DNA from: Wallemia ichthyophaga EXF-994
Taxonomy: Eukaryota; Fungi; Basidiomycota
Assembly: GCF_000400465.1 (NCBI RefSeq)
Contig: NW_008806287.1
Span: 210,001-242,000, forward strand
Direction: 5' to 3'
Length of the DNA: 32,000 nucleotides
In this document: positions 1-32,000 of the stretch, piece by piece
Numbering within the stretch: position 1 is the stretch's first letter
How the letters are laid out: every line of letters starts with the position of its first letter
Translations under genes and position numbers: made by a program
The notes under the pieces: model-generated
Told to the model about the DNA's origin: nothing
The model's database searches: none
What the model saw: the letters and a program-made list of their open reading frames with translations, nothing else

Positions 1-1531
1 ACCAAACTCCTTAACTTCTCTTCCAGCTTCGTGGGACAGAACTCTTATCTTCTCATGACACTCCTGTCTATCGCCACCCTTTTTGACGATAGCCATGATT
101 ATATTCTCGGTAGCCATGAACGGCAACTCCTGAGCAATTCTTCTTCTGATGATGGCTGGATAGACAACGAGACCTTCACTCACGTTTTGCATGATTGAGA
201 GAAGGATATCCGTAGTGAGGAAAGCAGAAGGCAAGCTGATTCTCCTGATTGCTGAATCATCCAGAGTCCTCTCAAACCACTGTACGGCATTAGTGTTGAG
301 AACGTCCTGCGACAGACTGATCAGGTGTCTAGCGAGCGAACAGGCTCTCTCTGAACGCATTGGATTACGTTTGTACGCCATAGCCGATGAGCCGATCTGG
401 TCCTTTTCGAAAGGTTCTTCGACTTCCTTGAGGTGAGCGAGGAGACGAATATCAGTGGCTATTTTGTGCACCGTCGATCCGAAATTGGAGAGAGCGAGGA
501 CGACGTCATTGTCAATCTTGCGCGAGTACGTCTGAGAGCTGACTGGGTAGGCGTACGGGAAACCGAGGAGTTCAGTGACGCGCTGGTCGAGTGCTTCTAC
601 CTGGAGTGGAGAGTAAGTGATGAGTAATTAGTGAGCGCATAAACAACGCACCTTATCGTGGTCACCGTCAAAGAGAGCGAGGAAAGACGCTTGAGTGCCT
701 GTGGTACCCTTCACACCACGAAAACCAAGGTCATCGCGAGCTCTAGTGAGGTTGCGCAAATCCCAGAGCAGTTCCTGGATAGAGTCAGCGCGTGTATTAA
801 ACCACCAACACCAAAAACACTCACCTGAATCCACAGCGTTGTGCGCTTGCCGACGGTAGTGAGCTGCGCAGGCTGGAAATGGGTGAAACCGAGCGTGGGC
901 AAGTCGCGGAACTTGTCAGCAAAAGCCGAGAATCTGTCGATGGTGATTGCGAGCTTATCGATGACCATATTGAGGCCTTCGCGGAGAAAGATGAGGTCAG
1001 CGTTGCTGTGTGGTGGAGCGGAGAGTGAGACGTAGTTGTAAAAGAGGAAAGTAGACTAACTCAGTAACGAAACATGATGTAGCACCGAGGCTTGAAACCC
1101 ATGTGAGATTGCGAGTTATTCGGAAAATCTGGCTCACTGGATGATACCCGCTGCTGCAGGAGCTACAACGCCGAAAGTGTGGACATGAGCCATGACATCG
1201 TGGCGGCGACGTTTCTCTTCTTCGGCAGCAATCTTCATTTGATCGTCATCGAGGAGAAGATTATCGGACATCTGCTTAATGGCCTCGTCCGAGATGGGCA
1301 AAGCGAGCTCCTTCTCAGCTATGGCTAAATTGAGCCAGAGCTTTCTCCAAGTTTGGAATCTCATCTGTGGATCCTTCGGTTAGAGCGTGAGAGATACTCG
1401 ATCGACGACGCACAGAAGACGAGAAGAGATGGCTCATTTCCTTGGAAGCATAGCGGCTGGCAGCGTCTAAGAAGCCGTACAATACAACAGCAATTTATTC
1501 ACCTTGAAAGCGGCGTTTGATAAGATTCCAT
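1..1531 (-). CDS. ADE13: Adenylosuccinate lyase, 3' end truncated by the window edge; 6 introns
   Basis: Exons 1531-1503, 1456-1414, 1364-1138, 1090-1061, 1005-825, 774-652, 600-<1; all introns GT-AG, 46-55 nt, frame-consistent. Translation [22 protein letters not shown]...[15 protein letters not shown]...[16 protein letters not shown]...[15 protein letters not shown] carries the fumarase/ASL signature. Confidence 0.97.
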
Positions 1532-1684
1532 TGTGATTGTCTTGTTGACAGCGTCGTAAAATACATCATGAAGATATAATTAAGGAAAATCTTCAGCCTG
1601 TTGACAACCACACAAATGATATATACCGTATTCATGTTATATTTGCGTACAACTTGTATTAATAGAATTGAAATTTGTTAAAGC

Positions 1685-2747
<1,063 letters not shown>

Positions 2748-3689
2748 TTTCTATTTGCCTTGTTAGATGGCTTACAGTGTAATCGCTTGTTCGCGCTTAC
2801 ATTTTATTCGTTCGTGGTTGTCCAGAAGCAAGAGTGCGTTGTGGCATTATACGTTTTGAAATAAAAATTGATGACAACATACCCGCCCGTTGGCCATCTC
2901 GCAAGGAGATAAGCGGTGCGGGAGTGCACACAATTCTCCTCTTTCAAATACTCCTATAGCCCTATTCACGGCCCCGATAGGCTTCTATCCGCAATCAACA
3001 AAGCCAGGCCATTGAAAACTGATTTGTATATATAAGAATCATTTCCTTCTTAACATTTTGCACTCCCGTCGGCAATGTATATTTAACCATCCTCGTGCTT
3101 AGGGTTATGCACTAGATACCGCCGGGGTAATCATGTAAGCAGGTGAGTAGATATTTTCAAACAAAGTTGCATCCTCTTCATCTAGCTTACTCCGGCGGCT
3201 TTCGGGTGTTCTAGGTAAGCTACTGAAAAACTTCGATAGAATTCCAAAACAATCGTAAAAAGGCGTCACTGGAAAAACTTCATGTTCACACGTTGGGGTT
3301 ATAGACGAGTACAAGTGGAAAAGCTCACTCCTCGGGAGACTTTTGTCTTCTTCGCAGTCTTAAAATGAGTTGTTGAGGACTTTTAGTTGAAACTACTTGC
3401 CAAGGCTATCTTGGAGGCTGATCTTACATTATGGGTTTTGGCTATCTCGCTATTCGCCTGTTTTCCTCGTTACATATGCGCGCTATTCCTGTCGGTTGCC
3501 TTACTCCACGCTCACTCCTCTAACCCACCCCTACAGAACCTGGCCGATCCGTGGTGTATGAACAATGTTATGATATTAAAAAGACATGATGAAACTACGT
3601 GGCTAATGTTGATAATAGTTGAAAAAAAAATGCTTGAAGCGAATGATTGATTGAATGTGAATGTGAATGTAACTGCTGTTTGTCTCTTT

Positions 3690-6600
3690 TTAAGATGATA
3701 ATTGTGCTCGTCTGTAATATCACGGTTAATAACATCCTTAACGCAAAAACACCCCACTCACTCGAATACTTGCAAATATAAATATCTGTAATCGCGTAAA
3801 TTCCCTGAAATGCGTTTGAGATCTACCGAGTATAGTCCAGGTAAATTCTTAATCTTGGTCAATTTCACATCCAAGACTACTTCACCCCCACTGTCAACTT
3901 GGGTTTCTCCATATACCGTATTGTTGACATCTTCATCATTGGACACATTAGACACTCCAGCAGAAGAACTAAGATTGGTCGATTGAGATGATGATCTCTT
4001 GAACATGAGTAAACTGCGTAATCCACCTGCGCTCGACGATGAAGGTAACAGTTGAGCTTGCGATTGCTGCTGTTGTTGCTTCTTTGAAGGTCTCACACAC
4101 TTCAAATTTACCTGTCCTTCCTTCTTCACTATCAATCCGAGATTCTTAGTAATTACCTTCTTCACTTCTGCCATTACAACTGATGGTGGTAAACCTGTTA
4201 ATGCGTTTTGATCGACGGTACCTGTGTGGGTGTCCATAGCATCTTCAGAAACTGGCTTAATTTGATTTTGCTGTGCTCCACCATTTGCTCCAGCAGTTGA
4301 TGGTCTCGTTTTCAACGTAGCTGGTGGAGGTGTTGATTGAGGGGGTGCTTGAGATGGCGTTTGAGGTGACTGAGAAGGTAAATGTGACGAACTACTCTGT
4401 TGAGCTGCAACAGTAACTGATTGCGTTTGTGATTGAGTTTGTGATTGCGTCTGTGATTGCGTCTGCGTCTGCATCTGCGTTGTTCCTGTCGACTGTACAA
4501 CATCTCCACCAGCCTTAGCCAAGCCTTTATTACGGAACCAATTCATAACAGACTTGGCACGACTAGATGATCCTTTATGCGAATTTACTTGGTTTGATCC
4601 ATCAAATGTCGTGCCAGCGACATTTGTAAAGGTTCCTGAAGGTGGTGATGTGGCTGATATCTGACTCGTCGGTTTGGAAGAGTTTGATGATAAAAATGCT
4701 GCTGATGTTTTACGTTCTCTCTTCGTTGTGTCTTTATTTTCATCGTTTACTTTATATTGGTTTGAAGATTTGCGTTCTTTCGATGAACTTTTACCAAATG
4801 GTTCGACCATCATTGATAGTGCCTTTCTACGACTACTTGCACTTCCACTAACACCACCTGATGTAGGTGATGACTTTTTACCAGAGTCTTTGGAATGTGA
4901 AGAGGCATTACCACCAGACGAACGATTGGACGATAACATTGACTTATTTTCGTCATCGTTTTGTTTATTCATCATTTTGAGTGCACCCGAACTGATAGGT
5001 GGTTTGCTTTGCTTGTTGGTGTTGATGTGGTGAATGCTACTGCTATTCTCCTTATCCTTATCATTCTCTTTGCTGATATCATTGTTATTGGTATCACTGA
5101 CATTGTCAGATGGTTTATCCGTTGAAGCCATGTTTCCGGTTGATAGAGCTTTGTTTGAAGGAGATTTATGAGGCTCGTGAGTCTCATGAGACTCACGAAT
5201 CTCTGTATCCTCACGAGACTCAATATCAGTCTTGACCTTTTTATTGGAAATGTCATGTGATAAAGGTAATGGAACGCTATTAATGATTGCAGGTTGAGCT
5301 AATTGCGCTTCTTCTGCGGCGTTTAATGATGGCGATGGTATTTGATTGTTAGATGGAGGAGTAATTGGTAATTGCTCATTTTTGGATAACTTTGTGGTAT
5401 CAATTTGCGTGGACTTTGTGTTTTGGTTGTCATCCTGTTGATTCTCATACTCAACTTGAATAGTGTGTCTTTGAATATTTGGATTCCTTTTACCAGATGG
5501 GTTATTGTGAGAATGAGATTGAGTGATAGTATCAGGAGCGTCTCTCTTTTTACTTGTAGAATGATCAATTTCATTTTGTTGTTGGTATTCGAGGTACTCA
5601 TTCGCAGCATCTTGATTAGCTCTTTGAAGATAGTCAAAGGGTGACAAAGTTGAAGAGTTTGAAGTTGGTATACCCATAGCAGATTGATGACGTGCACCTT
5701 TTGAAGTCATTGCAGGGAATAGATTAGGATCAGCTTCAGTTTGAGAGCGAATAAGTGAAGGAGATAAAGATTCCGCCTCGAAAGCTTGAAGTTGACGCTT
5801 TTGAGCCAATCGTTTTGCGTTTAAGAGGTCTTGTGAGAGTTGCTCCCATTGAACAACGGATCTATCGAATAAGTGGGAGTAAGATTTCAACCAAGGGTGA
5901 GACATGATTTCTTCAACAGAGCAACGCTTAGTTGGATCAGGAACAAGCATCATTGAGAGTAAATGACGAGCTTGAGGGGAGACAAAGTCAGGAAAAGTGA
6001 GAGGGGTTGAGACAATGTATTTGTAGAGGAGATTGATGTTATCACCTTCAGGGTTTTGAGGGTCATCATCGAAAGGAAGGTAACCAGCTAACATAGCGTA
6101 TAAGATGACACCACAACTCCAAATGTCAACAGCGCTTCCAACGTATAAACCATCAGAGATGACTAATTCAGGAGCAGCGTAGCAAGGGGAACCACAAGAA
6201 GTAGCCATGAGGTCATCTACACGGTGCTCAAAGCGATTAGCGAAGCCAAAGTCAGTGATGATGATATTTCTGCCCCTATCGAGAAGTAAATTTTCCAACT
6301 TTAAGTCACGATGAATAACTTTCTTATTGTGAAGGTAGTGAACGCCGGAGATTAATTGAGCGAACAATCTACAAGCGTCACGTTCTTTGAGGTATTTATG
6401 ACGTAGGATGAAATCGAAGAGTTCACCACCTGGAGCGTACTCGAGGACGATGCCAATGTACTTTTCAGTTTCAATAACATCGTATAATCCAACGATGTGA
6501 GGGTGGTTAACGGATCTCAGAACTAAAATTTCACGTTCAACTTTGGATAATCTTGATTTATCAGAGACGGAGTTTCTTCTAATGAGTTTGACAGCGACTT

Positions 6601-6823
6601 GTTCACCGAATTGAGAGTGGAGACCGAGTTTAACTTTACCGAATTCGCCTTCTCCTGTATTTTGAGGGTTAGAATAGAGTATAATCCAAGTAAATACCAA
6701 CCCACCTAACGTATTCAATAGTAAGTAAGGACCAAAGAATATTTTCTGTCTCCTTGGGTGTAGCTTGAAGTATTCCAAGGCTAAAGGGTGGTTTAGGGAG
6801 TTGTTTAAATTAATTTGTGACAT
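3690..6823 (-). CDS. KIN4: Kin4/Ppk1-like CAMK-family Ser/Thr kinase, about 1010 aa, long low-complexity linker and KA1-like C-terminus; introns 6655-6705 and 3712-3761
   Basis: FGPYLLLNTLG|EGEFGKVKLG, HRDLKLEN, DFGFAN, TSCGSPCYAAPE, LPFDDDPQNPEGDNINLLYKYI. Removing a 51-nt GTGGGT...CTAAC...CAG intron restores GxGxxG. A terminal intron (GA|GTGAGT...CAG) gives the end FERAQLSS*. Confidence 0.9.
4419..4480. repeat. 12-bp minisatellite in kinase CDS encoding (QTQS)n
   Basis: About 4-5 imperfect copies of GATTGCGTYTGT. Confidence 0.8.
5175..5198. repeat. Perfect 24-bp palindrome in kinase CDS
   Basis: TCGTGAGTCTCA|TGAGACTCACGA equals its own reverse complement. Confidence 0.95.
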
Positions 6824-6934
6824 AGATGGACATGGGTGTGAGGATGTGAGAATGGCTTTGTGGGTTGTAATGACAAGGAATTTGAAGGGAATTTGGAATT
6901 TGAAAGGAATGAAAATGTTAAATTAAATTTAAAA

Positions 6935-7528
6935 TTATACTTGAGAAATTAAACCAGATTTTATATTAAATAAGAGACTATGTTTTCATCAATTGACTTG
7001 AATAATTCAAGTATGACAGTTGACTTACCCTTTGACTTGAATTGAATCATCATTCAAGTAATTTACAAGGTTGTTCCTATTAAATTGGATGTTTTCAATA
7101 ATCAATTCCTCAGTAGATAAATCCTTATCAAGTGATCTACAGTGGTTAATGAAAGGACTTAACCACTGCCCAATTGGACTATTGAGATCCATCATCTGTC
7201 CATCTAATACACTTTTGCTAGCTGCAATTCCTCCACACCCTGTATGTCCACATAACGCTATTTCCTTTATTTGAAGCTGCTTTGTTGCATAATCAACAAC
7301 AGCTTTAGCAGATGTATCATTGGTATTAAACTGATTTGCAATATTCCTATGCGTGAATACTTGTCCTAATTCACTGTCTAAAATTGTACCTTCTGTACAC
7401 CTACTATCACTACAACCAATAAATAAAACTCCAGGCCATTGACCTTTCTCGCAATTCTTTAGTATTTCCGGATTTATATTTTTTGCCCAGTTTTTGTTCT
7501 TTGATAGCAGTTTTGTGATATTGGACAT
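6935..7528 (-). CDS. NCE103: Beta-class carbonic anhydrase (Nce103/Can2-like), 180 aa, 1 intron (6978-7028)
   Basis: Zn-ligand motifs IGCSDSR and CGHTGCGG, plus HRNIANQF. First ATG at 7528 (MSNITKLL). A GTAAGT...TAG intron joins to KGLLFNIKSGLISQV*, matching the usual beta-CA C-terminal strand. Confidence 0.92.
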
Positions 7529-7712
7529 TGATGAGTTGGGGAAGGGAAGGAAGATGGGGAGATGACTGAGTAAATCCAATCACGGTATCATACCATTATA
7601 AAAACAATTAAATAGATTTATCAAAGTTAAAAGTAATTTTAACAATTTTCATATTAAACATACTTGACATATCTCTTGCCATCACCACCACGACGAAGAA
7701 TAAAAATAAAAA

Positions 7713-10128
7713 ATGAGCACACGGAAACAATCAAATGTTAAAATAATTAAAGAATTATTCCCACACTGGAATGAAGACGATTTAGATCAAGTTTTAATTG
7801 ACGTTAACGGTGTACTTGAATCTGCGGTTGCTAGAATTTCTGAAGGCCACGCTTCTCAATTCTCAACGGTACAATCAAAGAAGGAGAAGAAGGCTGCGGC
7901 TCCGAGCGTACCAACAACTACACCACCTGCTCCTTCAAAACCCAAGTCTAGCACGCCCAAACAACCTCGCAACACCAACAATCAAAGTTCTCGAGGTCAA
8001 CCCGCTACTAGAGGGTCCTTCAACCCTCCACGTGGCCCAAGAGGTGGTTCTGCTAGATCAAGTACACGTCATTCAACTACTCCTGCTAAGTCTACTCCTT
8101 CAAACTCAACTACTCCGGCGAAATGGTCTGATCCTTCAACTAGTAGTGAGCAAGGCGTGGTCAATAGCACGGCAACAGGAACAGGTACAGGCACAAGCAC
8201 AACTACAACCAATCAACTCCCATCCTCTCAACCCTCCTCCTCCGCTGCTCTAAGATCCTGGGCTCAAATCGCCAAACCTCCTTCTCCAAAGCCCGAAACT
8301 ATCGTCGAAACCGTCGGTGAATCCGTCGTTCAACCCGATCCTATTAAACAGCAAGAACTCGACCAAGAAAACCACGATCACGACCTTGTCCACGATCATG
8401 TCCAAGTACAAGTACAATCTCAACCAAACCCTCCAGCTCAACCACATCAAGATTCTCAATTCAATTCCACCTCCTTGTCTCAACCTTCCGAAAATTTGTC
8501 TTGGGATCAACCTACTACTGCTTGGAATAATTCAGATTCCGTTTGGCCATCCGATTCCACTCCAACTTGGGATGACTCTAAACCTTCCGAACAATCCCCT
8601 GTCAAACAATCACAAGACTCTTCAAAATCCACTCAACAAACAAACTCTTCTGCTCCTCCTGGCTTTGGAGCTCCTCCAAAACCAAACTCTAGAGCTGCTC
8701 AACGTGCTAGGCAAGACGCTGCTGTTGTTATGCCAGGTGCTTCCGATAACAAATCTCTTGGAAATGCTATTGGCGTTCAATTTGGTAGCTTATCCTTGTT
8801 AGATAACGGTGCTGGTGGTCCTGGTCCTGGTCCTGGTGGATATGAGGAACAACCTGATCAATCAGAGCAATTAAAGGCTACTCAACCTCAACAAGATTCT
8901 GTTTCTATTAATCAACCTGAGCCTTCTTCTGCTTCTGTAGCTGTACCTGCTCCTGCTCCTGCTCCTTCACAACCATCTCAACCCGTTCAACCTGTCACTC
9001 AACAACCAACTACTCAACAATCTGAAATTTCTGCATACACCTCTCAACAACCACAGCAAGACGTCTACGGTCAATACTTCCAACAACCTCAACAGCAACC
9101 TTCAATTCAACCAACTGAACCAACTCAACCACATCAACCCGTTTCTTCGCAAGCTATTCCTCCTCAATTCCAACAATACAACCAAACTGTTACTCCAACC
9201 CCAGACGCATACTCTAACGTTTTCTCCAACTTAGCTGCTCAGCCAGGTCAATTAGGTGGTGGTGCTTTTGGTCAGCAAACTCAAAACGATTATGCTGCTC
9301 TTTACAACGACCAAGCCCAAAGGGTGAGTGCGTTTTTTTGTCATTAGTTATTTTGCTAACGTTTCATAGGACTTTGCTCTTCAGCAGGCAAACTACTACG
9401 GTCAACAACAACCATCCAGCTTCGGTAGACAAATTGGCCAAGAAGACACAAAGTCAGTCCCAACACCTTCAATCAACCAAGCAAGCACCCCATCAATCTC
9501 CTCTCAACAAACTGCATCAGGTTATCCCGGCATCACCGCCCCAATGCCATACTACTTTAACCCATATGCAGCAGCATACGGAGCACCAAATGCTGCAGCA
9601 TTCTATGGTCAAGCAGCTGCTAGTCCATATGCACAATTTGCTGCCAAGTACCCAATGTACCCAGGACCACAACCAGGCACAGGATTTCAACAGCCATCGC
9701 AACCCAAGCCAAGTGGAGCAGCAAGCGCGAGTGGAGCAGCAGCAACTCAATCACCATATGTTCAACACGCAGCAGCAACCGCGACGAACAATGTAGCATC
9801 GCCATCGCCATATCCATCGTACGACTCAGCGAATGCATACGACAGCTTCTTGAACCAGTCGCTGCAGAATGCTGGTAGTCCTGCAATCAGTCATCAAGAG
9901 AAGCAGCAACAGCAGCAGCAGCAGCACGCGCCAAAGAGTCAACAACCTCAACAGCAACATCAACAACACCAACATCAACAACACCCTCAACACCCTCAAC
10001 AACAGCCTTACAACGCTTTCGGTAGCGCGTATCAGGCTCCTCCTCTCTTCCAAACACCTAGCTTCTCCCACTACCAAGGGTACGGCGGATGGCAGGCGCA
10101 GCAGAGATATGGACAGGGCTATCCATAA
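7713..10128 (+). CDS. DEF1: RNA polymerase II degradation factor Def1-like, N-terminal CUE domain and P/Q/S-rich C-terminus, 789 aa, 1 intron (9324-9369)
   Basis: N-terminal IKELFPHWNEDDLDQVLIDVNGVLESAVARISEGHASQF resembles the Def1 CUE domain. A GTGAGT...CTAAC...TAG intron joins ORFs 7713 and 9544 in frame. Confidence 0.85.
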
Positions 10129-10240
10129 GCTGTGCAAAGGTGTAGATGACGTGTGTTAGTCTCAGTGTGTTAAATTATATTGTTTGAATTAAAGAGATTT
10201 TATTAACCAAGACGGAATTTATTTTTCAACTAAAACCGTA

Positions 10241-10573
10241 ATGAACCCATCTACAGCTGGCAGCGAGTATGACAACGCGCGGCAAGAGCTAGCAAACGCC
10301 ATAAAAAAAAAGAAGCAATTCGATAAGCAGCTGAATGTGATTGAGAGTGATATATATACCCATGAGACAAACTACCTTGAAGAAACTAATGTACCGGGCG
10401 GTGGAAATGTAGTACGTGGTTTCGACGGATATCTCAAGCAGACTCCGAATAATTTGATGAGCTCTACGGGCAGTGGCAGACAGTCTACAGCGGGACACAA
10501 ACGATTCGAAGTAACAGACAACCAAAGGATATTCTCCAATTCATCTGACAGTGTAATTTACAAGGATGTTTAA
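10241..10573 (+). CDS. EAF6: NuA4 histone acetyltransferase subunit Eaf6, 110 aa
   Basis: KKKQFDKQLNVIESDIYTHETNYLEET...GNVVRGFDGYLK...RIFSNSS matches the Eaf6/NuA4 family pattern. Confidence 0.9.
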   Translation: MNPSTAGSEYDNARQELANAIKKKKQFDKQLNVIESDIYTHETNYLEETNVPGGGNVVRGFDGYLKQTPNNLMSSTGSGRQSTAGHKRFEVTDNQRIFSNSSDSVIYKDV

Positions 10574-10586
10574 TTTATTTTTGATT

Positions 10587-13096
10587 TTAGTATATATTCC
10601 AACTACTCCGCCATCCCAGGTGCTTATGGCGCGACATAGGACCTTCCATGCCGAAAACGACGCCGCGGAAGTGGTAGAAAGTGAGAAGAGTGTTGAGAGC
10701 GAGTACTGCAAAGACGAACCACTTCACGCCCTCTGACACATTGCGCTTGAAGACAACATGATCGAGCACCAGCGCCAGCACCAAAACTGCAAAGTAGAGT
10801 GCGGGAAGGTAGTGATGAAGATACGTGACGCGGCCCATGATGAGAAAGGGTATGTAATGGAAAACCCATCCGCCAAATGCGACCATACCTACGTAGATAA
10901 AGTGGTCCAGTTCTCCTGCGAGGGGTGTGAGCAATCAATAATGATTTACAGTCCCATTCGGACTTGGACTCACGCTTAGTCACGTCGCGCACACGCCTCC
11001 GTTCGCACACTACATGGTAGCCGCTGATAAGGACGAAGAGCATCACAGCTACACTCGAGCACCACCATACAACGGGGTTGCCGATCAAGTAGTATTTCGT
11101 GTTGTGGTCACTCCACCCATTCATCCTCAACCCGAGACGCAAAAAGGGCCAGTCAGTAGGTTTGCTAGCGAGTATATCTGCCTTGTCGGGGTTAGGGATG
11201 AGAGCGTTATTCGACATCATCATGGCGATGTTGAGATGCCAGAAGTCTTTGAGGAAGTTAGTACGGTAGAGTGATTTCTTGCCCCTGGGTAATCTGTCAT
11301 TCCAGTGTGATTCGACATTCCAATGCGTGTAGTCGTCCCTCACGTCATTCTCCTTGGTGCACGTCACCTCTACCTGCTTGAAACCCCATTCGGGTAGATT
11401 CCTGTTAGCGGCGCGGAGGTAGCACCCGAGGTTGCGGTGTCTGAAGCGTAAGCGGGTGGTGAGTGAGTGTATACGGTCGTGGGGTGTGAGTTTTCCGCGG
11501 AATACATCGTCGACTGGCTCCACTATCCAATTATCATTTGTATCGTCTTCGCGAGAGGCGCTGAATGCAGCCACCTCGTAATCGAGTCGCGACAGTGGTG
11601 CGGGGAGGTCGTGAGCATGTATGTAGCGTGAGTAAGGGACATGTTGGAGACGAATGATGTCGCCTGAATGGAGGAATCGTATTTCATCCTTGTCGCTTCC
11701 TTCATCTTGGCTTAAATCTTCACTCTGTTCACCTCGCTCACCCAGCTCACCCACTTCACCCGCAGATAGTTCACCACGTTCGGCATTCCGGGTTGCCTCG
11801 TCCACCTTCTGCTGCGCGAGCGAAGGCAGTACGTTGAACTGGTTGTTGTCATCCTGGTAATGGTAGCATGTCACTTGACCCTCGAGTGAGCCGAGAGGGA
11901 AGTTCTGCACATGCGAGTGAAGCAGCCCTCCGCCATAGCCCATCTGCTTGAGAGTGACTTTGGATCCGTACGCAATCTCGAGTGGGGATTTGTAGAACTT
12001 GTTGCCTTTCAGGTTGGCCTGGAACAGAGAGGACATTTGCGCATCGCCGCTGCCCGTGTGGTTGAGGATCATGAAGTGTGCCTTGAATGCGGCGACGTAG
12101 ACAGCCACGGGGATGAAGATGAGACATGCGATGCGCGCGAGCCAGTGCTGCGTATACGTCTTCTTGGGAAGGGAGACGTCTCCCAGTTTCTCCCACAGCT
12201 CACTAACCGTGTATAGGCCAACGACGGCTGTGACGAAGAGCCCCACCCACTTGACGCTGCACACGGCGCCGATTGAGAGCCCAGTGAGGATAAGCCACAT
12301 CCACCAGTCGAATCCGAATGGGCTGCGGGTATGTGAGTGGGTTCGTAAGAGTGCAGTCGCATCACACTCACTCGTGCTGCTCGTTGTGGAATTTGGTGAG
12401 GAAGAATACTGTAGTGAAGGTGAAGAAGAGGAGCATACTGTCGAGCAGAATGAATCTGCTGATTGTAGCGAGCGCAGTATCGCATAACACCATTAGCGTT
12501 ACGAGATGACAGCTGCGTTTGCTCAAATGAAGCTCGTTGGCCGTGTACCACGCTAAAGGCACGATAAGCACACCAAAGCTAGCCAAGTAACCCCTAAATA
12601 TGCCGTAGTTGAGTGTGTCTGGGTATGGCTCGCCCGATTTGAACTCGAAGGAGCCATTGTACCCAGACAGCGCACCTGCGAGTCCAACCAACATCTTGCC
12701 AAGCGGCGGGTGGACATCAAAGTAGAAAGACCGCTTCAGATAGTAGCTACCGAATTTACCGAAATGCGCCTCGTCCCAAACAACAGAAGGCTCGTAGTTG
12801 ATCCAGAGGAGACGCGTGAGTGCGCTGAGGAAGGTATAGATGAGCGGGGTAATGTGTGGCTTGAGCTCGTCGCGCGTGGGGATGACATCGGCGCAACGGA
12901 ACCAGCTGCCGTCCTTCCTTGGGCGTGGAGGAGCCACTTGTCTTCTCCTCGACACGAACAAATGTTCCTTATCGGTTTTGTCGTAGGAAGCGGGTGCGGA
13001 TACGTCGCTGCCGCCGAGAGTCTCCAGCTCAACTTGCGGCTTGCGCCTTTTCATCGTCTCGTTCATTTTGTAGAAGCTCGGAAGCTGCTCGTCCAT
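10587..13096 (-). CDS. PMT2: Dolichyl-phosphate-mannose:protein O-mannosyltransferase, PMT2 subfamily, about 800 aa; introns 12323-12371 and 10916-10973
   Basis: VVWDEAHFGKFGSYYLK and YFDVHPPLGKML (PMT2-type DEAH loop), MIR domains, C-terminal GRVTYLHHYLPALYF. First in-frame ATG is 13096; later ATGs are possible. Confidence 0.95.
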
Positions 13097-13204
13097 AGAG
13101 TGATGGTGGTAGACTGTGAGCGACAAGTGGAGGGCCGGGATATTTTGTGATTGCTTGAGATTGTTTGCAACAGGACCAGGTTATTTCCTTGTACTCTCTC
13201 TCTC

Positions 13205-14623
13205 ATGACATACCAACTCCCAGAAGGAATCCCGCAGACATCCCCAAAGGATACCAACAGCTTCGCATATGCAAGTGTCGTGCGTAGATGGCCTTCCATT
13301 ATCACAAACGTTATCGACTCTGTCTACCAATCAAACGCGCTCGATAGGAGCGCCTCCGACGACAAGCTCCAAGACGGTAAAGCCATCATCCAGCAATTGT
13401 CCAAACTGCGCCATGAGATGGGCAGGGACCAGCCTTTATCGTGCGTAATGGCCCATTCACGCGTCATACACCTAACTTGACGCACCAGCGACATTGAAGA
13501 CACTAGCGCTGCCAACACTCATATTTACAACGATGAGCTTAGAGTGCTCGAGAAACACTCGGATAACACGTGGTTCACCGCCCCTTGGCTTTTCGCTGAA
13601 TGCTACATGTACGCAAGAATAAGGAGCTACTTCAGCAACAGCACCTACTTCCAGCAATACGATCCTTTCAAGAAATCTAAAGACGATACTTTCAAATCAT
13701 CAAAAGCCTCAGTTTTCCAATTGGCGAGGGCTCAGCAGCAGCTCATCACAAACACCACAAAACCAACACATGTCGACGAGAGCATCGAGATTATGTTTCT
13801 AGAGATGCTCCAGATGTGCTTGTGGGGAAACGCAACTGACTTGAGTCTATTGGTTGATCTCGATTACGCCGATGTACAGAAATTACAAGCTGTTGGAAAG
13901 AAGGCGCTGGAGGAAAGCTTCAAGAAGATTATCAAGAACGACATACCACGTTTGTGGCAGTATATCTCCACTAAACGCGGTGGCAGAATCGATTTCGTCC
14001 TCGATAACGCAGGCTACGAGCTCTACACTGACCTGATTCTCGCCGATTACTTGGTGAACTGCACTCCGTTCGCTGACACGGTCGTCTTCCACCCGAAGAC
14101 AATCCCATGGTTTGTTTCTGACGTGCTGCCGGCGGATACACCTGCGCTTCTCAACCAGCTCCTCAACGCCAAAGACTTCTTCGGCGAAGACAGCCAGGAG
14201 GTTGTCGACCTGGGCGAGAGGTGGAAGAAGATGTTCGATGACGGCACGTTCAAGATGTCGGTCCCAGCTGATTACAAACTAGGCACACCCTCGAACGCCG
14301 ACTTTTGGTGCACGCCTTACAGCTACCCCCAAATGCCTGACAAGGCCGCCAGCTTGGTAAGCGACCTGCAGAAGTCTAACCTCGTTATATTCAAGGGTGA
14401 TCTCAACTACCGCAAGCTGACGTCGGACGCGCTGTGGGACCCGACTACGCCGTTCCAGACCGCCCTCGGCCCGCTTGCCGGCCAATTCCCTCTCCTCAGT
14501 CTGCGCACGAACAAGGCAGATGTCATCGTCGGCTTGGAGAGGGACGTCGTCGACACCATGCAGAGGGAGCACCCGGACTACCGCATCAGCGGTAAGTTTG
14601 CAGTCGTCTCATTTGTCTGTTGA
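13205..14623 (+). CDS. ARMT1: DUF89/ARMT1-type damage-control metal-dependent phosphatase (YMR027W-like), 456 aa, 1 intron (13441-13488)
   Basis: RRWPSII, WFTAPWLFAECYMY, LWGNATDLSL, VLDNAGYELYTD, KGDLNYRKL motifs; GTGCGT...CTAAC...CAG intron joins in frame. Confidence 0.92.
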
Positions 14624-14934
14624 TATATGCTATATGTACTTTCTCTTGGATTGCGGTGCGTTTGTGGCATGTGAAAAGCCGTGCATCACCAGCAAATGCC
14701 CGCTCGCTGTCTGCTGTTGATTTCTGAAATTGGACCACGGAAAATCTTTTAAATCGTGACAAGTCTTGCGATAATTCTTCTTGGATGATGTTGACGATAA
14801 CGTTACTCCTGACAACTCTGATCTTCCTAGTGTTATTATTGTGTATTCAAATTTTATATGCACTTTTTCCGATCTCGCGGCCCCACTTAACATATCTCGC
14901 GCCACTTACCTCATCTCTGAGAGATAACATCATT

Positions 14935-17217
14935 ATGCCAAAAGAAAATCCGCTGAATAAACAACTGAAAGATGACAGAGAGGGCCTGCTCGCTGGAGTT
15001 AGTGCTGCAATGGCTGGTACCGAAAAAATCACTAGTGTTCCTGCCAATGGCTTTAGTGCGAAGGTGGAGATGAAATCAGGCGGTTTAAAGCTGATTTTAT
15101 GAAATGGTTCACTGATATTCATCAGCCGGTGCACATATCTGAAACCCGGTCTTCCCCTTTTGACGACATAAGCGGTTCGGAAGAGTCCATTTCGTCTTTG
15201 TTAAATGTGCTTGGCTGCTATATCAGTATGAAAGCAGAGCACACTAAAGTTATACACCCTTCCGAAGCCCCAAACAAGCGGGTGAAGTATTCAACGTTCA
15301 TCAGCTGGGCAATAACTGTCGTAAAGCTGTCGAGAATGAGTTTAAGGCAAGAAAAATTACACCTTCAGACATAATCAGTGGTTCTTCAAATGACCTAAAG
15401 GACGGTTTACGCTTTCGTTTAATAGATGACTGCAAGATCCAGTGAAAATACCTAGAGTTGAATAGCCACCCACCCACGAGACAATCCTACAGAAAGCTCG
15501 AGTTCATCAAGTGTGTCGAAAGTCTTTTGTCCAGGCCATTCGATAGAAGTCAAAGTTCCAGTCACAAACTTGTCACACTTTTCGCCCTTCTCATCGTTTC
15601 TAACTTTGGGTTGCGCAAAGATAGCCTAAGAAACATGCGCTTTGACGATTCTAAATTAATGACCATGGGCGAACTCAAATAGGAAGTAACCAATTATATA
15701 ACCACGCTAAAGGGCCAAGAGAGGCGAGCAATCGACGTACGGCAAAAGGCATGCGGATTCGTCGCTAAAGAGATCCAAGATGTACAATTCAAGTTATTTC
15801 CAGTCGCATTACCCTTTTTATACTTTATGGCGGTTTGTCAGCCACACTGAAAGACACAAGGGAGGTGCCCATAACTTTGCTATCCGACTTCTTGACACAC
15901 ATCGACATTCCTTATTTGAATGCACATCGCACAATTATATCCATTCAAAGCAATATATCAAGGCCGTGACGAAAATTTATGTTCCAAACAATGTCGCGAT
16001 GGGATCTGGTGCAATAATCAGCAGGCTCAATACTGTCTACCAACAGGTAGGGCTTCCGACAGGTGGAACTTACCCGTGGTGGTACGCAGTGGGTGACAAG
16101 GCACGTCTTGCTGGAAGGGAGTTCCAAGCCGATATTCTTGGTCATGGAATGTCATATACTGGTACGCAAAGCTACACTAGAGGTGAATCAATGAACTATA
16201 CCAATATCTGCAATTATAGCTGACAAGAATGATGTTATCGAGGAGGGGCAAAGGTTGGCTTAATGGGTCAAGGCTGCGTATTGGGTTTCAACAGAGCTCA
16301 CCTCTACCGCAATAGCTTCCACTATGAGGAAAGATAGGAATCCTTTCCAGCTCGACAAGGAGAAATTGGATATACAATCACTCACTGCTTGCAAAAATAG
16401 CGAGCGAGTGCAGCAAGCTTTCAGGTTACATAATCAATTCATAAACACACCAAAAGCAAAGATTTGAGTATTGAAGAAGGAAAACAATTTGAAACGCTTA
16501 AGGACAGATTGCGTTCCTCAAAATGAGCTGAGAAGGAGAAAATCAAGAACTCCAGCAGAGGAAAATCAAGAACCTACTCAAGCTTCTAGCAATTGAGGGA
16601 ACTTTCGATGAGAAGAGGCAAGCAAAAGAAACTATATGTTCAGCAAACTTATATTCTATTGGAAATGAAGAAACAGAAGCAGCGAGAATTCGAATCGATG
16701 CTGCTTCAACCAGCGACAGACCTGCTGATCTCATCAAAACACCCGAACTTGAAGATCAATTCGTCGAGTACAAGGATGAGGAGGAAGACGAGTTTTATGC
16801 TGCTGCAAAAGGCTTGACAGATGATGTGGCAATCAACAGGATGGCAATCGTTTTCCAACTGTAAAGCTCAATTGCAGCGAACGACATCATCACAGGAATG
16901 TTGAACCTAATGGTAGATTATAATGATTGTTTATATTGCCAGAATATAGTGAGTATGATATTTACTCTCACTAGGCATTTGAATAACGTTTCAATTTGCA
17001 GAATAAGGAGATTAGCTTCTGCAATGTTAGCGTTGCCCGTAAACACTTGAAGAACAAGCACGCTGAAGAATACGCTAAGTTTTTGGAGGGGAACATGGAA
17101 GAATTACTGAATACGATAATCTTTGAGAAGTTGCACGACATTTGCCAATCATCTCACGAAGGTATTCAGCGTCTTTGTGCCGTGACAAATCAGGATATCA
17201 TCGACTTTTGCTCATGA
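14935..17217 (+). pseudogene. Decayed tyrosine recombinase (DUF3435/Starship-captain- or Crypton-like) with C-terminal C2H2 zinc finger; mobile-element relic
   Basis: Stitched frames give box I FGLRKDSLRNMRFDD (R 15614-16), TLKG (K 15710-12), box II TYPWWYA...DILGHGMSYTGTQSY (H 16143-45, Y 16173-75), then RKDRNPFQL and CLYC...HLKNKH across a 53-nt intron (16949-17001). At least 5 in-frame stops (15443, 15680, 16261, 16524, 16862) and about 5 frame changes. Confidence 0.75.
16538..16573 (+). repeat. Tandem duplication (GAAAATCAAGAAC twice, 23-nt period) at a frameshift in the recombinase relic
   Basis: Copies at 16538-16550 and 16561-16573; the reconstructed reading frame changes across them. 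Confidence 0.7.
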
Positions 17218-17741
17218 TATCGTTCTCATTATCTTCTTGCTAGCTGCTTTGTTGTTAATATTTCAAATGTATATCTTCATTTACAAACGCCGCATGATAT
17301 TCGTATCAGCTCTAGATACGTAGTGGGGAATTGTAGAATTGTAGATAAGATGAGAAAAATCTTGAAGTGTATGTTGAATTCAGCGATAAATGCAAAATCT
17401 GCGATAGTGTGCAGAGCTTGCGCTCATCTCCGGCGACCATCTCTCGCACCTTTTTTGTTTTTTTATGATGCGGATGCAGATGTATGCATCAGTGAGGACC
17501 TTAAAATCAAGACCCGTATGAGAGAAGTCGTGATAGTAAGGGCTCGAGCGAGGCAATATCTAGCGGTAGTAGGGTGCTATTGGATCCTAACAGTATCGTT
17601 GCTTTGGTGCTGTGCGCGGTGCCGAACGGGTTTATGAAGCGAGGGCCAAAGTGCATTGGCTGCAATGTCAAATGCTTCAAATTAACAGGAAATAAGCTCG
17701 CAGGCTGCTACATTCCCTATAAGCACCCTACTGCTACTGGG

Positions 17742-18422
17742 TTAAGCTGTTTGTTGATCAAAGATGTTGTTGGTGATGGCGTTGTTCTTGCTGCGAAGGC
17801 CGAGTCCGCCAAGATGCTCACTGCGCTCATCAGACACCTTACCCAGGTAGACCCCTCTGTCCTCGATTGGTTGCTTGTACTTGACAGCACTCACGATGTC
17901 CAGAAGTATTCCAGCAAGAAGGCGCTTTGCGAGGAAAAGCAGAATGTGGTGATTGCTACCTTTACTGCTTTTCCTTATTGCCTGGCTCAACGACGATCGC
18001 GCTGGTGTTGCTACCTCCACTAAGGTTTTATTCCAGCTATGTACTCTGCGCGCACACGCGCCAAAGGTCCGACCACCTTACTTCCTGTGGATGATATGGT
18101 GTTTATGGGGCGATGGCGGTGTGGTTGGTGCAGTACGCACATGGTATCTTGATTGCTGCACTGTCGTGTTCCTATGTGTCTGTGCGTGTCCACCGGCGTG
18201 TGCTTTGGATGCCCGATCAGCGAGTGCATTTTCTGGTACTGCTGCGCAACAGACGCTCCGGCACAACGCTAGTCTCCGCACACTTACGGGGTGGTACATA
18301 ACTACCGACGAACTCTTGCGCATATGTGACGGTGCTGAGGGATAGATAGATAGAAATCATAATATATAGTCTAAAGCGTTACAACGATTAGTAATCTTCG
18401 CCTATCAATACTTCTTGCGCAT
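17742..18422 (-). CDS. Hypothetical secreted His/Pro-rich orphan protein, 182 aa, 4 exons
   Basis: Exons 18422-18412, 18370-18288, 18241-18082, 18036-17742. Three GT-AG introns (41, 46, 45 nt) join in frame. Signal-peptide-like start MRKKLYIMISIYLSLSTVTYA-QEF; N-glycosylation sequons NTT and NKT. No recognised family. Confidence 0.5.
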
Positions 18423-18745
18423 TGAAAGCTGACGATTGTATTGACTCAAAGGCGTGCGGTTCTTGGCACGTGTGCCGTAAATTGGAAAGTAGCTACGTGA
18501 AACTACCGGAGGCGAGCGAGTTGGTGCTGAGCTGGTTCAGCGCCTCTATCCGCTCCCTTCGTGGCGCAACGGGAACAAAGCCTGTCCAAAAGCCGCTCCC
18601 GGAGCAAACGTCCGACCGCAGGCAAAAACACTGCGCCTCCCACAGATGCTAATGCGAGCTTCCCGCTGCGCCGCCGCGCACCTGGATTGTCAAATCTCAT
18701 CCGTTTTTTCAATTATGATTGTGACCGACATGGCGGCCTTTATAA

Positions 18746-18839
18746 GTCAGGATGGCCGAGCGGTTAAGGCGCTTGACTTGAATGTCTGAGACGTTATCAA
18801 GTACCATTTGGTGCGTAGGTTCGAATCCTGCTCCTGACG
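18746..18839 (+). tRNA. tRNA-Ser(UGA) with 13-nt canonical intron (18783-18795)
   Basis: Acceptor stem GTCAGGA/TCCTGAC with G73; A-box TGGCCGAGCGG; anticodon stem CTTGA/TCAAG with loop CT-TGA-A-[intron]-A; long variable arm; T-arm GTAGG-TTCGAAT-CCTGC; T5 terminator at 18843-18847. Confidence 0.96.
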
Positions 18840-19634
18840 AACTTTTTATTTTGTCGTTTTAGCGACCGCTAGTGTTACGGCAGGGAGACAGGCAGGCAGG
18901 TTTGAGTATGCCTGTAATTAGTGCGCAACAGCTGGCATCCAGAAGAGTGCTTTTGACAGGAGGCACAGTTTTTCACCCCCAATATGACGCGCGCGGGGAT
19001 CTTCTTCTCGAACAGCGAAGACGTCGGCGACGGCGGGGCTTGTGCAGCCCGCCAGTCCTGCAATTGGGCACAGCTCTCTGAGTCTTCGCAGAGCAAGCTG
19101 CACGGTTTGAGTACGGGGGTGTCGCCTGTGGCACTTTCGTAATTAACCAGTGGTACAAACGTGAGCTAGAGTGGGAAAAGTAACAGTATTGTAAGGAGTG
19201 CGATGCATCGTATTGTTTGCGCAGTGCATTTGGCGGTAATTGACGTGTGTGCGTGTGCTTGTGTGCGAGAAGACACCGTGCAAAACTTCACGAGTCAGCA
19301 GGCAGGCAATGTGGGATGGCGCAACACGCACACGTACACACACAGATACGCCTTTCAAAGCCTCCTCTCACAGCCACATGAAATAAAAAATCAGCCACTT
19401 AAAACCGCGCAAACCTTCTTGTTTCCCTCCATGATACAATATTCGCCTTTATACTGTTGCGTATGCGAACAATGCATAGGACAACGGGAAACGGGGTGAT
19501 AGAGAGACAGCTGGGGGTGCTGCTGCAGACATGGCCCAGTGCCACGCCTGCGAGCAGCCCCAGCGACAAGCCTAGAACTGCAATGTGCTGCTAATTTTGT
19601 AGACGTTGATTTGAAATGATTCATTATACAATTA

Positions 19635-22195
19635 CTAGGTATCGTCGTTGTGGTCGTGGTCGTCGCGACGGGCGTTGTTTCTATGTCTGACTTCCTGCTC
19701 AGGCTGCTCTTGCTGCTGACGCACTTCCGCCTGCACCTGCTCACTCGCCTGCGTCTGTCCTCGCGCGGCGGTATGACCAGCGTGTTCGTGTGCCCTGCGC
19801 GTAATTTCCGCCGTGAGCCTATCGACTGCCCTCTGCCTCAGACGACCCATGATATACTGGCGCAGATAGAGGAGGGCGACGAGTGTGCCGATAACGACAA
19901 CGAAGGTAATGCTCTGCGAGCTGTCGTGGTGGTGGTGGCCATCGGGCGGGGAGGAGCGCTGGAGGAGGCCGTCGACGAAGCCGAGGTGGCCATGCGGGAC
20001 GTGTGCACCTTGGTCACCCGCGCCATAGGCCATCCAGTCCACTCTATTGACAGCCTCGCGCGCATCGCTTCTGTCGCGATCCTCCTCTCTCTCTCTCGCG
20101 CTTCTACCATCTGCAGATGCACCTGCATCATCCTGCGCTTCCCCACCCCCGCTAAAGTGTGACAGGAGGTTGTTGTCGTCCCCGCTCCTCACCCACTGCC
20201 AGAGGGATTTGAGGTAGAGGTGGGCGAGGGACAGGAGAACGGGTACGGCAGCCTGTGCGTTAGTCTCGAGTGCCTGGTCGTAATAACGTTTTGCTAGGTT
20301 GAGATCACTCGGGAGACCCTGTCCCGTTTCATACATCCATCCCACATTCCAGAGGGCGAGTGAGGAGGTATCCGCCGCGAGGTACAGCTCAGCAGCTCGC
20401 GCGGGATCAGCGGGTGTACCAAGCCCTTTGAAATGGTAATCAGCCGCCTTAATCCGCGAGTCTAGGGTGTGCTGCGCAGCGGATTTCTCCCAGTACCGCA
20501 GACTGATAAATGCGAGCGTGTGGTTGACAGGCGGATCAAAACCGAAGCTAGTGAGGCGCACTCGCTGCGTGTCCTGGTCGAGAATATAAGCGACGTTGTT
20601 TTGCGCGGACTCGTATCCCATCTCGGCAAGGCGCCACCATGCAAGTAGGGCAGCTTCCGCTTCGTGGCGACCATAAGACTCGCGGTGCCAGTCTGAAGAT
20701 AGAGCCCATCGCTGCGTCGCTTCCTGCCATAGCTTGTCCCCCGTTAGCCAGTCACCACGCTCAGATACACTCTTGAAACGTGCAAGTGCACTCGCACAAT
20801 CGTGGTGGCGCGTTAGGGTTGCTAGTCGGTATGTTCCCTCGAATGAAGCTGATAGGTTCACCGCCCATTCGTAGTGCTGGATGGCATTCTCGGTGTCACC
20901 GCGCGCTGTGTAGGTGCGGTGTCAGCTCTGAAACGCATTCTCACTCCCTCTCACTCACCTAGTAAACCATTCCCTAGCTCTACATACGCTTCGGGGTAGC
21001 CACTCGAAGCGGCGCTGGAGAAATGCATCGTTGCGGTGTCCTCGTTCGAGTCGACGTAGTAGCCGTGCTTATACATGAGACCAAGATAGTACACAGCCTC
21101 TGCGGACTGGAGATCGCGGGCTCTGTTAAACCATTTGTAGGCCTTGGAGTAGTCCGCTGTGCCTGCGTCACCCTCACCCCGCAGATACATCCTGCCCAAT
21201 GCATTAGAGGCGATGCTGACGAGATGGCGGGTATACTTGGTCGCCTCTCTCTGTTTATCAGACTGCAGACCATCGTGCCAGATCTTCCTTGTGGCGCGGG
21301 TGAACCAGTACTTGGCCTTATTGAAATCCTTAGGTATCGCACCAGAGCCGTCTGCGGGGCCGAACTTGGGGGTGTACACACTGCCGTGGTAGTAGATGTT
21401 GCCGAGACGAACAGCGTACTGAAGATCACCCTGGTTGGCAGCGAAAGAGAAGTAGTCGATGAGATCGTGCCAATTTTCACCAGAGTCGCGCGCTTTGCCT
21501 GCGTAGATCACAGGTCGATACGCGTTCTCGCCGGTAGAGGCAGCAGACGCGCCGAGACCATACGGGCCGCCTTTGAGATCGGAGAGTTTCGGTTTGGAAA
21601 GAGGGAGAGCATGACCGCCAGGGGGACCGGAGAGGTAGTAGTCCATGGCTTTATCGGCGACTCTGCTGTACCACTCAACAGCCTGGTCGCAGGAGAGCTC
21701 GGCGCCGTCGCCAATAGAGTGCTTGTAGGCGAGGGCCATCTCCGCGGGCGTGTGGCCGGCGAGAGCGGCGAACGTGTAGTGGAGGAGGGCTAGGCCAGGG
21801 TGGGGGTCGACGACGCTGTTGTAGCCCGTGTCGTAGAGGAAGGCGAGGATGGAGTGGGCGGTGGCGGAGGCGTTGTTGGCTAGTGATTTGTAGAGTTGGA
21901 AGGCGTGTTGGGTGTTGTGGGTGAAGGGCGGTGGCGCTCGAAAGACGAGATCAGCGAGTAGCTCAGAGTCGTCGAGCAGCTCAACAAGGCCGTCTGCTAG
22001 TAAATCGTAGTCGTTTGGAGAATCCACTGGGTTATAAGACGAGTGTATGTATCTTGAAGGGTGGATGGAAGAAGGGCTGTAGTTGGAGAGGGAGCTGAGC
22101 TGGTCGAGGAGCGATTGGACGGGTGCGTCGGCTAGTGCGTGTGTCGCTGGGAGTATCCCCAGCACCGTCATCGTCAGCGTTGCAAAGATATTCAT
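19635..22195 (-). CDS. HRD3: ERAD ubiquitin-ligase component Hrd3/SEL1L, 835 aa, 1 intron (20906-20958)
   Basis: Signal peptide, multiple Sel1 repeats (ALLHYTFAA, AEMALAY, SCDQAVEWY, YYLSGPPGG, NNVAYILD, ALWNVGWMYETG, DLNLAKRYYDQALE), C-terminal TM segment ITFVVVIGTLVALLYL. Confidence 0.93.
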
Positions 22196-22358
22196 GGGCA
22201 GTGGAGATGAGAATGTGAGAACGACAGAGATAGATTCAGCTAGTTGCCAGGATTACTGTGGTGTTAAAATAAGAAAATAAAAACGAGTTGAAAATATTTG
22301 CTGATGACAAGCACGCCTAAGGAATATTTGGTCTAACACGACAACGACGACGACTAAG

Positions 22359-25057
22359 ATGGCATTACCAGTGAGATACAGCAAGAATGAAATAATCGAG
22401 GCGTACAAGGGGTTACAGATTGCCAGGCCAGAGAACATCAACGACTCGCTGCTGGTATCTGACTCGCAAATAACTCCCGTGAATTTATCCAGACACACGC
22501 CGATTTCTGGCAATTTAAACTCTAATTTCAAGAAGCGTGTTGTTAATAACAATAAGAAATCAAAGTCGACGCCCGTGAAGGGTGGTGGCGGTGCACACGG
22601 TGTTCACGCTACTCAAAGTGCACACGCTCCCCACGCCGCTCCCGCTCCAGACTGGGACAACCACTCGGGCTGGGCTCAGCGATTCAAAAAGGGCGACGAT
22701 CTTTTCAACCGGAAAGTCGCAAGCAAGCCAGTGAGCAGGCCAGTGAGCAGACCAGCCAGCAGACCAGCCACTCCGACGACTCCGACGACTCCGCCCAAAG
22801 GTCTTCTTAATAGACCTTCAAAGAAGGCTGTTGACGGTGTGCAGCAGCCACAGCAGGTGGTTCAACAGCCGCAGCAACACGCGCCTCCACAACCACCTTC
22901 ACAAACCCTTTCAGACTGGGTCTATAGGGACCCCTCTGGCAGCCTCCAAGGCCCTTTCAATCCCGACACCATGCAGCAATGGTTCCTCTCTGCCTACTTC
23001 CCGCCCTCGCTCCTTGTGAGCAGAGTAGATAGTGAGACATTTATCCCACTCGACGAATTGCTAGCTAGAGTGGCAGACCGCAGCCAGCCCTTCCACAGTG
23101 CGATAGTGGTCGACGTGAACAAGCTCTACCACCCACAACCACAGCCACAACCACAGCTACAAAGGCTAGCAGCAACTGACTCAGCTGGTCCATCACCCGT
23201 ATCCACCCCATTCGCAAGGCCATTATGGGCGAGTGGCAGTGGCAGTGGCAGTCCAATGGTGGATGTAGAACAACACCACCACCAGCAGCAGCAATCCAAA
23301 GAGGAGATTCTACTTGCACTCCGTCACAGAGACCTCCTCGAGCAGCAGCAGCAACAACAACACCAACAACAACAGCAGCAGTTTATTCAACACCAACTCT
23401 TACATCAACAAGCCGCTGCTCAACAACAACAGCAGCAACAGGAATTGCACGTGTGGCAGCTCCAGCAACAAGCCCAGCAAGAGGCACAGAAACAGGCTCA
23501 AGAGCAGGCGCAAGAGCAGCTAGCGCACACGCATCTCCGCGACGATGCGGATTTGTCAGTGGCAGTTGAAGCACCTGAATCTACCGTCGATAGTGGTAGT
23601 ATAGCGGAAGAAAGTGTGATGTCGCCTATTAAGACTCCGCCATCCGTGGCAGTGGCGCCCGTTGCGCCAGTCGCTCCGGTCGCGCAGGTGCAGGGAGTTG
23701 AACCAGTCCAGGCAGTTCACCCACAACACTCCCACTCCCAGCCATTATCAGGCAGGGGTGGTGTGAATGTAGTGACGCAAGCGGAGCTCGAGAGAGTGCA
23801 GCGTGGCGTGAATGGTGGTGGCGTTGGTGGTGGCAGAGACATAGCCCCACATCACTCTTCCGACTCACCCAAGATGTCAGTATCGCTGGGCGACGTGCTG
23901 GAGAAGCAAGGCGGGCACACAAACACGCATACCACCTACCCACCAAAGAAGGCAGCTCCTGCACCCTGGGCCGCACAAGCACAGGTACAGACGGAGAATG
24001 TGCGCGAGAAGACCACACCTTCACTCAAGGAGATCCAGGAGGCAGAAGCTAGGCAGTCGGCGGCTAAGAAGCAGGCTCAGGCTCAGCGCTCGGCAGCGCA
24101 AAAACAGCAACAGCAACCATCTGCTCGTGTTGACGACGTCCTCCCAGGCACACTCAACTGGGGACTGGCTAGCAGTGGAAGTGGTGCGAGTCAGCAAGCA
24201 CACAATGGCTCTAACACTAACTCCAAAGATATCACCTCCACTTCCACTTCCACCCCTCCAGCCTGGGGCGGTAGCAGCCTCGGGCAGAAGAAGAACCTGA
24301 GACAGATCCAGGAAGAGGAAGAAGCAAAAGAGCGCGAGGTGCAGAGAAAGAATGTGGCTACGGCTCAGGCCCATGCTGCTGCGAGAGGGTATGCGGCATC
24401 CGCGCAGCGTACAGCGCAATTGAATGGAATGACTGGTGCTAATGCAAACGCAAACGCAAATCCAAATCCAAATGCAAATATAGGCAATGGTGCTTGGACA
24501 GTGGTGCAGGGCAGTGGGGTGAAACCAGGTGCAGTTGCAAGTCAAGGCAGCGGGTTGGGGTCACAAACACAAAGCGGAGCACCAGCAAAAACGGCGAAAG
24601 CAAGCAACACACCGGCTAAAACAACAGCTACACCAGCAGCACCTACACCTAGCGTCAGTGTACCAGCGTCGATTGCTCAAGGCTCGAACGTGCGTGAACC
24701 AGGAGCACCTTCAGAGGAGTTTGTCAAGTGGTGCAAGGGGTCGATGACAGGGTTGAATGGGACGACGGGTGAGTGAAAAGTGGAGATAAGAAGGGTACAG
24801 ACCGCTAACTAGACACAGCTGATGAAATACTTCCAATACTTCTGTCGTTCGATATAGAGAAACCAGATCTGGAACTGATCCAGGATATGGTGTATGCATC
24901 ATCGTCGACGATGGATGGCAGAAGATTTGCGTCAGAGTTTGCGCGTAAGAGGAAGGAGGATGCGAAGGGGGTTACAGGGTTGACAGGGACAGTAACGACG
25001 ACGAAAGCACCACAAGAGACATTCAAGGTGGTGCAAAAGAAGAAGAAGAGAGTGTAA
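22359..25057 (+). CDS. SMY2: GYF-domain protein (Smy2/Syh1/GIGYF-like) with polyQ tract, 882 aa, 1 intron (24769-24818)
   Basis: WVYRDPSGSLQGPFNPDTMQQWFLSAYFPPSLLV is a GYF domain. C-terminal EEFVKWC...LLSF...QDMVYASSSTMDGRRFASEF is completed by splicing GTGAGT...CTAAC...CAG. Confidence 0.85.
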
Positions 25058-25124
25058 AATGAATTGAATTGAATTTAAATTTCATTATTTTAATAATTTT
25101 AATTTGATTTGGGTGAATACCATC

Positions 25125-25950
25125 ATGATGAGGATTAGTAGAGTGGCAGGTAGAATTAGTGGATTAAACAGATTAAGTGGATTACGCTTTATAAACACCC
25201 AACCAAGCTCAGATTTCAATACACCTGCACCAATAAATCCAGCTGTGTACACCACACACCAACAAGGACCTTTACATGACTACGCCAGCTACATAATGGG
25301 ATCATTACCCAAGTTTATACAAGAATTTAGCGTTTATAAGGATGAGATTACTCTAATGGTTCCTCCTTCTGGCGTTCTCCCTACGCTGGACTACCTCAAA
25401 AACCACACCAACTCACAATTCAAATCAGCAATGGATATCACTGCAGCTGATTACCCAACCAGATCCCAAAGATTCCAAGTCATCTACAACCTCCTCAGCG
25501 TTAGACACAATGCTCGTATTAGAGTGAAGACATATGCTGATGAAGTTACGCCAGTTCCTTCAGCGACAGCAATCTACAGAGGCGCTGATTGGTTTGAAAG
25601 AGAAGCCTGGGATATGTATGGTGTCTTCTTCGTTGGCCACCCTGATCTTAGACGTATCTTGACTGATTATGGTGGGTTTGAATGGTTGTTTGGCCAAAGT
25701 TTTCACTCATCCGCAACATACAGGATTTGAAGGTCATCCACTTAGGAAAGACTTCCCCCTCACTGGCTACACAGAGTTGAGATACGATGAAGAGAAAAAG
25801 CGTGTTGTTCAAGAACCTCTACAACTCACTCAAGCCTTTAGAAACTTTGAAGGCGCTGCTTCGGTCTGGGAGCAGGTTGGTGAAGGTGTTGATGAGAAGC
25901 CAGAGCACTTTAAGCTTTCTCCACCAGAGCCAGATACTGAGAACAAGTAG
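25125..25950 (+). CDS. NDUFS3: NADH:ubiquinone oxidoreductase 30 kDa subunit, 257 aa, 1 intron (25672-25723)
   Basis: [56 protein letters not shown]|[21 protein letters not shown]; Arg-rich presequence. Confidence 0.98.
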
Positions 25951-26128
25951 TGTTTTTTAATAAATAATCATTTTTCAATTTTCAATTTATCTTGAATTTA
26001 ACCTGACTTTGTTTGAATTTACTTGAATACTTGAAATTGTTCGAGATTCCTTCAACTTGCTTGACTTGTTTGGTAACACTCAAACACTCAATTTAAATAC
26101 CTGTCAATCTACTAGCAATTTACTAGCA

Positions 26129-27607
26129 ATGACCACCTTATACACCTCATCCACCTCATCCACCCGCCGACATACCTGGATCGCTTTCTCCAGGGCTTTT
26201 ACTTCATTCTCGTCTTTCTCTTCATTCTCATCACAGCGGAGGTGGCTGCACACTCACACAGACGACGATAGCGGCTTGAGTAGTCCTGTTGGTGTTCCAT
26301 ATGGTGCACGTCTACCCAGGCGTAGTAGACGTGTGGCTGTCAGTAGCAGCGGTGATACCAACACAAACACACAGGCACACGCCTACATCGAAAAACCCAG
26401 CACACCCACTACACACAGCTCTCACCGTCCTCCCCTCCTGTTCACCATACGCGACCAGCTAGCCTATGGAACTGAGCTGAATGAGCTTAATGAGCTGAAT
26501 GAGAGGGGCAATACCAGTACCACTAATACACCAACCAAATCACGCAAACAACGTCAAGCGATGAAGAGAGCGCTTCTCGAGGCTGGCGAGCATGTAAACC
26601 CGTTAAAGCAGCCACAGTCACGGCAGTTAGCACAAGACACTCACACCCCGAACTCCCCTCAATACCCATACCAAAATCTACACCCACGCTCCTACCAGCA
26701 AGTCTCACTCGCTTTACAGCGCCACTCACGAAGACAAGTCAGAGAAGCACTCTCGGCCTTCCCACCCCAAACGCTCTTTCACGACAGCACACTCGCTAGC
26801 ATTCTCACAGTCGGACTTGTGCAGACGCGCGATGTTAAGGGGGCTGCTTGGTACCTCGAGCAACTAGGCGAGGGAGTGCAGCTGAGTGAGGCTGCTTTTG
26901 TTGCTTTGCTCGATGGTGTGCCAGCGGAGAGAATGGGGAGAAGGAGCGAGAGCGGGAGCGCGTCTACTAAACAACTCCGCGATCAGGGTAGAGCTCGCCG
27001 TAGCAGCAGCTTCCCACCACCTTACTGCTCATTAGTGGCGCAGTATCAGTGGAGACGTCTCGCGACACTGATCGATGGCGTTAAACCTCCACAGCAGGCT
27101 CTCGTTAATGTTCTTCCCCTCCTCGCTTTGCAGAGAGGGTTGTATGTGTGGGGGAACGGGAGTGCAACTGGTTATGATAACACTCAAACACACACTCGCA
27201 CTCAAACCAACCCCCATACTGCCCTTGCTGTTCTCCGATGGCTCCTGCGCACTGGATACGACGACAGCGCGGCGCTGTTTGTGGAGGAGGTCTTGAGTGG
27301 CTGGGAGGGAAGCGAGCACACCAAACACACACCGCAAATCACCTCATTCGCATTACACTCTCTCAACCTCTTGCTCAAATCACTCTCTCACTCCCATGGT
27401 GACCCTGCTGGTCCCAAGTTCCAAGAAAGATATAAACCATACAAATACTACAAAGACGCGTCGCCAGCCTCGCTGCAGAGCTGCAAACAGGTGGTTGATT
27501 TCTTCTGTAGGAGAGTTCCCTCGCTGAGGTTGAACGGGATGACACATGCGATTGTTGAGGGCGTTAGAAGGGGTGAGAAGGATATCGAGAGCAACATGAA
27601 GAAATAA
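26129..27607 (+). CDS. Hypothetical mitochondrially targeted protein with degenerate PPR-like helical repeats, 492 aa
   Basis: Uninterrupted ORF from the first ATG (26129). S/T/R-rich, acid-free N-terminus ending RRWLH. PPR-like segments STLASILTVGLVQTRDVKGAAWYLEQLGEGVQLSE-AAFVALLDG and LRLNGMTHAIVEG. The CDS is well supported; the family call is tentative. Confidence 0.6.
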   Translation: MTTLYTSSTSSTRRHTWIAFSRAFTSFSSFSSFSSQRRWLHTHTDDDSGLSSPVGVPYGARLPRRSRRVAVSSSGDTNTNTQAHAYIEKPSTPTTHSSHRPPLLFTIRDQLAYGTELNELNELNERGNTSTTNTPTKSRKQRQAMKRALLEAGEHVNPLKQPQSRQLAQDTHTPNSPQYPYQNLHPRSYQQVSLALQRHSRRQVREALSAFPPQTLFHDSTLASILTVGLVQTRDVKGAAWYLEQLGEGVQLSEAAFVALLDGVPAERMGRRSESGSASTKQLRDQGRARRSSSFPPPYCSLVAQYQWRRLATLIDGVKPPQQALVNVLPLLALQRGLYVWGNGSATGYDNTQTHTRTQTNPHTALAVLRWLLRTGYDDSAALFVEEVLSGWEGSEHTKHTPQITSFALHSLNLLLKSLSHSHGDPAGPKFQERYKPYKYYKDASPASLQSCKQVVDFFCRRVPSLRLNGMTHAIVEGVRRGEKDIESNMKK

Positions 27608-27713
27608 TGCATTAGAATAGAATGGATATAGATAGCATACATAGAATATATAGTATACATACTTTCGATGCGTGATACACTTGAGACACTTTCTTTCGTA
27701 TATTGCAATACGT

Positions 27714-28640
27714 CTAAGTCCTCCGACCAGCACCCTTCTTAGGTATCCTAGATTTGATTGGTTGCTGAGATGGGTGTTGAAACAAGCCCTTTTTAATACC
27801 CGAATTGATCTGATCTTGGAGAGACTGTGGGGACTGCGACGAGGTGGTAGTGATGGAATGTTTGTTGATGAGGTTGTTGAGGGAGTGTGTGGATGAGGTG
27901 AGGGCAGCGAGGAGGGTAGTGAGCTGGGTGTCGTTGGCTTCAGTGTCCAACTCTCTCTCAAACTGAGCACTGGTAGTCGCAGGCAGTTGAGTTGAGATGT
28001 TATAAATCATACCAAGTATTTCGTCGTCTCTGCGTGTCTGGCCATGAACTAGCTTTGTCAAATACCCTCTAATCACGTCCACTCTCTCATCCAACAGTTT
28101 TATAGCGTTAACTTGCGTGTTGAGGCCGTTTTTGAGAGCAGAGGAGTGGGAGGAGTGGTTTGATTTGTGTATATCATCAACAGTAACCCTTTCAATATCA
28201 GTTGTTTGGATTGAGTAGTCGCTTTCCACCAATTTAATGTCATCCACATCGAATACACTGACGTAGGCGTGGATGTTGGTGGACTGAGTGTCTACGACGA
28301 GTAATAACGGTGACTCAGTGTACTTAAGGAGTTGCTTGTGTATTTGAGTGGTGTTGGCGATTGTGCGTTGAGTATACCAGCCAATCAGCTCAAATTCCGG
28401 GAACACCTGCTTGAATAGCTCGAGACGGGTATTCAGGTATTCGTTATCCAATTCGACACCGCCCGCGACTCTCAACTCGAAGCTATTTACGATTTGAACA
28501 TTTCTCCCAGATTGAACGCCTAGAAGCGCACCTATAGACACCTCAGCACTGCCAATCCACTTTGACCTGGTACAGTGATCGGATATGTTGAGTACGGGGA
28601 GTGGGTGTATAGATAGCTGTACTTGGTTGGCAGACGACAT
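27714..28640 (-). CDS. CSN6: COP9 signalosome subunit 6 (MPN- domain), 308 aa
   Basis: SIHPLPVLNISDHCTR, IGALLGVQSGRNVQIVNSFEL, RLELFKQVFPEFELIGWY, ERVTVD; no JAMM metal motif. First plausible ATG is 28640. Confidence 0.85.
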   Translation of the reverse strand: MSSANQVQLSIHPLPVLNISDHCTRSKWIGSAEVSIGALLGVQSGRNVQIVNSFELRVAGGVELDNEYLNTRLELFKQVFPEFELIGWYTQRTIANTTQIHKQLLKYTESPLLLVVDTQSTNIHAYVSVFDVDDIKLVESDYSIQTTDIERVTVDDIHKSNHSSHSSALKNGLNTQVNAIKLLDERVDVIRGYLTKLVHGQTRRDDEILGMIYNISTQLPATTSAQFERELDTEANDTQLTTLLAALTSSTHSLNNLINKHSITTTSSQSPQSLQDQINSGIKKGLFQHPSQQPIKSRIPKKGAGRRT

Positions 28641-28931
28641 GGTTGTTGGGATCAAATCTATTAAAGGGCTACTACAGAACAAATACCAATCAAAAGATAT
28701 AAAATACATTGAGACAAGTATTATATTATGTCTATTGCGCGTGTTAGTGTTGCTCAGTGGAACGCAGCCAGAGCCAGACAGCACTCAGTATGTCAATTCT
28801 GGAGCCTTGTAGATGATACATGAGCACACCACTCCTCCCTGAAGAAATTCAAACTTGTGCAGTTCAAAAGCATCATGCGTGGCTGTCGTGTGGCTCTGGC
28901 TTATAAACACCACTCACAGTAGAAAATAGAA

Positions 28932-29278
28932 AACAACCGCATCCAGTACTGACCAAAAGTAAGCCCCATTCTGTTGCCATTGAAATGACCAGCAAAATAC
29001 CTTTGATAGTTGACTATCTAATGACAGACTGCAAACACACAGCTCTTGTCTTCGCTGGTGAGTGAATGCTTTCTGCCTTTCATCGGGAGTGTTTGGTGTG
29101 TCTCCCACTGCAGATCACAGGAGCCATCACCCCACTCCCCACCACACCATCGTCAAAAGACGTGCTCTCCGGCGTGCGTAGGTCCGGGGACTTTCCCCAC
29201 AGCTGTCGTCGCAGCAGAACTTGTCTACTCGCTTGTATTGCTGCGTTATGCTGCTTTTCGTCACTGGATGCGGTTGTT
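28932..29278 (-). ncRNA. NME1: RNase MRP RNA (about 347 nt)
   Basis: Perfect 16-bp terminal helix P1 (29263-29278 with 28932-28947), extended by GACGAAAAG/CTTTTGGTC. P2 CAGCA/TGCTG; P3 CGCAGCA/TGCTGCG; CR-I GGGGAAAGTCCCCGGACCT (29198-29180); GARAR-like GGAGAG (29170-29165); CR-IV-like ATAGTCA (29017-29011); P19 hairpin (28989-28976); CR-V ACAGAATGGGGCTTACT (28974-28958), completing P4 AAGTCCCC/GGGGCTT. Confidence 0.92.
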
Positions 29279-29304
29279 AGGAATGCGTGAGCTGGGATGC
29301 GCGC

Positions 29305-29311
29305 TTAAATA
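29305..29311 (-). promoter_or_regulatory. TATA-like box upstream of the RNase MRP RNA
   Basis: TATTTAA lies 27-33 nt upstream of the inferred 5' end of P1. Confidence 0.5.
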
Positions 29312-29446
29312 GTCTGGAAAATTTGTAAAATTGCTTCAACTATCCTGATATACATGTATCTTACATTCTACTATACAATACACCTTTCTACACGCTTGGG
29401 AATGAGATTAGTGAGGGTCGTTATGGTCTGAAAATTTTCATCTTTT

Positions 29447-30125
29447 TCAGCGCACCTCACCGTCATTAGCATCACCAGCAGAAGCCTTGGCGCCCCCGCA
29501 GGCAACGACACCTCTCTCCTTGTTCCTCTCCCGAATCAGCCCCGCTAGCACCGCGCGCAGTCCCTCTACGACGCTGGTGGTGGGTGGGGGATGGATACGC
29601 AACACCTCGTGCGTGCTCACCAACCCCGCTTCGTCGAATGCATATCGAAACAGCACATCCCACTCGTATCGTTGCTGAGTGAGTCTGTTCGTGCCGTTCA
29701 CTATGAGCCCCATGTGGACATGGCGGTGGTCGTGCAAGCTCACACCCTTCACCACCACCGATGTGTCCGCGTGCAGCGCTACAAACACCACGCGCAGCAC
29801 ACCCGCACTGCGCATATACACCCCTCTGCCGCGCAGAGAAGGCAGTGAAAATTGGCGCAATCGGAGCTGTACGTGCGGGGAGTATAGGGGTGCGCCATTT
29901 GGTAAGATATCCACTAAACCCTCATGGAAGAACTGAGGGAGCGTCTCGTTGAGTGTGTTTATCGCCCTTCCTGCGTGGTTTAGCGGTGTAGGCAGTGGAA
30001 TACGCATACACACCGATTCGTAGGGATTGCTGGGAATCTGAGTGGATATTCCTAGTGTTCCTGATAGCTGGAATACGTCTAATCCTCGTAACACCTCTAA
30101 TGCCTGTACTATACCCAATACACAT
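29447..30125 (-). CDS. DUF2358/C6orf136-like (NTF2/SnoaL-fold) probable mitochondrial protein, 211 aa, 1 intron (29971-30013)
   Basis: Arg-rich presequence-like exon 1 ([28 protein letters not shown]) splices via a 43-nt GTGTGT...CTAAAC...CAG intron to LRIG|[16 protein letters not shown]...LYSPHVQL...RGRGVY. An alternative unspliced start at ATG 30007 gives 186 aa. Family call from remembered motif only. Confidence 0.65.
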
Positions 30126-30146
30126 GGTTGTTCATCCCATACGGCC

Positions 30147-32000
30147 ATGTCCACAGCCACGACGTCAGCCAACACACATCCCACCACCCACGCCATATCC
30201 ACTGTCCTCGGTACAGAATCATACAAATCAATTAACTCCTCCAAAATCCTCATCGTCGGCGCTGGTGGAATTGGCTGTGAGCTACTGAAGAACGTTATCC
30301 TATCTGGCTTCACAGACGTGCACATCATCGACCTCGACTCGATTGACCTCTCTAATCTCAACCGCCAATTCCTCTTCCAAGCGCGGCACATCAAGCGTAG
30401 CAAAGCGGTCGTAGCCAAAGAAACAGCGAGCACGTTCAACCCAAATGCGCTTATAACACCCCACCAAGCCAACGTCAAGGAGACTCATTACAACGTCTCC
30501 TGGTTCGCCCAATTCGACGTGGTCCTCGGCGCACTCGACAACCTCGACGCGCGCCGTCACGTCAACAAGATGTGCCTAGCTGCAGACACGCCTCTTATCG
30601 AGAGTGGAACCACGGGATACTCAGGTAACGTCCAGGTCATCATCAAGGATAAGTTTGAATGCTACGATTGTCAGGTGAAGCCAACTCCCAAGACTTACCC
30701 GGTGTGCACCATCAGAAGCACCCCTTCTGCTCCCATTCACACTATCGTATGGTCTAAATCCTACTTACTACCGTTAGTTTTGATTTTCTCTTGCATTATC
30801 CTAACCTTTCTCACAATCCTCCCAGACACGTCTTTGGCGAGGCTGAGGATGAGGGTGAGCTTGACCGCGCTGAACTCGACGGTGAGAATGGTGACGAAAT
30901 CAAAACGCTCAGGGAGGAGCAAGGCTCGTTCAACAAGATACGCGAGGCTGTCAAGAGTGATGGTGGGCCGCGTGTCTTATTTGACAAGATTTTCAACCGC
31001 GATGTCAGACGATTGTTGCAGATGGAGGATATGTGGAAGACGCGTACTCCGCCCACCCCTCTCGAGTTTGACGAAGCGAGTACGTCTACAGCGCACCCCA
31101 CATCTTCTGGCGCCAGTAAGGGTGAGGGTGACAGCGCTACTGAGAATACCGCCGAGAGTGCCATCGCAGACCAGCGCAAACTCACTCTTGCAGACAACGT
31201 TGGTCTCTTCCTCGACGCTACTGCCCGTCTCGCCCAGCGCTCTTCTAACACGACCCACCCGATCGAATTCGACAAGGACGACCGCGACACGCTCGAATTC
31301 GTCGCAGCTGCTTCTAACCTCCGTTCAATAGTCTATGGCATACCCACCAAGACGCTCTTTGAAGTGAAGGAGATGGCGGGAAACATTATCCCTGCGATAG
31401 CCACCACGAATGCAATTATAGCTGGAGTGCAGACGATGAAAGCGATCAATGTGCTCACGAGGCAGATGGAGCTGTGCAAACCGAGTGTTTATCTCGGCTC
31501 GCAGTTGATAGCAGCTCCGTTCGAGACACCTAATGCAGGATGCACAACTTGTCGCGATGTCTACCTCACCCTGCCAGTGAAGGCGGAGGAGGTGCGTCTG
31601 AGCGAGTTTATAGATGCTCTCAGGAGTAGAGTGGCCGTGTACGCTGATCCATCGCGCGAACTTGCCGTGTTTGAGAGAGAACGTCTCCTCTATGATCCAG
31701 ATTTCGACGAAAATCTAGACAAAACCCTCATGCAGCTGGGATGCGGCGAGAATACATTCATCACTCTCGTTGATGAGGATGGCGAGGTGGAAAATGTTAC
31801 CGTCGTTCTCGCTATGCCTGGGGAGGAGAAGATTGCCCTTCCTCACTCTGACTCTATCAAACAGCCTGCAAAGAAGGAGAAGAAACTCGCTCCTGTCGCT
31901 GAAAACTCACGCAAGAGAGGCCGTGATGATGATGCAAACGATGACAGTACTAATACACAAACTTACACTGAAAATGCTCAGGGCGTCGTTAGCATCGTTG
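30147..32000 (+). CDS. UBA2: SUMO-activating enzyme subunit 2, 3' end truncated by the window edge; intron 30773-30825
   Basis: [50 protein letters not shown], catalytic [31 protein letters not shown], second Zn motif CTTC. Confidence 0.97.

What the first reader, a model, noticed from the sequence alone, without database searches (positions are those of the whole stretch)
14935..17217. Fossil DUF3435/Starship-captain-like tyrosine recombinase in a compact basidiomycete genome
Seen in the sequence: fragments across alternating frames rebuild a roughly 740-codon protein with tyrosine-recombinase catalytic order R (GLRKDSL..MRFDD), K (TLKG), YxxW at the H/Y-x-x-R position (TGG, one substitution from Arg CGG), LGH and Y. 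These are followed by an RKDRNPFQL segment and an intron-split C2H2 finger. Established knowledge: DUF3435 recombinases are the captains of Starship cargo transposons, described mainly in Pezizomycotina, and Cryptons are fungal DNA transposons with a tyrosine recombinase. Inference: this is a dead member of such a family; intact relatives might define an undescribed basidiomycete YR element.
Basis: partly seen in the sequence, partly recalled or inferred. Interest (0 to 1): 0.8.

Follow-up and report, generated by a model that had tools for sequence, protein, structure and literature searches.

The report
Dead orphan gene with recombinase-like motifs
A 2.3 kb stretch of the compact Wallemia ichthyophaga genome is a real, species-wide dead gene whose motifs resemble a tyrosine recombinase, but no search links it to Starship captains, Cryptons or any other known protein, so it is a curiosity and not a new transposon family.

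Summary
The window is Wallemia ichthyophaga EXF-994 (100% identical to KE007237.1).

**What is confirmed.** Positions 14935-17217 (+) hold the remains of one ORF of about 740 codons.
- The + strand needs 12 frame or stop repairs, against 21.8±2.8 in shuffles and 20 on the - strand.
- The same lesions occur in three W. ichthyophaga lineages.
- It evolves neutrally: pN/pS 0.77, against 0.16 for the neighbouring ARMT1 gene.
- It is missing from the orthologous ARMT1-tRNA spacer of W. mellicola (1.5 kb there, 4.1 kb here).

**What is not supported.** The family assignment fails.
- Pfam gives no hit for the stitched protein or its pieces. That covers DUF3435, NDC10_II (CryptonF), DUF3504 and Phage_integrase. 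PHROGs, NCBIfam and PDB sequences also give nothing.
- Searches of 5.8 and 1.84 billion proteins, metagenomes, viral contigs and phages found only the locus itself.
- Decay is light (about 6% per site). A real CryptonF recombinase degraded by 30% still scores 83 bits, so decay does not explain the silence.

**What remains.** Two independent recombinase profiles rank piece 15446-15679 first of 1450, aligned on the Arg-I box (about 9 bits). A colinear box II has the correct spacing. This is motif-level evidence only.

**Verdict.** A fixed orphan pseudogene, possibly a relic of a very divergent recombinase. It is not a demonstrable Starship captain or Crypton.

The parts
14935..17217 (+). Decayed ORF of about 740 codons (unitary pseudogene): 6 frameshifts, 5 in-frame stops and one putative intron
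   Evidence: The same lesions occur in L001, L008 and L009. pN/pS is 0.77.
15446..15679 (+). Stop-free piece carrying the Arg-I-like box (GLRKDSLRNMRFDD, 15608-15649)
   Evidence: Ranked first of 1450 six-frame pieces by the CryptonF profile (9.8 bits) and by an E. coli/phage YR profile (8.9 bits). Shuffles reached the observed score 0/2000 and 1/2000 times.
15701..15727 (+). TTLKGQERR, the candidate beta-hairpin Lys, 32 residues after the candidate Arg I
   Evidence: Sequence. Not aligned Lys-to-Lys by hhalign.
16068..16094 (+). TYPWWYAVG: Tyr at the His-I position and Trp (TGG, 16080-16082) at the Arg-II position
   Evidence: Identical in all three lineages.
16134..16181 (+). ILGHGMSYTGTQSYTR: candidate His-II and nucleophile Tyr. 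Trp (Arg-II position) to His is 21 residues, His to Tyr is 10, and Tyr (His-I position) to nucleophile Tyr is 34.
   Evidence: Sequence. Aligned to 'elLgH.anlstvriYtr' of the YR profile, but the score is not significant (-1.0 bits; 153/2000 shuffles equal or better).
16327..16353 (+). RKDRNPFQL segment
   Evidence: Present. No family match.
16531..16573 (+). 23-nt tandem duplication; one copy is absent in lineage L008 (indel polymorphism)
16949..17001 (+). Putative 53-nt spliceosomal intron (GTGAGT...CAG) joining frame 3 to frame 2
   Evidence: Sequence. The species' mean intron length is 61 bp (PMC3849046). Not verified with RNA data.
16925..17061 (+). C2H2-like finger: CxxC in the first exon and HxxxxH in the second. 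The unspliced reading gives an alternative CxxC-x12-H.
   Evidence: Only a weak Pfam zf-C2H2_2 hit, E=0.093, 13.4 bits against a cut-off of 26.9.
13205..14623 (+). Upstream neighbour: ARMT1/DUF89 damage-control phosphatase gene (intact)
   Evidence: Pfam 1.9e-71. 99% identical to W. ichthyophaga E3P94_01884.
18746..18839 (+). Downstream anchor: tRNA gene, conserved in W. mellicola, which delimits the enlarged spacer
   Evidence: Rfam 51.4 bits; ARAGORN; 82% identity to W. mellicola.

Best explanation
This is a non-functional unitary pseudogene, fixed in Wallemia ichthyophaga. It is the remains of one gene of about 740 codons containing one intron. The gene sits in the ARMT1-tRNA spacer, which is 2.6 kb longer here than in W. 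mellicola. The gene was inactivated fairly recently, with about 6% neutral change per site. The lesions are 6 frameshifts and 5 stops, plus (if it was a recombinase) Trp in place of catalytic Arg II. It now drifts neutrally.

Its ancestor had no detectable relative in any public collection searched. The most likely identity, inferred and not shown, is the sole gene of a lineage-restricted mobile or foreign element. That gene would have encoded a very divergent tyrosine-recombinase-type DNA-binding protein: a core-binding N-terminus, a catalytic domain with R...K...Y-x-x-(R>W)...H...Y, and a basic/acidic tail with a C2H2-like finger.

It is not a recognisable DUF3435 captain or Crypton. It does nothing today except seed wrong gene models (J056_001268, and the C-terminus of E3P94_01884).

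Shown: pseudogene status, fixation, neutrality, absence from the W. mellicola locus, and absence of homologues. Inferred: insertion rather than loss elsewhere, recombinase identity, and mobility.
For: **Pseudogene.**
- 12 disruptions on the + strand, against 21.8±2.8 in shuffles and 20 on the - strand.
- Identical lesions in the reference (100% identity), in strain GCA_004917845 (7 SNPs, no indels) and in a 97%-identical lineage (L008).
- Divergence in the fossil is 3.6% of alignment columns (indel columns counted), close to the downstream intergenic spacer at 2.9%, against 0.76% in ARMT1.
- pN/pS is 0.77, against 0.16 for ARMT1.

**Lineage restriction.**
- The W. mellicola ARMT1-tRNA spacer is 1492 nt, against 4122 nt here, with no blastn or tblastx similarity.
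- There is none in the 880 nt after ARMT1 in the relative whose ARMT1 is 88% identical.

**Light decay.** Five in-frame stops fit about 0.06 substitutions per site.

**Recombinase-like signal.**
- The CryptonF profile (9 sequences from PMC3212892 supplement 3) and an independent E. coli/phage YR profile both rank 15446-15679 first of 1450 six-frame pieces. Both align it on the catalytic Arg-I box (9.8 and 8.9 bits; shuffles 0/2000 and 1/2000).
- A colinear [HY]xx[RW]-x(17-26)-[LIVMA][GA][HW]-x(8-11)-Y pattern downstream occurs in about 0.1% of shuffles.
- The His-I to nucleophile spacing of 34 matches lambda Int and is one short of the 35 in XerD/XerC, Cre (alignment) and HhpA (Y381 to Y416).
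- Tyr at the His-I position is known in the functional captain HhpA (Y381; PMC10104507).
Against: There is no statistically supported homology to any recombinase.
- Pfam gives nothing at E<=10 for the pieces or the stitched protein. PHROGs and NCBIfam give nothing. PDB sequences give no recombinase. tblastn against 50,697 phage genomes gives nothing at E<=10.
- Box II is not significant against either profile.
- hhalign against CryptonF scores 19.5, against 15.8±2.6 in shuffles, with 12/120 equal or better.
- At about 9 bits, roughly 3 Arg-I-like pieces are expected by chance per 9.6 Mb genome.
- The Lys to His-I spacing (121 residues) is longer than in the YRs compared.
- There are no terminal repeats (longest 8 nt, as in shuffles). 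There is no second copy and no empty site with defined ends.
Confidence: 0.45

Rival explanations
1. This is the pseudogene of a lineage-specific host or foreign gene that was never a recombinase. The R/K/YxxW/LGH/Y constellation is a chance pattern picked out by eye.
For: Every homology search is empty. Box II and hhalign are at noise level. The six-frame background contains unrelated pieces at 8.6 and 7.3 bits. The strict HxxR pattern is not met.
Against: Two independent profiles pick the same piece and the same catalytic box. Box II is colinear with canonical spacings, and the chance of that pattern is about 1e-3 given box I. An orphan gene of 740 codons is itself unusual.
Confidence: 0.4
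2. One reading: a fossil DUF3435 (Starship-captain family) recombinase.
For: Tyr at the His-I position, as in HhpA (PMC10104507). A C-terminal zinc-finger-like segment; the Enterprise captain is reported to carry a zinc finger (PMC11162782). A few captain-family YRs are reported in Basidiomycota (PMC11162782).
Against: There is no PF11917 hit at E<=10 for the stitched protein or its pieces, although only about 13% of residues should have changed. Degraded real YRs remain detectable. There is no cargo, no DR/TIR and only a 2.6 kb footprint. No relatives appear among 5.8 and 1.84 billion proteins, which include fungal proteomes.
Confidence: 0.07
3. A fossil CryptonF-type element.
For: The best weak hit is to the CryptonF profile and extends about 35 residues upstream of Arg I. 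The hhalign greedy alignment runs in order through the Arg-I box, the box II residues and the nucleophile Tyr, but it puts the candidate Lys four positions off the CryptonF GKT Lys. Cryptons lack TIRs (PMC13465315).
Against: Real CryptonF YRs hit Pfam NDC10_II at 179-273 bits, and still at 83 bits after 30% degradation, whereas the fossil gives nothing. There is no GCR1_C-type C-terminal domain. hhalign is not significant.
Confidence: 0.04
4. The annotated short genes made from its pieces (J056_001268, 152 aa; the C-terminal exon of E3P94_01884) are genuine functional genes salvaged from the relic.
For: Two annotation pipelines produced spliced models over 16003-16184 plus 16589-16861, and over 16547-16861.
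Against: pN/pS across the stitched reading frames of the fossil is 0.77; it was not computed separately for the annotated exons. There are 8 substitutions in 273 nt of the shared exon between lineages, plus a 23-bp indel that removes the first bases of the E3P94_01884 exon and lies about 30 nt upstream of the J056_001268 exon. There are no homologues. The two models disagree with each other.
Confidence: 0.04

Closest known systems
Tyrosine recombinase superfamily (Cre, XerC/D, lambda Int; Pfam Phage_integrase PF00589)
   Same: The order of candidate residues is the same: R, K, [H>Y]xx[R>W], H, Y. The Arg-I box (fGLRkdsLrnMrFdD) aligns to tglRvsEl..l...D. The spacings are canonical: Arg II to His II 21 residues, His II to Tyr 10, and His I to Tyr 34.
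   Different: There is no significant profile or BLAST similarity. Arg II is Trp in every copy seen. The Lys to His-I spacing is about 121 residues, against 72-88. The fold is untested.
Starship captains (DUF3435, PF11917), e.g. HhpA, Kirc
   Same: A fungal protein of about 700 aa. Tyr at the His-I position, as in HhpA. A possible C-terminal zinc finger, as reported for the Enterprise captain.
   Different: No PF11917 hit. No cargo, no direct or inverted terminal repeats, single copy, 2.6 kb footprint. The host is in Wallemiomycetes, whereas Starships are essentially confined to Pezizomycotina (PMC11162782).
CryptonF elements / Ndc10-Cbf2 (Pfam NDC10_II PF16787)
   Same: The best (weak) profile match is on the Arg-I box and the preceding helix. 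Both are small and lack TIRs. Cryptons are fungal elements.
   Different: No NDC10_II hit, although controls show one would be expected. No GCR1_C-type C-terminal domain. His II is His, not the Trp of CryptonF.
Unitary (non-processed) pseudogenes / solo TE-gene relics in compact fungal genomes
   Same: Fixed, single copy, shared lesions, neutral pN/pS, retained intron, and pieces mis-annotated as hypothetical proteins.
   Different: The parent family is unknown: no homologue appears among about 15 billion predicted proteins.

Membership tests
Pseudogene (unitary, fixed) | Multiple frame-disrupting lesions along one ancestral reading frame, beyond chance | tested here: met
   12 disruptions against 21.8±2.8 in shuffles (0/500 reached 12 or fewer); 20 on the - strand.
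Pseudogene (unitary, fixed) | Lesions shared by independent isolates, and neutral evolution | tested here: met
   Same stops and frameshifts in L001, L008 and L009. pN/pS is 0.77 against 0.16 for ARMT1.
Tyrosine recombinase superfamily | Significant sequence or profile similarity to a YR catalytic domain | tested here: not met
   Pfam, PHROGs, NCBIfam, PDB and phage tblastn are all empty. Only the Arg-I box scores about 9 bits against home-made profiles.
Tyrosine recombinase superfamily | Catalytic R-K-H-R-[H/W]-Y in order with canonical spacing | tested here: inconclusive
   R, K, Y (at the His-I position), H and Y are present with good box II spacing, but Arg II is Trp.
Tyrosine recombinase superfamily | DNA breaking-rejoining fold | not testable with these tools
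The 93-aa box II piece gave pLDDT 36.8, which is meaningless.
Starship captain (DUF3435) | Match to Pfam PF11917 | tested here: not met
   No hit at E<=10 for the pieces or the stitched protein. Decay is too light to explain this.
Starship captain (DUF3435) | First gene at the 5' end of a cargo-carrying element bounded by direct repeats, with or without TIRs | tested here: not met
   The extra DNA is only about 2.6 kb with no other gene. The longest flank repeats are 8 nt, equal to the shuffle expectation.
CryptonF | YR domain recognised by Pfam NDC10_II (positive control: CryF1_CI, CryF1_TS and CryF1_PS score 179-273 bits) | tested here: not met
   No hit. Controls. hhalign is not significant.
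CryptonF | C-terminal GCR1_C-type DNA-binding domain | tested here: not met
   No Pfam hit in the C-terminal pieces.
CryptonA / DUF3504 | Match to Pfam PF12012 | tested here: not met
Transposable element (any) | More than one copy, or polymorphic presence with defined ends | tested here: not met
   The only hits are the locus itself. It is present in all three W. ichthyophaga lineages. Whole Wallemia genomes could not be searched as DNA.
C2H2 zinc finger | Pfam zf-C2H2-type match above threshold | tested here: inconclusive
   zf-C2H2_2 E=0.093, 13.4 bits against a cut-off of 26.9, on the unspliced reading.

The most novel reading that the evidence does not exclude
The relic derives from an undescribed and very divergent family of eukaryotic tyrosine recombinases, carried by a small cargo-less element restricted to Wallemiomycetes or to an unsampled donor. 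Neither current Pfam YR models (DUF3435, NDC10_II, DUF3504, Phage_integrase) nor searches of 15 billion predicted proteins can see this family.
Probability: 0.3. Interest if true: 0.55.

Novelty: new member of a known kind. Interest (0 to 1): 0.3.

Why it matters
If the recombinase reading were right, this would be a trace of a YR element lineage in an early-branching basidiomycete class that current models miss. That bears on whether Starship- or Crypton-like recombinases are older than the Pezizomycotina.

As the evidence stands, the practical value is smaller.
- It shows that one of the few non-coding kilobases in a 9.6 Mb, 1.67%-repeat genome is a fixed dead gene.
- It flags two wrong gene models: J056_001268, and the chimeric C-terminus of E3P94_01884.
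- It gives a worked example of why motif-level recombinase calls need profile or fold support.

Tried and rejected
- **Introns in place of frameshifts.** Rejected. Adjacent frames overlap, or the only GT..AG pairs are 15-26 nt apart. Only 16949-17001 looks like an intron.
- **P0126 as a less decayed copy.** Rejected. This 206-aa Logan ORF has DNA (L010) identical to L008, and the caller read TGA as Trp.
- **P0123-P0125 as relatives.** Rejected. These hits from the 1.84-billion-protein search are repetitive bacterial surface proteins matched in many stretches.
- **Low GC as a sign of foreign origin.** Dropped. The fossil is 42.4% GC against a genome mean of 45.35% (PMC3849046), and a host kinase gene in the window is 41%.
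- **RIP-like or CpG decay.** CpG observed/expected is 0.81, against about 1.0 in the flanks. This is too weak to interpret.
- **Defining insertion ends from relatives.** The intergenic DNA of W. mellicola and of the relative whose ARMT1 is 88% identical is not alignable.
- **Terminal repeats.** None beyond chance.
- **Exact look-ups of three flanking ORFs.** All failed because the genes have introns.
- **tRNA targeting.** The relic ends 1.5 kb upstream of the tRNA, the same distance as the whole W. mellicola spacer, so no targeting claim is made.

Full report
**Identity of the window.** The flanking ORFs encode ordinary fungal genes: GAPDH, a MARK/KA1 kinase, a CUE protein, a PMT mannosyltransferase, ARMT1/DUF89, Sel1-repeat proteins and a GYF protein. 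The ARMT1 ORF (13544-14623) is 99% identical to Wallemia ichthyophaga E3P94_01884 and 80% identical to the W. mellicola orthologue. Window 14500-18900 is 100% identical to the EXF-994 reference, KE007237.1. So "compact basidiomycete" is right: the genome is 9.6 Mb with 1.67% repeats, 45.35% GC and a mean intron of 61 bp (PMC3849046).

**The observation.** The path has six frameshifts, five in-frame stops (15443 TGA, 15680 TAG, 16261 TAA, 16465 TGA, 16862 TAA) and one 53-nt GTGAGT...CAG interval (16949-17001). A least-cost path needs 12 repairs on the + strand. That compares with 20 on the - strand and 21.8±2.8 in 500 composition-preserving (first-order Markov) randomisations, none of which reached 12 or fewer. 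A long ancestral ORF on the + strand is therefore real.

**It is a fixed, neutrally drifting pseudogene.**
- Strain GCA_004917845 differs from the window by 7 SNPs and no indels within the fossil.
- A 97%-identical lineage (Logan SRR25394091, L008; also L010) carries the same lesions plus three further indels, one of them 23 bp.
- Between lineages the fossil differs at 3.6% of alignment columns (indel columns counted). The adjacent intergenic spacer differs at 2.9% and ARMT1 at 0.76%.
- In the stitched frames pN/pS is 0.77, against 0.16 for ARMT1.

**Lineage restriction.** In W. mellicola the same ARMT1 gene is followed after 1492 nt by the same tRNA gene (82% identity). Here the spacer is 4122 nt, that is 2630 nt more. 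Neither blastn nor tblastx finds any trace of the fossil in the W. mellicola spacer. The 880 nt after ARMT1 in the relative whose ARMT1 is 88% identical also lack it. Ends could not be defined: the intergenic DNA is not alignable, and the flanks share no repeat longer than 8 nt, as in shuffles.

**Homology searches.** Every route was empty.
- Pfam on eight pieces and on the stitched 769-aa and 249-aa versions: no family at E<=10, except zf-C2H2_2 at E=0.093 and DUF5806 at E=0.15, both far below their cut-offs.
- PHROGs and NCBIfam: nothing.
- PDB sequences: one spurious hit at E=0.64.
- The 5.8-billion-protein word-seeded search: nothing at E<=10, for the whole protein and for the core.
- Exhaustive HMMER of the stop-free box II piece (15942-16220) against 1.84 billion representatives: only ORFs of this same locus (P0121, P0122) and three repetitive bacterial proteins.
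- tblastn against 50,697 phage genomes: nothing at E<=10.
- Metagenome (two scans), viral and prokaryotic genome scans: nothing.

**Decay does not explain the silence.** Five in-frame stops correspond to about 0.06 substitutions per site (simulation), so roughly 13% of residues have changed. As a control, intact CryptonF recombinases taken from Kojima & Jurka's supplement (PMC3212892) hit Pfam NDC10_II at 179-273 bits. One of them, with 15% or 30% of residues randomised, 8 X inserted and six 3-residue deletions, still scores 104 and 83 bits. Only at 45% is the hit lost. The ancestor itself therefore lay outside DUF3435, NDC10_II/CryptonF, DUF3504 and Phage_integrase as Pfam models them.

**What speaks for a recombinase.**
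- A CryptonF core profile (9 sequences) run without filters gives the stitched protein 4.7 bits (shuffle maximum 3.8, 0/2000) and the box I piece 8.8 bits (0/2000). The piece is aligned on mLlRgenrrklelaDlf, the Arg-I box.
- Among 1450 six-frame pieces (93,001 aa) from the window and other Wallemia loci, piece 15446-15679 ranks first at 9.8 bits. The next pieces score 8.6 and 7.3 bits.
- An independent profile was built from FimB, FimE, XerC, XerD, IntS, IntA, lambda Int and Cre. It also ranks this piece first (8.9 bits; 1/2000 shuffles equal or better), on tglRvsEl..l...did.
- Downstream, TYPWW...ILGH...QSY gives 21 residues from the Arg-II position to His II, 10 from His II to Tyr, and 34 from His I to Tyr. 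A regex for this arrangement matches about 0.1% of shuffles.
- Tyr at the His-I position occurs in the functional captain HhpA (PMC10104507).

**What speaks against.**
- Box II does not score significantly against either profile.
- hhalign against CryptonF is at noise level: 19.5 against 15.8±2.6, with 12/120 shuffles equal or better.
- At about 9 bits, a few Arg-I-like pieces are expected per genome by chance.
- Arg II is Trp in every copy seen.
- The fold could not be tested.

**Comparison with known families.** Starships are cargo-carrying elements that begin with a DUF3435 captain and are bounded by direct repeats. They are essentially a feature of Pezizomycotina. Basidiomycetes have few captain-type YRs, and none of those sits in a delimited element (PMC11162782). 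Here there is no DUF3435 match, no cargo and no repeats. CryptonF elements have an NDC10_II-type YR and a GCR1_C-type tail, and neither is present. The object is best filed as a unitary pseudogene of an orphan gene. A recombinase origin is plausible but unproven. I put about 0.45 on a divergent YR, about 0.4 on a non-YR orphan, and about 0.1 on DUF3435 or Crypton proper.

**Verdict.** The gene is dead. The recombinase call rests on motifs only. The Starship/DUF3435 or Crypton assignment is not supported, and no intact relatives were found. Interest is modest.

Noticed in passing
window 18746-18839 (+): A tRNA gene (Rfam 51.4 bits; ARAGORN cannot decide between Ser and Phe, and it has a long extra arm or an intron). 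It is conserved at 82% in W. mellicola. Gene order shared with W. mellicola ends just downstream of it: Sel1/GYF/Complex1_30kDa here, against DUF3429/Fer2/F-box-WD40/RSN1 there.
   Followed up: partly
window 28943-29268 (-): RNase MRP RNA gene (Rfam RF00030, 61.3 bits, full-length model match).
   Followed up: no
window 16003-16184 + 16589-16861; L009 10001-10866: The reference gene J056_001268 (XP_009269103.1, 152 aa 'hypothetical protein') is spliced together from two pieces of the pseudogene, so it is probably a spurious model.
   Followed up: partly
window 13205-14590 + 16547-16861; L001 10001-13660: The strain annotation E3P94_01884 (551 aa) fuses ARMT1 to a fossil piece across a 1.96 kb 'intron'. 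The W. mellicola protein is 452 aa and the reference model is 456 aa, so this is a chimeric model.
   Followed up: partly
L010 517-1137 (Logan SRR25393946): ORF P0126 reads two TGA codons as Trp, although its DNA is identical to L008. This is a gene-caller genetic-code artefact in the protein collection, not a less decayed copy.
   Followed up: yes
window 16531-16573: A 23-nt tandem duplication (AGAAGGAGAAAATCAAGAAC / AGCAGAGGAAAATCAAGAAC). One unit is absent in lineage L008.
   Followed up: partly
window 3758-6823 (-): A MARK/KA1-type kinase gene with unusually low GC (41%) compared with its neighbours (51-58%). This shows that local GC dips are not evidence of foreign origin in this genome.
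   Followed up: no

Follow-up and report, generated by a model that had tools for sequence, protein, structure and literature searches.

The 32-kb stretch of Wallemia ichthyophaga DNA analyzed here (the window) contains an 806-nt gap between a hypothetical open reading frame (ORF) and the gene for COP9 signalosome subunit 6 (CSN6), and the question raised by this locus is whether the gap codes for a structured RNA and, if so, for which one. An initial annotation had proposed RNase MRP, a universal eukaryotic enzyme that cuts pre-ribosomal RNA and whose sister ribozyme, RNase P, processes tRNA 5' ends. We conclude that the minus strand at 28932-29278 almost certainly encodes the RNA subunit of nuclear RNase MRP. 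The main result is an additional member of the known RNase MRP RNA family, an essential gene, and it adds to the non-coding gene inventory of a salt-loving fungus, a basidiomycete extremophile whose genome is very compact. As a gene it is ordinary and of the housekeeping type, distinguished within its family by a longer P1 helix and an expanded domain 2.

Genomic context and family assignment

The gap is bounded by a minus-strand ORF that ends at 29447 and has no Pfam family, and by the minus-strand CSN6 gene (308 aa; 27714-28640); the intergenic placement proposed for the RNA is borne out by these flanking coding calls. The CSN6 protein recurs without a single residue changed on contigs of W. 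ichthyophaga, among them KE007237.1 of GCA_000400465.1, an accession assigned to strain EXF-994 in PMC4987115, and its nearest protein cluster likewise carries the name W. ichthyophaga. Pfam matches identify a ThiF/Uba2 gene on the plus strand from about 30042 and a gene for the Complex I 30-kDa subunit at 25104-25730, also on the plus strand. No ORF of at least 100 aa overlaps the RNA locus, protein-gene calls in four public W. ichthyophaga assemblies place none inside the gap, and a literature search returned no paper coupling Wallemia with RNase MRP. The suggestion that the gene may be unannotated is in keeping with the empty gap and with the literature, the two sources against which it was compared.

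A scan of the whole window with the models of all 4227 Rfam families, each at its gathering threshold, reports just two matches, one tRNA and one RNase_MRP (RF00030). The latter spans 29268-28943 on the minus strand and covers the full model (positions 1-266), with a score of 61.3 bits against a gathering threshold of 50 and an E-value of 5.7e-15. Overlapping matches within the RNase P/MRP clan (CL00002) were competed, and no other family of the clan is reported at the locus at gathering thresholds, including RNaseP_nuc, whose threshold is 28 bits; RNaseP_nuc and RNaseP_arch are likewise not reported there in a scan with E-values up to 1. The comparison of covariance models that the initial annotation had suggested is thus positive for RF00030, with no RNase P family reported. 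We note, however, that the score exceeds the RNase_MRP threshold by only 11 bits and is low in comparison with nine other gathering-threshold RNase_MRP matches, which score 70 to 122 bits.

Syntenic orthologues and covariation

The RNase MRP RNA is present in four W. ichthyophaga assemblies (60.3 to 61.3 bits), which differ at three positions, all of them structure compatible: one changes G:C to G:U in a short domain 2 hairpin drawn by the Rfam alignment, and the other two fall outside the tested helices, one of them in the internal loop of P3 and the other in hairpin B, which is variable. Two divergent CSN6 proteins (66 to 67% identity) point to the syntenic loci of W. hederae (L005) and of a Wallemia-like Logan assembly (L006), and in both of these the RNA again lies between Uba2 and CSN6. 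The L006 orthologue scores 66.3 bits, and that of W. hederae 49.2 bits (E 2e-12), 0.8 bit below threshold. RNase MRP RNA thus sits near the Rfam threshold in the Wallemia lineage (61, 66, and 49 bits), and a pipeline that applies the threshold would overlook the W. hederae RNA. A homology search with the neighboring Uba2 exon recovered distant short fragments only, none of them from Wallemia, and nothing was found in a metagenome scan with a 23-mer conserved in Wallemia (GCTGTGGGGAAAGTCCCCGGACC), so the close relatives available are limited to those listed here.

The proposed structure was scored on the three-species alignment for the named helices (P1, P2, both P3 stems, P4, the base and tip of a P12-like helix, and P19). 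Standard pairs occupy 98.1% of 310 cells, in comparison with 33 to 54% when the 3' partners are slid by one to three columns, and P1, P2, P3, and P19 are each paired in 95 to 100% of cells. Six pairs are changed on both sides (three in P1, two in P2, and one at the P12 base), a number equalled by one of 500 shuffles. Drawn from three independent lineages only, this covariation is supportive, with the pattern that a constrained RNA would be predicted to leave, and is statistically not strong. The proposed RNase MRP interpretation is supported by the combination of the covariance model and syntenic orthologues in which P1, P2, and the base of P12 have changed in a compensatory way. As a deep-branching basidiomycete data point, the three-species alignment shows domain 2 and P1 to be variable and P4, P5, CR-IV, and the GARAR element to be fixed. 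RNAalifold on a MAFFT alignment was rejected as a source of the structure: it cannot draw the pseudoknot, and it paired GGGGA:UCCCC locally and gave P2 the wrong partner; it was replaced by the pair counts above.

A long closing helix

The predicted ends of the RNA are marked by a perfect 16-bp terminal helix formed by AACAACCGCATCCAGT (29278-29263, minus strand) and ACTGGATGCGGTTGTT (28947-28932); read along the minus strand, the region starts with AACAACCGCAUCCAGU (29278-29263) and ends with ACUGGAUGCGGUUGUU (28947-28932). This is the sole perfect inverted repeat of at least 14 nt with arms within 600 nt in the 32-kb window, and about 0.004 such repeats per window are expected by chance at uniform composition. 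Numbering the RNA from the first base of this helix, an RNA position n lies at 29279-n in the window, and the predicted transcript is about 343 to 347 nt long. Inward of the 16 bp, the helix continues with 3 bp (GAC:GUC), an AGU bulge on the 3' strand (RNA 329-331), a G-G mismatch, and a further 5 bp (AAAAG:CUUUU). The whole of P1 therefore comprises about 24 bp (16 + 3 + 5), with its 5' strand at 29254-29278 (RNA 1-25) and its 3' strand at 28932-28959 (RNA 320-347), both on the minus strand. The initial annotation had described the terminal 16-bp helix and a P1 of about 25 bp with a 3-nt bulge, a description that our count of 24 bp matches.

Three pairs of P1 change in a compensatory way among the three species (A-U/G-U/G-C, G-C/C-G, and G-C/A-U). 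The first of these lies in the outer helix, and the GAC:GUC segment is replaced by CAC:GUG among relatives. The outer 14 bp are kept in all three species, with two additional A-U pairs in W. ichthyophaga. The helix extends 10 to 11 nt past either end of the Rfam match, and the outer part of P1 is thus an extension relative to the family model. P1 has 10 bp in the Rfam RNase_MRP consensus, in contrast to about 24 bp in Wallemia with its uninterrupted outer run of 14 to 16 bp; among other RNase MRP matches inspected at their ends, the uninterrupted P1 is about 9 to 12 bp and stops at the Rfam boundary. RNAduplex on flanking DNA, applied to rank P1 lengths, over-extends into non-RNA flanks and into CR-V, and the comparison of P1 lengths is accordingly kept qualitative. 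The length of P1 is thus a real feature, and what is unusual about it is a matter of degree: a known element varies here in quantity.

The conserved domain 1 core

Domain 1 contains the elements expected of the family, and the initial annotation's reading of the P2, P3, and P19 stems and of CR-I, CR-IV, and CR-V in canonical order is correct at the coordinates it had given. P2 pairs CAGCA (29249-29253, minus strand; RNA 26-30) with UGCUG (28990-28994, minus strand; RNA 285-289), and all of its cells are paired. In W. hederae the corresponding helix is UGGCA:UGCCA, and these two double compensatory pairs set the P2 register about 2 nt off the Rfam alignment, such that the register drawn there (A24-C29) was rejected in favor of C26-A30:U285-G289. 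P3 follows as a helix, an internal loop, and a second helix (29198-29245, minus strand; RNA 34-81); its outer stem, CGCAGC:GCUGUG, is invariant, and the inner stem has 6 bp and one-sided changes. P19 is a 5-bp hairpin with a UUCA loop (28976-28989, minus strand; RNA 290-303), paired in all cells and with one-sided changes at two pairs.

The CR-I decamer GAAAGUCCCC (29195-29186, minus strand) matches the Rfam consensus at every position and does not vary among the three species; CR-V (AACAGAAUGGGGCUUA; 28960-28975, minus strand) holds the 3' strand of P4. The P4 pseudoknot joins AAGUCCCC (29193-29186; RNA 86-93) to GGGGCUU (28967-28961; RNA 312-318) with U89 bulged, the pairs being RNA 86-88:316-318 and 90-93:312-315; all cells are paired in the three species and the positions are invariant. 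This is exactly the pseudoknot, including GGGGCUU and the bulged U, that had been described from the W. ichthyophaga sequence. For the accompanying claim of a 19-nt match between the CR-I stretch and vertebrate RMRP, the comparison made was with the Rfam family consensus, to which GGGGAAAGUCCCCGGAC is identical at 17 of 17 positions. P5 lies one nucleotide (G94) past the CR-I decamer and pairs GAC (29182-29184, minus strand; RNA 95-97) with GUC (29012-29014, minus strand; RNA 265-267); both strands of this 3-bp helix are invariant in the three species, and we infer the pairing from its position and from family homology. A minimum free energy fold predicts a local hairpin, GAUAG-UCAA-CUAUC, which was rejected, its GUC being the conserved 3' strand of P5. 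CR-IV is the hexanucleotide AGGUAU (28997-29002, minus strand; RNA 277-282), which aligns with the Rfam consensus AGUUAu and is likewise invariant. Because they are invariant, P4, P5, the P3 outer stem, and CR-IV rest on conservation and family homology and not on covariation.

Taken against RF00030, which includes human RMRP and Saccharomyces cerevisiae NME1, the Wallemia RNA has the same P1, P2, P3 internal loop, P4, P5, 6-nt CR-IV, and P19, together with the CR-I stretch noted above, and differs from the consensus in two extra nucleotides between CR-IV and P2.

An expanded domain 2 carrying GARAR

Domain 2 (29023-29180, minus strand; RNA 99-256) consists of a closing helix A (99-109:130-139), the GARAR element, a small hairpin (117-128), hairpin B (140-194), and a P12-like helix (202-256). 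Although Rfam aligns this domain with low posterior probabilities, independent folds of the three species give the same layout despite divergent sequence. The GARAR element, whose motif is defined in PMC3737539 and PMC13184271, is GAGAG at 29169-29165 on the minus strand (RNA 110-114), closed by G109:C115; it is GAGAG in both W. ichthyophaga and W. hederae and GAAAG in L006. In the family GARAR caps a short P8 hairpin, whereas in Wallemia one conserved G:C pair within the larger, covarying helix A closes it, and no multi-bp canonical P8 stem capped by GARAR is evident in the three-species alignment or the folds. A P8 stem is likewise not seen in the yeast holoenzyme (PMC3737539).

The small hairpin that follows GARAR is fully different in each species (CGUC/GACG, UCACC/GGUGA, and UCAUCU/AGAUGA). 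The tip of the P12-like helix, CAGC[GAAGACAAGA]GCUG (29040-29057, minus strand; RNA 222-239), aligns to the Rfam consensus GCcAAGA...GAGC and is conserved as CAGCGAAGAYAWGAGCUG. Domain 2 thus resembles that of RF00030 in having GARAR and, at the tip of P12, the GCGAAGA...GAGC motif, and departs from it in an extra hairpin of 55 to 75 nt (hairpin B) and in the deletion of the terminal hairpin of P12.

RNase MRP versus other explanations

Nuclear RNase P RNA (RF00009), which acts in tRNA 5' processing, has common ancestry with RNase MRP RNA and shares its P1-P4 core, its CR-I/CR-IV/CR-V framework, and protein subunits, and the locus could in principle code for it instead. The initial annotation had taken GAAAGUCCCC/GGGGCU together with GARAR to mark RNase MRP and not RNase P, and for the P4 strings this rule is too strong: GARAR is conserved, but archaeal RNase P RNAs carry the same strings. 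Scanning metagenomes for the CR-V 18-mer and filtering for CR-I yields seven loci with the exact CR-I and CR-V strings that are archaeal RNase P RNAs (RF00373; 175 to 195 bits on RNaseP_arch), with P4 strands GAAAGUCCCC and AACNGAAUGGGGCUUAYU identical to those of Wallemia. These make up 7 of 20 such loci, and the selection of RNase MRP loci by the two strings alone was rejected. What separates RNase MRP from RNase P at this locus is the covariance model together with the eukaryotic setting, P5, a CR-IV of 6 nt, and GARAR. The marks of RNase MRP in the 2026 human structure are a 3-bp P5 abutting CR-I, a 6-nt CR-IV with the pattern A1-G2-N-N-A7-N, and a GARAR pentaloop on P8, whereas in RNase P CR-IV is 8 nt long, P7 stands where RNase MRP has P5, an S-domain carries CR-II/CR-III, and there is no GARAR (PMC13184271). 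The Wallemia CR-IV, AGGUAU, fits the RNase MRP pattern at 6 nt, its P5 abuts CR-I where RNase P has a distant P7, and GARAR is present. The RNase P specificity domain (CR-II/CR-III and the P10/11-P12 junction) is, by indirect evidence, absent, domain 2 folding as three hairpins without conserved loops like those of CR-II/CR-III. The locus gives no RNaseP_nuc or RNaseP_arch match, although the former needs only 28 bits, and it lies on a fungal chromosome among eukaryotic neighbor genes. An RNase P RNA is thus extremely improbable here, shared P4 strings notwithstanding.

The RNase MRP assignment leaves two other explanations to weigh, that this copy is a non-functional or redundant pseudogene with the working gene elsewhere in the genome, and that the signal reflects chance or regulatory structure in DNA or an untranslated region, such as the CSN6 promoter or 5' UTR, with no stable non-coding RNA. 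RNase MRP RNA is taken here as a single-locus gene, and the DNA examined consists of the window and the syntenic loci, a scope that, with the modest Rfam score, leaves some room for a pseudogene. Against it are catalytic-core motifs that are intact and invariant in three lineages whose CSN6 proteins are only 66 to 67% identical, helix substitutions that are compensatory, promoter-like elements that are conserved, and the syntenic position, and we consider a pseudogene very unlikely. The position of the element upstream of CSN6 and on the same strand is what an untranslated region would show, but this reading has to accommodate a full-length model match with an E-value of 5.7e-15, a core that forms the pseudoknot and does not differ from the family consensus, a perfect 16-bp inverted repeat of which about 0.004 are expected by chance, and covariation in several helices; its probability is accordingly negligible.

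Transcription and proposed function

Two short elements upstream of the RNase MRP RNA gene are invariant in all three species. The TATA-like box TATTTAA (29305-29311, minus strand) starts 33 nt upstream of the first P1 base in W. ichthyophaga, and in the three species its end is 28 to 29 nt from the start of the conserved helix, with divergent spacer sequence. The second element, ACAAATTTT (29318-29326, minus strand), lies 6 to 7 nt upstream of the TATA-like box and is presumably an upstream promoter-type element. Because the TATA-like box is conserved at fixed spacing, the transcription start is probably at or just before the first P1 base, such that transcription would begin about 30 nt downstream of the box. 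Past P1 the three species have T-runs of T4, T6 (8 nt away), and T3, which are not conserved, and their reading as a polymerase III terminator was rejected. This lack of conservation, together with a snoRNA gene candidate within about 50 nt, slightly favors RNA polymerase II over polymerase III, with low confidence. S. cerevisiae NME1 is occupied by RNA polymerase II (bioRxiv 10.1101/352906).

The transcript of about 345 nt would fold into a canonical domain 1, comprising P1, P2, P3, the P4 pseudoknot of CR-I and CR-V, P5, CR-IV, and P19, and a lineage-specific, expanded domain 2 carrying GARAR. The uninterrupted outer P1 of 14 to 16 bp would clamp both RNA ends and may protect them from exonucleases. 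Homology with the enzymes of yeast and human predicts that the RNA assembles with the shared Pop/Rpp proteins and with RNase MRP-specific proteins: P3 would bind Pop6/Pop7, as in the characterized enzymes, P4, P5, and CR-IV would form the cradle for a Pop1/Pop4/Rmp1 module, and GARAR would dock on P4 and contact the substrate. The complex would be expected to cleave single-stranded pre-rRNA in ITS1; the sequence comparisons show the family assignment, the helices, the covariation, and the synteny, and the protein partners, catalysis, and substrate of the Wallemia enzyme are all assigned from the family.

A candidate box C/D snoRNA downstream

A block of conserved sequence at 28785-28879 on the minus strand, 52 nt downstream of the RNase MRP RNA and conserved in three Wallemia-lineage loci, has the apparent anatomy of a box C/D snoRNA. 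The candidate comprises a C box, AUGAUGC (6 of 7 positions match RUGAUGA), a putative guide UUGAAUUUCUUCA, a second conserved block GGCUCCAGAAUUGACAUA, and a D box, CUGA; on the minus strand the order is AUGAUGC, GUUUGAAUUUCUUCA, CAAGGCUCCAGAAUUGACAUA, and CUGA directly after. The best Rfam match is non-significant (DdR13, 11.5 bits, E 6.7), so that no Rfam family is assignable; its alignment has the C box at one end of the candidate and the D box at the other.

The 13-nt guide is invariant in 13 loci. Seven of its occurrences are in non-Wallemia metagenome loci, each downstream of an RNase MRP CR-V motif and on the same strand; chance alone would give about 0.02 matches in the DNA examined. 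The distance from the start of the CR-V motif is 149 to 312 nt in these loci and 113 to 143 nt in the Wallemia loci. An Rfam scan covered five of the seven and reports an upstream RNase_MRP match in all five, at 81.5 bits in L007, 69.8 bits in L010, and 52.7 bits in L083, and below the 50-bit threshold in L041 (38.8 bits, E 7.3e-08) and L100 (30.1 bits, E 4e-05); the remaining two, L051 and L073, share the L041 snoRNA region. L100 also has a perfect D' box, CUGA, one nucleotide after the guide. The arrangement of an RNase MRP RNA gene followed by a candidate snoRNA is thus found in Wallemia and in no fewer than four further lineages from eukaryotic metagenomes, which are probably fungal.

It is possible, although doubtful, that the RNase MRP RNA gene and the snoRNA constitute a conserved two-gene unit, perhaps transcribed as one polymerase II precursor and processed into both RNAs, in which case the long P1 clamp would define the RNase MRP RNA ends during precursor processing. 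Whatever novelty the locus may have lies in this gene pair, no paper describing a linkage of RNase MRP RNA and snoRNA genes was found in the searchable literature, and co-transcription, if true, would bear on the transcription and 3' processing of fungal RNase MRP RNAs. The guide UUGAAUUUCUUCA is complementary to what we take to be the yeast 25S sequence UGAAGAAAUUCAA, and on that presumed match the box-plus-5 rule points to the A at the snR47/U36 target (LSU A2218/A2220). The order of genes resembles that of NME1 and SNR66 in yeast. The NME1-SNR66 spacing is about 160 nt, compared with about 52 nt in Wallemia, and yeast snR66 guides another LSU site, U2417, whereas the Wallemia guide would fit the snR47/U36 region. 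The snR47/U36/AtU36a site is listed as Am2218/2220 (PMC3511168), and in S. cerevisiae the box C/D snoRNA gene SNR66 lies directly after NME1 on the same strand (PMC9731477).

A candidate box C/D snoRNA lies behind the RNase MRP RNA gene of the window (28785-28879, minus strand), 52 nt 3' of the MRP RNA and on the same strand, with counterparts on the plus strands of the W. hederae locus L005 (about 5738-5835) and the Wallemia-like assembly L006 (about 5779-5870). Its C box reads AUGAUGC and its D box CUGA, and it contains a pair of conserved blocks that resemble guides; the first of these, UUGAAUUUCUUCA, is presumably the complement of the site in LSU rRNA that snR47/U36 modifies. We note that the candidate has no significant Rfam match (best 11.5 bits, E 6.7). 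The arrangement is like that in Saccharomyces cerevisiae, in which NME1 is followed by SNR66.

This association of an MRP RNA gene with the C/D snoRNA is kept outside Wallemia too, because the 13-nt guide also occurs, 149 to 312 nt 3' of the start of an MRP CR-V motif and on the same strand, in seven metagenome loci that are not from Wallemia and stand for at least four separate lineages. These guides are at L007 806-818, L010 1179-1191, and L073 8670-8682 on the plus strand, and at L083 41-53, L041 237-249, L051 12485-12497, and L100 2019-2031 on the minus strand. A further instance of MRP-snoRNA clustering is seen in two loci that are probably from a plant or alga, with plus-strand snoZ159/U59 box C/D snoRNAs (L075 615-705 and L038 252-342; 59 to 80 bits over the two) and an RNase MRP RNA about 340 to 370 nt 3' of the snoRNA, on the same strand.

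The W. hederae MRP RNA (L005 5295-5649, plus strand) scores 49.2 bits against the Rfam gathering score of 50; it is clearly an orthologue despite the sub-threshold score and would be overlooked in annotation by threshold. RNase MRP matches in two metagenome loci span 944 nt (L010 27-970, plus strand) and 1,029 nt (L083 275-1303, minus strand); such lengths imply that some fungi have an MRP RNA with very large insertions. Seven archaeal RNase P RNAs in metagenome loci (L045, L113, L058, L091, L069, L049, and L110; 175 to 195 bits) contain the exact CR-I string GAAAGTCCCC and the exact CR-V string AACNGAATGGGGCTTAYT, and the P4 strings alone are therefore insufficient to tell MRP from every RNase P.

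A short conserved block, (G/A)AAAATTTT(C/G), is located about 150 to 160 nt 5' of the MRP RNA (window 29430-29439, minus strand) and also in the L005 and L006 upstream regions; it overlaps the hypothetical ORF on that side at its stop codon (29447-29449) and reaches just beyond it. Elsewhere in the window, a plus-strand tRNA gene (18746-18839; 51.4 bits) has a long variable arm and, 3' of the anticodon, a 15-nt insertion that would fit an intron; the gene probably encodes tRNA-Ser(UGA), and ARAGORN names no anticodon for it.

Four metagenome contigs carry, in order on one strand, the LSU rRNA 3' end, nuclear RNase P RNA, RNase MRP RNA, and 5S rRNA, except that the LSU rRNA 3' end is not captured in L025 and 5S rRNA is absent from the L123 array. 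These arrays span about 1.5 to 2.7 kb (L123 1-1510, L024 1285-3979, L055 1-2211, and L025 1303-3298), and from this gene order both ribozyme genes are located within an rDNA spacer of some eukaryote.
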